A stretch of 64,000 bases of DNA from an uncultured Spirochaetota bacterium (GTDB taxonomy: Bacteria; Spirochaetota; UBA4802; UBA5550). The position numbers were made by a program, and so were the translations under genes. Location of the stretch: contig CAWHAA010000010.1 of assembly GCA_963827275.1 (NCBI GenBank), positions 160,001 to 224,000 on the forward strand. The letters run 5' to 3'. The notes beneath the pieces were generated by a model. That model was given only the letters and a program-made list of their open reading frames with translations, made no database searches and was not told the origin of the DNA. Every line of letters begins with the position of its first letter. Position 1 is the stretch's first letter. This document shows positions 1 to 64,000 of the stretch, in pieces.

Positions 1-569
1 ACGACCTCGCGGAATGATTCCGGCGAACCGGTATAGTTTACCTTCACGATGTCTGCGCCAAGCTCCGCGCCCACGCGCGCGGCGTGCTTGACCACCTTGA
101 CGTCGTACTCGTTCTTGATCTTCGCGCCGCGCGTGTACATCATGGCCAGGAGCGGCATCCCCCACTCGCGGCAGGCCCGCGACACCATCCCCATCTTCGC
201 GAGCATGTCCGCCTCGGTGTTGGCGCCGATATTCACATGGATCGATACCGCGTCGGCGCCGAGGCGGACCGCCTCTTCGACCGAGCATACCAGCGTTTTC
301 GCGTTTGAATCCGGCGCGAGCACGGTGCTTGCGGACAGGTGAACGATCAGACCGATGTCTTTACCCCCGCTCCGGTGCCCGGTCTCGACTATCCCCTTGT
401 GCATGAGGATGGCGTTTGCCCCTCCATCCGCCACCTTGTTTATCGTCGAAGCCATGTCAATGAGTCCCGGTATGGGCCCCACGGTGACCCCGTGGTCCAT
501 CGGGACTATGATTGTTTTGCCCGTGTTCCTGTTGATGATCCTCTGGAGACGAATTTTTTTCCCAATCAT
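1..569 (-). CDS. Class I aldolase, DhnA/AroA' type (likely 2-amino-3,7-dideoxy-D-threo-hept-6-ulosonate synthase); runs off the window edge
   Basis: Not in the ORF track. Hand translation gives [32 protein letters not shown]...[12 protein letters not shown]...[20 protein letters not shown], with the PMDHG and GADIVK Schiff-base motifs. GAGGTG RBS upstream. Confidence 0.85.
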
Positions 570-828
570 GGTTGCACCTCTTGATGTCATTGTCCGTGCG
601 GGTCCGTCCCGGACCACAAAAAGAATTCTCGCGCCGGTGGGTTCAAACAGTCGATCGCCCTTCCGTACGGATCTTCACTGAAGATTAAGCAAGGATTAAT
701 AGACAATACTTTGAAATTAATCAGCAAAGTCAAGTAATTTGGAGCACACGGTAAAAATAATTGACTATTTTAAGAAAACGGGATCTACTATCTGCGATAA
801 TTATGTCATCTTTTTATGACGCAGACGG

Positions 829-1659
829 TTGGCCGGAGGAGACTCTACGGACATGAGTGAGATGGAAGAGCGGCAACAGCGGGCCGCATACGGCGACTAC
901 GCCGAACTCTGGAACTTCAATCTTCAGAAGATCGAGCAGATGTGCCATGCCGTTGAAACTTCGATACACCGGCTCGAAGGCAATTACGCCGGGTTTGAAG
1001 CGATGTATGCCGATATCATGCGGCAGCTCGACATGCTTTCCTCTGTATATGCCGCCTACAACACGATCGCCGGCGGCGAAGACGTGCTGCGCCTGAAGGC
1101 GGTGCTCAGGGACTACGCGTCGAAGTACACGCGCGAAGGCCTGGATTTCAATCTTGTCCATAACCTGCTTTTAAAAATCTCCGACGCGCGGAACGCCGCG
1201 TTCGAGGACTTTCCCGCCCTCCCGCACCATGAGCGAAACCGTCCGGAGCGTCAGCGCGTCAGCCGGCTGCCGGATTATTCCGGCCGTGCGCACCGATGGA
1301 TATCGTTCAGGAGGGGCCGTTCCTGGTTCCTCGCCGGTTTCGAGACCATGCGGGTATGCGAGAACGCCGGGTTTCCCCTGCTTTCGACCGAAGAGCCCGA
1401 CTACCTTTCCGTCGATATCGACGCGACCGTGTACCGGATAAAGGACCTCTTTATCAAATCCCTGGACAGCCCGGTCCTGCCGCGCCTGTACCTCCTGCTG
1501 GACGGGGGCCTCGTCAATTACGCGGCCGATGAAATCGGGAAGAGGATCTACGCGCGGCGCGACTTCATACACCCGGGCATCATTCCGTTCCGGAACATCC
1601 ACTCCCTCTCACCGGGGCGCGTCAGGCTTTTCGGAAAACAGCACATCGTCCTGTATTGA
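829..1659 (+). CDS. Hypothetical protein; helical N-terminus, possibly degenerate CheW-like C-terminus
   Basis: 276-aa ORF filling the gap between neighbours. True start may be 853 or 861-region, since GGAGGA lies at 835-840. Confidence 0.65.
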   Translation: MAGGDSTDMSEMEERQQRAAYGDYAELWNFNLQKIEQMCHAVETSIHRLEGNYAGFEAMYADIMRQLDMLSSVYAAYNTIAGGEDVLRLKAVLRDYASKYTREGLDFNLVHNLLLKISDARNAAFEDFPALPHHERNRPERQRVSRLPDYSGRAHRWISFRRGRSWFLAGFETMRVCENAGFPLLSTEEPDYLSVDIDATVYRIKDLFIKSLDSPVLPRLYLLLDGGLVNYAADEIGKRIYARRDFIHPGIIPFRNIHSLSPGRVRLFGKQHIVLY

Positions 1660-1668
1660 CGCGGGCCC

Positions 1669-2334
1669 TTAAAAGAAGCAGGAGAGCGCTATCAGGAGCT
1701 GGGCCGGCGCGTACACCGCCCAGACGATGACCGATTCCTGCCTGTGCGGCTTTATGAAGGTCAGATAGGCGAGCAGGAAGTCTGATACCACGAAGAGGAA
1801 TGCGCCGGTCATGATGAATATCTCCCTGGCGGTTATCATGAGGTTGATCTGCGATACCGCGAAAAACAGCATGGCGCAGAGGACCACCGCGTAGACAAGG
1901 ATGGGTGTTTTCATGCTGCCCGCCGAAGTTCTTATGCCGCGATAGAACAGGCAGAGCAGGAAGAGCAGGACAGCGGCCAGCGCAAGGTTCCACCAGCGGA
2001 ACACATAGGAGAGGGAAAAGGCGGCGATATACATCACGTGGGTAAGCATGAAGAACACGATCCCGTTCTTCATCAGGTTGACCTCGACGATCATCAGCAG
2101 GGTGTCGGCGACGAGGGAACAGAGTATCCCCGCGAGCACCAGCGCCCGGTACGAGGAGGCGCCTTCCTCCCCGATGGCAATCACGACAAACCCGGCGATG
2201 AGCCCGGTGACCATCGGCGTAAAAATGTATTTGAGGGTGAAACGTTCGCGGAAGGTCGCACATTCACGGACCGTGAAAACCGCCGCCAGCGCGATGAAAA
2301 GGGGTATGACGTATTCTGTCCTGAAGAGTTCCAA
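1669..2334 (-). CDS. YhhN-family lysoplasmalogenase-like membrane protein
   Basis: Multiple TM segments; motifs SLVADTLL, FFMLTHVMY, GAFLFVVSDFLLA, YAPAQLLIA. Confidence 0.85.
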   Translation of the reverse strand: MELFRTEYVIPLFIALAAVFTVRECATFRERFTLKYIFTPMVTGLIAGFVVIAIGEEGASSYRALVLAGILCSLVADTLLMIVEVNLMKNGIVFFMLTHVMYIAAFSLSYVFRWWNLALAAVLLFLLCLFYRGIRTSAGSMKTPILVYAVVLCAMLFFAVSQINLMITAREIFIMTGAFLFVVSDFLLAYLTFIKPHRQESVIVWAVYAPAQLLIALSCFF

Positions 2335-2341
2335 CGGGCCC

Positions 2342-2599
2342 CTATTTTTTCTCCTTGTCGTCCTTGCCCTTCTTCAAAATATCGGAGAATTCCTTCAATT
2401 CTTCCGGCCTGAACTTCGAGTCCATCGCCGCGATATTCTCCTTCCTGATCTCGTCGTAAATTTCCTTGCGGTGGACGGTGACACGCTTCGGAGCCCTGAT
2501 GCCCAGCTTGACCTGGTCGCCCTTTATGTCGATGACCACGATCTCTATATCGTCGCCGATCATGATGCTTTCATTCAGTCTTCGTGCCAGTACCAGCAT
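2342..2599 (-). CDS. csrA: Carbon storage regulator CsrA
   Basis: [20 protein letters not shown]...[19 protein letters not shown], plus the C-terminal extension typical of FliW-associated CsrA. Confidence 0.97.
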
Positions 2600-2603
2600 G
2601 CCA

Positions 2604-3059
2604 TTAGCCCTCGGCGGTCCTTTTCATCTCATCAAGGATCCTGTGCTTCACGCTGTACCTGTCGCTCAGGGATATCGCCTGACGTCCCAGCCGTTTTTCA
2701 GGATTGATGATTACCGGCCCCTGCAGATTGGCGGTCATCTCCGCAGGATTGCCCGGGATGGTCACGATCGCGAACACCAGGAGGTTCTCCGCCCCCTCGG
2801 CGCCCACCGCCTCGATGTCGTTCATTGACACGAAGAGCTCGTATTCGCGCATGAAATCAACGGGCCTGATTACAATGAACGCGAGGCCCGGCTCGTCATA
2901 CGCCTGGAGCCACTTCAGGGGTGACGTCTCGTCCTGGGTGTCGAGCAGGACAAACTTCTTTACGTAATCGAAACCGGGGATGCCGTCGGGGAACTCGATT
3001 ATCTGCTCTTCCCTGATCTCCAGCTCGCCGTATGGCCTGGTTTTTATTCTGATGCCCAA
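2604..3059 (-). CDS. fliW: Flagellar assembly factor FliW (CsrA antagonist)
   Basis: [11 protein letters not shown] and [11 protein letters not shown] motifs; directly upstream of csrA. Confidence 0.95.
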
Positions 3060-3073
3060 CGATAATCTCCTTT

Positions 3074-3098
3074 AAAAACGGGCGGGAGTCACCCGCCC
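3074..3098 (-). terminator. Putative intrinsic terminator between flgL and fliW
   Basis: Minus strand GGGCGGG-TGACT-CCCGCCC-GTTTTT. Confidence 0.5.
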
Positions 3099-3151
3099 CC
3101 GCCAGTTGCAATCTACGTCATTTTCATGTTACCGCGCAACTACTTTTTATG

Positions 3152-4414
3152 CTACCTGAGGAAATCCATGAGCGTCGGCATTATCGACCGCGCGCCGACC
3201 GCGAGCGCGTACCGGTGCACGCTCTCGAGCCACTTGAAGTTCATGATGGTTTCCGCGTAATCGATCCCCTCGGTGTTGGCGAGCATGGTCGTGACGTTGC
3301 CCTTGTCGTACTCGGTGCGCTTCGCGAGCTCCTCGACCCGGTTCGTTTTCGCGCCGATGGCCGCGAGGTGCTTCAGTATGTTCTCAAGCCCCAGGTCGAT
3401 CAGGCCGAGGTCCCTGCCGCCGATGAGCTCCTGGTCGCCGCGGACCAGGTCGTCGCGGAGCTGGATCACCATCTCGAACACCGACATGCCGCCGATCGTC
3501 ACCGTGGGATCGATGTTGTTGGGCGGCTCCGGGAAGTTCGGGTTCAGCAGCCCCAGGTCCTTGAGCACCGTGCCGCTCCCGGCGTCCTCAAGCCACATCT
3601 GGTGCGGGGTCGTTGTTTCCATGATCAGGTTGTTCCTCCCGCCCTTCGAGGCGCGGATGCTCAGCCCGGCGTTATTCAGCTTATCCACGATGATGTCGAT
3701 GTTGTCGCCCGCGGAGATGTTGATCTCGCGGCCGTCTATACGTATCGTCTGGTTGGTGGGGGCCGTGTAGGCTGAAACGTCCCTGTTCGAGGTGAGCACC
3801 TGGTTCGTCGCCCAGAAGACCTCGTTCCCGGGAACGCCGACGTCCATGTATTCGCCCTTCGCGACCTCGCGCTTGAATTTCCCGATGTTGCCGCGGTACT
3901 CGACGCCGATCATGGCGTCGCCCTGGTTCCCGGCGGTGAGGGTCTGGTAGATCGGCACCCACGGGTTCGGCTGTTCCTCGGTCCCGGTCTGGTGGCCGCC
4001 AAACACCGACCTGCCGGTCGCGCCCTTGGTATTGGCGATGGCGACCAGCTCGTCCAGGAGCTGGTTGACCTCGGTGGCCGCCGCCTCTTTCAGCTCGAAG
4101 GAGGTGTAAATGCCGTTGGCGCCCTGCACGGTGAGGACGCGTATCCGCTGAAATATGCGGAGCGTCGACTGGAGGGCGGTGTCAACCTCGTCGAGCCTCG
4201 ACTTGCTCTCGTTGAGGTTGCTTATGAACTGCTCTATCTCGGTAAGCCGCGTATGGTACAGCATCTGGTTGGTCGCGGCGATCGGGTTGTCGCGGGGCAC
4301 GTTCACGTTCTTCCCCGTGGCGAGCGAGTTCTGTATGCGGTCCATCTCGACCTGATGGCGCTGAAGGTTATAGCTCATCGTGTTGTTGATCATCTGGTTG
4401 GTTATGCGGTTCAT
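3152..4414 (-). CDS. flgL: Flagellar hook-associated protein 3
   Basis: Flagellin-like N-terminus (MNRITNQM...LATGK...DNP) and C-terminus (DYAETI...PTLMDFLR); follows flgK. Confidence 0.95.
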   Translation of the reverse strand: MNRITNQMINNTMSYNLQRHQVEMDRIQNSLATGKNVNVPRDNPIAATNQMLYHTRLTEIEQFISNLNESKSRLDEVDTALQSTLRIFQRIRVLTVQGANGIYTSFELKEAAATEVNQLLDELVAIANTKGATGRSVFGGHQTGTEEQPNPWVPIYQTLTAGNQGDAMIGVEYRGNIGKFKREVAKGEYMDVGVPGNEVFWATNQVLTSNRDVSAYTAPTNQTIRIDGREINISAGDNIDIIVDKLNNAGLSIRASKGGRNNLIMETTTPHQMWLEDAGSGTVLKDLGLLNPNFPEPPNNIDPTVTIGGMSVFEMVIQLRDDLVRGDQELIGGRDLGLIDLGLENILKHLAAIGAKTNRVEELAKRTEYDKGNVTTMLANTEGIDYAETIMNFKWLESVHRYALAVGARSIMPTLMDFLR

Positions 4415-4417
4415 ACC

Positions 4418-6325
4418 TTATACCCCCATCCTGTTGATAATGGTATCCAGCATCTCGTTCATGGTGTTTATGACGCGCGCTGCGGCGTTGTAGCCGTGCT
4501 GGAAGGCGACCATGTTCGACATCTCCTCGTCGAGGTTTACCCCCGAGATGGACTCGCGGAGATTGGCCAGGTTCTTGAGAAGGGTCTCCTGGTTCTTCAC
4601 GCGGTCCTTCGCCTCCTCTCCCTGCGTTCCCGTGCGGGAGATGACGGCCGTGTAGAATTCGTTGAACGTGTTGTTGGTGTCCACCATGGCGTGCTGGTGC
4701 CGTATGTGCGCGACCCGGAGCGCGTTGCTGCCATCGCCGATCCCGTTCGTCGTATTGACATCGCCCGTCCCGCCAACATCCTTGCCGCGGGCCGCGGCGA
4801 TCCGGTCTACATCCTGCATGATGCTGTCAGACACGGCCATGTGCGAGGCGGGGTTGAATTTCGGGGCGATGGTGATATGCTCCCTGCCCGGGAGGAACCG
4901 GATGATGTCGTTGGTCCGCCGGTAATCGAACGCCCCCTGGGGCCCGCTCTGCTTCAGTATCCCGGTAAGCCCGACCAGGAACTGCCCGGAATCCTCGAGG
5001 TGCCGTATCATGAAATTCTTCCTGTCCATGTCCTCGGCCGTGGTCCCCTTGATGGCCAGCTGGCCGTTATGGTTGATATAGGCGACAACGCCCATTTTGG
5101 CGTCGTTGATCTTCTTTATGATTGTGAGCGCCGTGTCTGAAATGTTGTAGTCGATCTGGACGTTCGATTCGAGCGCCGTGTTCGCCACGAAGGAGAGGGT
5201 CCCGCTGATCCCGATCGCCGCGGACGCGTCGATCTTGTTGTTCCCCGAGACCTTGAAGATGGCGGTCACGTCGTTCACGCCGTCGTTGTTCAGGTCAAAA
5301 TTGCCGTCGACATTGTCGCTGATCATGAGGTGCTTGAAAAAGTCTACATTGGTCTCGTTCCGCCTGCTGAACCCGTCCCGGTGCACTTCGTTGGTCAGGT
5401 CCGACAGGTTGATCGCGAACGAGTTCATGTCGTTGATGTTCTGCCGTATCACCTTGTCCCTGATGTCGAAGAGGCTCGCGAGCTCGCCGTTGCGGACATC
5501 AACGTCCCTCCCCGTGTCTTTCCATACCACCTTGAAGAGCCCGTCATTTTCAGTGTCCATCTCGGCCGCGAGCGGATGTATTATTTCGCCCTGGACCAGG
5601 TTTTCACCGCTGATGTACACGATGATCTCGTCCTTGTCGCTGCGGCCCACGCTTATGTTGACCAGTTCGGACATCTTCTCGATCAGCGCATCGCGCCGGT
5701 CTTTCAGGTCGTTCGGATTGTCGCCGAGCGCCTCCGCCTTGAGGATCCGCTCGTTCAGGTCGCGGACGTCCTTCGCGTACATGTTGATCTGGTTGACGCG
5801 GTGCTCGATCTGCCTGTTGGCGTTCATCTTCAGTTCGTAGAGCTGCCGGTAGGTGTAGTTGACCTCGTGCGCGAGGTTCACCGCCTTCTCCTTCACCACC
5901 TCGCGGGTCGACCGCTCCTCGGGGTATTTCGAGAGCTCTTCCCATGATTTCCACAGCTCGTCGAGACGGGTCCTCAGCGACTGGTCGGACGGCTCGTTGT
6001 ACACCGTCTCGACCTGGTAGATGAACTCGTTCCGCACCTTCCAGTACCCGGCGCTGTTTTTTTCTACGATGATCCGGTCGTCGATGAAGCTGTCCCGTAT
6101 CCGCTCAACGGACTGGACCACGGAGCCCTGGCCGATGTTGCCGGGGGTGTTCGACCTGTTCAGGGCCGGCACGTAGAGGGGATCGGCCGCCGTGATGACA
6201 ACGCGCTGGCGCGAGTACTCTTTATTTTCAGCGTTCGATATATTGTGTCCCGTGACATGGAGAGCCTGCTGGTGCGACATCAGGCCTTTTTTGCCGATTT
6301 CAAGACCCATAAATGTGGAGTTCAT
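4418..6325 (-). CDS. flgK: Flagellar hook-associated protein 1
   Basis: TGHNISNA...YSRQ N-terminus and SGVNLDEEM...FQHGYNAAARVI C-terminus. Confidence 0.97.
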   Translation of the reverse strand: MNSTFMGLEIGKKGLMSHQQALHVTGHNISNAENKEYSRQRVVITAADPLYVPALNRSNTPGNIGQGSVVQSVERIRDSFIDDRIIVEKNSAGYWKVRNEFIYQVETVYNEPSDQSLRTRLDELWKSWEELSKYPEERSTREVVKEKAVNLAHEVNYTYRQLYELKMNANRQIEHRVNQINMYAKDVRDLNERILKAEALGDNPNDLKDRRDALIEKMSELVNISVGRSDKDEIIVYISGENLVQGEIIHPLAAEMDTENDGLFKVVWKDTGRDVDVRNGELASLFDIRDKVIRQNINDMNSFAINLSDLTNEVHRDGFSRRNETNVDFFKHLMISDNVDGNFDLNNDGVNDVTAIFKVSGNNKIDASAAIGISGTLSFVANTALESNVQIDYNISDTALTIIKKINDAKMGVVAYINHNGQLAIKGTTAEDMDRKNFMIRHLEDSGQFLVGLTGILKQSGPQGAFDYRRTNDIIRFLPGREHITIAPKFNPASHMAVSDSIMQDVDRIAAARGKDVGGTGDVNTTNGIGDGSNALRVAHIRHQHAMVDTNNTFNEFYTAVISRTGTQGEEAKDRVKNQETLLKNLANLRESISGVNLDEEMSNMVAFQHGYNAAARVINTMNEMLDTIINRMGV

Positions 6326-6336
6326 AACCCTTCTCC

Positions 6337-6838
6337 CTATGCCTTTTTATTGAAGAGTATCGAATTTCTCAGGTTCTCTTCACCCCTGCCGTCGCGCCCG
6401 TACCCGGTGTCAGGCGACCCGGCGCGACGCAGCCCTGCCAGCATTATATTGTAAAATTCCATATTGTCCCTGATGAGCGACTGGTTGGTTTCCTGGAGGC
6501 GGCGCAGCCGCGACATGATCTCTTTCAGGCCCCTGCCGAGGAGGCGGACCTGCTCATTTTCCGGCGCCTCAATCCGGCCTGCGATCTCCCCGAGCGAGAC
6601 GCCCTGGTGCCCGATATGCCGTACCTTCTTGAATGCATCGACCCGCTTCATGCGGTCATTTTCGAGGGCCATGATGTCCCGATATGAGCTCTTCCTGCTC
6701 GCGTGAAAGCTTTTCAAGCAGCGACCCGTTGTGCTCTATGATGGCGCTGGTTTTGTTCCTTTCAAGTGAATAGAGTCTTTCAAATAAGCCCGCTTCTTCC
6801 TTCAAAATACTCTTAATGTGACCTATGTGCCCGTCCAT
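6337..6838 (-). pseudogene. flgN: FlgN flagellar export chaperone, frameshifted by +1 G (real or sequencing error)
   Basis: ORFs 6656..6838 and 6337..6717 join into one FlgN-like protein (...EQEELIS/DIMALENDR...LQETNQSLIRDN...GYGRDG) if one G is removed from TCGGGAC at 6678-6680. Position upstream of flgK fits. Confidence 0.8.
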
Positions 6839-6885
6839 GGCGCGTTTCTCCGTACGACATAATATGAGGGACCTTATCTTTCATA

Positions 6886-6913
6886 TAATCGGTAATAATC
6901 GCTGATTTTATGA
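6886..6913 (-). promoter_or_regulatory. Possible sigma-28 (FliA) promoter for the flgN operon
   Basis: ACCGATTA -10-like box; TAAA lies 13 nt and TCAT 16 nt upstream, so the spacing is imperfect. Confidence 0.35.
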
Positions 6914-7174
6914 GGATTAATTGTTGGTATCTGAAAAAACAGATCTAATTCAACCTGGCATAAAGAAATTATCACTTTATATCAGCCCTTCCCCGCGAGC
7001 GATGCCGCCCCACCCCCTTGCCAGCCGAGTGCTTTTCGGACGTCAACGCTCGACATGGACCAGCAGTTCTTGTACACCCCCCCGACCCCCGAAGGGGGCG
7101 CGCGACATAGAGCATTCTTTCGACACAAATCCGGAGCACTGCCCGGACTACTGTATATATCCCTTAAAAGATTC

Positions 7175-7236
7175 GGGGGCTGAGACATGGATGTCGAAGT
7201 CCCGGCGCGCGGCAGGATGCCGCGAAAAACGCCGGG
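7175..7236 (+). ncRNA. Paired GGA-loop hairpins (candidate CsrA-binding element or REP-like repeat)
   Basis: GACA-TGGA-TGTC at 7184-7195 and CGCGGCA-GGA-TGCCGCG at 7208-7224. Confidence 0.4.
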
Positions 7237-7344
7237 AGAATACCCACCTGCTCCATGCCGGATATTTCATAATAAAGAAGAGGCCGTAATGCTTGATTTC
7301 TCTCAATAATTACCGAAAATTTCTTGCTATTTGGATAAACCGCT

Positions 7345-7588
7345 GTTGTACTAATCACGGGTAGGCATTCTTTTCGAGTTTTCAAAAATTTTTATTAATT
7401 TTCACGCCGCGCGCGACCCTTCGACAGGCTCAGGACAAGAATTTTAAGCCTCTGCCCAGTGCTTTTTCTGCTGGAGGGGCCTTAATTTGAGAGGGAGTAA
7501 TTGCCAATGCTTCGACAGGCTCAGCACAAGTAAAATGCATTCAGTCGCATGAGCCGCAACCTACGAGGGTGAATTTTCCTATGTATTG
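7345..7588 (-). repeat. Dispersed repeat family, long copy 1
   Basis: 7442-7588 is near-identical to 9862-10008. 7345-7481 aligns in reverse complement to 36290-36426. Contains two CTTCGACAGGCTCAG motifs. Confidence 0.85.
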
Positions 7589-8155
7589 ATCGTCGATTCA
7601 AATGCGGCGAAGAATAGTCTCTTCGGCTATCGTTTCACCGCGGGATACGAGCAATACGTATTCAAGGAGCCTGAAACGTGAACCAGCAGCGACCCGACGC
7701 ACCGGTTCAGCATGTCGCATGCGTTTGGTTTCGGTTTTGCCAGGACGGAGATGGTGCGTTTCTGGATAGGCCCCCGCGTGGGGCTCCATTACCTGTACAA
7801 ATCCGAATCGCGCAATGCATACAGCATATTACCCACGTTTACCGAAATACTGATTATCCCCTATAAGGTTAAAATCGATATCGATGCTATCGGCCTGGAT
7901 TTGCTGCTGGCCATCGGCCTGAACCTGAACATCGAAAAATACTTGACGCTCTTTTTTGACGTCGGGTTCGGATACATGGGCAATTATAATCTCAATACGC
8001 CGCAGACAGGGCATGCCTTCGGACTTGACTGCAAGGCAGGATTTATGATTCTAATGACGCCTATTCTCCTGAAAATGTACCGGGAAAAGAGGGGGTTTAA
8101 GACAGGCCCGGAATGGCGGGGGTCAGTCCGAATATCCCCCGCCGCCATTCCATAA
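7589..8155 (+). pseudogene. 5'-truncated outer-membrane beta-barrel-like gene remnant with in-frame TGA
   Basis: The 7712 ORF frame extends upstream as IVDSNAAKNSLFGYRFTAGYEQYVFKEPET*TSSDPTHRFS (TGA at 7679-7681) up to the repeat edge. Alternating beta-strand pattern; no signal peptide remains. Confidence 0.6.
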
Positions 8156-8164
8156 CCTCCTCTA

Positions 8165-9199
8165 TCAACGCCTGATGAAAACAATCGCCGCGGCGCACGT
8201 CACAAGCGCCGCCACCATCGCCATCATGAAGCGAATGAAGCCCCGTCTCAAAAATACGATTGATGAATAATTCGACACAACCGAGGAAGCCCGGGCGCTG
8301 TTCGTTATGTAAACCGGTTCGATCAATGCGATAATCTCCTCCGCCATCGCCTTTTTCCAGGCGGCCCCGATCTCTGCCCTGGCTACCCCTGGATTGCCGC
8401 TGTAGGTGTAACGGGTTTTTTTCTGGTCAAATAATTTCCCGGCCGTAACGACAATCCTGAACCCCTCTTCGAGAGGGAGGCCCAGCGCATCCAGCAATAT
8501 GCCGGACCCGGGGATTTTTCGTGCAATCCTTTCCAGTATGCGCGCGGTCCTGATTATTCCATCATTGAGATGGATCCTGGAAGAATCGCATTTCCGGTAC
8601 GAGCCGTCTACCATGCCGGGGACGGTATCGAGCATGACCGATGTTTCCCAGCCGCCCGCGTGCTCGAGATCGGTGAGTCCCTGCTTTTCCGCCGGTGACA
8701 GCTTTCTTCCGAGCTTCGCTTCAAGCAGGGGAAACTTTTTCCCGAAAATCAAGTCCTGGAACACCCGCACCGCCGGCGAGGTCATCATCATCCCGTATCT
8801 CCTGTTGCATGTCCTGCATGCATCGTCCAATGCAAGATTGTGCCCCATCCCGCCGTGAGCGGTGGTCAACACCAGGTTTCTAAAACCATACCGGGCGAGG
8901 GAACGCCCGTATTCGGTAAGGGCGCGGTACACCGTCCCCCGCGAGAACTCTATGCTCCCCGGGAGGGGCAGTTCCTCGGTGCCGATATTCAGAAGCGGCA
9001 GCAGCACCACCTTCCAGTCCGGATTTTTACGCGCAAACATCGCGCCCGTCACTTCCGCAAGTATAATGGCCTCCACCATGTCCGTGTCATTGGTAAGATG
9101 GTAGCCATGCACTTCCAGCGGGCCCACAGGCAGGACAAAAAGAGTCTTTTCCCTGTTGAGCGCATCGAAGTCCGCAAGTTTACTATGGGCCGCCGCCAT
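8165..9199 (-). CDS. Creatininase family protein with C-terminal TM helix
   Basis: LPVGPLEVHGYHL..DTD, TAHGGMGH and EHAGGWETS metal-binding motifs. Confidence 0.85.
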   Translation of the reverse strand: MAAAHSKLADFDALNREKTLFVLPVGPLEVHGYHLTNDTDMVEAIILAEVTGAMFARKNPDWKVVLLPLLNIGTEELPLPGSIEFSRGTVYRALTEYGRSLARYGFRNLVLTTAHGGMGHNLALDDACRTCNRRYGMMMTSPAVRVFQDLIFGKKFPLLEAKLGRKLSPAEKQGLTDLEHAGGWETSVMLDTVPGMVDGSYRKCDSSRIHLNDGIIRTARILERIARKIPGSGILLDALGLPLEEGFRIVVTAGKLFDQKKTRYTYSGNPGVARAEIGAAWKKAMAEEIIALIEPVYITNSARASSVVSNYSSIVFLRRGFIRFMMAMVAALVTCAAAIVFIRR

Positions 9200-9611
9200 G
9201 ATATTGGCGGGTTTTCGTGCGGCGGCTTTTGTCTTTGTTGTTTTAATGGCATTTCTCCTGTATATTAAATAGACGTATTATAAAAATTCAATAATCTATG
9301 AACCCGCCGCCCGCCAACTTCGGCGGAGGTCGGGATAACATGAATAATCATGAGTGGTTATGCTGCAATCATAATGTAAAATTATCGGGATTGAATACCG
9401 AAACTGCCGGCTTGTCAAGAATTTTTAGTCGTGGAGCAATATGTTTGCTATCAATTCAAGGATCTCTTCGCTCGCGATGACAAATAATTATTTTCAAACG
9501 CATATTTTGGCAGATCCCAGTCAAAATATTCTTGTTTTCCTGCGCCGGTTATATCATTCTTGCGGGAGAGTGATGCGGCACTGACCTGACGGCATATCAA
9601 GTACTATTGTC

Positions 9612-9905
9612 ATGATAAAAATCAACAGCGCAATCTCCATACCCGAAGACGAGGTCACGATCACCGCCTCGCGCTCCTCCGGCCCCGGCGGGCAGAACGT
9701 CAACAAGGTGGCGACCAAGGTGACCCTTCGATTTAATCTATACGATACGGCGCGCCTCTCCAGCGCCCAGAAAGAGCGCGCAAGGAAAAAGCTCGGGAAC
9801 ATCATAACCCGAGAAGGCTGTATCGTCATCCATGACGAAACCGGGAGGTCGCAGGCGGCAAATTTAAGCCCCTGTCCAGTGCTTTTTCTGCTGGAGGGGG
9901 CTTAA
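9612..9905 (+). pseudogene. arfB: Ribosome rescue peptidyl-tRNA hydrolase ArfB, 3'-truncated by a repeat
   Basis: SRSSGPGGQNVNKVATKV motif. Homology stops after RSQAAN (about 9862), where the repeat begins; the basic C-terminal tail is missing. Confidence 0.85.
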
Positions 9906-10008
9906 TTTTAGAGGGAGTAATTGCTGATGCTTCGACAGGCTCAGCACAAGTAAAATGCATTCAGTCGCATGAGCCGCAACCTACGAGGGTGAATTTTCCT
10001 ATGTATTT
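9862..10008 (-). repeat. Dispersed repeat family, copy 2
   Basis: About 147 bp, differing from 7442-7588 by only a few substitutions. Confidence 0.9.
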
Positions 10009-10077
10009 GAAAGGTAAAATTTACTTGCTAATTTTTTTACACGGATGTTTCCTGCTTCCATGCCAGACACACAGAAC

Positions 10078-10344
10078 ATGTTCGATCCCGCGACCATAGC
10101 GACCATCCTTAAATGGGCGGTGATAGTCCTCATCACGGGATTTATCGCGCAGTTCGGTAAACAATTCGCTGCATTTTTAACGGGGAAGATACGGAACATA
10201 CGCAGGAAAAAAGCCGGGGGATCGCCTGCCGGCAGCACACCCGCGTCCACGCCCGCGCCGGCGGATACAGGCGAACGGGCGCGTTTAAAACTGGAGAAGA
10301 AGCTCGCGAAGGCCGCAGCGAAAAAAATGAAAAAGGGCCTGTGA
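10078..10344 (+). CDS. Small hypothetical membrane protein with basic tail
   Basis: One N-terminal TM segment and a Lys-rich C-terminus. Confidence 0.6.
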   Translation: MFDPATIATILKWAVIVLITGFIAQFGKQFAAFLTGKIRNIRRKKAGGSPAGSTPASTPAPADTGERARLKLEKKLAKAAAKKMKKGL

Positions 10345-10346
10345 CG

Positions 10347-11429
10347 TCACCGCTTCATCGTATCGAGAAACTCATCGTAATTCACTTCGCTGATCGCGTC
10401 GATATCCAGGATCTCAAGGCCCACCTTGATAATGCCGTTTTCATTGAATATCGTATTCCGCACGATGACCCGCATGTTGACCCTGCTTGAATCGGGAAGC
10501 GTCAGCTCGAGTATGAGCCGGCCGTCCTTCATGAAATTGCGGAGCAGGCGCCGCTCCTTGAATACGATACCGAGTCCCTTTTTAGAGATGTCGTTGACGA
10601 TGAACTTTTCCTGCGCGGGGACGAAGAGTCGTTCTTTCATGACATACTCGTTGATCATGACGGCCAGCCTCTTCACCACGGTGAGATGACCGTCGTCAAC
10701 GGGCTTTGTATTATTGACCTGGATATAGCCGTAGGGGACCATGTTCTTGTATATGATCGGGACGGTCACCTCGGATATGAGCTCCTTGTGGCTGGAAAGC
10801 TTGTAGTCTTTCGAATAGATTTCACTCATGTAGAACTGTTTTTCCCTGCTCCCCTGGTCCGACTGGCTGCCCATGTCCCTGATGATGATCGGGCTCCAGG
10901 ATTCGATGAAACGCTTCATCCGCACATCGATCCTCGTCTCGTTGACAAACACCACCTTGATAAAGTCGAATTTCCCTTTAAGCTCCTGCGCGATCTTGTC
11001 CTTCATGATGGAGACTTTCTTTTCGTTCGAATCGAGCGCGCCCTGTATCATCTGCTCAGACATTATATTGCTGATATAGAGGACATTTTTCCCTCCGGAG
11101 GTGGCGAGGCTGGTGCGCTCTTCCTTCATTTTTTCAGATATTATCTGGAACTTTGTCGGCAGGAAAATGAAGTCACTCTCCGTATTTTCAAGGTACTTCA
11201 GGCTGGAGTAGATCGTGTTATCGCTGAGCCTCGTGAATACAACGATCGTGTCGGGCAGGCTCTTCACCCGGGGTATCCTGAACGCGACGTTGCCATTGCT
11301 GAAACCAAGGAACTGTACAAACAGGTCGCCGCTCTTGGTTTTCAGAAAGACCTCGCGCTTCGCGAAGAACTTCTTGAATATCTCCTCGAACTGGCCGGTG
11401 TCGGTGATGGTTTTTATCATTTCAGACAT
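10347..11429 (-). CDS. DUF1577-like protein with C-terminal PilZ-like domain
   Basis: GAF-like middle (VTVPIIY...PYGYIQVNN) and a PilZ-type NDISKKGLG motif; resembles the Leptospira DUF1577 family. Confidence 0.65.
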   Translation of the reverse strand: MSEMIKTITDTGQFEEIFKKFFAKREVFLKTKSGDLFVQFLGFSNGNVAFRIPRVKSLPDTIVVFTRLSDNTIYSSLKYLENTESDFIFLPTKFQIISEKMKEERTSLATSGGKNVLYISNIMSEQMIQGALDSNEKKVSIMKDKIAQELKGKFDFIKVVFVNETRIDVRMKRFIESWSPIIIRDMGSQSDQGSREKQFYMSEIYSKDYKLSSHKELISEVTVPIIYKNMVPYGYIQVNNTKPVDDGHLTVVKRLAVMINEYVMKERLFVPAQEKFIVNDISKKGLGIVFKERRLLRNFMKDGRLILELTLPDSSRVNMRVIVRNTIFNENGIIKVGLEILDIDAISEVNYDEFLDTMKR

Positions 11430-11435
11430 GGCGCC

Positions 11436-12117
11436 TTAACCCTCGATCCTTCCGTCGATGAGCGTGATGGTCTTCCCCGTGCGCGCCGCTATGTCGCGGT
11501 CATGGGTGACAATGACGATCGTGGTCCCCTCCTCGCGGCCAAGGTCGAGGAGCATGTCGGTCAGCATGCGCGAATTGGCCTGGTCCAGGTTGCCGGTCGG
11601 CTCGTCCGCGAGGAGAAGGTCCGGCTTGCCGATTATCGCCCGTGCGACGGCGACGCGCTGACATTCGCCGCCTGACATTTCCGTCGGCTTGTGGTGCGCC
11701 CGTTCGGAAAGGTTGAAGCGCTCCAGCAGGTGCAGCGCCCGCTCCTTCGCCTCCCGCCGTCCCGCCCGCCTGATCATAAGGGGTATCATGATGTTCTCGA
11801 GCGCGCTGAACTCCGGGAGCAGGTTGTGGAACTGGAAGATGAAGCCGACATGCCTGTTCCTGAACCCGGACAGGTCCTCGACGGACAGGTTGGCGATCTC
11901 CCTGCCCATCACCGAGAGGCTGCCCGCCTGGAAGGAATCAAGGCAGCCGACGAGGTTGAGGAGCGTGGACTTTCCCGCGCCGGAAGGGCCGACGATCGAT
12001 ATGATCTCGCCCTTCGCGATCTCAAGGGAGATGCCTTTCAGCACCCTGAGGGCGCTCCTCCCGATGCCGTACACCTTTTCAAGGCTGTTCGGCTTTTACA
12101 ATGACATTGTTCTCCAT
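11436..12117 (-). CDS. lolD: LolD-like ABC transporter ATP-binding protein; apparent +1 frameshift near the 5' end
   Basis: GPSGAGKS, GFIFQFHNL, SGGECQRVAVARA and LLLADEPTGNLD motifs. The ATG at 12117 has a GAGGT RBS but is 1 nt out of frame with the ORF starting at 12074. Confidence 0.85.
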
Positions 12118-12153
12118 TACCTCATCCTGCCGGCATCAATCCGGAAAGAATTT

Positions 12154-13506
12154 TCATTCGTACCGTATGGTCTCAACCGGCTGCAGGCGCGACGCGCTCC
12201 AGGCCGGGAATATGGCCGACACGGTGCAGAGAAAGACGGCCACGGTCGCGATGAACACGACCAGCTCGGGGTTTACCTCGGTGGGGATCCCCTCGATATA
12301 ATACACGTGGCTGGGCACCAGGCTGATCTTGTTGAACATGCCCAGGTTGAACAGGCTGTACAGGGAGCCCATCGCGGCGTTGACCGTGTCCTCGACCCAC
12401 CGTATGATCGCGTCAAGATTGAGCGAGGCGGCGACACCGCACACGACCCCCAGGAATGAGCCGATGATACCGATGAAGAACCCCTCGAGGATGAATATCA
12501 CCATGATGGAGTTCGGCTTCGCCCCCATCGACTTGAGTATGCCGACGGCCTTCCGCTTTTCCATGACCACCATCACCAGCGTACCCATGATGGTGAACCC
12601 CGCCGAGATGATCACCAGGAACAGTATGATCATCATGATGAGCTTTTCCAGCTTGAGGGCGTAGAAGAGGTTGCGGTTCTTTTCCTCCGCGGTCATCGTG
12701 AGGTACTGGTACCCCAGCGCCGCGGTGATCTGCTCGGATATCCTGGCGGTCTTCCACACGTCATGGATCTTCACGCCGACGCCCGAGACCGCATCGCCGA
12801 TATCGAAGAGGCGCTGCGCCTGGGGCATTGACATGATCACGAGCTTCGTGTCAAAATCATAGTATTCCGTCTTGAAGAAGCCGATCACCCGGAACCGCTC
12901 CAGGCTCGGGGTGAGCCCTGTCTTCGCGGTGAGGGCGCCCTTCGGCACGATCAGCTCGATATAATCGCCGATCAGGATATTGTAGTTCAGGGCCATCTCC
13001 TGGCCGACAAAAACCGATTTCGTCGCGAAAAATTCGGCGGCAATGCGGTCCGGCTCCTGCCCGGGGCCCTTTTTCTTCGCGGCATTCCGTTCCTTTATGA
13101 TGAACTTTGCGACATCGTCGGGTATGATGCCGTTGCGGCCGACGCCGCGGACCATCACCGGCGATATATTGGAAGAGAACCTGATCAGGCCCTGCGACAT
13201 GATATAGGGTTCGGCGCTCCGCACGCCGTCGATGGTGGCGATTTTTTTCAGCAGTTCCTCGTAGTTGCGTATGCCCAGGCCCTCGGCCGGACCGTACATG
13301 CTCTGCACGGAGATATGCGAATCCACGTCAAGGATCTTGTCCTTGATTGCCGCCTGGAACCCGTTCATGACCGACAGCACGACGATCAGGATAAACACCC
13401 CCAGGAACACGATCACGATAGAGAGAAAGGTGTTCGAGGAGACGATACCGCGGCTCTGCTTCGATTTCAGGTAGCGGAACCCTATGAATAATTCATACAA
13501 ACTCAT
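12154..13506 (-). CDS. LolC/E-family lipoprotein-releasing ABC permease
   Basis: VLSVMNGF, VMEKRKAVGILKSMGA and PAWSASRLQPVETIRYE motifs; adjacent to lolD. Confidence 0.9.
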   Translation of the reverse strand: MSLYELFIGFRYLKSKQSRGIVSSNTFLSIVIVFLGVFILIVVLSVMNGFQAAIKDKILDVDSHISVQSMYGPAEGLGIRNYEELLKKIATIDGVRSAEPYIMSQGLIRFSSNISPVMVRGVGRNGIIPDDVAKFIIKERNAAKKKGPGQEPDRIAAEFFATKSVFVGQEMALNYNILIGDYIELIVPKGALTAKTGLTPSLERFRVIGFFKTEYYDFDTKLVIMSMPQAQRLFDIGDAVSGVGVKIHDVWKTARISEQITAALGYQYLTMTAEEKNRNLFYALKLEKLIMMIILFLVIISAGFTIMGTLVMVVMEKRKAVGILKSMGAKPNSIMVIFILEGFFIGIIGSFLGVVCGVAASLNLDAIIRWVEDTVNAAMGSLYSLFNLGMFNKISLVPSHVYYIEGIPTEVNPELVVFIATVAVFLCTVSAIFPAWSASRLQPVETIRYE

Positions 13507-13524
13507 CGCGTCACTGTCGCTCCG

Positions 13525-13983
13525 TCAGCGTTCTATCCGTATAATCTTGCGGTTCCACATCAGCCAGCCCCGGTCCTGGCGGTCGCCGTCGGTGAAGCGG
13601 ATGAAGTCCACGTCCCCCCGCAGCAGCCGCACCGGCCTCCGGTCCTTTCTCCGTATCTCGTTGCATTCGAACTGGACGTTTCTCTTTATGTACGAGTTGC
13701 CGTGATGGTCTTTCAGCACGTTCTTCTCGTTCAGCTTCTCTACCTCGAGCACCATCAGGTCGGCATAGTAGGAGTCCCGGTACATTTCGCGGAACACGCC
13801 CTCGCTCTTCGGATACGCCTCGCAGGAAGCGTAGTCCGGGTAGTTGAAGGTTTCGATCGCCCGCGCCCACTTGCCGAAGATGAACTCAGGCGCGGTAAAT
13901 TTTTTCTCTTTCTTGCATGACACCACCAGCAGCGCCGGCACCAGCAATAACACAAGGTATCGTTTCATGAAAAACCTCAACAT
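13525..13983 (-). CDS. Hypothetical lipoprotein
   Basis: Signal peptide with LVVSC lipobox; co-oriented in the operon. Confidence 0.7.
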   Translation of the reverse strand: MLRFFMKRYLVLLLVPALLVVSCKKEKKFTAPEFIFGKWARAIETFNYPDYASCEAYPKSEGVFREMYRDSYYADLMVLEVEKLNEKNVLKDHHGNSYIKRNVQFECNEIRRKDRRPVRLLRGDVDFIRFTDGDRQDRGWLMWNRKIIRIER

Positions 13984-14002
13984 AGTATCGGGATAAATTT
14001 CG

Positions 14003-14575
14003 TCAAGACGGTTTTGTCCGCGCCCCGTCCTTTTCGCCGAAAACCTGCGCGGAAAATTTCTCTATCTTCGTCCCCTTCTGCTGCCACGCGGACGCGGGCA
14101 GGCCGGCCTTGTAGCAGGTGTTCGCCAGGAATTCGTCGAGGTCCCACCCCTGCTCGACGGGCACCTGGGGCAGCAGCAGGCCCGAGTTGAAGCCGCGCGA
14201 TATGATGACCCCGTCCCTCCCGACCTTGATGTCCCGCACGTCGCCCACCGTTTCTATCGGCGACAGGACCGATATTTCTATATCGATCGACGGGTATTCA
14301 TCCTTTCGCAGGGGCGGGAAGCGCGGGTCCTTGAACGCCGACGCCTTCGCCATGTCGACAACGGTGTCCCTGAGCGGCTTGATCCCCTGTATATACCCGA
14401 TGCATCCCCGCAGGCGGCCGTTGATATGGAGCGTCACGAAGGCGCCGCATTTTTCACTGAATAGTTCATCTCCGAGGTCCGGCGACGGTCCGCCCTGCAC
14501 GCCGAGCGAATCCGCGATGGTGTTCCTGGCGAGCCTCAGCAGCGCGTCCTGCTGATCTTTCGTTAGATCTTTCAT
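14003..14575 (-). CDS. amrA: AmmeMemoRadiSam system protein A (AMMECR1 domain)
   Basis: GAFVTL...LRGCIG, DPRFPP, EISVLS and GLLLPQV motifs; GGAGG RBS before 14575. Confidence 0.92.
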   Translation of the reverse strand: MKDLTKDQQDALLRLARNTIADSLGVQGGPSPDLGDELFSEKCGAFVTLHINGRLRGCIGYIQGIKPLRDTVVDMAKASAFKDPRFPPLRKDEYPSIDIEISVLSPIETVGDVRDIKVGRDGVIISRGFNSGLLLPQVPVEQGWDLDEFLANTCYKAGLPASAWQQKGTKIEKFSAQVFGEKDGARTKPS

Positions 14576-14775
14576 GTCGCCCTCCGCCCATAAGGATTGT
14601 TTCACGCCACAGGCACGGCCGCGGACCTGATTTAAAAAAGTATATCATTATTGACCGCAATGCCGGTCATGTCAATAATAAACTATAAACGGAGTCACGC
14701 CGCATAGATCGAAAAAAGAATTGATTTTTTATCTCCGAAAATGTTACGTATTATTCCATAGAATTCAAGTTTATT

Positions 14776-15675
14776 ATGGAACAGACAGGGATGAACACTC
14801 TACCGGACGCCCGTTTTCTGCCGCGGATATCACCGTCATTGATCGTTTCAATCGCGATCTGTATTGCCGGGTGCGCCGGTGAAACGCGCACGCAGGCCGC
14901 TGCCCCGGCGCCCGGCCCGGCGCGCATCACCTACTATTCCGATGCACGGGGTGTGTTTACCCTGACCCCGCCTCCAGAAAGGACAGGGCACACGCTGACC
15001 CTGTGGGGTTCGTGCTCCCTCCCCGAAATCATTCTCCAGGTCAGCAAAAAGGGCCCCGGTCTTCCCGCCAGGAACGCGGCGCACCGGACAGGCGGCAGGC
15101 CCGGGTTCTCGGTCACCTATCTGCTGAAAGACGGTGCAGGGGACTACGAGGTCGTTATATACGGGAAAAGAACACTCACCAGCCGCACCCTTGCGGGACT
15201 CTGTTCCTTTTCGGTCCGGTCGATGCGCGACATGCCGGCGAATACCAGGGGACTGTATATCAACGACAGGGTCCTCGCCTTCGTCGACAGGGTGATGGGA
15301 AAGACCGTCGGCGGCGGCGAATGCTGGGACCTGGCGCAGGAAGCGCTCGACAGCAGCGGTGCCGACTGGGTCCGTCCCTTCGGCTTCGGAAAGCACCTCG
15401 ACCCGGAACGTGACCGTGTCACCGCCGGCGACATCATACAGTTCAGATCGGTGCGGCTCAGGACGGCGCTTCCCGGCGGCGGCGTCATGTCCCAGAACAT
15501 CGGAGAGCCGGACCATACGGCGATCATCACCGGCGTCGAGGGAGATAACGTTTACAGGCTGGCGCAGCAGAATTCCGGCGGGAAGCGGTATGTGGCGGAG
15601 TCAACCGTTGACCTGAACAGGATAACGTCGGGAAGCTACAGGATATACCGGCCGGTCGCCGGCATACTGCAATAG
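14776..15675 (+). CDS. Putative lipoprotein with C-terminal papain/CHAP-like cysteine hydrolase domain
   Basis: IAGC lipobox; GGGECWDLA, GDIIQF, HTAII and AQQN form a Cys-His-Gln arrangement. Confidence 0.65.
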   Translation: MEQTGMNTLPDARFLPRISPSLIVSIAICIAGCAGETRTQAAAPAPGPARITYYSDARGVFTLTPPPERTGHTLTLWGSCSLPEIILQVSKKGPGLPARNAAHRTGGRPGFSVTYLLKDGAGDYEVVIYGKRTLTSRTLAGLCSFSVRSMRDMPANTRGLYINDRVLAFVDRVMGKTVGGGECWDLAQEALDSSGADWVRPFGFGKHLDPERDRVTAGDIIQFRSVRLRTALPGGGVMSQNIGEPDHTAIITGVEGDNVYRLAQQNSGGKRYVAESTVDLNRITSGSYRIYRPVAGILQ

Positions 15676-15683
15676 TCAGGACG

Positions 15684-16502
15684 CTACTTTACGAACGCGG
15701 CCGCAAGGTAGCCTACCACCTGGTCCTTTCCCCCGGCCGTATCGCCGGAATTCATGTACTTGAGCAGTTCGACCCTCTTCGCCCCGAGCGATCGGCACAG
15801 GAACATGCCGGCCAGGACCGGCCCCTCCCCGCAGGCCTCGGCCGTGCCCGTCGAGAGGACCTCCGATACCTTCGAAGGGTCGAAGGTTCCCAGCGCGTCC
15901 ATGAAGCGCCCGTCCATGGCCTTTGCCTGCTCGTAGGAATGGTAATGGGAAAGATCGGTGGACATGATGATGACGGTCTTCCTCTTTTCCCCGGCAAGCG
16001 CCTGCCCGATGCCCTCCGCGATCCCGCGGCAGACTTCCAGGTCGACACTGCCGACGATGAGCGGCACGATGGTGAAATCATCGAGCACTTTCTGCAGAAA
16101 GGGCACCTGCACCTCGAGCGAGTGCTCGAGCTCGTGGGCCTCCTTGAGGGGGGCGAAATACTTTTTATCCTTCAGCCTGCCGCCGATCTCGTCGTCGATG
16201 CGCACGTCCCCGAGCGGCGTTTCATAGATCCCTTCAGGAAGGAGGGCCGCCCCGTTGAACCTGGCACGGTGCGATGGCGCGAGCACCACCGCGCACCGTA
16301 CCGCGGGATCAACCAGGCGGTAGGAATAGGCCGCGACCGGCCCCGAATAGACATACCCGGCATGCGGCGACACGAGCCCGACCACCTCGCCCGCGGCCGC
16401 GCCGGCGTTCGCTTCACCGAGATAGGAATCGATCATCTCCCCGAGGCGCAGGGGGTTTGAGGGATAAAAGGACCCCGCCACTGCCGGCTTTCTTCGAAAC
16501 AT
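15684..16502 (-). CDS. amrB: AmmeMemoRadiSam system protein B (MEMO1 family)
   Basis: PAVAGSFYP, PHAGYVYSG, EHSLEVQVPFLQ, STDLSHY and NSGD...VVGY motifs. Confidence 0.93.
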   Translation of the reverse strand: MFRRKPAVAGSFYPSNPLRLGEMIDSYLGEANAGAAAGEVVGLVSPHAGYVYSGPVAAYSYRLVDPAVRCAVVLAPSHRARFNGAALLPEGIYETPLGDVRIDDEIGGRLKDKKYFAPLKEAHELEHSLEVQVPFLQKVLDDFTIVPLIVGSVDLEVCRGIAEGIGQALAGEKRKTVIIMSTDLSHYHSYEQAKAMDGRFMDALGTFDPSKVSEVLSTGTAEACGEGPVLAGMFLCRSLGAKRVELLKYMNSGDTAGGKDQVVGYLAAAFVK

Positions 16503-16515
16503 GGCGCACCTCCCG

Positions 16516-17202
16516 TCAATAGGATATCAGGTACCGGGGCAGCCGCGACTCGACCTCGTCCAGTATCCGGGCCGCGGCCTCCTGTTTGGAGACAAGCGGA
16601 AGCTCCTTCCTCATGCCGTCCTTCGCGAAAATAGTCAGGATGTTCGTGTCCGACCCGAAGCCCGCGCCCTTCCTGGACACGTCGTTCAGGCATATCATGT
16701 CCAGGCTTTTTTCCGCGAGCTTTTTCAGGGCGTACTGCTCGATGTCGTTGGTCTCCGCGGCGAAACCGACAACGAAAAGGTTGTTGATGCGGCCTTCCCG
16801 CTTCATCGCGGCGACCACCTTGAGTATGTCGGGGGTCTTTGCCAGCTCGAGGGTCATGTTCTTATCGGACTTTTTTATCTTGCGGTCGGACTTTTTCACC
16901 GGGGAGTAATCCGCCGGCGCCGCCGCCATGATGAGCACCGCGTTCTCTTCGAGCTCCCCGGAGACGGCGGCGAGCATGTCCGCGGTGGTCTCCACCGCCA
17001 CGCACCGGTACGGCGCCGCGGCGGTCAGGGAAGGGTCGACGGGACCGTGGATGAACACCGTCTCTCGCGCCCTGCGCGAGCACTCGCCGGCGAGGGCCGC
17101 TCCCATCTTGCCGGTGGAGGGGTTTGATATGAACCGGACGGGATCGATCCACTCGCGCGTGGGGCCCCCCGTTACGATCGCTTTCCTGCTATTCAATTGC
17201 AT
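16516..17202 (-). CDS. coaB: Phosphopantothenate-cysteine ligase (stand-alone CoaB)
   Basis: TGGPTREWIDPVRFISNPSTGKMG and VGFAAET motifs; start overlaps the end of coaC. Confidence 0.88.
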   Translation of the reverse strand: MQLNSRKAIVTGGPTREWIDPVRFISNPSTGKMGAALAGECSRRARETVFIHGPVDPSLTAAAPYRCVAVETTADMLAAVSGELEENAVLIMAAAPADYSPVKKSDRKIKKSDKNMTLELAKTPDILKVVAAMKREGRINNLFVVGFAAETNDIEQYALKKLAEKSLDMICLNDVSRKGAGFGSDTNILTIFAKDGMRKELPLVSKQEAAARILDEVESRLPRYLISY

Positions 17203-17719
17203 TGACGGCCGCCGCGTAGATGTCATTTATATCGGCGAGCTTACCGAGCCCCTCGTCGCCGCACACCGCCTCTCCCATGGCGGGCTCGACGAATTCGATG
17301 CCCCAGTACTTCAGCGTCCTGATGTTCCGGTGCACCGCGGGATGGGCGTACATGTTCGGGTTCATCGCGGGGGCGATGATGATCGGGCAGGTAACGGTCA
17401 GGAAGGTCGTGGTCACGAGGTCGTCCGCGATGCCGTTGGCGAATTTCCCTATGATATTGGCGGTCGCGGGCGCCACCAGGAAGAGCGAGGCGTCGGTCTT
17501 GAGCTCGATATGCCCCATCTCCCGCCGGTCGCGAGAATACTGCTCGGTATAGACCGGGTTGCCGGACAGGGTCTCGAGCGTGAGCGGCGACACCAGGTGC
17601 AGCGCGTTTTCAGTCGTCACCACGTGGACCGAATACCCGCCCTTCACGAACAGCCGTATCAGGTCATAGGCCTTGTACGCCGCGATGGAGGACGATATGC
17701 CGAGAATTATCTTTTTCAT
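17189..17719 (-). CDS. coaC: Phosphopantothenoylcysteine decarboxylase (stand-alone CoaC)
   Basis: GISSSIAAYKA, APATANIIGKFANGIADD, APAMN and CGDEGLGKL motifs. Confidence 0.9.
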   Translation of the reverse strand: MKKIILGISSSIAAYKAYDLIRLFVKGGYSVHVVTTENALHLVSPLTLETLSGNPVYTEQYSRDRREMGHIELKTDASLFLVAPATANIIGKFANGIADDLVTTTFLTVTCPIIIAPAMNPNMYAHPAVHRNIRTLKYWGIEFVEPAMGEAVCGDEGLGKLADINDIYAAAVNAIE

Positions 17720-17735
17720 GAATGCTCCCCGCCTT

Positions 17736-19565
17736 TTATTCCGCTTCCTGCGCCGCATCCCGCACCGAGAGGGCCCCCTGCTGCCGTCTGAACATCTTTT
17801 CGATGTCCGCTTTTTCCAGCTTGTACACGAACGGCCTGCCGTGCGGGCAGCGCATCCCGTGCTTTCCGCTGAATATTTTCTCCACCAGCGTTTCCATGTC
17901 GGCCCGCGACATGCTGTCCCCGGCGCGCTTTGCCGCGTGGCAGGCCACCGTTGCCGCGACCGCCTCGAGCGTGCCCGGCGACCGCCCCTCGCCGCGCACT
18001 GACGCCAGAAAATCATCGATCAACCCGGCAGGGTCAGCGCCGCGCGCGATCTCGGGAATGGCGGATATACTCAATGAATGGTCAGAAAAATCCTCAATGT
18101 CAAATCCTATTTGAGAAAAATTTTCAATATTTTCCATGACCAGGGCATGGTCCTGGATTGAAAGCTCCTTCACCAGCGGGAAGGCAAGGCGCTGGCTTGC
18201 GAATTGAACGCCCCTCTCAAGGAGCGCATCGTAGAGCACCCGCTCATGGGCCGCGTGGAAATCTATGAAGTAGAGAAATTCCCCTTTTTCAAGGAGTATG
18301 TACGTATCGAAGGCAAGGCCAATAATGCGCGCTGCGCCGCCCGCTTCAACGTCACGGTAGAGCACCGCCACATCCCGGAGATATGCCGGGGACGGCGCTG
18401 AAAGGTCAGGCGCGTGCGCCGCGAAGGGCGCGCGCGCATCGATGCCGGGAAGCCCCGCCCCCGCTCCCGGTAACGGTGGCGGCCCGCCCGGCGCCGCCGG
18501 CCCGCCGTCCTGCATGCCGGCCGGGACCAGCAGCCCGCCGTCCACCCGGTGCTCCCTGCCTGTCGCCTTCTCGGCGAGGGACAGGACCAGGCGGTCGATA
18601 TAGCGGCCGTCGAAGAGCTTCACTTCCTTTTTTGCGGGATGGATATTCACGTCCACCAGCCCCGGGTCGATATCGATGAAGATGATACCCGCAGGGTGCT
18701 TGCCGCGGCCGGCGACCGCCTCGTAGGCCTTTGAAAGGAGGAACCCGAGATAGCGGTATTCCACCGGCCGCATGTTCACGTACATGAACTGCATGGAGCG
18801 CGACGACTTGAGGTAATGGGGGCGCGACAGGAAGCCGGAAACCGATACCTTGAGATCATGGAGCGTTTCATGGTACAGGTCGTTCATGATGCCGCTTCCG
18901 TACACCTGCGCGAGGCGCTCATCGATCGTCGCCGCCCGGGGAAGCGTTACCTGCCGGGTGTCGTCCACATCCAGGGAAAACGCGATTTCGGGATGGGGAA
19001 TGGCGGTCTTTATGAGGACTTCCCGTATCAGGCGCAGCTCGGTGCGGGCGGACTTGAGGAACTTCTTGCGCGCCGGCACATTGTAAAACAGGTTTTCGAC
19101 AATCACCGCGGTGCCGGCAGGCCCGTTGAAGTCGGCGACCTGCACGTTCCCGTCAGACGCGGTGAGCCGGCCGCCGGTCTCTTCTTCCGCGCGCCGCGAG
19201 AGGATGGCAAGCCGCGAAACCGAGGATATGCTTGAGAGGGCCTCGCCGCGGAACCCGTACGAGCTGATGCGCTCTATGTCATGGATGTCTTCAATCTTGC
19301 TGGTGGCGTGCTCCGCCACGGCGAGGGCGATATCATCGCGGTACATGCCCCGGCCGTCGTCGCGCACCGCTATTTTTTTCAGGCCCCCTTCGGCCACCTG
19401 CACGTCGATCCGCCCCGCGCCGGCGTCGATCGAGTTTTCCACAAGCTCCTTGACCACCGAAAACGGGCCTTCCACCACCTCGCCCGCCGCGATCTTCTTC
19501 TTGACGATGTCGGGTAATACCCTGATCCGTTCCAAACCGGCACCTACATGGCCGCTTTCAGGCAT
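17736..19565 (-). CDS. mutL: DNA mismatch repair endonuclease MutL
   Basis: IAAGEVVE, HATSKI, GFRGEAL, DVNIHPAK, DFHAAHER, ACH and CPHGRP motifs. Confidence 0.96.
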   Translation of the reverse strand: MPESGHVGAGLERIRVLPDIVKKKIAAGEVVEGPFSVVKELVENSIDAGAGRIDVQVAEGGLKKIAVRDDGRGMYRDDIALAVAEHATSKIEDIHDIERISSYGFRGEALSSISSVSRLAILSRRAEEETGGRLTASDGNVQVADFNGPAGTAVIVENLFYNVPARKKFLKSARTELRLIREVLIKTAIPHPEIAFSLDVDDTRQVTLPRAATIDERLAQVYGSGIMNDLYHETLHDLKVSVSGFLSRPHYLKSSRSMQFMYVNMRPVEYRYLGFLLSKAYEAVAGRGKHPAGIIFIDIDPGLVDVNIHPAKKEVKLFDGRYIDRLVLSLAEKATGREHRVDGGLLVPAGMQDGGPAAPGGPPPLPGAGAGLPGIDARAPFAAHAPDLSAPSPAYLRDVAVLYRDVEAGGAARIIGLAFDTYILLEKGEFLYFIDFHAAHERVLYDALLERGVQFASQRLAFPLVKELSIQDHALVMENIENFSQIGFDIEDFSDHSLSISAIPEIARGADPAGLIDDFLASVRGEGRSPGTLEAVAATVACHAAKRAGDSMSRADMETLVEKIFSGKHGMRCPHGRPFVYKLEKADIEKMFRRQQGALSVRDAAQEAE

Positions 19566-20305
19566 CGCACCATCTCGGGCAGCGTTTTGCCCGCCATGCC
19601 CTGGATGAATATGTCCGTCGCAAAATTCGTGAGGGCCGTCCGCTCGGTGTTGAATTCGATGATGACCGCCCTGTTCTGCTTGGCGACGAGCGGGATGTTC
19701 GCGGCCGGATAGACCACGGCCGAGGTGCCGACGACCAGGACCACGTCGGCCTTCCGCGCCGCGTCCAGTGAAACGACCGTGGCCTCTTCCGGTATCAGCT
19801 CGCCGAAAAGGACGACCGCGGGCTTCAGGATATCACCGCACTTCCTGCATACCGGCGGGATCTTTTTTTGAATGAGGGCTGCCGCATCGAATTCGTTTTT
19901 GTCATAGTCGGCGCCGCAGTGGAGGCATTCGAGCCGGCTCACGTTCCCGTGGTATTCTATCACGTTGGCGCTCCCCGCCTCCTGGTGAAGGTTGTCGATG
20001 TTCTGGGTGATGATGCAGCGGAGGATGTTCATCTTCTCAAGCTCGGCCAGGGCGGCATGGCCTGCATTGTACCGTGCGTTCACGGTGATGTCCACCATGT
20101 CGAAGAGCATCCGCCACACCTTTCCCGGGTCAGAACGAAACGCCTCGATGGTGGCGTACTCGGCGGGATTGTACTTTTCCCACAGGCCACCGGCGCTCCT
20201 GAAGTCCGGGATGCCGCTTTCAGTTGAAATGCCGGCGCCGGTAAGGGCTATCACGTACCCCGCATTCAGGATCTTCTCAACCGCCCTGTCCATTTCCCTG
20301 TCCAT
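19544..20305 (-). CDS. cobB: NAD-dependent deacylase, Sir2/CobB family
   Basis: TGAGISTESGIPDFR, TQNIDNLHQEAGS, HG, CxxC pairs and VGTS motifs. Confidence 0.9.
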   Translation of the reverse strand: MDREMDRAVEKILNAGYVIALTGAGISTESGIPDFRSAGGLWEKYNPAEYATIEAFRSDPGKVWRMLFDMVDITVNARYNAGHAALAELEKMNILRCIITQNIDNLHQEAGSANVIEYHGNVSRLECLHCGADYDKNEFDAAALIQKKIPPVCRKCGDILKPAVVLFGELIPEEATVVSLDAARKADVVLVVGTSAVVYPAANIPLVAKQNRAVIIEFNTERTALTNFATDIFIQGMAGKTLPEMVRCLKAAM

Positions 20306-20598
20306 TGAGACGCTCCACCATGATAATCGGCAGACCGCCGGAATATCCGCCGATGCCCGTATTGACAAATCACGGGGAAACAAATTGGATTTGTCAAGAA
20401 ATTATATCTTGACATCAGAATTCCCTGTCAGCTATAGAAGTAATTGTACCGGATGCGGCGGCCCGCGACATCTGCTATTTTCAACATGAGATCAGTCCGC
20501 GTTAGCAATCATTGAATGCGTTGAGATCGGGCAACATCCTTCGGCGCGCGCGTGCACGCCTTCTCCGGCCGGGACGAATTCCAATGGAGGGAGGTCCT

Positions 20599-20847
20599 AT
20601 GGATAGACATCCAATGAATTGCGAGTGCGGCGGCGCCCTCATAGACGGGAAAAGCTCGTATCGCGTCAGCAAGAAGCACTTCTCGCTCATCATCGATAAT
20701 ATACCCGCGTTCAAATGCACCCGGTGCGACAAGGTGCTCTACGCCGAGGAAACGGTTGACAAGATACAGCAGCTCGTCAACCGGCTCGAGCGGGACGCCA
20801 GGGAGATCGTCTCCGGCAAACCATCGACCAACCTGTACGATTACTGA
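20599..20847 (+). CDS. YgiT/MqsA-type zinc finger protein
   Basis: CECGG...IIDNIPAFKCTRCD; GGAGG RBS. Confidence 0.75.
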   Translation: MDRHPMNCECGGALIDGKSSYRVSKKHFSLIIDNIPAFKCTRCDKVLYAEETVDKIQQLVNRLERDAREIVSGKPSTNLYDY

Positions 20848-20861
20848 GCAAGGAGCCTGTC

Positions 20862-22304
20862 ATGAGAGTCAGATTCGCACCCAGCCCCACCGGGTTTCTA
20901 CACGTGGGCAATGCGCGCACGGCCATCGCCAACTATCTTATCGCCCGGAAAAACCGGGCGACCATGGTGCTCCGCATCGAGGACACCGACATGGAGCGGA
21001 GCACCCTTGAATCGGAACAATCCATATACCAGGACCTCTCCTGGCTCGGCATCACCTGGGACGAAGGTCCCGACCGGGGGGGCGCGTTCGGGCCCTACCG
21101 CCAGTCCGAGCGCTTCGACATATACCGCGCCTACACCGAGAAGCTGATCAGCCAGGGCAACGCCTACTACTGCTACTGCACGAAGGAAGAGCTGGAGAGC
21201 ACGAAGAAAGGCGCCTCCGGCGAAACCGAATCCTACACCTACAGCGGCAGGTGCAGGAACCTTACCGCGGAGGAGCGCAGGGAGCTCGAGGCCCAGGGCC
21301 GGAAGCCGACCGTGCGGTTCAAGGTGCCGGACAACGTATCGGTGGTCGTGCAGGACATGATCAAGGGCCCCGTCGAATTCAACAGCAGCAACATCGGCGG
21401 CGACTTCATCATCGTACGGTCCGACGGCGTGCCGGTGTACAACTATATTGTCATCATCGACGACGCCCTCATGAACATAAGCCTGGTGATACGCGGCGAT
21501 GACCACCTCTCCAACACGCCGAAGCAGCTCCTGGTGGCCCGCGCCCTCGGCCTGAACGAGCCGGAATACGCGCACCTGCCCCTCATCATGGGGCCCGACC
21601 GCTCCAAGCTCTCCAAGCGGCACGGCATCACATCGGTGGAGATGTACCGCAGGCAGGGGTACCTTCCTGAAGCGCTCATGAACTACATGGCGATGCTCGG
21701 CTGGGCGTCGGAATCAGGCGAGGAGATCCTTCCCCTTGACGCGATCATAAGCCAGATCGACCTGAAAAAGCTGTCAAAGAACGCGCCGATATTCGATTTC
21801 CAGAAGCTCAAATGGATGAACGGCATGTACATACGCGAGTACCCGGTCGGCCCGCTCGCCGACCTGTTCGTGCCGCATATCGCCGCCGCGGGGTACGACC
21901 CGGCAACGATAGACCGGAAGCACCTGGCTGATATCGTTTCCGTGCTCAGGAAGTCGTGCGAACTCCTCACGGACATCGGCCCCCTGGTCGGCATTTTCCT
22001 TGACGAGGTGGCCGAGCCGGACGCGGAAGCCGATGCGATGCTCCGGAGCGAGGACGCGAAGAAGGTTATCGCGGCGGCGCACGCCCTCTTCGGCTCAGGG
22101 CTCACGGCGGACAATTTCGCCGCATCCCTTGTCGCCCGCGTCAAGGAAGCCACGTCCCTGAAAGGCAAAAGCCTTTTCATGCCCCTCAGGGCGATAATCA
22201 CCGGGCGGCAGAAAGGCCCGGAGCTCGACCAGGCAATGCCCCTCATCGGCTTCGACAGGTGCAGGAAGCGGGTCGAATACTGCTTTGAAAAATATTGCAG
22301 GTAG
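20862..22304 (+). CDS. gltX: Glutamate-tRNA ligase
   Basis: RFAPSPTGFLHVGN, LRIEDTD, RGDDH and KLSKR motifs. Confidence 0.96.
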   Translation: MRVRFAPSPTGFLHVGNARTAIANYLIARKNRATMVLRIEDTDMERSTLESEQSIYQDLSWLGITWDEGPDRGGAFGPYRQSERFDIYRAYTEKLISQGNAYYCYCTKEELESTKKGASGETESYTYSGRCRNLTAEERRELEAQGRKPTVRFKVPDNVSVVVQDMIKGPVEFNSSNIGGDFIIVRSDGVPVYNYIVIIDDALMNISLVIRGDDHLSNTPKQLLVARALGLNEPEYAHLPLIMGPDRSKLSKRHGITSVEMYRRQGYLPEALMNYMAMLGWASESGEEILPLDAIISQIDLKKLSKNAPIFDFQKLKWMNGMYIREYPVGPLADLFVPHIAAAGYDPATIDRKHLADIVSVLRKSCELLTDIGPLVGIFLDEVAEPDAEADAMLRSEDAKKVIAAAHALFGSGLTADNFAASLVARVKEATSLKGKSLFMPLRAIITGRQKGPELDQAMPLIGFDRCRKRVEYCFEKYCR

Positions 22305-22342
22305 CGGCCCCGGGCCCGGTACCGTCGCTGCGGAGGTGCACC

Positions 22343-23029
22343 GTGAAACAACTCGCATCCGTCATCATGCTCTTACTTGTCGCTGCCGGCGCGTGCGGCG
22401 GGAAACCCTCGTCGATACCGACCGGCTCATGGAAGTACCGCCTCCTGGTAAACGGCGCGGACATCGGGAAGGCCGTTGTCACGAACACGGTCACGAACAA
22501 CCGGTACGTCTCCACCATGGACATGGATATGAACGCGGGATATGTGCGGAACACCGTACGACAGGTCACCACGGAGACGCTCGATTTCAGGCCGGTCAGC
22601 CTGGAGGTGCGCAGCACGACCCTGCAGGAGGGACAGGCCCACGAGGCCGTCACCATCGCAACATTCAGCGGAAACAGGGTCGAACTCGATACCGGGGACT
22701 CTAAAATACGCATCACGACAGGCAGGCCCTTCATCATCGAGGGTAATTATTTCATGGGCGAGCTGATAAAAAGCGGCTTCAAGGACGGGACGGTGGTCAG
22801 GAACCATGTCTACGAACCGTCAGTCGACACGGAAGAGCCGGTGCTGATGATGGTCAAGGTGTTCGGAACCGAGCAGGTAACGGTCAACGGCAAAACCATG
22901 GAGCTGATACACCTGGGCACATCAATCGAGAACCTTAAAAATATCGATTCGTATATAGACAGGAAGGGGGTCGTGCACAAGTCCGTAATCACCATGCTGA
23001 ACAACCGGCTTGAGTTGATACTTGAATGA
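22343..23029 (+). CDS. Hypothetical beta-rich lipoprotein
   Basis: GTG start after GGAGG; AGAC lipobox; coupled to the downstream gene. Confidence 0.65.
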   Translation: MKQLASVIMLLLVAAGACGGKPSSIPTGSWKYRLLVNGADIGKAVVTNTVTNNRYVSTMDMDMNAGYVRNTVRQVTTETLDFRPVSLEVRSTTLQEGQAHEAVTIATFSGNRVELDTGDSKIRITTGRPFIIEGNYFMGELIKSGFKDGTVVRNHVYEPSVDTEEPVLMMVKVFGTEQVTVNGKTMELIHLGTSIENLKNIDSYIDRKGVVHKSVITMLNNRLELILE

Positions 23030-23850
23030 TGCGCCCCCGCTGTCCCGCGCACGGCTGCCACGGCAAACCGATGGTACAACGATCGCTCTACCTCATCCTG
23101 TTGCTCGCCCTTCTCCCGGGGATATCCTTCTCCCTCGACCCCTTCCGCTATACCGTTGACCTGAAAAACTTCAAGGATGAAATTTACCGCAGTGACACGT
23201 CCCGCTACCGGATCACGTCGTCCGACACGGACTTCACGCTGATCGGGAACCGGCACCAGAAGGTGATCAGCCGGTCAGCCGAGGACGGGAAAAAAACCGT
23301 TGTGATACGGGCCGGCGCCCCCGCGGCAGGCGTTGAACGCCTGGACAACCGCGCGGATTACCTTCGCGACACCAGGTTCCTGAGCCTCTCCTCGCCTGAA
23401 ATCGCCGGGGCAGCGGCGCGGCTCAGGGGCGGCGCCGACCCGGTCCGCGCCGTTGAGAGCTTCGTGTACGGACATATCAGGGAGAAGACCCTCGGGATAC
23501 CGCTGGCGCCCGCGGCGCGGGTATACCGCATGAGGCGGGGAGACTGTACGGAGCACAGCGTACTGGCAGTTGCGCTATTACGAAAACTCGGCGTACCCGC
23601 CCGCGCGATCGTCGGGATGTATTGTACCGATGAATTCCTCGGCAGGAGGAACGTCTTTGCCTATCACATGTGGGCCGAAGCCTACTGGAACGGCGGATGG
23701 CGACTTGTTGACGCGACCAGGCCCGGCGAAAACCGCTACAACCGGTATATCGCACTGACGGAGCACAGTCTCAGGGCCGAGGCGCCCCTTCCCTATCTTC
23801 GCGCCATTTCGGCGATACAGGATCTGACGATCGAATACCTCGGGAAATGA
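23026..23850 (+). CDS. Secreted transglutaminase-like protein
   Basis: GDCTEH, YHMWAEA and VDAT catalytic triad motifs; signal peptide. Confidence 0.85.
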   Translation: MMRPRCPAHGCHGKPMVQRSLYLILLLALLPGISFSLDPFRYTVDLKNFKDEIYRSDTSRYRITSSDTDFTLIGNRHQKVISRSAEDGKKTVVIRAGAPAAGVERLDNRADYLRDTRFLSLSSPEIAGAAARLRGGADPVRAVESFVYGHIREKTLGIPLAPAARVYRMRRGDCTEHSVLAVALLRKLGVPARAIVGMYCTDEFLGRRNVFAYHMWAEAYWNGGWRLVDATRPGENRYNRYIALTEHSLRAEAPLPYLRAISAIQDLTIEYLGK

Positions 23851-25530
23851 TCACTCCTTCCCCTTCGAGTCCTTCAGGGTGACCGTGCGGTTGAACACCG
23901 TCTTCCCGGGCGTGGTATCCGGGTCAACACAGAAATAGCCGAGACGTTCGAACTGGTACCGTTCTCCCGGCTTCGCTCCCCTGAGGGACGGCTCCACGAG
24001 GCAGCGGTCGAGCACCTTCATGGAATCGGGGTTCAGGAGGGTCCGGTAGTCCTCGGCCTCTTTCGAATTTTCCGGCTCGGTGACGGTAAAGAGACGCTCG
24101 TAAAGCCGCACTTCAGCCGGGACCGCGTGTTCGGCGGAAAGCCAGTGGATGGTCCCCTTGACCTTCCTGCCGTCCTGCGACCAGCCGCCCCGCGTCGCGG
24201 GGTCATACGTGCAGCGCACCTCGATGATCTCGCCCCTGTCGTCCTTCACGACGCCGGTGCAGGTGATATAGTAGGCGAACTTGAACCTGACTTCCTTCCC
24301 GGGCGCGAGCCTGAAGAATTTCGGCGGCGCCTCCTCGCGGAAATCGTCCCGCTCGATGTAGAGGACGCGCGAAAACGGCACCGTGCGCTTGCCCATGCTT
24401 TCGTCCTCCGGATTGTTGACCGCTTCAAATTCCTCGGTTGTTCCCTCGGGATAATTTTCTATGACCACCTTCAGCGGGTCCAGGACGCCGATGACGCGCG
24501 GTGCGCGACGGTTCAGGTCTTCCCGCACGCAGTGCTCGAGCAGCGCCATCTCGACAACGTTGTCCGCCTTGGCGACGCCGATCCGGTCGGCGAAATCACG
24601 GATTGATTCCGGCGTGTACCCCCGGCGCCGCAGGCCGCAGATGGTGGGCATGCGCGGGTCGTCCCACCCCCGTACGAAATTCGTTTTGACGAGCTCGAGG
24701 AGCTTCCGCTTGCTCATCACCGTGTGGGAGAGGCTAAGGCGCGCGAATTCGATCTGGCGCGGCCGGGCCCTGCCGGGTTCGGCGATCTGGTCAAGGAACC
24801 AGTCGTAGAGCGGCCGGTGCACCTCGAACTCGAGCGTGCATATGGAATGCGTGATGCCCTCTATATAGTCCGACTGCCCGTGCGCGAAGTCGTACATCGG
24901 GTAGATGCACCACGTGTTCCCGGTGCGGTGGTGCTCATCGTGCTTGATGCGGTACAGGACCGGGTCGCGCATGTTGATGTTCGGCGCCGCCATGTCGATC
25001 TTCGCGCGCAGGATCCGGGTGCCGTCGGGGAACTCGCCGGCGCGCATGCGCGCGAACAGGTCGAGGTTCTCCTCCACGCTCCTCTTCCGGCCCGGGTCCT
25101 CCTGCCCCGGCCAGGTGGGGCCGCCCCTGGTCGCGGACACCTCTTCAGGGGTCATATCGGAGACATAGGCGAGCCCTTTTTTAATGAGGAGCACCGCCCA
25201 CTCGTACAGCTGCCCGAAGTAGTCGGACGCGTAGTAGAGGTGCGTTCCCCAGTCAAAGCCGAGCCACTTCACGTCGTTGATGATGGAGTCGGTGTACTCG
25301 ACGTCTTCCTTTTCGGGATTGGTGTCGTCCATGCGGAGGTGGCAGCGCCCGCCGTACTGCTTCGCGAGGCCGAAGTTGAGGCATATCGATTTCGCGTGGC
25401 CGATGTGGAGGTACCCGTTCGGCTCCGGCGGGAACCGCGTCACCACCTGGCCGCCGTTCTTGCCGCTCTTGAGGTCCTCGTCTATGATGTCCTTGATGAA
25501 ATTCGTGGTTGTCTTCTCGCTGGTATCCAT
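23851..25530 (-). CDS. glnS: Glutamine-tRNA ligase
   Basis: [25 protein letters not shown] and YQFERLGYF motifs. Confidence 0.96.
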
Positions 25531-25682
25531 TTCGACCTGCCTGTTATGCAACATGGTATCAATACGATAACAAGCGTCACCGCCGGGATACGTCAAGAAT
25601 TATACGGGATTTATTTTCCAATATTGGGGTTTCCGGTGCAAAATGACCCGCGGACCGCTGTTATTTTACATCCAATTAATAA

Positions 25683-26258
25683 TCAGACATACACTGACAG
25701 CGCCGTGCGCCCGTAAATCCTTGTGGCCTTCAGGCGGCACCGCGCCAGCTCCTCTTCCATGACATTCCCGCTGAAATGCTGGATGATGATGTTCCCGCCT
25801 TCCGCGAGGATGCCGGCCTCGCAGATGTTCCCGATGATTTCACGGTGAAGGAGCACGCCGCCCCTCTCTTTCGCGTAGGGAGGATCGAGAAAGATATGCC
25901 GGAACTGCATGCGCTTTGACTTCAGGTAAGGGATGGCCCGCTCCGCCGTCATCCGCAGCACCAGGGGCCCGGCTTCGATCCCGATCCCTTCGGTGAATGA
26001 TTTGATGAACTGGCAGCGCCTGGCGTCGGATTCGACAAAGACCACCGGGTCGGCGCCCCTGCTCAGCGCCTCGAGGCCGATCTGGCCCGAGCCGGCGTAA
26101 AGATCGAGGAACCCCGTGCCGTGCAGGTATTCCCCGATCATGGAAAACACGGCGCCCTTGACCTTCTGGGGGGTGATATCGGCATTGTCGAAAGCACGAT
26201 TATCGAAAGGGACCAGGCGCCCCTTCATGTCGCCGGCAATGATCCTGACGCCTGCCAT
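25683..26258 (-). CDS. rsmD: 16S rRNA m2G966 methyltransferase
   Basis: RIIAG, LDLYAGSGQIGLEALSRGA and FLDPPY motifs. Confidence 0.9.
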   Translation of the reverse strand: MAGVRIIAGDMKGRLVPFDNRAFDNADITPQKVKGAVFSMIGEYLHGTGFLDLYAGSGQIGLEALSRGADPVVFVESDARRCQFIKSFTEGIGIEAGPLVLRMTAERAIPYLKSKRMQFRHIFLDPPYAKERGGVLLHREIIGNICEAGILAEGGNIIIQHFSGNVMEEELARCRLKATRIYGRTALSVYV

Positions 26259-26259
26259 T

Positions 26260-26454
26260 TCAATCCAGGGCGGCGTTCAGCTCATCAACGAACGCCTGAA
26301 CGTCCATGCCCTTGCAGATCGCTATCTTTTCTATAGTGTCCTCGCCTATTCCCTTGCAGCCGGGACAGTAGAGGTTGTGCTTTTTGAATACCTTGAGGAT
26401 GCCGGGAGACATCTTCAACGCGTCGGGCGCTTTAGTGCTTTTCGTTATCTTCAT
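26260..26454 (-). CDS. DUF1858-like small CxxC protein
   Basis: VFKKHNLYCPGC...DTIEKIA...GMD...ELN pattern. Confidence 0.7.
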   Translation of the reverse strand: MKITKSTKAPDALKMSPGILKVFKKHNLYCPGCKGIGEDTIEKIAICKGMDVQAFVDELNAALD

Positions 26455-26584
26455 TTGGGTTGTATCCGGTGTATATTGGAATAATTACTGACATTCTACA
26501 GGCAGGTACGCGGCAACCGTCAAGTGAAATATATTCCCCCTGGCCCCGGAAGGGGCTTGCGGGAATATGCGGAAACCATAGCGT

Positions 26585-26704
26585 TACATAAATCTGCCCC
26601 TCATGGGTACCGGCCCAAGTAACACTATGCGTTTTATATGAAGCCGTCCCCCTCTCAAAGCAAGCCGCCTCCGGCAGAAAAAACGCCGGGCAGAGTTTTA
26701 AATT
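26585..26704 (+). repeat. Dispersed repeat family, diverged copy 3
   Basis: TACATA...CCCCTCATGGGTACCGGC...CCCTCTCAAA...CCGGCAGAAAAAACGCCGGGCAGAG aligns with the reverse complement of 7442-7588 and with 36218-36332. Confidence 0.7.
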
Positions 26705-26803
26705 CGGACCCTGTCGGCAGATAAAAATAAGTGTTGAATTATTCCTGTGCTTCTCATATTGTTGAGCGATCCAGAATCAGTACTCCATGGCGAGAGGTAA
26801 AAC

Positions 26804-28183
26804 ATGGCCGCCTTGTTTGAGCGATTGCTTGACAGATACCGGGATTCGGACCATATCATCAAGCTCAAGGCCAGGTTCCTTCTGCGCGTCTGCATCGCAG
26901 CCGTCGTTATCATCCCCTTTATCATCGCCTACAACATGTACCTGACGTTCACAAAGGCGGTGTACGGCCACGCGATCTACTGGCCGATCATCGCGCCGCT
27001 GGTGTTCATTTTTTTTGTCTATCTATCCGTTATATTCCTGATCGCCATCGGCCGCTTTTCGATCGGGGCACATCTCTTTTTTATCGCAACACAGCTCCTG
27101 ATGTGGTCAATCATCATTGTCGATAAAAGCGGACCGCTCGAACGCCTTGATACGATAGCGGTGCTGATCGCGATACTCTCGATGAGCCCCCTGGTCATAA
27201 CCCGGCGCGCCCTGCTCATCCCGGCCTATTCGGCGATAACGGTGCTGGCCGCCGTACTCTTCGTAAAATTCGTGATGCCGGGCCTCTCCCCCACCGAAAC
27301 GATCGATTTCCTCGGCGATATCGCGATCGCGGCGCTGGCCGCGGCGATATTCTCATACAACCTGTTTTCGATCAACAGGAGCGCGCTGGAGCACTCCGAG
27401 GAGAGCAGGCAAGACCTGGCGCGCGCCAACGAGGAGCTCGCTGCGACAAACGAGGAGCTCGCGGCGACGAACGAGGAGCTCGAAGCCACCATGGAGGAGC
27501 TGACCGCCACCAATGAGGAATTTGAGGCACAGAACGGGGAATTGATCAAGTCGCAGGAGGCCATCAACGAGTCGCTCAGGGAAAAGAACGTCCTGCTCAG
27601 GGAGATCCATCATCGCGTCAAGAACAACATGCAGATCGTTTCCAGCCTGCTGAACATGCAGGCCCAGACCATCGACGAACCGGCCGCACGGCATCCCATC
27701 GACGACGCGATCAGCCGGATCTATTCCATAGCCCTCATACACGAAAAGCTGTATCGTGCCGACAACTTCACCCGCATCGACATGGCCGCCTACGTAACCG
27801 AGCTGATGGACGAGATCATCCAGCTCTTCTTAAAATCGCCCGACGATATCCAGGTCATCACCGATCTCGAGCAGATCAACCTGCCCATCGACCAGGCGGT
27901 CCCCTGCGGCATCATGATCAACGAGATCCTTACGAACTCCATCAAGCACGCATGCAGGGACACGGGCCCCTGCCGCATCGACATACGGATGTCCATGTCC
28001 GACGGCATGATGGACCTGGTCATCGCAGACTCCGGCCCCGGCATGGAGCACACGATTATGGAGAGTGGCGGCACAAAGACCATGGGCATGCAGATCATCA
28101 GGGCCCTGGCCCAGCAGCTGAACGCATCGATTGAGGTCAGCACCGGCGAGGGGACTAAATACGTCATACGCTTCGCTTTATAG
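26804..28183 (+). CDS. Membrane sensor histidine kinase (HisKA_2 type)
   Basis: About 6 TM segments, a coiled coil, LLREIHHRVKNNMQ, NEILTNSIKHA and DSGPG motifs. Confidence 0.92.
   Translation: MAALFERLLDRYRDSDHIIKLKARFLLRVCIAAVVIIPFIIAYNMYLTFTKAVYGHAIYWPIIAPLVFIFFVYLSVIFLIAIGRFSIGAHLFFIATQLLMWSIIIVDKSGPLERLDTIAVLIAILSMSPLVITRRALLIPAYSAITVLAAVLFVKFVMPGLSPTETIDFLGDIAIAALAAAIFSYNLFSINRSALEHSEESRQDLARANEELAATNEELAATNEELEATMEELTATNEEFEAQNGELIKSQEAINESLREKNVLLREIHHRVKNNMQIVSSLLNMQAQTIDEPAARHPIDDAISRIYSIALIHEKLYRADNFTRIDMAAYVTELMDEIIQLFLKSPDDIQVITDLEQINLPIDQAVPCGIMINEILTNSIKHACRDTGPCRIDIRMSMSDGMMDLVIADSGPGMEHTIMESGGTKTMGMQIIRALAQQLNASIEVSTGEGTKYVIRFAL
27428..27520 (+). repeat. Intragenic 21-bp tandem repeat encoding NEELxAT heptads
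   Basis: Four units of AACGAGGAGCTCGCxGCGACx type plus a partial fifth. Confidence 0.75.
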
Positions 28184-28359
28184 GAATCCGCCCCCCGCAA
28201 GCAACGGCCCTGAGGGCGCAATGCGTCGTATCGGTGGTACCTGCACCCTTTTAAAACACGCCCGCTCCGGTAAAAAAATCACCGGATAGAGTCCTTGCAT
28301 GTACTGAGAGGGAGCCCTGTTTTACCGGTCCACAGAAATCAAGCAAAAAAGGCGGGAGC

Positions 28360-28540
28360 ATGAAACAGTGCGGATTATTTGATGAGATTGAACGACCCGA
28401 AGAACACGGCATCGCCCGGAGGGTACTCAGGAAATCCAACCGGCAATTGGACAAAGCGAATTTGACGGCATAATCAGGGAAAATTGTTGATGCAACTTTC
28501 GTTGATGTACCACGACAGCGAAACACCCGTGATGACAACA
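28360..28540 (+). mobile_element. IS5-family transposase remnant (internally deleted, with stop)
   Basis: One frame reads MKQCGLFDEIER...NRQLDKANLTA*SGKIVDATFVDVPRQRNTRDDN, resembling the IS5 GxIVDAxFVxVPRQRN motif. Confidence 0.75.
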
Positions 28541-28551
28541 ATCATACAGCA

Positions 28552-29838
28552 TTACCGCTTGTCAATCTCGGCGTAATCGCGCAGGGTGCTGCCGGTATAA
28601 ATCTGGCGCGGCCTGCCAATTTTAAACGGCACGGTATCATGCATCTCTTTCCACTGCGCTATCCATCCAGGCATCCTGCCGATCGCAAACATGACCGGAT
28701 ACATGTCCGTAGGAATGCCCATTAACCTGTAGAGAATCCCGCTGTAAAAGTCGATGTTCGGATAGAGCTTGCGCTCGACAAAATAATCATCGTTAAGGAC
28801 CGCCTGCTCAAGCTCCATGGCAATATCAATGAGCGGTTCCTTGATGTTGAACTTTTTGAAAAGTATCCCGCAGTGCTCTTTCAGAATCCTGGCCCGCGGA
28901 TCGTAGTTCTTGTAAACGCGGTGGCCAAAACCGAAAAGCTTGAATTTATCTTTTTTATCCTTCGCCTTCTCCATATACTGTTTGATCGATACTCCTTCAT
29001 CCAGGATGTTTTGGAGCATCTCGATCACGTGCTGGTTTGCTCCGCCGTGGAGCGGCCCCCACAGGGCGCATATCCCGGCGCAGATAGAAGAATACAGATT
29101 GACCAAGCTGCTGCCAACAAGCCGCACCGTCGAGGTGCTGCAGTTCTGTTCGTGGTCCGCGTGAAGGATGAGGAGGACATTGAGCGCTTTTTCGATCTCC
29201 GGATGGACCTCGTACGGTTTCACGGGGCTGTCAAACATCATGTGTAGAAAATTTCCGCAGTACCGCAGATCATGCTTGGGATACACAAACGGCTTGCCCA
29301 TGGAATGCTTATATGAATACGCGGCGATGGTGCGTATTTTTGAGATCAGACGCGTGGCCATTGCGTCAAACGTCTGGCTCATGAAGTCTTCCGTATAAAA
29401 ATAGGGATAATAAACGGAAAGTGCGTTCACCATTGTGCTCAGTATCGCCATGGGATGCGCCGAGGAGGGAAACCCGTCAAAAAAACGGACCATGTCTTCA
29501 TGAATCATCGAGCTCTCGGTAAGCTTCGCCGAAAAGGCCTTGCGCTCCTCCTCCCGCGGCAGATTCCCATACATGAGCAGAAAGCATGTCTCGGTAAAGC
29601 TGGCCCGTTCCGCAAGCTGTTCGATCGGGTATCCCCTGTAGCGCAGAATGCCCTGTTCCCCGTCTATATACGTGATCGAGCTCAGGCACGATCCAGTGTT
29701 CTGATATCCGGGATCAAGCGTAATATACCCGGTTAATTCTCTTAACGAGGTAATATCGACGGCCTTCTCTTTTTCAGTGCCTTCCACAACCGGCAAACGG
29801 TGGCTCTTGCCTTCAAGATTCAGTATTGCTTCACTCAT
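28552..29838 (-). CDS. gltA: Citrate synthase (type II-like)
   Basis: LHADHEQNCST, GPLHGGAN, GFGHRVYKNYDPRA and YPNIDFYSG motifs. Confidence 0.96.
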   Translation of the reverse strand: MSEAILNLEGKSHRLPVVEGTEKEKAVDITSLRELTGYITLDPGYQNTGSCLSSITYIDGEQGILRYRGYPIEQLAERASFTETCFLLMYGNLPREEERKAFSAKLTESSMIHEDMVRFFDGFPSSAHPMAILSTMVNALSVYYPYFYTEDFMSQTFDAMATRLISKIRTIAAYSYKHSMGKPFVYPKHDLRYCGNFLHMMFDSPVKPYEVHPEIEKALNVLLILHADHEQNCSTSTVRLVGSSLVNLYSSICAGICALWGPLHGGANQHVIEMLQNILDEGVSIKQYMEKAKDKKDKFKLFGFGHRVYKNYDPRARILKEHCGILFKKFNIKEPLIDIAMELEQAVLNDDYFVERKLYPNIDFYSGILYRLMGIPTDMYPVMFAIGRMPGWIAQWKEMHDTVPFKIGRPRQIYTGSTLRDYAEIDKR

Positions 29839-30488
29839 AACCCGACCTCTTAATTGTTCAACATCATCCCGAATTCAAGGTATTCGCCGTCTCTCTGCTG
29901 AATTATCAAAGCAGGTACCAGAAAAACAGCCGTTGCATGTTATATCGCAGTTATAAATAATAATTGAATTGAAAATGAAGTTATTAATTGTGATTCCCGC
30001 GACCGTACGTCTTCGTGCTGGCTTCATCCGCTCCGTCCAGGTCTGTGAATGCATCCTGACGGTTCATAAATAAATCTGGATACTGCGAGACAGTTCTGAA
30101 TACTTTTATATTTTAAAACAATACTCGCAATACTATTCTTCGCGGGACAAATAAGTTGGATCACGAACAAGCCGTGTCAACACATTCAATCGAATTAGCT
30201 CCGTATAAATACGTCAAGCGTAATTCGTGCCATAATTTTATGTCCCGATGATTTTTTTAAAATATTTTTGCAAAGAAAAATGCCACCCATGAGCGCCAAT
30301 GATACTATAAAATTTCAAAACGGTTGTGGGAAAGTAAAAACCAGGGTACCCGATTATCAATACATGCAATCCGCATGATATCTGGTTGGGAGTACGCCGG
30401 CTTGTATAAATGAATAACAAGTCACAAAAAGATGAAAGCGCCGCAGATTATTTCCAGGGAATCTGTTTCCTCTTAATTCACGCCCGAT

Positions 30489-30526
30489 CCGGCAGAAAAA
30501 GCGCCGGGCAGCGGCTTTATATTTTT
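30489..30526 (+). repeat. Dispersed repeat family, partial copy 4
   Basis: TCCGGCAGAAAAAGCGCCGGGCAGCGGCTTTATATTTT matches the conserved end of the family. Confidence 0.6.
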
Positions 30527-30535
30527 TAGCGACAC

Positions 30536-31990
30536 TCAGTCGTAGCCGACCTTGACTCCCAGCATGACCTCAAATATCATGCTCCGGGAAGCGTGGTTGT
30601 CCAGATCCCGCAGAAAGGGGCTGTACAGGTATGTCGGGAAAACGTTACGATAGGTGTTGCTCATGCCGTCAAGGGCGTTGTATGCCCGCTGCGGCAGGAA
30701 GCCCCCTGCGGTGCAGAAGATCGAAAGAATGTTGCGGAAGCTGAACTCTGCCAGGAGGTTGATCTCGTCTCCGAACCAGGTCGTGCCACGGCCCCTCCAG
30801 TAGAGCGTTTTGGTGGTGCCGAAATGGAGCAGCTTGAGCTGTATGATGAGGGCGTCCAGCAGAGCGTATTTGATCTTCAGCCCGCACCCGTACAGGCCAT
30901 ACCACTGTGACTCGCCGCTTCCCCTGAGCGCCAGGCCGCCGGTTGAATCGACCGCGATGAGCGAAAAATCATGGGATCCCTTGATGTCCTGGAAGGAGAT
31001 GCCCGCGTTCCGGTCGTCGGGATCCCCGGTCGCTCCTTCGGCGATCACGGAAACCACGATATCACGGTTGTCATAGCCCGTTTCGAACTCCAGGAGGCCC
31101 GCCGTTACCAGCGTCCGCCTGAAAGTATACAGACGCGTGCGGGTTCGCAGGATACCTGCATTGAAGATCCCCCCCAGGCGGACGAACCAGTTTCCGGTGA
31201 CGGCCCGGACGTGCAGGCCGATCCAGTGCAGGGAGCACTTCCGCCCGTCGCCCGACGGATCGTCAAGGATATCGATCATGTCGAATTCGAATGAGCGGGT
31301 GAAGGGATTGTACCGGACCTTCAGCGCATCGAGATTGAAATGGGAGGCCGCGTACATGTCATTCTGGTATGCGTAATAGGCCTCGCCGGTCACAATCGAG
31401 CCGATGGCGAACCGCGATCCGAGATAGAAGATATTGTCCCACTGGTAGCGGGGCGCATCAGACCCCTGCCCCAGGGTGTCGTTCGCGTTATCGAACGCAC
31501 GGATGTACGCGGCATAGACGCTCGCCCCGCTGCCTGAAAAATAATGGGAATACTGAATCCCTGTCGCATCGCGCGCAAGGATATATCCGCCGGGAAGGCT
31601 GAACGGCTCCAGGCCGATCATCAGCTCCGATCCCTCGAACGGCCTGAATACCGCGTACACGTCGCGCGGGATGAAGCTCGCGGAGCCTGTATCGATCGAG
31701 GCGGCCCCCTTGCCGAAAAAGGAATCGATGTCGAAGACCGTGCGCACTTCGATCTCCGGAATGACCGACAGGTTGATGCGATTCCGCAAATTGAGATCGA
31801 TATAGTTTATGGTGCGGTACGTGGGCAGTGACGGCAGCTTGTCAGGCACGTGCGTCCTTCCCGCGATGTTCCACACGCGCAGGCGGAGATAGCCCGACAG
31901 GTCGATCCTGTCCAGGTATGAGCCCAGCGGCGATCCGGCAAGTCCCGCCGGCGCCGCCACGATCATCAGGATGAGGAGAAAGCGCTTCAT
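30536..31990 (-). CDS. Putative outer-membrane beta-barrel (alginate-export-like) protein
   Basis: Signal peptide, amphipathic strands, GDEINLLAEFSF and a C-terminal GVKVGYD. Confidence 0.6.
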   Translation of the reverse strand: MKRFLLILMIVAAPAGLAGSPLGSYLDRIDLSGYLRLRVWNIAGRTHVPDKLPSLPTYRTINYIDLNLRNRINLSVIPEIEVRTVFDIDSFFGKGAASIDTGSASFIPRDVYAVFRPFEGSELMIGLEPFSLPGGYILARDATGIQYSHYFSGSGASVYAAYIRAFDNANDTLGQGSDAPRYQWDNIFYLGSRFAIGSIVTGEAYYAYQNDMYAASHFNLDALKVRYNPFTRSFEFDMIDILDDPSGDGRKCSLHWIGLHVRAVTGNWFVRLGGIFNAGILRTRTRLYTFRRTLVTAGLLEFETGYDNRDIVVSVIAEGATGDPDDRNAGISFQDIKGSHDFSLIAVDSTGGLALRGSGESQWYGLYGCGLKIKYALLDALIIQLKLLHFGTTKTLYWRGRGTTWFGDEINLLAEFSFRNILSIFCTAGGFLPQRAYNALDGMSNTYRNVFPTYLYSPFLRDLDNHASRSMIFEVMLGVKVGYD

Positions 31991-32001
31991 GGAAAACGAC
32001 C

Positions 32002-32838
32002 CTATTGCTTTTTCGAATGCTCTTCGAGCCACTTTTCAATATGGCCGAGCCTGACGGTTTCACGTATGAACACGTCAACCTGGTTTTTCAGCACCGCGTC
32101 GCCGAACGGCAGACCGACGCATATGCTCTCGATGCGGCTCCCACCGGAGAGAAGGAGAAACGCGTTCCTGAGACGGGCGCTGCTCGCGAAGTAATAGTCG
32201 AGAAAGAGCGAATCGTGCACGAAGCCGTCAACATCGCGTCTGTTCAACAGGGCGACGCCCTCCTCGTTCGTTGCGACGACCGTGCGCGGCATGTCGGGAA
32301 ATTCAGTCAGGAGCAGATGCTCGTAGGCGCTCCCCTTTTTCACTGCGAATCGGAACCCCGGGACCCGCTTCAGGTCCCAGATGGTCGCTATCGGCTTCTG
32401 CTCGAATCGATCGCCAAAACTTGTTTTCGGCAGCGAGCGTATGTCGGCAAGCACACCAGGCGTTACGGCAAGATACGGCTCGGAGAACCATACCGTGCGC
32501 GCACGGTTGAGATTGCGCGAAAACCCGCCGATAACCACGTCAACGCGCCGCTTCCCGAGTGCCTCGGCATATTCGCTTATCTCGAGCGGCACCAGCTCAA
32601 ACCGCACGCCCATGAACTCTGCGAGCCCGCGCGCCAGCTCAATTTCCACGCCCCGCTCTCCCGCGTTGAAATTCAGCGGCGGGTAGTCTTTTGAGATGCC
32701 GATGCGGATCATCTTCTTCTCCATGATCGAGCGATATGCGTCATCATGGCGGGAACCGGAAGCCCATCCTGCGCCCCCCGCGAGCGTCATCAACAGAATG
32801 AGCAGGGGACATATGATGGCGTGTGCGAGTGCTTTCAT
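32002..32838 (-). CDS. Amino-acid-type substrate-binding protein (SBP family 3)
   Basis: IRIGISKDYPPLNF, GVEIELAR, FSEPY and AVKKGSAY motifs. Confidence 0.85.
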   Translation of the reverse strand: MKALAHAIICPLLILLMTLAGGAGWASGSRHDDAYRSIMEKKMIRIGISKDYPPLNFNAGERGVEIELARGLAEFMGVRFELVPLEISEYAEALGKRRVDVVIGGFSRNLNRARTVWFSEPYLAVTPGVLADIRSLPKTSFGDRFEQKPIATIWDLKRVPGFRFAVKKGSAYEHLLLTEFPDMPRTVVATNEEGVALLNRRDVDGFVHDSLFLDYYFASSARLRNAFLLLSGGSRIESICVGLPFGDAVLKNQVDVFIRETVRLGHIEKWLEEHSKKQ

Positions 32839-32888
32839 GCGCGTTGCTCCTTGGACAGGACCTGACATACGGATGCTCAATGTGGCCG

Positions 32889-33974
32889 TCAATTTTTTTC
32901 GATAAAAATGGTGCGTGTCGGATAGGCAAAACCTATCTTCATTTCGCTGAATTTTCGGAATATCTCAAGATTGATCTCGTGCTGCCTGTCCATATAGTAG
33001 TTAAAATCCGGCATCATAATATAATACACGATCTCGAAGATCAGTCCCGAATCGCCGTATTCCTTGAAATGCGTCCGATCAAACTGGACGCCGCTGGTCG
33101 AATCTATTATCTTCCTGACGATGTGCGGTATGGCTTCGATCTGCTCGGGTGTCGTCTGATAGACGACGCCGATATTCTGCACCACCCGCCGCTTTTCCAT
33201 TCTCTTGTAATTATGGATCCTGCCGTTGGTCAGGCTGGCATTCGAAATGACGATCTGCTCTCCGCTCAGGCTCTGGATCCTGGTCGTCTTGATTCCGATT
33301 TTTTCAACGGTCCCCATCTTGTCGTCTATGATGATAAAATCGCCGATTTTAAACGGCTCATCGAAAAATATCACGAAATAACTGAAAAGATCGTGGAGGA
33401 CCGTCTGGGAAGCCAGGGCGATTGCAACGCCTCCGATGCCGAGACCGGTGACGATGGCCGAGATGTTGAATCCGATGTTATCGATTATGAATATGAAGCC
33501 GACGGACCAGACAATGATATTGATAAAGGTGGATATGCCGGAGATGCTCTTTTCTACTCTTGCGGCATCTCTCTCCTTGTCCCGTCTCAGCAGGTATGCC
33601 TTCAGCGAATCCTTTATGATGAAGGACACCAGCCGCAACGCAAAAATCGACACGATTATGACAAATGCGATGTAGAGGTTTTTTCCATGCCGCGCCGGCA
33701 CGGTCAGGATAGTTGTCAGCACCAGATATGCAAGGACGGTGTATGCCAGCGGAAAAGAGTATCTCCGCATACGGTGCATCCTGAGAGAGAATGTAGGCTT
33801 TTCACCCTCAGCGGCGCGAGACGAGCGTTTTTCAAAAAGACGCTTCACCACTGACACCGCGGCAAGCGCGACGAGCAGCACGCCGGCAGCGAGGGCGATC
33901 TGCAGCAAAGAATTGCCGAATATTTTGTAGGCGACTATGGTCCGAGTAAATTCTTCCATGGTTTTTCCCGTCAT
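32889..33974 (-). CDS. MscS-family mechanosensitive channel
   Basis: GLGIGGVAIALASQ, PFKIGDFI, IGIKTTRI and FAYPTRT motifs. Confidence 0.93.
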   Translation of the reverse strand: MTGKTMEEFTRTIVAYKIFGNSLLQIALAAGVLLVALAAVSVVKRLFEKRSSRAAEGEKPTFSLRMHRMRRYSFPLAYTVLAYLVLTTILTVPARHGKNLYIAFVIIVSIFALRLVSFIIKDSLKAYLLRRDKERDAARVEKSISGISTFINIIVWSVGFIFIIDNIGFNISAIVTGLGIGGVAIALASQTVLHDLFSYFVIFFDEPFKIGDFIIIDDKMGTVEKIGIKTTRIQSLSGEQIVISNASLTNGRIHNYKRMEKRRVVQNIGVVYQTTPEQIEAIPHIVRKIIDSTSGVQFDRTHFKEYGDSGLIFEIVYYIMMPDFNYYMDRQHEINLEIFRKFSEMKIGFAYPTRTIFIEKN

Positions 33975-34094
33975 GACACGTTCAGTGAATCCCCTTTTCC
34001 ATGAATGTCAACATAATTTCCGCGAAGCTGTCCGGGACCCGTGCGCCCGGCATGAGAGGGGCGCCCTCCTGCGATCATCACTTCAATGCCTGCT

Positions 34095-35879
34095 TTAAAA
34101 ATAGTACCATATACTTTGATAGTCTGAAACATCCTCTCCATATTTTTCAAGCCTTGAAAGATAATCAAGCAAAGGAATATCCTCGCCCACGTATGTCCTC
34201 TGATCGGCAATCTTCTTCTCCCATGGATGGAATTCATAGACACGAGCGCCGTTCCTCCTGATTGATATAAGGTCCCTGTTCTGCCAGGCATTCAGGTTGT
34301 TTTTACCGAGTCCGGGCACATTATAGACCGGTTCATCGGTACGGGAAAGTCCGGGCATAAGGCGCGACTCCTCCTTCTGCTCCTGAAGCATTCGCGCTAT
34401 GGGCACGCGGTAATCGGCGGTCTCAAGTTTGCCTTTAGGATAAAACGAGTAATATGGATCAACACCGCACAACCGTATGAGGCTTCGCAGCCTTGCTGCT
34501 TCGAACTTCCTTGATATAAAAAATGTGAATACGAGCTGGTTGTACACCGAAATACCACGGCTTTTCAGTTTTTCCACCGCTGCGCAAAGATCGGGAGTAA
34601 GCTCCAGCGGGTGCTGTATGTGCGTCATAAGGGCAATCTCCCTTCTGCCGGGCTGTCTGAATGAAGCAAGCATATCGCATAAACTGTCAGTAAACCTCAT
34701 TGGAAGGGTGACAGGCGTTCGTGTCCCGATCCGGATTCTTTCAACATGGGGAATGTCCGCAAGTTCGGCAAGCATTTCCCGCAGCCTTGAATCCGACAGG
34801 ACTAGGGGGTCGCCACCTGTTATCAGCACCTCTGTTATGGCCTCGTGTTCCCTTATCCAGTTTATCGCCGCGGACACCTGCTCATCGCCCGCCATTGAGC
34901 CCTCCTCGAGCGGACCCTTAATCTCCCAGTTTCGCTGGCAGTAAACGCATATCTGCGGGCAGGAATTATACGGTTTGAGTATCACAATCCCCGGGTAGCG
35001 TCTTGTGACAAGATCCTCGGGGGAGGTGTCCCCTTCGAGCATGAAGTCCTCGGCATACCCTTCCCTGCTGCCTGCACATGAATCAATATAGCTTCCCGGA
35101 AACAGCACCTGGGCGCGGACAGAAATGTCTTCACCACTGTCCGGCGACTGGAAAAGTGACGCATAATAGGGGGTAACGCCGAAAGGGATGCCCGCAGCGC
35201 AGGTCCTCTCAATATTTTCCTGTTCAACAGTGCTGAGATCCGTGTACCCGGAAAGGGTACTGCTGTCACGCGCGATGTTGCGGAGGTGCCAGTGCCAATC
35301 ATTCCAGTCAGGGCCGCTCCCCCCGGCAGCGTTCAGTATCCTCCTGACCCTTTCACCACGCCTGCTCTCTACTTCAGGTTCAAGGCCCGACCTGTAAAGG
35401 ATCATCCGATCGGCCAGGTGTTTATGCATCAGGTCAAGCTCCGACGAACGGACGATCGCCGCGTCACGCCCCTTCAGTCCGGCAGTATCGGAAAATGAAA
35501 ATAATGCCTTTTCATGAAACCTGAATTTACCTTCGATCCCCCGGACAAGGTGGTACAGTTCGGCCCAGAAACCTTCGGATAGTGACCTGTCAGGCTTTCC
35601 CTTCACGGCATTGATCAGCTGTTCAAGCACACTGAAGCCCGCGAGCCTTTCGCTGCGGTGATGGAGCAGCCCGCGCCATACCCTTGCACAGTCGCGTATG
35701 ACGACAAGGTCCAGATCGTGAATATCGTTATCCCTGTCCGAATAGGAATAAAAATGCCTGTGGTTGATATGATGCAGCAGTTCTTTCCTGATTGATTCAA
35801 TCCCGGTATCAGCACCGAGCAATCTGTTCCATTCATCTGAAATAGTCTTGAACAGTTCAGGGGTGTATTGCTTTTTCAT
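34095..35879 (-). CDS. KamA-family radical SAM protein (lysine 2,3-aminomutase-like, long form)
   Basis: TPYYASL, VTRRYP, CPQICVYCQR, LITGGDPL and RIGTRTPV motifs; GGAGG RBS. Confidence 0.9.
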   Translation of the reverse strand: MKKQYTPELFKTISDEWNRLLGADTGIESIRKELLHHINHRHFYSYSDRDNDIHDLDLVVIRDCARVWRGLLHHRSERLAGFSVLEQLINAVKGKPDRSLSEGFWAELYHLVRGIEGKFRFHEKALFSFSDTAGLKGRDAAIVRSSELDLMHKHLADRMILYRSGLEPEVESRRGERVRRILNAAGGSGPDWNDWHWHLRNIARDSSTLSGYTDLSTVEQENIERTCAAGIPFGVTPYYASLFQSPDSGEDISVRAQVLFPGSYIDSCAGSREGYAEDFMLEGDTSPEDLVTRRYPGIVILKPYNSCPQICVYCQRNWEIKGPLEEGSMAGDEQVSAAINWIREHEAITEVLITGGDPLVLSDSRLREMLAELADIPHVERIRIGTRTPVTLPMRFTDSLCDMLASFRQPGRREIALMTHIQHPLELTPDLCAAVEKLKSRGISVYNQLVFTFFISRKFEAARLRSLIRLCGVDPYYSFYPKGKLETADYRVPIARMLQEQKEESRLMPGLSRTDEPVYNVPGLGKNNLNAWQNRDLISIRRNGARVYEFHPWEKKIADQRTYVGEDIPLLDYLSRLEKYGEDVSDYQSIWYYF

Positions 35880-36217
35880 GTAACCTCCCGGGAAAACAGC
35901 GACCCGCTCCCGGTATAACCGGGGATCGAACAAATACAGATATTGATTGGCTGCACAGGTACTTCAAAATGCGTGGCGACAATGCTTATATACTATCAGG
36001 TTCCCGGATCGGATTTATGTTACAACCTGCCGTCACATACATGCTGCGGTATTATTTCACGTGTCATTCTGCCGCCTTGCCGGCTAACCGGAATGATCCG
36101 CATAATACTATAACGCCCGTTATACCCACTGATAGAAACCGCTTCGAAGAAAAATCCATGATCAGTGAAAACACCGCGGTTATGTAAAAAAAGCCGATTT
36201 ATTCATTTCCCGGGAGC

Positions 36218-36426
36218 CTGCCCCCTTACGGGTACCAGCCACAGGGACACAATGCGTAGTATCTGTTGTACCTGTCCCGGAGCACGCAAGGCCCCTTCCG
36301 GCAGAAAAGCGCCGGACAGTAGCTTCAAATTTTTACCCCGAGCCTGTCGAAGGGTTGCTCGCGTCGTGAAAATTAAGAAAAATTCATGAAAGCCGACAAG
36401 AATGGCTCCACGGTGATTATTACATC
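36218..36426 (+). repeat. Dispersed repeat family, long copy 5
   Basis: 36218-36332 aligns with 26594-26704; 36290-36426 aligns with the reverse complement of 7345-7481, including GAGCCTGTCGAAGGG. Confidence 0.8.
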
Positions 36427-36704
36427 AGAGGACAGCATTTTTTCAAGACAATTTTCTACTAACCTCTGAAGAGGGACCTCGGGTAAAGAGGAATCTGGGG
36501 GGGGTTCGCGTGGGCCCACTTCGAAGGACAGGTGGGATCATTTAAACGCGACATAATGCATTTAATTCTAATTATTACGAATAAAATGCTTGAAAAAAAA
36601 CAGCATAAAAACGATAGTGTCAACCCAGATTATGTGATGTGACGGGCCATATACTATGCCTGTCCGGAACACGAAACAACCGTTATTGCAGAAAGGAAAC
36701 AGCC

Positions 36705-36893
36705 ATGGCTAAATGTGAAGTTTGCGGCAAGTCGATCCAGATAGGGAACAACGTCAGCCACTCGAACAAGAAAAGCAAAAAGATCTGGAAGTCAAATATC
36801 AAGAAAATCCGTGTGCTGGAAAACAGCAAGTCGGTAAGAAAATACGTCTGCACCCGGTGCATCCGTTCGGGAAAAGTCCTGAAAGCGGTATAA
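36705..36893 (+). CDS. rpmB: 50S ribosomal protein L28
   Basis: MAKCEVCGK...GNNVSHSN...W..NI...VCTRCIRSGKV. Confidence 0.95.
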   Translation: MAKCEVCGKSIQIGNNVSHSNKKSKKIWKSNIKKIRVLENSKSVRKYVCTRCIRSGKVLKAV

Positions 36894-37853
36894 CTATTTT
36901 CTGCGCGGACGTTCCGCCCGGGGCGTCCGCACATCACGGTCACCTTCTTTGTTCCCCAGTTCAATCAGCAATTCGAGGATAAGAGCGGCAGGCGCGGAGA
37001 GCGGCCTGCTTTCAGAGCGTACGAAATAAAAATATCTCTGGACCAAAAGCCCTTCGACTTCGATTATTTTGAGCGTCTTCAAGCGGACTTCGCGCGCGAC
37101 CGACAGCCGCGACATGAACGATACGCCCAGTCCTGCGGCAACCGCCTCCTTGATCCCTTCCATTGACGTGCATTCCATCACCGGCTGGAGCACCGACGGC
37201 GTAATGCCGTGGCGGGACAGCGCGTCCTCGCAGGTTTTCCTCGTACCGGAGCCGGCTTCCCGTATGATAAAGGGCAGGCCGGCAAGCTCCCCCACGGCGA
37301 CCCGGTCAGGGTACCGGCCCGGCCCCACCAGCACGATCTCGTCACGGCAGACCGGCGTGTACACGAGGAGCGGGTTCTTGTATTCCTTTCCCACTATGCC
37401 GATGTCCGCCCGGCCTTCCTTCACCATCTCCACCGCTTCCCGGCTGTCGGTCACCTCCAGACGGCAGGTCATTCCAGGGGCTCTTTTGCCGGCTGACGCG
37501 AGGATGCCCGGCAGTATGTAGGCGGCCGGTACCGTGCTTGCCGCGATCCTGGTCATACCGGCTGCCGCGCCACGCCCGAGGTCGGCAGACAGCGTCTCGA
37601 CGCCCTTCATCAGACGTTCGCAGAAGGCATGGAATATCTTCCCCTCGCCGGTCACGGAAACGTCGCGCGCGGTGCGGTTGATCAGCTTCACCCCCAGGGC
37701 CTTTTCAAGCAGGCCGATGTGATGGCTGATCGTCGCCTGTCCCACCTTCAGCCTGCGGGACGCCCGCGTGAAGCTGTTCTCGTTCAGCACCTCGAGAAAG
37801 GACCGCACCTGCTTCAGGTCAAAATTGAGCTCCCTGTTTTTCTTCATGTTCAT
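36894..37853 (-). CDS. LysR-family regulator (resembles the CysL/selenium-metabolism-associated subgroup)
   Basis: SFTRAS...QATISHHI HTH; ASTVPAAYILP, DSREAV and REAGSGTR motifs. Confidence 0.85.
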   Translation of the reverse strand: MNMKKNRELNFDLKQVRSFLEVLNENSFTRASRRLKVGQATISHHIGLLEKALGVKLINRTARDVSVTGEGKIFHAFCERLMKGVETLSADLGRGAAAGMTRIAASTVPAAYILPGILASAGKRAPGMTCRLEVTDSREAVEMVKEGRADIGIVGKEYKNPLLVYTPVCRDEIVLVGPGRYPDRVAVGELAGLPFIIREAGSGTRKTCEDALSRHGITPSVLQPVMECTSMEGIKEAVAAGLGVSFMSRLSVAREVRLKTLKIIEVEGLLVQRYFYFVRSESRPLSAPAALILELLIELGNKEGDRDVRTPRAERPRRK

Positions 37854-37905
37854 GCCTCGTTGCCCGGATCAGAGACCGGCATGCGGCCTCCACTCCCCGG
37901 TATAT

Positions 37906-38235
37906 TCATTCGTCCGCGTCTTCGGTGAGCCGCTCCTGTATCCCCGACAGGAGCCCGAGATATTTTTCCCTGGCGGCGAGATAGCCCATGATGACCTCGT
38001 TCGCGGAGACCATGTCAGTGAGGCTTTTCAGCTGCTCGAGCTCGTACTGTTCGATGCTATCGCCCTTCCCCTGGCGATCCTGCAGCTCCGCGGAAATGGT
38101 TGCGTAATCATCAAGGAGCCGCGACGAATCGCTGTCAGCGGCAAGCGCCTCTGACAATTTCACAAAATCCGTGTAGATCGATGTTTCCCGTATGAGACGG
38201 CCCAGTTCCGCCGCCTGCGCCAATATTTTTTCCAT
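37906..38235 (-). CDS. YlbF/YmcA (Com_YlbF)-like regulator
   Basis: MEKILAQAAELGRLIRETSIY..., 109-aa helical pattern. The longer 306-aa ORF call is antisense run-through. Confidence 0.7.
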   Translation of the reverse strand: MEKILAQAAELGRLIRETSIYTDFVKLSEALAADSDSSRLLDDYATISAELQDRQGKGDSIEQYELEQLKSLTDMVSANEVIMGYLAAREKYLGLLSGIQERLTEDADE

Positions 38236-38445
38236 GATGGTCTCCGGTAAAATAGGTATGGGGCACCGCCCGTTTTTAATCAAGAATATTTTACCAGGCG
38301 CGGGCATCCTGGCGCCGGCCCGGGGCCATCTGGCGACAGGAGCGGGCGGTGTTTTGATTGACATTTTAAGCGCGGTATTATAACCTTCCTGGCAGGAACA
38401 GGACGGCAGCGGCCGTTTCCAAACTATCCCGGAGAGCGACATCAC

Positions 38446-38802
38446 ATGGCTGAACTGAAAGAAATAGTTGAAGACGAAAATAAAATCGACACCGTCATCG
38501 CGGAAGACATCGTGTTCAAGGGGAGCCTGAAATTCAAGAATTCCCTGAAGATAAAAGGCTCCTTTGAAGGCAGGATCGAGACGGACGGACAGCTGATCGT
38601 CGGGCGGGAGGCGAAAGTGAGCGCCGACGTCAGGGCGAGCGAGGTCAACAACAGCGGCGTCTTCAACGGCAAGATCAAGGCGACAAAGAAAATCGAGCTT
38701 TTCAAGAAGAGCAAGACATACGGAGACATCATATCCCCGGACCTGAATATTGAATCCGGCTCGATATTCAACGGGACCTGCATCATGGAGGAAAAAAATT
38801 AA
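38446..38802 (+). CDS. Bactofilin (polymer-forming cytoskeletal protein)
   Basis: TVIAEDIVFKGSL...IKGSFEGRI...GDI...IESGSIFNGTC repeats. Confidence 0.9.
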   Translation: MAELKEIVEDENKIDTVIAEDIVFKGSLKFKNSLKIKGSFEGRIETDGQLIVGREAKVSADVRASEVNNSGVFNGKIKATKKIELFKKSKTYGDIISPDLNIESGSIFNGTCIMEEKN

Positions 38803-38817
38803 CCGCCCGGTGCTATC

Positions 38818-39552
38818 ATGAAGCATCTGACCGTCATCCTGTTATCCGCGGCGCTGTTCGCCTGCATGGCCTCAGCGGCGCGCGCCGCTGAAAAAACAGA
38901 GAGCGCGCCGAACGCCTCTTTCGGTATCGCCGGGTCCTTCGGCGAATACAACGCGTGGGAGCGGAAAAATGGCGAATCCCACATGCGATACGAATTCGCC
39001 CCTGCATACGGCGGCGGGCTTGTCTTTGAAAAAATGTTCAACAATCTCCTCGGTATCCACTCCGGGCTCTGGTTCAACCGCTTCAGCATAGACATGACCA
39101 TGAAGCAGTCGTGGAAGTGGTATTCATTTGACTTGATGAGCCTCATGCCGATCAAGATGATGTCAACCGGCTGGTCCATCAGCGTGCCGCTCTCCCTTAT
39201 CGTCTCCCTCAACGCTTCCATCTTTTCTTTCAACATACTGGCGGGAATCAAGTACACGCAGATCGTTGACACGGACACCAGGATCGACAATATTTTCATG
39301 TCATACAAAAAGCATTTCGACATGCTCCCCTACATGAACCAGCCGCAATTCGCGTTCACACTCGGCGTCACATTCAAGTTCAGGGTCGCGCGGTTCGTCG
39401 ACATCTTTGTGGGCGGCATCGGCGAGCTCTATGCGACTGAATTCATACAGTCCGATGACAGCATAACGCATCTCTTCAGCCTGACCGCGATTGCGGGCGT
39501 CATGTTCAGGACCAATGTGTTCCCCATCCCGGCCGCCGCACCCCCGCAATGA
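38818..39552 (+). CDS. Putative outer-membrane beta-barrel protein
   Basis: Signal peptide and alternating hydrophobic strands. Confidence 0.6.
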   Translation: MKHLTVILLSAALFACMASAARAAEKTESAPNASFGIAGSFGEYNAWERKNGESHMRYEFAPAYGGGLVFEKMFNNLLGIHSGLWFNRFSIDMTMKQSWKWYSFDLMSLMPIKMMSTGWSISVPLSLIVSLNASIFSFNILAGIKYTQIVDTDTRIDNIFMSYKKHFDMLPYMNQPQFAFTLGVTFKFRVARFVDIFVGGIGELYATEFIQSDDSITHLFSLTAIAGVMFRTNVFPIPAAAPPQ

Positions 39553-39711
39553 CACATCCGCTCATTTGTCTTCATGTGACTCCTTGTCCATGATCCGCAT
39601 CATGGACCGGCCGGCGGGTTCAATCAAGGCGTTTATATCGTGCGGAAAATCAAGCCACCCATGGCAGTTCCCTTCTTCTGCGCCCCATCAACCCGGGAAG
39701 CCGGACCGGGA

Positions 39712-39748
39712 CAAAAAAAGGGACCGCCCTTGCGGGACAGCCCCTTTC
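39712..39748 (-). terminator. Intrinsic terminator after etfA
   Basis: Minus strand AAAGGGGCTGTCCCGCAAGGGCGGTCCCTTTTTTT. Confidence 0.65.
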
Positions 39749-39770
39749 CAGAATTCAGTTGCGATCGATC

Positions 39771-40721
39771 TTACAGCTTCTCTTTCATTGCCGGGATGAC
39801 CTCGAACAGGTCGCCCACAATACCATACATCGCAATGTTGAATATGGGGGCTTCCGGGTCCTTGTTGATGGCGACGATGCATTTCGATCCCTTCATACCG
39901 GCCACGTGCTGGATGGCGCCGGATATGCCGCATGCGAGATACAGGTCGGGAGCGACGGTCTTTCCTGATTGGCCGACCTGCCGCGCAGGATCGGTCCAGC
40001 CGGAGTCGACGACCGGCCGTGAGGCCGCGTACTCGCCGCCCAGCTTCTGCGCGAGGCTGACGATGACGTCTTTGTACTTGTCGGCGTCCTTGCATCCGCG
40101 TCCGCCGGACACGATGATCTTGGCCTGGGAAATGTCAACAGCGCCCGCCATGGTCTCGACGATGCCTTTCGACTTGGTGCGAACATTCGCGATATTCGCC
40201 GAAACGGCGGTCACAGTGCCTGCCCCGCCGGCAGCTTCCATGTCGAACGCGCCTTTCTCAAACGTGGCGACAAACTTGTCGGTATTGACCTTTTTCAATT
40301 CCTGGATCTTTCCGTTGTAGGTGTTCCGGGTGAACACAACGCTTCCGCCCTCAACGGCGGCCTTGTTGCAGTTTGACACGATGCCGGCGCCGATCGCCAT
40401 GGCGACCTTGGCCGCGTAGTCAACGCCGTCGTACGAATGGGGGATGAGAACGCCCTTGACGTCCTGGGTGTCCACCACCGCCTTGATGGCCTGGGTGTAA
40501 CCGTCAGCGGTGTAGCCTTCGAGGGCCGCGTTCGTCACTGACAGTACGAGGGGAATGTATTTTGCTATTTCTTTCGCCAGCGTGTCGTCTTTGCTCATTA
40601 TCGCCACTGCCGGCTCGCATCCGAGCGCCCCGGCCAGGCTTTTCGCCGCTTTGCAGAGCTCGAGGCTGGCATCGGTTAATTTACCGTTTCTGTGTTCAGC
40701 TATTGCTACTATCTTTGCCAT
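39771..40721 (-). CDS. etfA: Electron transfer flavoprotein alpha subunit
   Basis: SGGRG, ASRPVVD, QVGQSGKTVAP, GISGAIQH and AINKD motifs. Confidence 0.96.
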   Translation of the reverse strand: MAKIVAIAEHRNGKLTDASLELCKAAKSLAGALGCEPAVAIMSKDDTLAKEIAKYIPLVLSVTNAALEGYTADGYTQAIKAVVDTQDVKGVLIPHSYDGVDYAAKVAMAIGAGIVSNCNKAAVEGGSVVFTRNTYNGKIQELKKVNTDKFVATFEKGAFDMEAAGGAGTVTAVSANIANVRTKSKGIVETMAGAVDISQAKIIVSGGRGCKDADKYKDVIVSLAQKLGGEYAASRPVVDSGWTDPARQVGQSGKTVAPDLYLACGISGAIQHVAGMKGSKCIVAINKDPEAPIFNIAMYGIVGDLFEVIPAMKEKL

Positions 40722-40734
40722 TGTCGCATCCTCC

Positions 40735-41505
40735 TTATATCACCTTGGCTTCGTTCTTTAATTTCTCAACCAGCTTCGCGGCCGCGGTCGCGGCGTCGCC
40801 CTGAATGATCTCCGCCTTGTGCTCGGATACAGGGAAGTACATCTTGATGAAATCGGTCTTTGACGCGGCTGATGCGCCCATGTCGGAGGCCTTCTTTACA
40901 TCAAGGCGTTTTTTCTTGGCTTTCATGATGCCGGGAAGGGTCGGGTACCGCGGCTCGTTGATACCTGATTGCACGGTGAGGACCGCGGGCGCGCTCATTT
41001 CAAGCACTTCGTTCAGACCGCCTTCGAGCTCCCGGTTGACCGTGAGGGCCGTCCCGTTTACTTCCAGCTTCTTGACGTTGGTGCAGTGCGGCCACCCCAT
41101 CAGGTCGGCGAGGGTTACGCCGGTCACCGCGGCCTGGTCGTCTTCCGCCTGTACGCCGGTAAGGACGAGCTCAACGCCGCCGATGCTTTCGATTGCTTTC
41201 TGCAGTGTCGAGGCAACGACAAAATTGTCGCCGGCTTCCACCGCGGGGTCATTCACATGGATGCCCCAGTCCGCGCCCATCGCGAACGCCTGCCGGATAT
41301 CCTTCGCTGCCCGATCGGGCCCGCAGGTTACGATTACGACCTCTCCGCCGAACTTTTCTTTCAGCTGGAGGGCTGCTTCGACGGCGTAGTTATCGAAATC
41401 ATTGATTTTGAAAGCGATCTGCGATTCATCGATTTTTTTGTCTTCAAGGATTTTGAATTTTGATTCCATGTCAGGAACCTGTTTAAGACAGACAGCTATC
41501 TTCAT
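40735..41505 (-). CDS. etfB: Electron transfer flavoprotein beta subunit
   Basis: VCLKQVPD, AMGAD and NEPRYPTLPGIMKAKKK motifs. Confidence 0.96.
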   Translation of the reverse strand: MKIAVCLKQVPDMESKFKILEDKKIDESQIAFKINDFDNYAVEAALQLKEKFGGEVVIVTCGPDRAAKDIRQAFAMGADWGIHVNDPAVEAGDNFVVASTLQKAIESIGGVELVLTGVQAEDDQAAVTGVTLADLMGWPHCTNVKKLEVNGTALTVNRELEGGLNEVLEMSAPAVLTVQSGINEPRYPTLPGIMKAKKKRLDVKKASDMGASAASKTDFIKMYFPVSEHKAEIIQGDAATAAAKLVEKLKNEAKVI

Positions 41506-41796
41506 CTCCTTACTCCCCTTTTTAAAATTTTGATAATAGAACCAGTATGAAATTCAATAATTATACATTTTTTTCGCGCCGCTGCGGGCGGGCGGGTAAA
41601 AATGGTTATAATTATTAATTATGCACTACATCTGCCAAAAAATAAGTCCGCGCCTGGGTTGGGCAATTTATGAACAATGTTGTAAACATATATTTAATTG
41701 TCAATATTAATAGGCATCGGGATTTCATTTTTTCGCGCCGTCACTTTGATGGCGGGGTCATCTGACTCCGCCTTCATGGTGCCCCGCCACGACGTA

Positions 41797-43494
41797 CTAT
41801 CCGATCAATTCCCGCACCTTCTCAACGAGATCGTCTTTTTTCACCTTCATCACATCCCCGCCCTTTCTCAGCTTCACCTCTGCCTCACCGGTCTGGAAGT
41901 AGGTCTTTCCCACGGTGATCCTCACCGGTATCCCGACAAGGTCCGCATCGGCGAACTTGATGCCGGGGCTCGCCCTGCGGTCGTCATAGAGCACATCAAT
42001 CCCCGCCGTGCAGAGCATATCGTATATCGCGTCGGTCGAAGCGGTCTCCTCATCGCTCTTGCCGAGCCCCACCAGGTGCGCGTCAAAGGGGGCAATCGAC
42101 GCCGGCCAGACGATGCCCTTCCCGTCGTTATGCTGCTCCACTACCGCCGCCATGGTGCGGTTCACGCCGATGCCGTAGCACCCCATGACGGGCGTGACCT
42201 TCCCGCCGTTTTCATCGAGCACGGTTACGTTCATGGATTTTGTATATTTATATCCGAGCTTGAATATGTGCCCCACCTCGATCCCCTTCTTCACATACAT
42301 GGGAGCGCCGCACCGCGGGCACGCGTCGCCCTCCTCCGCGCAGGTGATGTCCGCCTCTTCCCTGATGATGAAATCGCGGCCCGGGTTCACTCCGTCGAAA
42401 TGCACGTCTTTTTTGTTCGCCCCGGTTATGCCGTTCGCGATATTCTTCACCGTTATATCGAATATGATCCTGATGTCCTTCTTTGTCACCGGGCCGGCAA
42501 ACCCCACCGGTGCGCCGGTGACTTCCTCCACGACCTGGTCCGGCGCAAGATCAAGCTGTACCGCGCCGGCCGCGCGGGCCAGCTTCTGCTCGTTGATCTC
42601 GCGCCCGCCGGGCACGACCGCCATGACGGGCGCGCCGTCCGCCTCGTAAATAATGCTTTTCAGGAAGCGGTCAGGCTCGCACGCGAAGAAGCGGGCCAGC
42701 TCGTCAATGGTCTTCACATCGGGCGTGGGGACCTCCGTCATCTCCTTTTTCTGCACGTCAGGAGCGGCGTCCGCGCGCCGGTACTCCGCCTTTTCACGGT
42801 TGGCCTTGTACCCGCACCCGCCGCAGAGCAGGAGCGTCTCCTCGCCCACCTCCGACGCGACCATGAACTCCTCCGAGTTGCTGCCGCCCATGGCGCCGGT
42901 GTCCGCCTCGACCGGTATGGTGTCAAGCCCGCACCGCTCGAACACGCGGCGGTACGCGGACCTCATTGCCTGGTACGAAGCCTCAAGGCCCTTCTCGTCC
43001 ATGTCGAATGAATAGGCGTCCTTCATGATGAATTCCTTGCTCCGTATCACGCCGAAGCGCGGCCGTATTTCGTCGCGGAACTTGGTGTTGATCTGGTAGA
43101 CGTTGACCGGGAGGTCGCGGTATGACGAGATGATGCCGCGCACCGCGCCGGTGAAGGCTTCCTCGTGTGTCGGCGCCAGCGCGTATTCCTGCCCGTTGCG
43201 GTCGCGGATGCGGAACATCTCCGGGCCCATGCTGTCCCAGCGCCCCGACTCCTTCCAGAGGTCCGCCGCGGTCAGCTCGGGCATCAGGAACTCGAGGGCG
43301 CCGGCCCGGTCCATCTCCTCGCGCACGATGCCGATTATCCTGCGCAGCACGCGCCAGCCCAGCGGCAGGTATACGTACATGCCTGCCGATTCCTTGCGGA
43401 CCAGGCCCGCGCGCACCATGAGGCGGTGGCTCAGCACCACCGCGTCGGAGGGGTCTTCTTTCAGTGTGGGGAGGATGTATCTGGATAGTCTCAT
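41797..43494 (-). CDS. proS: Proline-tRNA ligase (with editing domain)
   Basis: LAPTHEE, KFRDEIRPRFG, IEVGHIFKLG and MGCYGIGV motifs. Confidence 0.97.
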   Translation of the reverse strand: MRLSRYILPTLKEDPSDAVVLSHRLMVRAGLVRKESAGMYVYLPLGWRVLRRIIGIVREEMDRAGALEFLMPELTAADLWKESGRWDSMGPEMFRIRDRNGQEYALAPTHEEAFTGAVRGIISSYRDLPVNVYQINTKFRDEIRPRFGVIRSKEFIMKDAYSFDMDEKGLEASYQAMRSAYRRVFERCGLDTIPVEADTGAMGGSNSEEFMVASEVGEETLLLCGGCGYKANREKAEYRRADAAPDVQKKEMTEVPTPDVKTIDELARFFACEPDRFLKSIIYEADGAPVMAVVPGGREINEQKLARAAGAVQLDLAPDQVVEEVTGAPVGFAGPVTKKDIRIIFDITVKNIANGITGANKKDVHFDGVNPGRDFIIREEADITCAEEGDACPRCGAPMYVKKGIEVGHIFKLGYKYTKSMNVTVLDENGGKVTPVMGCYGIGVNRTMAAVVEQHNDGKGIVWPASIAPFDAHLVGLGKSDEETASTDAIYDMLCTAGIDVLYDDRRASPGIKFADADLVGIPVRITVGKTYFQTGEAEVKLRKGGDVMKVKKDDLVEKVRELIG

Positions 43495-43560
43495 GCTGTC
43501 ACCTGCTCTCTGTGTGCGGGTCCATGCCCCGAACCGATAAATTTGCTGTCAGCCTGACAC

Positions 43561-43664
43561 GGGATGCGGCATGTCACGACGAGCAGGCGACACGGATGTC
43601 GCCGGCAGCCCCGTTATACATGGATGTATATACGGGGCGGAGCGAGTGTGATATGCCGCATCCC
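43561..43664 (+). ncRNA. Branched palindromic element with two GGA-loop hairpins
   Basis: Outer stem GGGATGCGGCATGTCAC/GTGATATGCCGCATCCC encloses GGCGACA-CGGA-TGTCGCC and TATACA-TGGA-TGTATA. Confidence 0.55.
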
Positions 43665-43744
43665 CTATGCCGGCAAAAAAGTCCTTGCGTTACATGATCA
43701 GTACACCTGAAAATCCATGTCAATACTTTTTGGATACCCGTACC

Positions 43745-44443
43745 ATGCACCGCATAGCAATAATCAACCCCGACGCGTCCGAGGGGATACGAAAAAATTT
43801 GATGGGACTCGACCTTGAGCCGATACCCGTGCCGAAGAGTGCCCTGGTTCCACGCCCGATTTCCGGCCATCCGGACCTGCAGGTCTTCGTCCATGACGGC
43901 CGGGTCTTCTGCCATCCGGATATTTCACCCTCATTCATTTCAAGCATTGAAAAAAACGCCGAGGTCATCGTGTGCGGGACCCGGCTTGCCGGGGATCACC
44001 CGGGCGACATTCCGTACAATATCGCCTGCGCCGGCGGCCGCGCCTTTCATCACCGAACCGTGATCGATCCGACCATCAGGGAGTACCTGGACGCACATCA
44101 CATCACCCGCATCGCCGTGCGCCAGGGCTATGCGAAATGCTCTGCGATGATCGTTGATGACAGCGCCATTGTGACCTCCGATGTTTCCATACATGGGGCA
44201 GCCGCCGCATCGGGGATTGCATCGCTCCTGATACGCCCCGGGTCTATTGAATTGCCCGGATACAGGTATGGATTTATCGGCGGGGCGACCGGCACGCTGG
44301 AAGACGCGGTGCTCTGCACCGGCGGGCTTGAACATCATCCTGATTATGAAAATATATCGGCGTTTATCGCGGGGCGGGGTAAAAAATTCGTCCCTCTCGA
44401 CCGCGGTCCCGCGATCGACCTGGGAACCATTTTCATCATATGA
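43745..44443 (+). CDS. DUF6873-like protein (amidinotransferase/GME fold)
   Basis: GHPDLQ, DIPYN, QGYAKCS, TSD, GYRYGFIGGATG and DLGT motifs. Confidence 0.7.
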   Translation: MHRIAIINPDASEGIRKNLMGLDLEPIPVPKSALVPRPISGHPDLQVFVHDGRVFCHPDISPSFISSIEKNAEVIVCGTRLAGDHPGDIPYNIACAGGRAFHHRTVIDPTIREYLDAHHITRIAVRQGYAKCSAMIVDDSAIVTSDVSIHGAAAASGIASLLIRPGSIELPGYRYGFIGGATGTLEDAVLCTGGLEHHPDYENISAFIAGRGKKFVPLDRGPAIDLGTIFII

Positions 44444-44482
44444 GCGGCGGCGCCCCGGCGGCGCCGCGCCCTTCCTGCATGG

Positions 44483-44935
44483 TCATTTTGTCAGCTTGAA
44501 GCTCGTATTGTATTCAACGTAGGTCTGCGCCACCATGTCCCGTATGGTGATCTTGACCGCGCAGACACCGGCCTGCTGAACGGACCCTATCGGGATCTGG
44601 AAATACATGGGGACCATGTCCTCGTTGGTCGTCGACCCGTCGACAAGGTTTTTCTTTTCAAGGCTGAGGGCCGGGACGCTGAGGTCGGCCTGCACGATAA
44701 CGAGGTTCTCGTCATTTGGACTGAGCCCCTTCATCTCGAGGTTGATGAAAACCGTCTCCCCGGCCTTGAAGATCTTGTCCTGTTTCATCGGGCCGTATTT
44801 TTCAAGGGATATGCTCGTGAGGTTGACCTTTATCACCTTTGATTTTTGAAATTGGGCCGGCACCGGCTGGTCCTGGGCCGAAATCGACACCGAAATCAAC
44901 AATAACGCAGCCAGAGAGAGCGGTAATCGTTTCAT
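44483..44935 (-). CDS. Hypothetical secreted Ig-like protein
   Basis: Signal peptide and beta-sandwich pattern. Confidence 0.65.
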   Translation of the reverse strand: MKRLPLSLAALLLISVSISAQDQPVPAQFQKSKVIKVNLTSISLEKYGPMKQDKIFKAGETVFINLEMKGLSPNDENLVIVQADLSVPALSLEKKNLVDGSTTNEDMVPMYFQIPIGSVQQAGVCAVKITIRDMVAQTYVEYNTSFKLTK

Positions 44936-45034
44936 TAAAATTCTCCACAAATTGAATATTATTTCCTGGTTCTTCTTTCCATAACCATATAAAAAATAGT
45001 CGAAATTTTCAACTCATTTTTTTATGATGCCTGT

Positions 45035-45589
45035 ATGAAAGAGACTATCCCTGTCCCGTCAGAGGACGAATGCTTTGCGATCATGAAGCGCTACAACATG
45101 CGCGACAACATTATGCGTCACTCGGTGCAGGTGATGAACGTCGCCATGGCGCTGGTGGCAAACCTCCGCGACCCGGGCACGGTGCAGCCGGGCCTGGTGC
45201 GGGCAGGAGCGCTCCTCCATGACATCGCGAAGACGAGGACTATCGAGACGAAGGAGATGCGCCACGACACGATCGGCGGGGAGATCATGCGCGGGCTGGG
45301 ATACGGCGCGATCGCGGAGATCGTCGAGTCCCATGTCGTGTTCGAGGGCTTCCGTCCCGACGGCGTACTCGAGGCGCGCGAGCTCGTTTTTTACGCCGAC
45401 AAGCGGGTCATGCACGAGTCGATCGTATCGATCGACGCGCGGGTCGATGACCTGGTGGAGCGCTACGGGGTGAACGAGCGGATCGTGAAGCTTATCACGG
45501 AGAACAAGGACTTCGTGCTGGAGGTCGAGAGGAAGATACAGGGCTTCCTCGTCCGGGACATCGGCGAAATAGTGGCCGGCCTATGCTGA
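45035..45589 (+). CDS. HD-domain protein
   Basis: HSVQV, ALLHDIAK, SHV and YADKR motifs. Confidence 0.88.
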   Translation: MKETIPVPSEDECFAIMKRYNMRDNIMRHSVQVMNVAMALVANLRDPGTVQPGLVRAGALLHDIAKTRTIETKEMRHDTIGGEIMRGLGYGAIAEIVESHVVFEGFRPDGVLEARELVFYADKRVMHESIVSIDARVDDLVERYGVNERIVKLITENKDFVLEVERKIQGFLVRDIGEIVAGLC

Positions 45590-47232
45590 GGTACTGCATC
45601 CTCGACTGCTACGTGGATGAGCCTGCCTGCTTCGGGGTCCCTCCCTTCATCTCCCCCTACCCCCGCTACATGTACGGCGCCCTCGTGGACGCCGGCGCCG
45701 ATGAATCAGCGATCGTTTACCGTACCATAGACACGCTCAGGGAACGCGAGTACCGGCTGGATGAGACCTACGCAATGGTATTCCTCGTGGGCGGGGCGGT
45801 CGTGCCCGGCAGGTACCTCGGGAGCAAAATCGGGACTGCCGCCGAGATACGGCGCATCGCGGAGCGCAACCCCCGCCAGGACTTCGCCGTCGGCGGCCTG
45901 ATAAGCCACGTGCTGCAAGGAGCCCCCAACGTCACGCTCGTAAGAAACGACATAGAGAAGTTCGCTCATTGCTACGCCCGCGGCGCCGCGTCGGACGCGC
46001 GCCGTACGGCCGCCGAGATAGCCCGGTGGTCACTGCCCGGTGCCGCGGTGGTGCGGCGCCATCCCCGGTTCCCCCACGTCATCTGCGAGATAGAGACCTC
46101 GCGCGGGTGCCCCCGGGAGAACCACTGCGCCTTCTGCTCGGAAGGACTGTTCGGGCCTGTTGAATTCAGGGAGCCGGAAGATATCATCGCGGAAATCGAC
46201 GCCCTGATCGCCGCCGGCGTCTCGCGGTTCAGGCTTGGCCGCCAGGCCGACATCCTCCAGTACCGGTCAGACTGCTCTTCGTATACCGACGGCTTCCCGA
46301 GGCCCGTGACCGGGCCGATACGGCAGCTCCTGGCCGCGCTGCGCGCGCGGGGCGACCGCGGGCTCATACGCGTCCTGAACATCGACAACGCCAATCCCGG
46401 CACGATCGCCCGCTTCCCGGAGGAAGCGTCGGTCATACTGGAGGACCTTGCCGCGACCGTCACCCCGGGCGACACGCTGGCCCTGGGCGTCGAATCGTTC
46501 GATGAGCGCGTTGTCCGCGCAAACAACCTCAAGGTATCCGCCGAAGGCGCCGCCCGGGCCATCGAAATCATCAACGGCATCGGCGGGACCAGGCGCGGCG
46601 GGCTTCCCGCCCTCCTCCCCGGCGTGAACCTCCTCCACGGCCTCGATGGAGAAACGGACGGCACCTTTGAGATCAATTACCGCTGCCTCGCGGAAATCAT
46701 GCAGCGGGGACTTCTTGTCAAGCGGATCAACATCCGCCAGGTCCTTCCCTTTCCCGGGACGCCGCATTACGGAAAAAGGACCCGCGCCTCGACCGCGATC
46801 GAAAACAGGTTCAGGTATTACCGGGATAAAATACGTTCGGACATAGAAAATCCGATGCTCGGAAAGATATATCCGCCGGGCACCGTCCTCCGTGACAGCC
46901 AGGTGCTGGAAACCAGGGCGGGATACTCCTATGGCAAGCAGATCGCCAGCTACGCCATCACGGCGAAGTTCCCCCTCGAGCTCCCTTTGATGGGCTTCCT
47001 TGACGCGATGGTGGTGGACCACCGCGAGCGTTCGCTCACGGCGCTCCCCTTTCCCGCTGATATAAACACCCTGCCGCAGAAGGCGCTTGAGCTGGTGCCG
47101 GGCATCGGTAAAAAGAGGGCGGCGGATATCATTCTCAAAAGGCCTTTCAGGAACCTCGACGAGGCGCGGGAGATGCTGGGGGACGTTGCGGAGGATGTCA
47201 AGAAGGGGATGATGGCGGGATCCCGGCACTGA
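45583..47232 (+). CDS. Radical SAM protein with C-terminal helix-hairpin-helix (COG1031-like)
   Basis: ILDCYVDEPACFGVPPFISPYPRY N-terminus, RGCPRENHCAFC cluster motif, IDNANP, RINIRQV and VPGIGKKRA HhH. Confidence 0.85.
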   Translation: MLRYCILDCYVDEPACFGVPPFISPYPRYMYGALVDAGADESAIVYRTIDTLREREYRLDETYAMVFLVGGAVVPGRYLGSKIGTAAEIRRIAERNPRQDFAVGGLISHVLQGAPNVTLVRNDIEKFAHCYARGAASDARRTAAEIARWSLPGAAVVRRHPRFPHVICEIETSRGCPRENHCAFCSEGLFGPVEFREPEDIIAEIDALIAAGVSRFRLGRQADILQYRSDCSSYTDGFPRPVTGPIRQLLAALRARGDRGLIRVLNIDNANPGTIARFPEEASVILEDLAATVTPGDTLALGVESFDERVVRANNLKVSAEGAARAIEIINGIGGTRRGGLPALLPGVNLLHGLDGETDGTFEINYRCLAEIMQRGLLVKRINIRQVLPFPGTPHYGKRTRASTAIENRFRYYRDKIRSDIENPMLGKIYPPGTVLRDSQVLETRAGYSYGKQIASYAITAKFPLELPLMGFLDAMVVDHRERSLTALPFPADINTLPQKALELVPGIGKKRAADIILKRPFRNLDEAREMLGDVAEDVKKGMMAGSRH

Positions 47233-47249
47233 CCTGCACCGGTTTTATT

Positions 47250-47413
47250 CCCCCCTGTCCCCCGTAGGGGGCACGAATCAGCGGACTGAATATCGATTTA
47301 GCTTTTGATACGATAACGTAAGAGTTATATAGGAAAGGTTTGATTCTGCATGCCCCCTCCGGGGGACAGGGGGTCGGTTTGATCCTTCACGCCCCCTCCG
47401 GGGGACGGGGGGG
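47250..47413. repeat. REP/MITE-like cluster of three CCCCCTGTCCCCC-GGGGG units between convergent genes
   Basis: 47250-47280 is inverted relative to 47341-47373 and 47380-47413; a related unit lies at 7077-7098. Confidence 0.75.
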
Positions 47414-47423
47414 CGTCTCACTA

Positions 47424-47750
47424 TCAGTACTTCTTCCTCTCCCGGTTGTGGTTGAGGCGGTTCATGACATAGAGCGCGGCGTAGGCCCCGATGAACCCCG
47501 CGATCACATCGACGCCGATGGTCATCGAGAGGAACTCAAGGATTTTCGCGACGATATTAAAGAACAAGAAATCGAGAACGTACACCCCGATGATGGCGCC
47601 TATGGTGCCGACGACGAGCCCGCCGACATATCCCCCGAAGAGGTCCCTTCTCTTCATGTTGTAATAGATGGACGAAACCAGCGCACCGAGGGCCACGCAA
47701 ATGGCGATGGCTTTCAACACATTTAAAAAACTCCACAATCCTTCCGGCAT
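47424..47750 (-). CDS. Small membrane protein (GlsB/YeaQ-like)
   Basis: Three TM segments with VVGTIGAIIG Gly motifs. Confidence 0.65.
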   Translation of the reverse strand: MPEGLWSFLNVLKAIAICVALGALVSSIYYNMKRRDLFGGYVGGLVVGTIGAIIGVYVLDFLFFNIVAKILEFLSMTIGVDVIAGFIGAYAALYVMNRLNHNRERKKY

Positions 47751-47863
47751 GATGCAACCTCTCTGCTTCTATCGCGCCGGCCCGCGCTGCGCGCACCGGC
47801 CGGACAAAATTATTCCATAAAAAACATGGTGCACATAATCAGCACCACGGCGGACATGTCCAT

Positions 47864-48469
47864 CTAAAAAAATATTTCTCCCTTGCCTTCCCTGATGACG
47901 ACCGGCTCACCCTCGGTGAGATCAACGACCGTTGACGGCCGTGACACCTTCGGGCCGGCGTCTATGACCAGGTCCACCTCGTTCCGGTATATCTTCTCGA
48001 GGTCTTTCGGCTCCACGATGTACTCCCCGCTTACGGAGTTCACGCTTGCCGACATGATGGGCCTGCCCAGCGCGCGCACCAGATCGAGCGCGATGTTGTT
48101 GTCGGGGATCCTTACCCCGATCGTTTTCTGGTTCGTGATGGCTATCCGCGGCACCAGCCTGGTCGCCTTGAAAACCAGCGTGTACGGGCCCGGGAATGCC
48201 TTCTTCATTATTTTAAACGCCCTGTCTGATATGTTTCTGGCATATTCGCTTATACCGGAAATATCGCTGAACATGAAACTCAGCGGCTTGTTGCGGCCGA
48301 TTCTTTTTATCCAGTATATCTTTTCAATTGCATGCTTGTTGTTGATATCGCACCCGTAGGCATACACCGTGTCAGTCGGGAAAATGATCACGCCGCCTTC
48401 CTTCAGCACTTCCACGGCCTTCTCGATCAGCCGCTTCTGCGGATTCTGTTCATTAATTACAAAAATCAT
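47864..48469 (-). CDS. Sua5/YrdC/YciO-family threonylcarbamoyl-AMP synthase-like protein
   Basis: FPTDTVY, PGPYT, IGVRIPDN and PSTVVDL motifs. Confidence 0.92.
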   Translation of the reverse strand: MIFVINEQNPQKRLIEKAVEVLKEGGVIIFPTDTVYAYGCDINNKHAIEKIYWIKRIGRNKPLSFMFSDISGISEYARNISDRAFKIMKKAFPGPYTLVFKATRLVPRIAITNQKTIGVRIPDNNIALDLVRALGRPIMSASVNSVSGEYIVEPKDLEKIYRNEVDLVIDAGPKVSRPSTVVDLTEGEPVVIREGKGEIFF

Positions 48470-48570
48470 CCTTATTTCTCATTGCGCAATATATACTACA
48501 TTATCGTACAGGAGTAAGTATAAATTTAATTAAACAAAAACATCTTTTAAGTCAGGGGAATGATGCGGAC

Positions 48571-48613
48571 AAACAAAAAAGGCTTTTGCAGGAGTGCGCG
48601 CTGCAAAAGCCTT
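48571..48613 (-). terminator. Strong intrinsic terminator with no upstream minus-strand CDS
   Basis: 13-bp stem AAGGCTTTTGCAG/CTGCAAAAGCCTT followed on the minus strand by TTTTGTTT. Confidence 0.7.
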
Positions 48614-48791
48614 CAACCTGGTAAATTATGATAGGAGTGTATCATTAATAATCATTAGTATGATCGGGCGTAATGAGGAATTACTTGATTACTTTTTTGG
48701 ATGAATTTTTAAAAATTTATTATATTACATTGAATTTGTTGATTCTCGCCCCCTCCATGCGACGGGGGATTCAAGAATGATCGCACATGTG

Positions 48792-48820
48792 TTGAAAAAA
48801 AATGCTTGCTAAAATAAAAT
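48792..48820 (+). promoter_or_regulatory. Sigma-70-like promoter for the DUF1573 gene
   Basis: TTGAAA-N17-TAAAAT. Confidence 0.55.
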
Positions 48821-48862
48821 CGAGCGACTATTGGAACATATGCAACGAGGAGGCTTTTCCCG

Positions 48863-49228
48863 ATGAAAAAATTTCTCTTTCTCCTGCTCATCCCGGCCGC
48901 GCTCTACTGCAACGGGAAGCCGAAAATCGTATTCGATACGCCCACGCACGATTTCGGCAAGCAGGAACAGAATGTTGAATTGAAACATATTTTTATCTTC
49001 AAAAATGCCGGCGACGGGACACTCCTGATAGATAAAATAGTTCCCGGTTGAGGCTGCACCGGCGTCCTTCTCTCAAAGAAGGACATCCCTGCCGGAGGCA
49101 GCGGACAGATTGAAGTTTCATTAAAAACCGGCTCACATACCGGAAGGATCAGCAAATCGATCATGGTATATTCAAATGATCCGGCACAGAAAACCGTCAG
49201 GCTGGTCATATCGGCCGATGTAAAATAG
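48863..49228 (+). CDS. DUF1573 (Ig-like) exported protein with in-frame UGA; candidate selenoprotein
   Basis: HDFG...FIFKNAGDGTLLIDKIVPG-[TGA 49049-49051]-GCT...IPAGGSGQIEV...KSIMVYSNDP...VK*. The frame continues to TAG at 49228; the family motif is CGCT. Confidence 0.8.
49053..49102 (+). promoter_or_regulatory. SECIS-like stem-loop immediately 3' of the UGA
   Basis: Nested pairs GCTGC/GCAGC, CCGGC/GCCGG and GTCCTTCT/AGAAGGAC; CTCAA loop starts after a 20-nt gap from the UGA. Confidence 0.5.
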
Positions 49229-49232
49229 GATT

Positions 49233-51374
49233 GTGACCGCGGTGGCGACCCTGAAAACCCTGCCCGGATCTCCGCTCCCGCCGGGAGCGCACTTCACCAG
49301 GAACGGCGTCCAGTTCTCACTATTCAGCAGGCACTGCACGTCGGTAACGCTGCTCCTGTTTGAAACCGATGAGCCTGACGCGAACTACACCGAGGTGCCG
49401 CTTGACCCGGACATCAACCGGACGGGCGACATCTGGCATATACTGGTGGAGGGGATCGAGGAAGGCCAGCTTTACGGCTACCTCATCGACGGGCCCTATG
49501 ATCCGCCCGCGGGCCAGCGCTACAACAAGAACAAGCTCATCCTCGACCCGTGCGCCCGGGCCATCACCGGCACGCGCCGGTGGGACCTCACCATGGCGCA
49601 GGGATATGATGAGCACTCGCCCGACCTGGACCTTTCCTTTTCACGGACCAGCAGCATTCCCTTCATGCCCCGCTGCGTCGCGATCGACCGGCCGATGGTG
49701 CTGCACGGCACGCCGCTCAGCGTACCGGAGCGGGACTGCATCATTTACGAGCTGCACGTCAGGGGGTTCACCTGCCACCGGTCGTCAGGAGTCGGGCGCG
49801 GCGGCACCTTTCGCGGCCTTGTTGAAAAAATTCCCTACCTGAAAGATCTCGGCGTCAACGCCGTCGAGCTTATGCCGGTGCAGGAGTTCGACGAGGACGA
49901 GAACACGAACATAAACCCGCTCACCGGGGAGAAGCTCAAGAATTACTGGGGCTACAGCACCATCGCCTTCTTCGCGCCGAAGGGCTCCTACTCCGCGTCG
50001 GGGAGCATGGGGGAGCAGGTACGCGAATTCAGGGAGATGGTCACCGCCTTTCATGACGCGGGGATCGAGGTGATACTGGACGTCGTGTTCAACCACACGG
50101 CCGAGGGCGACGAGACCGGCCCCACCCTCTCCTTCCGCGGGATCGACAACTCGATCTATTACATCCTGAAAGAAGACCGCCGCTATTACACGAACTTCTC
50201 CGGATGCGGCAACACCTTCAACTGCAACCACCCCCTGGTGCGCGAATTCATACTCGAGGCGCTCCGCTACTGGGTCATCGACATGAACGTGGACGGGTTC
50301 CGCTTTGACCTTGCTTCCATCCTGGGGCGCGACCAGAACGGCAGCATCATGAGCAACCCGCCGCTCCTCGAGACGATCAGCGAGGACCCGATTCTCAGGA
50401 ACTGCAAGATCATCGCCGAGGCGTGGGACGCCGCCGGGGCCTACCAGGTGGGAGAATTCCCCGGCCGCTGGGCCGAATGGAACGGCAAGTACCGCGACGA
50501 CGTGCGGCGGTTCTGGTGCGGGGAGGAGAACAGCGTCGGCTATTTTGCCACCCGCGTCACCGGCAGCTCCGACCTGTACGGCGACTCGCCCAACGGCCCG
50601 CTCCAGAGCATCAACTTCGTCACCTGCCACGACGGGTTCACCCTGAACGACCTGGTGAGCTACCAGCGCAAGCGGAACATCGAAAACGGCGAGAATGACA
50701 AAGACGGGGAGGAGAACAACGCGACCTGCTGCATCGGCGCCGAGGGGCCTGACCGCTCGCCGGCGGTCACGAAGCAGCGGCTGAAGCAGATAAAGAACTT
50801 CATCGCAACGCTCTTCCTCTCCCAGGGGATCCCCATGCTCCTGGCGGGCGATGAGTTCAGGAGGACCCAGAAGGGCAATAACAACGCCTACTGCCAGGAC
50901 AACGAGATCTCCTGGGTCGACTGGAGGCTCATGGAGGAAAACCGGGACCTCCTGCGCTTCACCCGCGAGATGATACGGTTCAGGCAGCGCCACCCCGTCC
51001 TGAGAAAAGGGAGCTTTTTCGCCGGCGCCGCGCATGGCGGCATAAGCGCCCCGGACATTGCCTGGCACGGGCACCATGTGAACGAGCCGGACTGGACCCC
51101 GTCAAGCCGCTCAATAGCAATGCTCATCAACGGCGAATACGCCGGGCTGACCGGCGACGCCTCCGATAATGATCTGTACGTGATTTTCAACGCGGCAGGA
51201 TCGGACCGCGTGTTCGATATTCCCGAAGCCCCGTCGGGCAAAGGATGGAGGGTGGCGGTCGATACCGCCAAGGACTCGCCCGAAGAAATTTACTCCGATG
51301 GGAAAGGACCGCTCATAAAGAAAAACCGCTACCCGGTGGGCAGGCTGTCCACCGTGGTGCTGGTCAGTGATTAG
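49233..51374 (+). CDS. glgX: Glycogen debranching enzyme / isoamylase (GH13)
   Basis: IYELHVRGFT, NYWGY, LDVVFNHTAEG, DGFRFDLAS, IAEAWD and NFVTCHDGFTL motifs. Confidence 0.96.
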   Translation: MTAVATLKTLPGSPLPPGAHFTRNGVQFSLFSRHCTSVTLLLFETDEPDANYTEVPLDPDINRTGDIWHILVEGIEEGQLYGYLIDGPYDPPAGQRYNKNKLILDPCARAITGTRRWDLTMAQGYDEHSPDLDLSFSRTSSIPFMPRCVAIDRPMVLHGTPLSVPERDCIIYELHVRGFTCHRSSGVGRGGTFRGLVEKIPYLKDLGVNAVELMPVQEFDEDENTNINPLTGEKLKNYWGYSTIAFFAPKGSYSASGSMGEQVREFREMVTAFHDAGIEVILDVVFNHTAEGDETGPTLSFRGIDNSIYYILKEDRRYYTNFSGCGNTFNCNHPLVREFILEALRYWVIDMNVDGFRFDLASILGRDQNGSIMSNPPLLETISEDPILRNCKIIAEAWDAAGAYQVGEFPGRWAEWNGKYRDDVRRFWCGEENSVGYFATRVTGSSDLYGDSPNGPLQSINFVTCHDGFTLNDLVSYQRKRNIENGENDKDGEENNATCCIGAEGPDRSPAVTKQRLKQIKNFIATLFLSQGIPMLLAGDEFRRTQKGNNNAYCQDNEISWVDWRLMEENRDLLRFTREMIRFRQRHPVLRKGSFFAGAAHGGISAPDIAWHGHHVNEPDWTPSSRSIAMLINGEYAGLTGDASDNDLYVIFNAAGSDRVFDIPEAPSGKGWRVAVDTAKDSPEEIYSDGKGPLIKKNRYPVGRLSTVVLVSD

Positions 51375-51583
51375 ACGGCCGCCTTCGCGTTCAGGTCCTG
51401 CATCATTTTCGTGATCATGCCGTCGTCCATGCCATGGGCGCGGGCGCCCTGCTCTATCGTCTCGGTGACGGCGATGTGGCAGCCTATGCAGTGCATGCCG
51501 TAGCCGGTCAGGATAGGAGCGGCCTTGGGAAACTGGCGGAGAAGCTCACCGAAGGTCATATCTTTATTTATTTTATCTGCCAT
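51371..51583 (-). CDS. DUF1858 / hybrid-cluster-associated CxxC protein
   Basis: INKDMTFGE...GMHCIGC...ETIEQGARAHG. Confidence 0.85.
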   Translation of the reverse strand: MADKINKDMTFGELLRQFPKAAPILTGYGMHCIGCHIAVTETIEQGARAHGMDDGMITKMMQDLNAKAAV

Positions 51584-51884
51584 GTCATTATCCTCGTGTT
51601 AAATTTGATAATTTAAACGTAATAATGTTACCTTTTTACACTGTCCACCTTTTTTTTGAATAAACGTGGCATTTTATCGGCCAAAGTGAAAACATTATGT
51701 CGAAAATAATAGTATAAGCCAGAGGGTATCCCCTGGCTATAAAATATAAATCTATTTATAGCATATCTTTTTATTTACAAATTATATTAATTGTAATATA
51801 CTAATTACTGAATTCAAATGTTTTGATGTAACAATCCTTCCCTCTCTCCTCCCGAGAAGGAAGGGAAGAAGCTGAAAATAAAGC

Positions 51885-53558
51885 ATGAACATAATACTGA
51901 TCATAATCCTCCTCGTCATAGTCCTCATACTGATCTGGGCGCTCATGGGCGGCAAGGCAGAGGCCCCGGACAGGAGCGCCGCCGGGGCCACGGAGGAAAA
52001 CAAAACATTCAGACGCAGGGCCTCCGACAAGGAGATCGAAAAAGAGTTTCCCGACGAGGCTCCCCAGCCGGCGAGAAGAAAAACCGACCTCCCGCCGAAA
52101 GAAGAGGTTGATGAGGAGCCTGACAGGCCCTTCAAGCTCCCCTACCTGGCAGACGAGATCATACCCGACTGGTCCCGGTTCAGGATCTACCGGAGGACGG
52201 TCCTCAATTCCGAGGTCTATGCCGGCAAGGGCGATTATACCACCGCCATCTCGCTGTACGAGGGGGTCCGGTCGCGGATCCAGGACATCGACACCAGGTT
52301 CAAGATTGACGCGAACATAGAGTACCTGAAGCAGTATAAGAAGAAAAAGGAAGAGGACGCCAGGCGCAAGGAGGAGCAGGCGAAGCGCGGCGTCACCGAC
52401 GACGGCTCCCTGGGCGGCAGCAACGAGATCAAGATCAAGGTCGGCGGCGTCCCGTCAAACGGGATCCGGATCGACTCGCTGCCGGAAACGATCAACATTG
52501 GCCTGGTCGACACGGCGAAGATGATGGACACCGACTCCATCGTGCAGAACATTACCAGGAACATCAAGGGCGAATTGAGCGACGTCAGGGAGGAGATGAA
52601 CAGGCTGAAGGAGGCCGCCGCTGGCGGCGCCGCTCCCGGACAGGACAGGCTTGCGGAAGCGCTTACCGGCCTCAGCGAACGGATCGACCGGCTCGATTCG
52701 TCCCAGTCCGCCGGCGCCTCCGGGGACAGCGTCGCTGATATGGCCGCCAGGGAGGCTGCCAGGAAGCAGGCGGGTGAGCTTTCCGATCTGAAAAAGGAAT
52801 ACCGGAACCTCAGCAACACCATCCGTGAAATGGCAGAGGCGCGCATTCCCGAGGCCGATTCCGAGCCCGCGCTTGCGGCGGCAAAATTCGACCTGCAGAA
52901 AGCTTCGGCTGAAAACCGCGCGCTGAAAGACATGCTGGCGAAAATCCCCGGCCGCCAGGCCCCGGGGCCGTCCGCTATCAGGGAGCCCGGCCCGGCGGGA
53001 CCAGGACAGGGCGTCGGGACCGCCGAAGAGGACGAGGACATCGAGCTCCTGAGCGAATATGACAAGGACAGGTCCGCTGACGAGCTGAGCGACGATGAAA
53101 TTTTTGAAAAGATACTTCGCGACGACCGCAAGACAAGGGAGCGGGACGATTTCGAGATCATCGGCGAGAAGAAGGAGCGCCGGGGCGAGGACGTCACCAC
53201 GACGGAAGAGATGGACCAGAAACACCGCGAGGACGAGTCGTTCTACCGCCGGCTCCTCTCCACGACAAAGCGCAAGCAGAAGGAGCTGCCGATCCTCAAG
53301 GTGAGCTACGACTTCTCCAAGCTCCCTGACGAAATCGGCCTCTCGCGGGAAAAGAACATCATAGAGTACGCGTTCTACAAGTACAAGCCGATGCTCGAGA
53401 AGGCGAACGAGTACATCAAGAAACGGAAGGTCAGGGACGCGATCAACTACTACAAGGTCGTCATGTCCCAGAACATTCCCCCCGAATTCAAGGCCATGAT
53501 ACGGAAAAACCTGAACGACCTGACCGAATACCTGGAGCGGTACCTGACAGGGGAATGA
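51885..53558 (+). CDS. Conserved hypothetical membrane-anchored protein (Leptospira-like)
   Basis: N-terminal TM, TPR-like helices, low-complexity middle and a conserved-looking YKYKPML...NYY..VMSQNIPPE C-terminus. Confidence 0.75.
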   Translation: MNIILIIILLVIVLILIWALMGGKAEAPDRSAAGATEENKTFRRRASDKEIEKEFPDEAPQPARRKTDLPPKEEVDEEPDRPFKLPYLADEIIPDWSRFRIYRRTVLNSEVYAGKGDYTTAISLYEGVRSRIQDIDTRFKIDANIEYLKQYKKKKEEDARRKEEQAKRGVTDDGSLGGSNEIKIKVGGVPSNGIRIDSLPETINIGLVDTAKMMDTDSIVQNITRNIKGELSDVREEMNRLKEAAAGGAAPGQDRLAEALTGLSERIDRLDSSQSAGASGDSVADMAAREAARKQAGELSDLKKEYRNLSNTIREMAEARIPEADSEPALAAAKFDLQKASAENRALKDMLAKIPGRQAPGPSAIREPGPAGPGQGVGTAEEDEDIELLSEYDKDRSADELSDDEIFEKILRDDRKTRERDDFEIIGEKKERRGEDVTTTEEMDQKHREDESFYRRLLSTTKRKQKELPILKVSYDFSKLPDEIGLSREKNIIEYAFYKYKPMLEKANEYIKKRKVRDAINYYKVVMSQNIPPEFKAMIRKNLNDLTEYLERYLTGE

Positions 53559-53564
53559 AGGTTC

Positions 53565-54464
53565 TTACTTCCCGTCCCATCCCGCAATACGGGCCCAGAG
53601 CCACCATGACGCGTACGCGATACGATTGCAGGTGATCGGCTGGTCGGCGTGGGCGCAGTCGCCGGTACTGAAATAGTGCTCTCCCTGCCGCCGGGAAGTC
53701 ATCCAGTTTTTGTAAAAATTCACACCGCCGCTTATGCCGTTATCATTGGCATCAGGATAATACTTTCCATCCACAGCATGCGTCTCTATGGACCAGTAAT
53801 CCAGGCAGAAGCGCTTCTTTGCCCTGCAGTGGTCCGTGACGGTCCTGTGGCAATGATACGAAGTATCCCATGAAAGGCTTTCACCGTCCCCGTTCGGATG
53901 ACCGGTCATGAACACGAAGGTTACGCGCGGGTATTCGGCGATAAGCTTTTCCATGCGGGCGATATACAGCTTGTGGTCGTGGCCGGCGGGATCGCACCAG
54001 GAGCCCATGGCGACATTGATGTCAGGGTGGGATTTCAGATAATCCCGCACGTTCCCGTACCAGGAATCCTCGCCGGCGCTGAGATCATAGCCGGCCTCCT
54101 CGATGTACAGTTTCCCGGCCTGAGGGATGCCGCCCGACGTGAATGCGTATTTCTCCGCGTCCCCCTTCTTGTAGCCCAGGAGCCCGGTCATACCCGAAAT
54201 CACCCTGCTCCCGTGCGATGTATGGAAATAATATATCTTCAGCTTCTTTTTCGCCTGTTCTATCGCACTCTGCGGAATAGCCCGCAGTACCCCCTCGCCC
54301 GCCGTCCGGAAATCAGCGATTGTCGGGACTTCTGATGAGACTGCCTTTTTCCCCTGCCGGACAACCTGAGCGGCGTCGGAATTGATCGCGCCAGCCTGGA
54401 CAACAACAAGGCACAGACACGCGATGCCGGCCGCAAGTATACTGGAGATACTCTTCTTTTTCAT
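53565..54464 (-). CDS. Secreted hypothetical protein, possible SGNH-like hydrolase
   Basis: Signal peptide; HTSHGS, WC, FMTGH, CAH and WWLWARIAGW motifs. Confidence 0.65.
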   Translation of the reverse strand: MKKKSISSILAAGIACLCLVVVQAGAINSDAAQVVRQGKKAVSSEVPTIADFRTAGEGVLRAIPQSAIEQAKKKLKIYYFHTSHGSRVISGMTGLLGYKKGDAEKYAFTSGGIPQAGKLYIEEAGYDLSAGEDSWYGNVRDYLKSHPDINVAMGSWCDPAGHDHKLYIARMEKLIAEYPRVTFVFMTGHPNGDGESLSWDTSYHCHRTVTDHCRAKKRFCLDYWSIETHAVDGKYYPDANDNGISGGVNFYKNWMTSRRQGEHYFSTGDCAHADQPITCNRIAYASWWLWARIAGWDGK

Positions 54465-54508
54465 GGGGCGCCTCTTTAAATGGAATTATATATTTGAATG
54501 AATTTTCT

Positions 54509-54943
54509 TTAATCAGTTTTCAGTTTTTTTGCTTTTTTATCAGTATCGATCAACTCGATATTCAGCCCCTGTTTCGCGTATATGAAGGATATATTTTCAT
54601 TATCAAAAGCCTCCCCGGGCTGGGGCGGCGCAAGGACACGAAGGCCCAGGCGCTTCATGTTTTCAATCTCAACACTCATATTATCGCATTTGAAGCATAT
54701 ATGGTGCAGTCCTCCGCCCTTTTGCGCAAATTCATATATGGGTGATTTCTCATCGGATGGCTCTATGAGTTTAACCGTCATCGAGCCTGCTTTTTGCATG
54801 AACACTACGTTCACCTTCTGCCTGGTATTCAATACAACTTCGGTCATCTGGTTGTACCCGAACACCCGCTCCCAGTGCTCAATGCCGCCTTGAATTGATT
54901 TAACCGCTATGCCGATATGATCGATCACCATTGGTGTCCCCAT
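54509..54943 (-). CDS. VOC/glyoxalase family protein (methylmalonyl-CoA epimerase-like)
   Basis: IDHIGIAV, GGLHHICF and IELI motifs. Confidence 0.88.
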   Translation of the reverse strand: MGTPMVIDHIGIAVKSIQGGIEHWERVFGYNQMTEVVLNTRQKVNVVFMQKAGSMTVKLIEPSDEKSPIYEFAQKGGGLHHICFKCDNMSVEIENMKRLGLRVLAPPQPGEAFDNENISFIYAKQGLNIELIDTDKKAKKLKTD

Positions 54944-55191
54944 TCCTCTGTATCATATTTCAGCGCTGACGGATGAATATCAGGCACTTCGTCATCCGCC
55001 ATGACGCAGCATCCCTTGTTTGCGAGATTTTATGATTAATATATTTTTGTGTATACAACATGACGATATAACAGGCCTGTCAAGATAAAACCGGGGATGC
55101 CGGAAGATCGATGCTGACATGGCCAGATGAGGCATGGAAATCCCGGGAGCATAAATCTTCTTATGTGTTTTAAAAAAATTCATCAATTAAT

Positions 55192-55231
55192 TTGACGATT
55201 CAAAAATTATTCTATAGATTCATAAGGTTTA
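55192..55231 (+). promoter_or_regulatory. Shared promoter motif, copy 1
   Basis: TTGACG-N17-TAGATT-CATAAGGTTTA. Confidence 0.65.
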
Positions 55232-55397
55232 TCTGAATTTTTATATTATTCAGATTAAGATCTTTTTCTCATGCGATTCTCTGAATAGTTGCATGAATGT
55301 ACGGTGGATGGAGGAGGAAATCATGGTATTCACCAAAAATAAATAATGAAGTAAATAGTTATAAAAAAATATATATGGCCGCATGGAGGGTTTGATC

Positions 55398-56261
55398 ATG
55401 AAAAAAGTCTTGTTAGTATCAATATTATTCTTATCCGGTTTTTTTTCCGGATGCTTTGATCCCGATAAAAATTCAGCAAAATTGGTAACACTCGCGGGCC
55501 AGTTGGCCACAACCGCAACTGCCCCCGGCACTGATCCGTACACACCTCCCGCACCGCCTCCATTGGAAAACGGGCTTCAGATATATGACGAGTTTAATTT
55601 CTCATGGAACGAGTCATATTCCCCTGACGGCTTATGGTGCAGGTCTTCCTGGGTGGCAACAGGAAACAACCTGTTCACATTTGCCAATGCCCAGATGCTC
55701 TCATCCTACTCCGGCGCGACGGGAGGCGTGCTTCAATTATCCGTAACCGCGAACCAGCTGGAGGGAGGAGAGATACAGAGCGTCGGGGATAACGGCAGCA
55801 GCTTCGGATATGGATATTACGAAGTGCGCATGAAGCTTACGAATGTCTCCGGTTGCTGCGTTTCCTTCTTCTGGATACAATCGCCCGGATATGGTCCGGG
55901 TGAGATTGACATCGAATTCCTTACCAACGAAAATGACGAATGGGGCGGCACCAGCGGCACTGTCTGGTACAGCCTGCACCCGTACGGGGGATCCGATAAG
56001 CACTACCTGCCGTTCGATCCCTCTGCTGATTTCCACAGGTATGGATTTCTGTGGACCCCCACGCATATAACCTTTACCGTTGACGGTGCTGCGGTACGCA
56101 CCTACACCGACGGCATCCCCGATCCCGCACCAGGATACATCATGGCAAATGCCTGGACCGGGAACCCGAACTGGGGCGGCGGCCCTCCGGCGCAGAGGGC
56201 AACAAGCACGTATGACTGGATAAAGTTCTATCCGGATGTAACGGTAATTCCGCCCGAGTAG
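55398..56261 (+). CDS. GH16-family glycoside hydrolase lipoprotein
   Basis: FSGC lipobox; GYGYYEVRMK, catalytic EIDIE, FHRYGFLWTP and YDWIKF motifs. Confidence 0.9.
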   Translation: MKKVLLVSILFLSGFFSGCFDPDKNSAKLVTLAGQLATTATAPGTDPYTPPAPPPLENGLQIYDEFNFSWNESYSPDGLWCRSSWVATGNNLFTFANAQMLSSYSGATGGVLQLSVTANQLEGGEIQSVGDNGSSFGYGYYEVRMKLTNVSGCCVSFFWIQSPGYGPGEIDIEFLTNENDEWGGTSGTVWYSLHPYGGSDKHYLPFDPSADFHRYGFLWTPTHITFTVDGAAVRTYTDGIPDPAPGYIMANAWTGNPNWGGGPPAQRATSTYDWIKFYPDVTVIPPE

Positions 56262-56313
56262 ATTGGAAAGGATTAATGTTACATAATTTTTTTTTGAAAA
56301 GTTGACCTTTTTG

Positions 56314-56353
56314 TTGACGATCAAAAATTTTTATATTAACATTATAAGGTTTA
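56314..56353 (+). promoter_or_regulatory. Shared promoter motif, copy 2
   Basis: TTGACG-N17-TAACAT-TATAAGGTTTA. Confidence 0.65.
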
Positions 56354-56485
56354 AGCAAAAGTGAATGGGTGCTGTTACATCAAACAAAAAATGCCCTGTT
56401 CTTTTTTCTGATAACCAAATATATAAAGCCATTACGCGTCACTCTTCACGATGCAGTATGGCAGAAAAGGATATGGGGTCTTACA

Positions 56486-58057
56486 ATGAAAAAGCATCTG
56501 CTTGTTGTACTGTTATTTTCATTTTTCTTACCTTCCTGCGGCGCAGTTGATTTCACCTATCAATCCGCTCAAAAAACGACATCGCTCCTGTTGTCGAGCT
56601 TAACAAGAAACACGTATGATCCGAGGATTCCGGGGAATCTGCAGACTACCGCAGTCACGTCGGACCAGATAACCCTTGGCTGGAACAGCGTGCAGGCTGC
56701 TGCGGGGTACAGGGTGTACCGGTCACTGAGCGTCAATGGGACCTATTCACAGATCGGCGGCGATATTACGGGCACAACCTTTACCAATACATCGCTGACG
56801 GCGGGCACAACCTATTGGTACAAAGTATCATCGTTTTCAACGGCAGACGAAGGCCCTCAGAGCAATGCGGTAAGCGGGACCACCCTGACGGGGACCACGC
56901 CGGGGAGCGACGGGAGCTTTGTGATCGCGGTCTTTTTACAGGACCCGCTGCGCGTCTACAACGGGAAAATCAACGCCGTGAACTACAAGAATATCGGGAT
57001 CAACACATTCCTGGCCCTGTATGACTGGCCGAATGAAGCGGAGATGGGCGTGGGCTACAACCTGCAGGCCGCCCAGGCGCTGAAAAACAACGGGATGAAA
57101 GTGTACGCGGGAAACACCCAGGCCGCGGTTAACTGGAACAATGCGCACCCGGAGTTCGACGATACGTTTGTCGGCTACTTCCTCGGCGACGAGCCGGACA
57201 TGTTCAAGGAAAGCGGCGACCCGGTGCAGGCCGCGGCGTGCATGCCTGACGCCTGGAAAGCCGCGGGGGATGCGCTCCGGGCCGCCGATCCTTCCCGGGG
57301 CGTATGGGGCAATTTCGGCAAGGGCTTCGCACTCGATCCATGGGACGGCTATGCAGTCGACCCGGGGCCGACCCAGGCTGACGACTTTGCCAAGTACGTG
57401 GAACCGACCACGATCATTTCGAGCGACTATTACGGTATCACCGATCCCTGGGAAGTGCTCAATCAGCACGGCATCTGGACATACGGCCGTTCAATAGACA
57501 ACACCGAGAGATGGTCCGCAGGCCGTCCGGTCGTGGGTGTGCTCGAAGCTTCGGCGATCGATCCCGCTGGCAAGGTCCCGAACAACCTCTACGCCCATAT
57601 GCCCGCGGACCTGATCATGCCGACGGTATGGATGATGGTTGTCCACGGGGCTGACGGGCTTATCTACTTCTGTCACAACCTGCTGGATGGATTTATTGAA
57701 GACGGTTGCCTGTATGAGCCGGGGATGAAAGAAGCAATGCAGGCCGCGAATGCCTCGGTCCAGCAGTATGCCGCCGTGCTGGCGACCCCGGACCTGGCGG
57801 GGACCACCGCCACGACGAACGGAGCGGTGCCGGTCGCCACGCTTACGAAACGGCTCGACGGCACCACCTATATCTTCGCGATGGGAGACGGGAACATGGC
57901 CAACATCTACGGCCAGGCGGTCACCGCTACGATAACGGTATCCGGCGGCGGCACCCGCACAGTGGAAGTGGTCGGAGAGGACCGCGTCGTCTCCATGACT
58001 AACGGCCAGATAGTGGACTACTTTGATCCGTATCAGCTGCATATATATCGATACTGA
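56486..58057 (+). CDS. Lipoprotein with 1 FN3 domain and a clan-A-like glycoside hydrolase domain
   Basis: LPSC lipobox; FN3 (W...GYRVYRS...LTAGTTYWYKVS); GDEPD, DYY, VLEAS and GLIYF in a TIM-barrel pattern. Confidence 0.75.
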   Translation: MKKHLLVVLLFSFFLPSCGAVDFTYQSAQKTTSLLLSSLTRNTYDPRIPGNLQTTAVTSDQITLGWNSVQAAAGYRVYRSLSVNGTYSQIGGDITGTTFTNTSLTAGTTYWYKVSSFSTADEGPQSNAVSGTTLTGTTPGSDGSFVIAVFLQDPLRVYNGKINAVNYKNIGINTFLALYDWPNEAEMGVGYNLQAAQALKNNGMKVYAGNTQAAVNWNNAHPEFDDTFVGYFLGDEPDMFKESGDPVQAAACMPDAWKAAGDALRAADPSRGVWGNFGKGFALDPWDGYAVDPGPTQADDFAKYVEPTTIISSDYYGITDPWEVLNQHGIWTYGRSIDNTERWSAGRPVVGVLEASAIDPAGKVPNNLYAHMPADLIMPTVWMMVVHGADGLIYFCHNLLDGFIEDGCLYEPGMKEAMQAANASVQQYAAVLATPDLAGTTATTNGAVPVATLTKRLDGTTYIFAMGDGNMANIYGQAVTATITVSGGGTRTVEVVGEDRVVSMTNGQIVDYFDPYQLHIYRY

Positions 58058-58299
58058 TTGCTATGCCGGGCGGTCCGCCCTGCCGTAGCGGACATTTTCG
58101 AGATGCTCCGGCAGGAGTGAACTGCCGGAGCAATCGAATCAAATCGCATCCGAACTTCCGGATTACTCCGATCGTTCACTGCGGTTTGACCTTTCCTTCA
58201 TTTTTTTCCTCACCTCCCCATCATCACCACCAACTTTTCTTATCGCATAACTTGTGTTAGTTTATTTTATCAGAAAAAATTTTTTTTCATCACTTTTAG

Positions 58300-58339
58300 T
58301 TGCCGATTGAATATTTTTTTATTAGCATTATAAGGTTTA
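58300..58339 (+). promoter_or_regulatory. Shared promoter motif, copy 3
   Basis: TTGCCG-N17-TAGCAT-TATAAGGTTTA. Confidence 0.65.
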
Positions 58340-58495
58340 AGTCAAAAGGTAACAGGCGCGATCAGTTTTCTCCATGCAAGCCTCACTACTTTTTCACCGC
58401 AACCAAATATAAAAAAAGCCGCGGCAACATAGAAGGCAAAGGCATCAGCGCTTTCTTTTATGTTCAACCGGCAAAAAGGATATGGGGTATTTACA

Positions 58496-60931
58496 ATGAA
58501 AAGACGTTTGTTTTCTCTACTTCTTCTTTTTTCAACAGCGGCCCTGCAATCGTGCGGCGCCGTTGACTTCACAAAGAATCCGGGACAGCAGGTCATGGCC
58601 CTTCTCGGCCTCACTGCCGCAGCCAGCACAAACGCTCCGGCGGCTCCCTATAATTTGCAGGCAACGCCTATCTCGGCAAACCAGGTTGACCTTGTCTGGG
58701 ACAGCAGGTCCAGCAACGAAAAGGGATATAAGATCGAGCGAAGCGCGGGCAGTGTGGAAAACTACACGGAAATTTCCGATATTTCAATATCTGCCAGCAG
58801 ATCATACCGGGACTCTTCCGGATTAAATCCCGGCCACAGGTATCGTTACCGGGTCCGCGCCTATAATGATGCGGGAAATTCGGATTATTCGATACCCGTT
58901 GACACGACTATCCCACCTTCGGAGACTCCGGTTCCGGCCACACCGAGTGTTCTGCAGGGAGAAGCGTCATCCGCCAGCACGATCAGCCTCACCTGGCTCG
59001 ACAATGCGGATAATGAAAATGGCTTCACCATTGAGCGCAAGGCAACCGGCGATCCGGCGTTCACGCAAATCGCAACCGGTCTTGCGGCGGGAACAACAAC
59101 GTACAGCTGTTCCGGCCTGAATTCAAGGACGGTGTATTATTTTCGCGTCATGGCTTTCAACGGCAGCGGGAATTCCGGTTATTCGAACGAGCTTTCAATC
59201 AGCATCTCACCGGTAGTGCCATCTGGCCTGACTTCTTCTGCGACCTCGAGTTCGGAGGTCACCCTCGCATGGACCGACAATTCAAATAATGAAAGCGGGT
59301 TCCGTGTTGAGCGTCGAACGGCCAGCGTAACAACCTACACGGTGATCGCCAGCGATCTGCCTGCCGGGTCCTCGTCGTACGGCGATTCCGGCCTGCTTTC
59401 GAACACGCTGTATTACTATCGCGTGAGGGCGCACAATTCTTTCGGGACATCCGTATATTCCAATGTAACCTCAACGACAACTGATTACGCCGTCCCTGAA
59501 ACTCCCGCGAGTCTGTCTGCGACTGCGATATCCAGCAGCCAGATATACCTGTCATGGGGTGTTGTTTCCGGGGCAGAAGGATACAGAGTATACCGCGCGT
59601 CAAGCGCCGGCGGCAGCTATTCACAGGTGGGCGGCGACATGACGGGTATAACCTTTACCAATGGTTCACTCTCCCCTGACACGACCTACTGGTACAGGGT
59701 TTCCGCATATAATTCAGCAGGCGAGAGCGTTCAAAGCGGCGCGGTGTCCGCGGCGACCGAAACAGGATCGCTGCCGGCGACTGGAGACTCTTTCGTGATC
59801 GCGGTCTTTTTACAGGACCCGCTGCGCGAGTACAACGGGAAAATCAATGCCGTGAATTACAAGAATATCGGGATCAACACCTTCCTGGCCCTGTATCAAT
59901 GGCCCAGTGAAGCCGAGATGGGCAATGGGTATAACCTCCTGGCCGCCCAGGCGCTGAAAGACAACGGGATGAAAGTGTACGCGGGCAATGACCAGGCGGC
60001 CATCAACTGGAACAACGCGCACCCGGAGTTCGCAGACACGTTTGTCGGCTACTTCCTCGGCGACGAGCCGGACATGTTCAAGGAAAGCGGCGATCCGGTG
60101 CAGGCCGCGGCGTGCATGCCTGACGCCTGGAAAGCCGCGGGGGATGCGCTCCGGGCCGCCGATCCTTCCCGGGGCGTGTGGGGCAATTTCGGCAAAGGGT
60201 TCGCACTCGATCCGTGGAACGGCTATGCTGTTGACCCGGGTTCAACCCAGGCAGCCGACTTCGCCAAGTACGTGGAGCCGACCACGATCATTTCGAGCGA
60301 CTATTACGGCATCACCGATCCCTGGGAAGTGCTCAATGAACACGGTATCTGGACATACGGCCGGACTATCGATAATACCGAGAAATATTCAGGCGGCCGT
60401 CCGGTCGTGGGCGTGCTCGAGGCTTCGGCGATCGATGCCGCAGGCAAGGTCCCGAACAACCTCTATGCCCATATGCCCGCCGACCTGATCATGCCGACGG
60501 TATGGATAATGGTTGTCCACGGGGCGGACGGTCTTATCTACTTCTGTCACAACCTGCTGGATGGCTTTGTTGAAGACGGCTGTCTGTATGAGCCGGGGAT
60601 GAAAGAAGCGATGCAGGCGGCGAATGCCTCGGTCCAGCAGTATGCCGCCGTGCTGGCGACCCCGGACCTGGCGGGTACCTCCGCCACGACGAACGGAGCG
60701 GTCCCGGTCGCCACGCTTACGAAACGGCTCGACGGCGCCACCTATATCTTCGCGATGGGAGACGGGAACACGGCCAACATCTACGGCCAGGCAGTCACCG
60801 CCACGATAACGGTAACCGGCGGCGGCACCCGCACCGTGGAAGTGGTCGGAGAGGACCGCGTTGTTTCCATGACTAACGGCCAGATAGTGGACCACTTTGA
60901 TGCGTATCAGCGGCACATATATCGATACTGA
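58496..60931 (+). CDS. Lipoprotein with 4 FN3 domains and the same glycoside hydrolase-like domain (paralog of 56486..58057)
   Basis: LQSC lipobox; four FN3 repeats; the last 1.1 kb or so is nearly identical to 56918-58057. Confidence 0.78.
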   Translation: MKRRLFSLLLLFSTAALQSCGAVDFTKNPGQQVMALLGLTAAASTNAPAAPYNLQATPISANQVDLVWDSRSSNEKGYKIERSAGSVENYTEISDISISASRSYRDSSGLNPGHRYRYRVRAYNDAGNSDYSIPVDTTIPPSETPVPATPSVLQGEASSASTISLTWLDNADNENGFTIERKATGDPAFTQIATGLAAGTTTYSCSGLNSRTVYYFRVMAFNGSGNSGYSNELSISISPVVPSGLTSSATSSSEVTLAWTDNSNNESGFRVERRTASVTTYTVIASDLPAGSSSYGDSGLLSNTLYYYRVRAHNSFGTSVYSNVTSTTTDYAVPETPASLSATAISSSQIYLSWGVVSGAEGYRVYRASSAGGSYSQVGGDMTGITFTNGSLSPDTTYWYRVSAYNSAGESVQSGAVSAATETGSLPATGDSFVIAVFLQDPLREYNGKINAVNYKNIGINTFLALYQWPSEAEMGNGYNLLAAQALKDNGMKVYAGNDQAAINWNNAHPEFADTFVGYFLGDEPDMFKESGDPVQAAACMPDAWKAAGDALRAADPSRGVWGNFGKGFALDPWNGYAVDPGSTQAADFAKYVEPTTIISSDYYGITDPWEVLNEHGIWTYGRTIDNTEKYSGGRPVVGVLEASAIDAAGKVPNNLYAHMPADLIMPTVWIMVVHGADGLIYFCHNLLDGFVEDGCLYEPGMKEAMQAANASVQQYAAVLATPDLAGTSATTNGAVPVATLTKRLDGATYIFAMGDGNTANIYGQAVTATITVTGGGTRTVEVVGEDRVVSMTNGQIVDHFDAYQRHIYRY

Positions 60932-60965
60932 TACCTGTGCCCGGTAACTGATTCAAATTGCATGT

Positions 60966-61191
60966 GAGCTCACGGATTACACCGTGAGCTCGCTGCATTT
61001 TTGACGGTCGATCTTCCCGCTCGCTTTCTTTGGCAGCGCCCTCGCGAACACGAGCATTCCGCATGACTAGGCCGGTAGCACGAACCGAACAGATTTTGAA
61101 GGGGAACTCTCAGATCATTCTGAGAGCTCCCTGCATTTTTGACACGGTCGATCTTCCCGCTCGCTTTCTTTGGCAGCGCCCTCGCGAACAC
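60966..61191 (-). repeat. Direct duplication of the acyl-CoA ligase 3' end, each copy ending in a hairpin
   Basis: 60986-61051 matches 61124-61191 except for a 2-bp indel and one substitution; hairpins at 60966-60991 and 61102-61131. Confidence 0.9.
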
Positions 61192-62670
61192 TACCCCGTC
61201 GGGTACTTTGAACTTCGGCAGCTTCGACGCGCAGTAGCCGAGCACGCTGTCCCCGGTGCACGAGCTTTCGATGGGCACCGCCACAGCGACAAGCTTGTTG
61301 CCCTTCAGCTCGTCCGGCTTCCCGATCACGGCGACCTCAACGATCAGGCCGCTTTCCATGATCGCGTCCTCGATCTCCTGGGGATTGATGCGGTGGCCGC
61401 TCACTTTCAGGAGATTATCCTTCCTGCCCACAAGGTACAGGTATCCTTCCTCGTCCATGTACGCCAGGTCACCGGTGTGGTACCCGTTTTCATCAAGCAC
61501 CCGCGCGGTCGTTTCAGGGTCCTTCCAGTATCCCCGCATGATGTTCGGGCCCGAGGCCGTCAGCTCCCCAGTCTGTCCCGGCGGCACCTCGTTCCCGCTT
61601 TCATCCAGCACCTTCAGCGTCACGCCGGGGATCGCCTTCCCTATCGAATCGACTTTCCGTTCGAACTCCGACGGCTCGAGATAGCTCAGGCGCGCCGACG
61701 CCTCTGTTGCACCGTACATTATAAAAATATCGGTATGGTCAGGAAGCGCGCGGCGCAGGTCCTGCTTGATCTGCCTCGACATGTGGCCTCCCGCCTGCGA
61801 GCAGTACCTGAGCGAGACAAGCTTCTCCCTGCTCGCGGCCAGCGGCGACCGGTGCAGGAGATACGCGAAGGTTGAGGGCACGCCGGACATCCCGGTCACC
61901 TGCTCGTCGATCATCTGCTTCACCACCGCGCCGGTATAGGCGAACTTGTTGTTGATGACGATCGAGCCGCCGGCGGCGAAATGCGTATTGAGCAGCGACT
62001 TGCCCATGACGTAGAAGAAAGGCAGGACCACCATCTGCCGGTCATCGGGCGTCAATCTAAGATACGAGCATATAGACCCGGTGTTGTTCACTATGTTGAA
62101 GTGCGAAAGCATCGCGCCCTTGGGGGTCCCCGTCGATCCGGACGTGTAAATAAGGCAGGCCAGGTCTCCGGGATCGACCGCATGGCCGGGATTTGAAGGA
62201 TCGCCGGCTTCGAACAGCTCTTCGAGCTTGATCACCGGAAACGGCACACCGTCCCCGGCCGATTTCGGCCGCGAGAGTATCAGGGCCTTCAGTGGAAACA
62301 ACGAAACGGGCGTATCCGCAAGTATGCCCTCGAACCGTTCGGACGATATGACTATCGCCGGCTCAATCTCGCTCAGCAGCAACGCCAGCTTGTCCGGCTT
62401 GATGTCCGTGCCGAGCGACACGAACACCGCGCCCGTTTTAAGAACGCCGTAATAGCTCGTTACGTACTCAAGGCCGTTCTGGAGCAGTATGACGACGCGG
62501 TCCCCGCGCGAGACGCCCATGCCGGTCAGGGCCCGCGCCAGCCGGTTAGCCTTTGAATTTATCTCTGAATAGGTGGCGCGGGTCTGCTCGTGTATCAGGG
62601 CAATTTTACCGGGGAAACGTTCAGCGCTGTTCTCGAGGAAGTGATGGATGAGGGCCGGCGGCTGTTGCAT
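60970..62670 (-). CDS. AMP-dependent acyl-CoA/acyl-carrier ligase; C-terminus extended by a 2-bp frameshift
   Basis: YTSGSTGTPKG, MYGATEA, HTGD and GKIDR motifs. The natural stop is probably TGA at 61115-61117. Confidence 0.9.
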   Translation of the reverse strand: MQQPPALIHHFLENSAERFPGKIALIHEQTRATYSEINSKANRLARALTGMGVSRGDRVVILLQNGLEYVTSYYGVLKTGAVFVSLGTDIKPDKLALLLSEIEPAIVISSERFEGILADTPVSLFPLKALILSRPKSAGDGVPFPVIKLEELFEAGDPSNPGHAVDPGDLACLIYTSGSTGTPKGAMLSHFNIVNNTGSICSYLRLTPDDRQMVVLPFFYVMGKSLLNTHFAAGGSIVINNKFAYTGAVVKQMIDEQVTGMSGVPSTFAYLLHRSPLAASREKLVSLRYCSQAGGHMSRQIKQDLRRALPDHTDIFIMYGATEASARLSYLEPSEFERKVDSIGKAIPGVTLKVLDESGNEVPPGQTGELTASGPNIMRGYWKDPETTARVLDENGYHTGDLAYMDEEGYLYLVGRKDNLLKVSGHRINPQEIEDAIMESGLIVEVAVIGKPDELKGNKLVAVAVPIESSCTGDSVLGYCASKLPKFKVPDGVVFARALPKKASGKIDRVKNAGSSQNDLRVPLQNLFGSCYRPSHAECSCSRGRCQRKRAGRSTVKNAASSRCNP

Positions 62671-63669
62671 TTATTTCACGTCAATTCCCAGCCTCTCGGC
62701 GCCGTACCGGACCATTTTCATGTCTTCAGGCTGATTGGTCTTCTCAATCCCCTCTTCCCGCTCCATGGAGCCGGAACGGACGATGCCGGCAATCTCCCAC
62801 GCGTAGGGGTGGAAGCCGAATTTCTCCCGGTGTATATGGTTCGCGAGCGCGTTCAGCGTGCAGTTCGACGAATTCGGGTCGGTATCGAGAGGGGTCACCC
62901 AGCCGAGCGATTGTATGAACCTGACGATCTCATTTTCATTATACGGCATGAACGCCAGCGGGTGTATGTTGATGGGCCAGCGGTCCGCCGGGTATTTCAT
63001 GTCCTCATCGGACAGGAAGAACGGCGTGAGCTCGTCCGGAAAGCGCTTGAAGAGCAGGTCGCGCACGGTCTTGTTGGTGATAGCCTGCATGCGCGCGCTT
63101 GTCTGCATGATGGCCGAGGTGATGGGCGCCTGGCCGGGGGACCAGCCGTACGCGGCAAGGGGTATTCGCATCTGGAGCGCGGTCTTGAGCACCAGCGATT
63201 TGACATGGCCGATGCAGGTGGTGCAGATCGAGCTCGCGCGGTCGAGGGTCTTGGGGCTGTAGAAGTCCTCGCGCGCCGCTACCGCAAAGACACGCTTCAT
63301 GAGCTCGAACGGCGGCCGGACGAACAAGCTCGTGGCCCCGCATAGGTCCGTCATGTGGACGATGTTCTCTGCGGCCCGTGGCGAGATGAAGCCGTTATCG
63401 AAGGTGAGCGCCAGTATCCGCATGCTGTACTGCTTTGCCAGGATATGCAGGGTATAGGTGGAGTCCTTTCCGCCGCTATAGGCCATGATGACATCATAGT
63501 CATACTTGCCCCTGACGCCGTCCAGAAGATCCTCGAACTTCTTCGTATATTCATTTTTCTTTTCATCGTCCGGCAGATGCCCGCCCGAGCAATAGTTGCA
63601 GACATGCGCATCATCGAATTGTATGCCCGGAAACGTGTCCGGTAAAACGCAGCGGGAGCAGAAGTTCAT
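62671..63669 (-). CDS. PP-loop ATPase, N-acetyl-sugar amidotransferase-like
   Basis: CSRCVL...CNYC N-terminus, SGGKDS PP-loop, TFDNGF, CTTC and SSNC motifs. Confidence 0.8.
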   Translation of the reverse strand: MNFCSRCVLPDTFPGIQFDDAHVCNYCSGGHLPDDEKKNEYTKKFEDLLDGVRGKYDYDVIMAYSGGKDSTYTLHILAKQYSMRILALTFDNGFISPRAAENIVHMTDLCGATSLFVRPPFELMKRVFAVAAREDFYSPKTLDRASSICTTCIGHVKSLVLKTALQMRIPLAAYGWSPGQAPITSAIMQTSARMQAITNKTVRDLLFKRFPDELTPFFLSDEDMKYPADRWPINIHPLAFMPYNENEIVRFIQSLGWVTPLDTDPNSSNCTLNALANHIHREKFGFHPYAWEIAGIVRSGSMEREEGIEKTNQPEDMKMVRYGAERLGIDVK

Positions 63670-63913
63670 TGGATTGGCCCTTGCAATAGATGTACCCCAT
63701 ACCTTCGCATGGCCATTACACGATCAGCCGCCCGGAACAGGGTTTTATTTTATATCATGAATATATGCCCCCCTCTCTGTATTGTCAATATTCTTTTCAT
63801 AATCATTTTTAATACTGACATTAATTATTGGTTGGATATTTGTTACCGGCATATCTTCAATATTATAAATTACAAAAAATGATTTATGGGCATATCCATT
63901 ATAGCAGACCTGC

Positions 63914-63948
63914 TTGACAAATAGCAACATTTTCAATAAAATGCTATT
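63914..63948 (+). promoter_or_regulatory. Sigma-70 promoter with overlapping inverted repeat, for a gene beyond the window
   Basis: TTGACA-N17-TAAAAT; AATAGCA...TGCTATT inverted repeat at 63920-63948. Confidence 0.6.
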
Positions 63949-64000
63949 AAAATCCTATAAACCTAATCTGAACTTAATGAACGGCCCAGGGTCCACTATC

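Follow-up and report, generated by a model that had tools for sequence, protein, structure and literature searches.

A putative two-hairpin SECIS with a distal loop in predicted DUF1573 U-G-C selenoprotein genes

In a stretch of 64,000 nucleotides from an uncultured Spirochaetota bacterium (hereafter the window), a gene for a DUF1573 domain protein carries an in-frame TGA which, judging from sequence comparison, is predicted with high confidence to encode selenocysteine (Sec). This reading follows from the Sec machinery being present, the conservation of the TGA and an RNA structure that tracks the codon, and Sec insertion via a non-canonical SECIS, one of the options raised in the original prediction from the letters of the window, is thereby supported at the level of sequence. 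The structure comprises two small hairpins in tandem, HP1 and HP2, and our model, which we favour with some reservation, is a putative two-part SECIS in which HP2 would bind SelB and HP1 would be a folded spacer. The change to the protein annotation is a routine fix, and what appears new is the proposed two-hairpin SECIS with its distal loop.

An ATG at 48863 opens an ORF of 62 codons (48863-49051), which ends in the TGA after the residues IVPG, and beyond it the same frame runs through 58 sense codons to a TAG at 49226-49228 (Table 1). It had been noted that the short ORF stops in the middle of a domain and that its continuation ends 4 bp before glgX; sequence and Pfam both confirm this, as the read-through protein matches Pfam DUF1573 (PF07610) over residues 22-120 and positions 1-98 of the 98 in the model with 79.3 bits (cut-off 26.1). 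The promoter-like match upstream is not above chance, with one found against 1.6 expected from shuffles. Upstream of that match lies a GC-rich inverted repeat (48746-48770, plus strand) that has no Rfam match at the gathering score; an Rfam search of 48400-49400 gave five matches, each far under that score.

Table 1. Positions in the window of the predicted selenoprotein gene, its RNA structures and its neighbours.
Feature	Position	Strand	Basis or remark
sua5/yrdC gene, divergent, neighbour only	47864..48469	-	
Sigma-70-like promoter match, 10/12, consensus only	48792..48820	+	
Shine-Dalgarno-like GAGGAGG, 9 nt before ATG	48847..48853	+	sequence
DUF1573 (OS_HP2-like) U-G-C selenoprotein gene, predicted, 121 aa	48863..49228	+	ORF, Pfam, NCBIfam, homologs
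Signal peptide up to Cys16 (probable lipoprotein anchor); Tyr precedes Cys	48863..48910	+	sequence
In-frame TGA, predicted Sec63, first position of family C-G-C motif	49049..49051	+	alignment, strain contigs
18-bp stem, naked-RNA fold	49053..49102	+	lower helices exclude HP2
Cys65 codon of U-G-C motif	49055..49057	+	sequence
HP1, 8-bp hairpin, +13..+33 after UGA, loop CUCAA 49072-49076; proposed folded spacer	49064..49084	+	
HP2, C-G-closed N-GG-N-N loop; proposed SelB-binding site	49086..49105	+	
glgX-like glycogen debranching gene, conserved neighbour	49233..51374	+	starts 4 bp after TAG

The predicted product is probably an exported, lipid-anchored Ig-like protein of 121 aa with a U-G-C motif, the Cys of which is kept in 87 of 90 TGA copies of the gene. 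A Cys at the distance of the signal-peptide end from the Sec/Cys position recurs in 71 of 88 copies with TGA and 9 of 15 with Cys; the residue before it is Ser, Ala or Gly in many TGA copies and Tyr in this protein, which has no textbook lipobox. That this Cys is conserved where the signal region ends suggests a lipid anchor. The structure model is confident (pLDDT 96.7) and gives an eight-stranded ASH/PapD-like sandwich, with the Sec placed in the turn that links strands 4 and 5. The fold resembles that of ASH/PapD-like Ig domains, including HYDIN domains, and its closest structure, 2QSV of Porphyromonas gingivalis, shares the ASH/PapD-like Ig fold (TM-score 0.81), but the matched domain is without the C-G-C motif of the DUF1573 family. 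A PDB sequence search with the single protein returned no matches, and the motif is absent from all solved relatives; therefore, the structure gives no function. By analogy with selenoproteins in general, a selenol/thiol redox centre outside the cytoplasm would be the most likely function of the U-G-C, a guess that could fall either way. Use of the motif as a soft-metal binding site is, by the same kind of analogy, a more tentative proposal, and a structural Se-S bond is rather unlikely.

As a protein, this is a further member of a predicted family and no novelty. The suggestion of a new selenoprotein candidate does not survive, as 'DUF1573 domain-containing protein, UGC' is already tabulated as a selenoprotein in both PMC9312934 and PMC13188914; the family entry has been traced to OS_HP2 of the Olavius symbiont study (PMC1976440) and has thus been listed since 2007. 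In the available parts of these three sources the family is given as a prediction with no function attached, and the legend of the 2007 figure (PMC1976440) has a SECIS drawn for five of the six new families, OS_HP2 not being among them. That OS_HP2 and the DUF1573 UGC family are the same we infer from the NCBIfam match and the order of the review tables. The present protein shares with the tabulated selenoprotein the same domain over its whole length, the same Sec position (the first Cys of C-G-C) and a single Sec, but differs from the OS_HP2 subfamily in being a probable lipoprotein of 121 aa with a single domain, from a spirochaete-like lineage. With the NCBIfam model OS_HP2 (NF041425) it scores 79.3 bits, under the cut-off of 100, and matches above this cut-off occur in 2 of the 122 class genomes, in frames of 270-290 aa. 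Three-domain-size frames of the OS_HP2 type in two genomes (L067, L068) form a group apart from the rest and may have reached the class from a different lineage.

The genome (4.13 Mb, 92% complete) contains selA, selB, the latter with a SelB-wing_3 domain, and selD, all above their cut-offs, as well as a tRNA-Sec at 73.2 bits (cut-off 47), so that a proposed check for the Sec machinery and a UCA tRNA has a positive outcome. The tRNA-Sec, selA and selB lie together on one contig; selD is on another and itself has an in-frame TGA, and SelB, with 609 aa, is not unusual in length. No stop codon is commoner than UGA, which ends 879 of 1863 long ORFs and so rules out global UGA reassignment, in agreement with the original view that it serves as a normal stop elsewhere. 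The base at the TGA, which was to be confirmed in reads, is the same in contigs of near-identical strains from three of four runs, representing three studies; these contigs span the TGA and show no difference there. The fourth, an RNA run (X18), has no cover of the locus and yields no expression evidence.

Among 40 relatives, 30 have a TGA copy, two have a Cys copy only and eight have no match to the query. The selA gene is present in 36 of the 40, including all 30 with a TGA copy, and the four relatives without selA are all among the eight without a protein match. A class-wide search had matches in 96 of 122 genomes; of these the single-domain ones were taken, weak matches inside long multi-domain frames being left out, and the 119 loci that could be placed amount to 106 distinct sequences. 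At the aligned codon 90 of these have TGA and 16 have Cys (TGY), which establishes the claimed position of the UGA at a conserved Cys, namely the first of C-G-C; the TGA stands at this one codon in 90 loci across several families, and the half of the gene downstream of it is conserved in the TGA copies. The nearest named locus, from a Spirochaetes MAG, is 78% identical. In a quick tree (86 columns, hairpin codons masked, one short row left out), seven Sec/Cys switches are needed, of which at least three are forced by strong branches. A scan of a genome contig collection produced two loci from 599 candidate stretches and a protein database search four matches, numbers that are low probably because gene callers cut the gene. 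One of the 16 Cys copies comes from a Poribacteria genome. In locus L066, a Cys-form DUF1573 domain is fused within a long Poribacteria protein, and the region ahead of this domain is one which we take to resemble a C39 peptidase.

These data also bear on how else the codon could be read. Cys stands at the aligned position in 16 of the 106 homologs, and in a genome that is 92% complete a tRNA could be missing, both of which would suit insertion of Cys or Trp at the UGA, whether through a suppressor tRNA or through near-cognate read-through. Yet the sole UCA-anticodon tRNA among the 45 tRNAs called is the tRNA-Sec beside selA-selB, every TGA-bearing relative has selA and UGA is the commonest stop, so that this reading, including the Cys read-through proposed at the outset, is very improbable. 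Still less credible is a true stop, be it in a pseudogene or behind a 62-aa peptide, or a sequencing error: two TGA copies do look decayed, L141 being frameshifted and L143 divergent, but the recurrence of the TGA in 90 loci, the conserved downstream half and the agreement of three independent studies leave next to no room for it. Selenocysteine thus remains the predicted residue.

The RNA that follows the codon can adopt two arrangements. As a naked 60-mer, its minimum-energy fold is a three-segment stem of 18 bp with the loop CUCAA, which begins 1 nt past the UGA and is stable at -29.4 kcal/mol (z -4.2; none of 200 shuffles as stable). If six or more bases after the UGA are blocked, the predicted refold is the tandem of HP1 and HP2, and on removal of six bases the predicted pair probability of HP2 rises from 0 to 0.96; the long stem is lost because its lower helices use the bases right after the UGA. 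These lower helices are 79% paired, with double changes in 2 of 10 pairs (one cell each), and HP2 is 94% paired, so that as a conserved structure the long stem was rejected as weaker than HP1 and HP2. The 18-bp stem first described at this place therefore stands as the fold of naked RNA; its two lower helices exclude the better conserved HP2, and by comparison of sequences it is probably not the SECIS. The GG of the HP2 loop (49094-49095, +43/+44) is that of a conserved Gly codon, 42 nt from the UGA.

Both hairpins go with the TGA in the class set. Hairpin windows at or below -5.5 kcal/mol are found for both in 83 of 90 TGA copies versus none of 16 Cys copies, with a threshold set after seeing the data and among sequences that are kin. 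The motif GC[N GG NN]GC is likewise present in 83/90 versus 0/16, and an N-GG-N-N loop closed by C-G in 89/90 TGA copies and 3/16 Cys copies; the GG as such is also present in 15 of the 16 Cys copies. When the two-window test was applied to TGAs that end long ORFs of the genome, 90 of 1347 passed, 12 of these with a G-loop in place. The HP2 pair of columns 42 and 52 is U-A in 52, C-G in 27 and G-C in 6 of 90 copies (85/90), and in HP1 six of eight pairs have changes on both sides (34 sequences aligned). Synonymous-codon controls are beaten by HP1 in 80 and by HP2 in 60 of the 90 TGA copies, and in the Cys copies by HP1 in 0/16 and by HP2 in 1/16. In the present gene HP2 beats this control only at p=0.037; HP2 is weak by this measure because Pro, Ala and Gly codons fold well anyway. 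Furthermore, A-G-G replaces the P-G-E of the family in 83 of 90 TGA copies versus none of the 16 Cys copies, which mostly have P-G-E, and on this alignment evidence the protein sequence follows the RNA at the HP2 loop. From the alignment of 34 sequences RNAalifold recovers HP2 and not HP1, in place of which it prefers a helix involving the UGA itself; with 41 distant sequences it finds only three HP2 pairs, the register of HP1 being variable.

The HP1 loops, by comparison, are of 3-8 nt with 58 different sequences in the 90 TGA copies, and 13 of 90 have a G in the first two places. Between near-identical strains two adjacent bases of the HP1 loop differ and the stems are unchanged, the loop of these close strains being GACAA, with G first. 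As this loop varies freely and the conserved G-loop is on HP2, CUCAA, which has no G, is unlikely to be where SelB binds. Two TGA copies (L050, L132) are without the second Cys, reading U-G-I, and have the G-loop moved into HP1.

In the published model, the G-loop of a bacterial SECIS lies 16-37 nt from the UGA (PMC13188914, section 5; PMC10778597), and the recognised canonical loops of this genome fit it, with their G at +18 to +28: the GG of selD is at +18, the loops of four fdhA genes at +19/+20 and that of a hesB-like gene at +27. HP2 is similar to these selD, fdhA and hesB loops. It also agrees with the canonical bSECIS as given in the legend of Fig. 2A of PMC13188914, in having a loop of 3-9 nt with G[G/U] (GGA or CGGAG), which HP1 with CUCAA has not, and for an upper stem of 4-16 bp and an energy of at most -7.5 kcal/mol it passes with 8 bp and -10.8 kcal/mol. 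The difference lies in its position, as the loop is found not at 16-37 nt but at 42 nt (39 nt in a distant subgroup), behind a separate conserved hairpin. Our own scan of the present gene found no G-loop at 16-37 nt, and G-loops only at spacings of 39, 42 and 43.

An engineered SECIS at a distance is reported to be active in E. coli (Su, Li and Gladyshev, in 2005). For engineered Sec insertion a SECIS has also been grafted onto 16S rRNA (PMC10945757), and in E. coli the lower SECIS helix unwinds on the ribosome (PMC4513850). The engineered distant SECIS and the SECIS-16S rRNA fusions would, like the arrangement proposed here, act by closeness in space and not in sequence; they are laboratory constructs, whereas the DUF1573 arrangement is natural, lies inside the coding region and consists of two local hairpins. 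No description of a natural bacterial SECIS with two hairpins or a distal loop was found in the literature searched, and literature searches on DUF1573 found none of such an element.

More distant homologs were collected from metagenomes with a pattern that fixed U-G-C-T, a later Gly and an N-D-P motif; it specified no stems and did require the GG itself. At least 121 stretches matched, of which 80 were analysed. Among the matches listed, 60 of 82 were true homologs, 59 of them distinct and 57 above 40 bits, and the median best identity of these 57 TGA homologs to the class set was 45%. Both hairpins were present in 46 of the 59 (among the matches listed). The HP1 sequences are mutually unrelated, yet among the matches listed HP1 did better than the synonymous control in 44 of 57 cases, and HP2 in only 23 of 57.

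Together with 89 class copies (one frameshifted copy dropped), the 57 metagenome homologs among the matches listed make up a set of 146 TGA copies, to which, with this limit on its metagenome part, the following counts refer. Among the HP2 loops, GGUC occurs 12 times. By the spacing of their G[G/U] loop, again among the matches listed, 99 copies have it at 38-44 only and 9 at 16-37 only, 36 have one in each range and 2 have none in either. A permissive scan of the same copies, also among the matches listed, finds some G-loop at 16-37 nt in 97/146 versus 78/146 shuffles, and the distal loop in 135/146 versus 34 in shuffles; many copies could thus comply in a formal sense with the standard model through a different fold. 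The location of the G-loop follows an either-or pattern: among the matches listed, a G-loop is present in HP1 in 8 of 9 copies where HP2 is weak and in 12 of 137 where it is strong; the contrast persists at seven thresholds (-3 to -8) and when each 60% cluster is represented by a single sequence (6/7 versus 6/88). The eight weak-HP2 copies with an HP1 G-loop belong to six clusters and, by eye, to about four lineages; L158 has neither HP2 nor an HP1 G-loop. This pattern is our strongest argument that the G-loop, wherever placed, would be the working part, and hence that HP2 would be the SelB site in the majority form. Also among the matches listed, the gap from the end of HP1 to HP2 is 0-3 nt in 101 of 122 copies, the position of the GG minus the length of HP1 is 16-27 in 122 of 122, and in the distant subgroup the GG is at +40 (spacing 39 nt).

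In the proposed mechanism, a ribosome reaching the UGA would cover the next bases and melt the long stem. HP1, 21 nt in length, would stay folded and shorten the path, and HP2 would form 0-3 nt behind it and offer an ordinary GG loop to SelB. The effective distance of the GG would then be about 17-27 nt, the range of the canonical SECIS loops of the genome. The GG would belong to a Gly codon required by the protein in any case, and its being fixed there would explain why the loop lies so far out.

Two other assignments of the hairpins have to be weighed against this. HP2 could bind SelB while HP1 pauses the ribosome at the UGA or blocks misfolding and SelB tolerates the distance, a pausing role that would parallel the eukaryotic Sec redefinition element. 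Such a role would suit the start of HP1 at +10 to +17, at the mRNA entrance, and its competition with the helix that pairs the UGA in RNAalifold; the engineered SECIS on 16S rRNA also indicates, as far as the available part of PMC10945757 goes, that the position in the mRNA may be loose. However, a folded spacer fits better with the short HP1-HP2 gap in 101 of 122 copies and with a corrected GG distance that is canonical in all 122, among the matches listed, and we regard the pausing reading as a minor alternative. A yet smaller chance is given to HP1 or the long stem as the SECIS, read without a loop G, with HP2 as a by-product of the I-P-A-G-G codons. The HP1 loop is at the canonical distance (+18 to +23), the margin over the synonymous controls is larger for HP1 than for HP2, and no fold of the naked RNA is more stable than the long stem; against this stand the diversity of the HP1 loops with their rare early G, the confinement of A-G-G to TGA copies, the covariation of HP2, the lower helices of the long stem, which are broken more often than HP2, and the gain of a G-loop by HP1 where HP2 is lost. 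The two-part arrangement, with HP2 as the SelB site and HP1 as the spacer, thus remains the preferred model.

If so, the DUF1573 U-G-C genes of several bacterial lineages may have a second class of bacterial SECIS, a reading to which we give even chances: a spacer hairpin free in sequence, then a SelB hairpin at 39-42 nt, switched on by the arrival of the ribosome. As part of this reading, evolution could shift the recognition loop from one hairpin to the other. Reviews and databases hold that some bacterial selenoprotein genes are without a model SECIS and that distinct classes must exist (PMC13188914, section 5; PMC12013277; PMC13326102), and for 12.6% of BSepDB entries no canonical SECIS was found (PMC13326102); the available parts of these three sources describe no such distinct class. 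Some of the selenoprotein genes without a canonical SECIS may be explained by this design, and the DUF1573 family is a concrete candidate with natural controls, namely Cys copies without both hairpins and Sec copies with the G-loop in HP1. If true, the rules for SECIS searches would be widened, and a SECIS could be placed further from the UGA where nearby codons cannot change.

Regarding the genomic context, the glgX-like gene is present in 40 of 55 long homologous loci and is probably co-transcribed with the DUF1573 gene; two Cys copies adjoin glgX, as TGA copies do. The sua5 gene is present in 26 of the 55. Among 125 proteins scanned from the metagenome loci (among the matches listed), none was a consistent redox or metal neighbour: two had a DsbD-type membrane domain, two were ArsR and one was thioredoxin-like, and the others were housekeeping proteins. 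The neighbours thus give no hint of the protein's role.

A genome-wide hunt for selenoproteins by coding score, the gene list of which is incomplete, recognised at least selD, copies of fdhA, a hesB-like gene, a peroxiredoxin-like gene and the DUF1573 gene; the selD and AhpC-TSA labels aside, the fdhA and hesB-like labels are tentative ones given from motifs. The four formate dehydrogenase-like TGA genes (G000:C5:369032, C5:371544, C5:386743 and C9:113417) have canonical loops, GGUCU in three and AGUUU in one. The peroxiredoxin-like gene with U-x-x-C (G000:C4:261016, minus strand) has a C[CGGAG]G loop as in HP2, yet only 10 nt after the UGA, and a weaker G/U loop at +26. The MvhD/FlpD of the genome is without a TGA, a motif scan of the genome for selenoproteins gave matches that are almost all noise, and an apparent selenoprotein with a distal loop at C7:5951 was rejected, the TGA most likely being a stop before a hexapeptide-repeat gene. 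Within the window, 7487-8155 (plus strand) has a good coding score on either side of a TGA at 7679, with a second TGA further upstream; its product resembles a fragment of an outer-membrane barrel, with no Pfam match and no clear SECIS, and it is possibly a broken gene or a chance frame. Several near-identical long repeats in one region, G000:C7:274162-279166 (minus strand), which came up as recurrent matches in the motif scan, probably belong to a gene for a repeat-rich surface protein.
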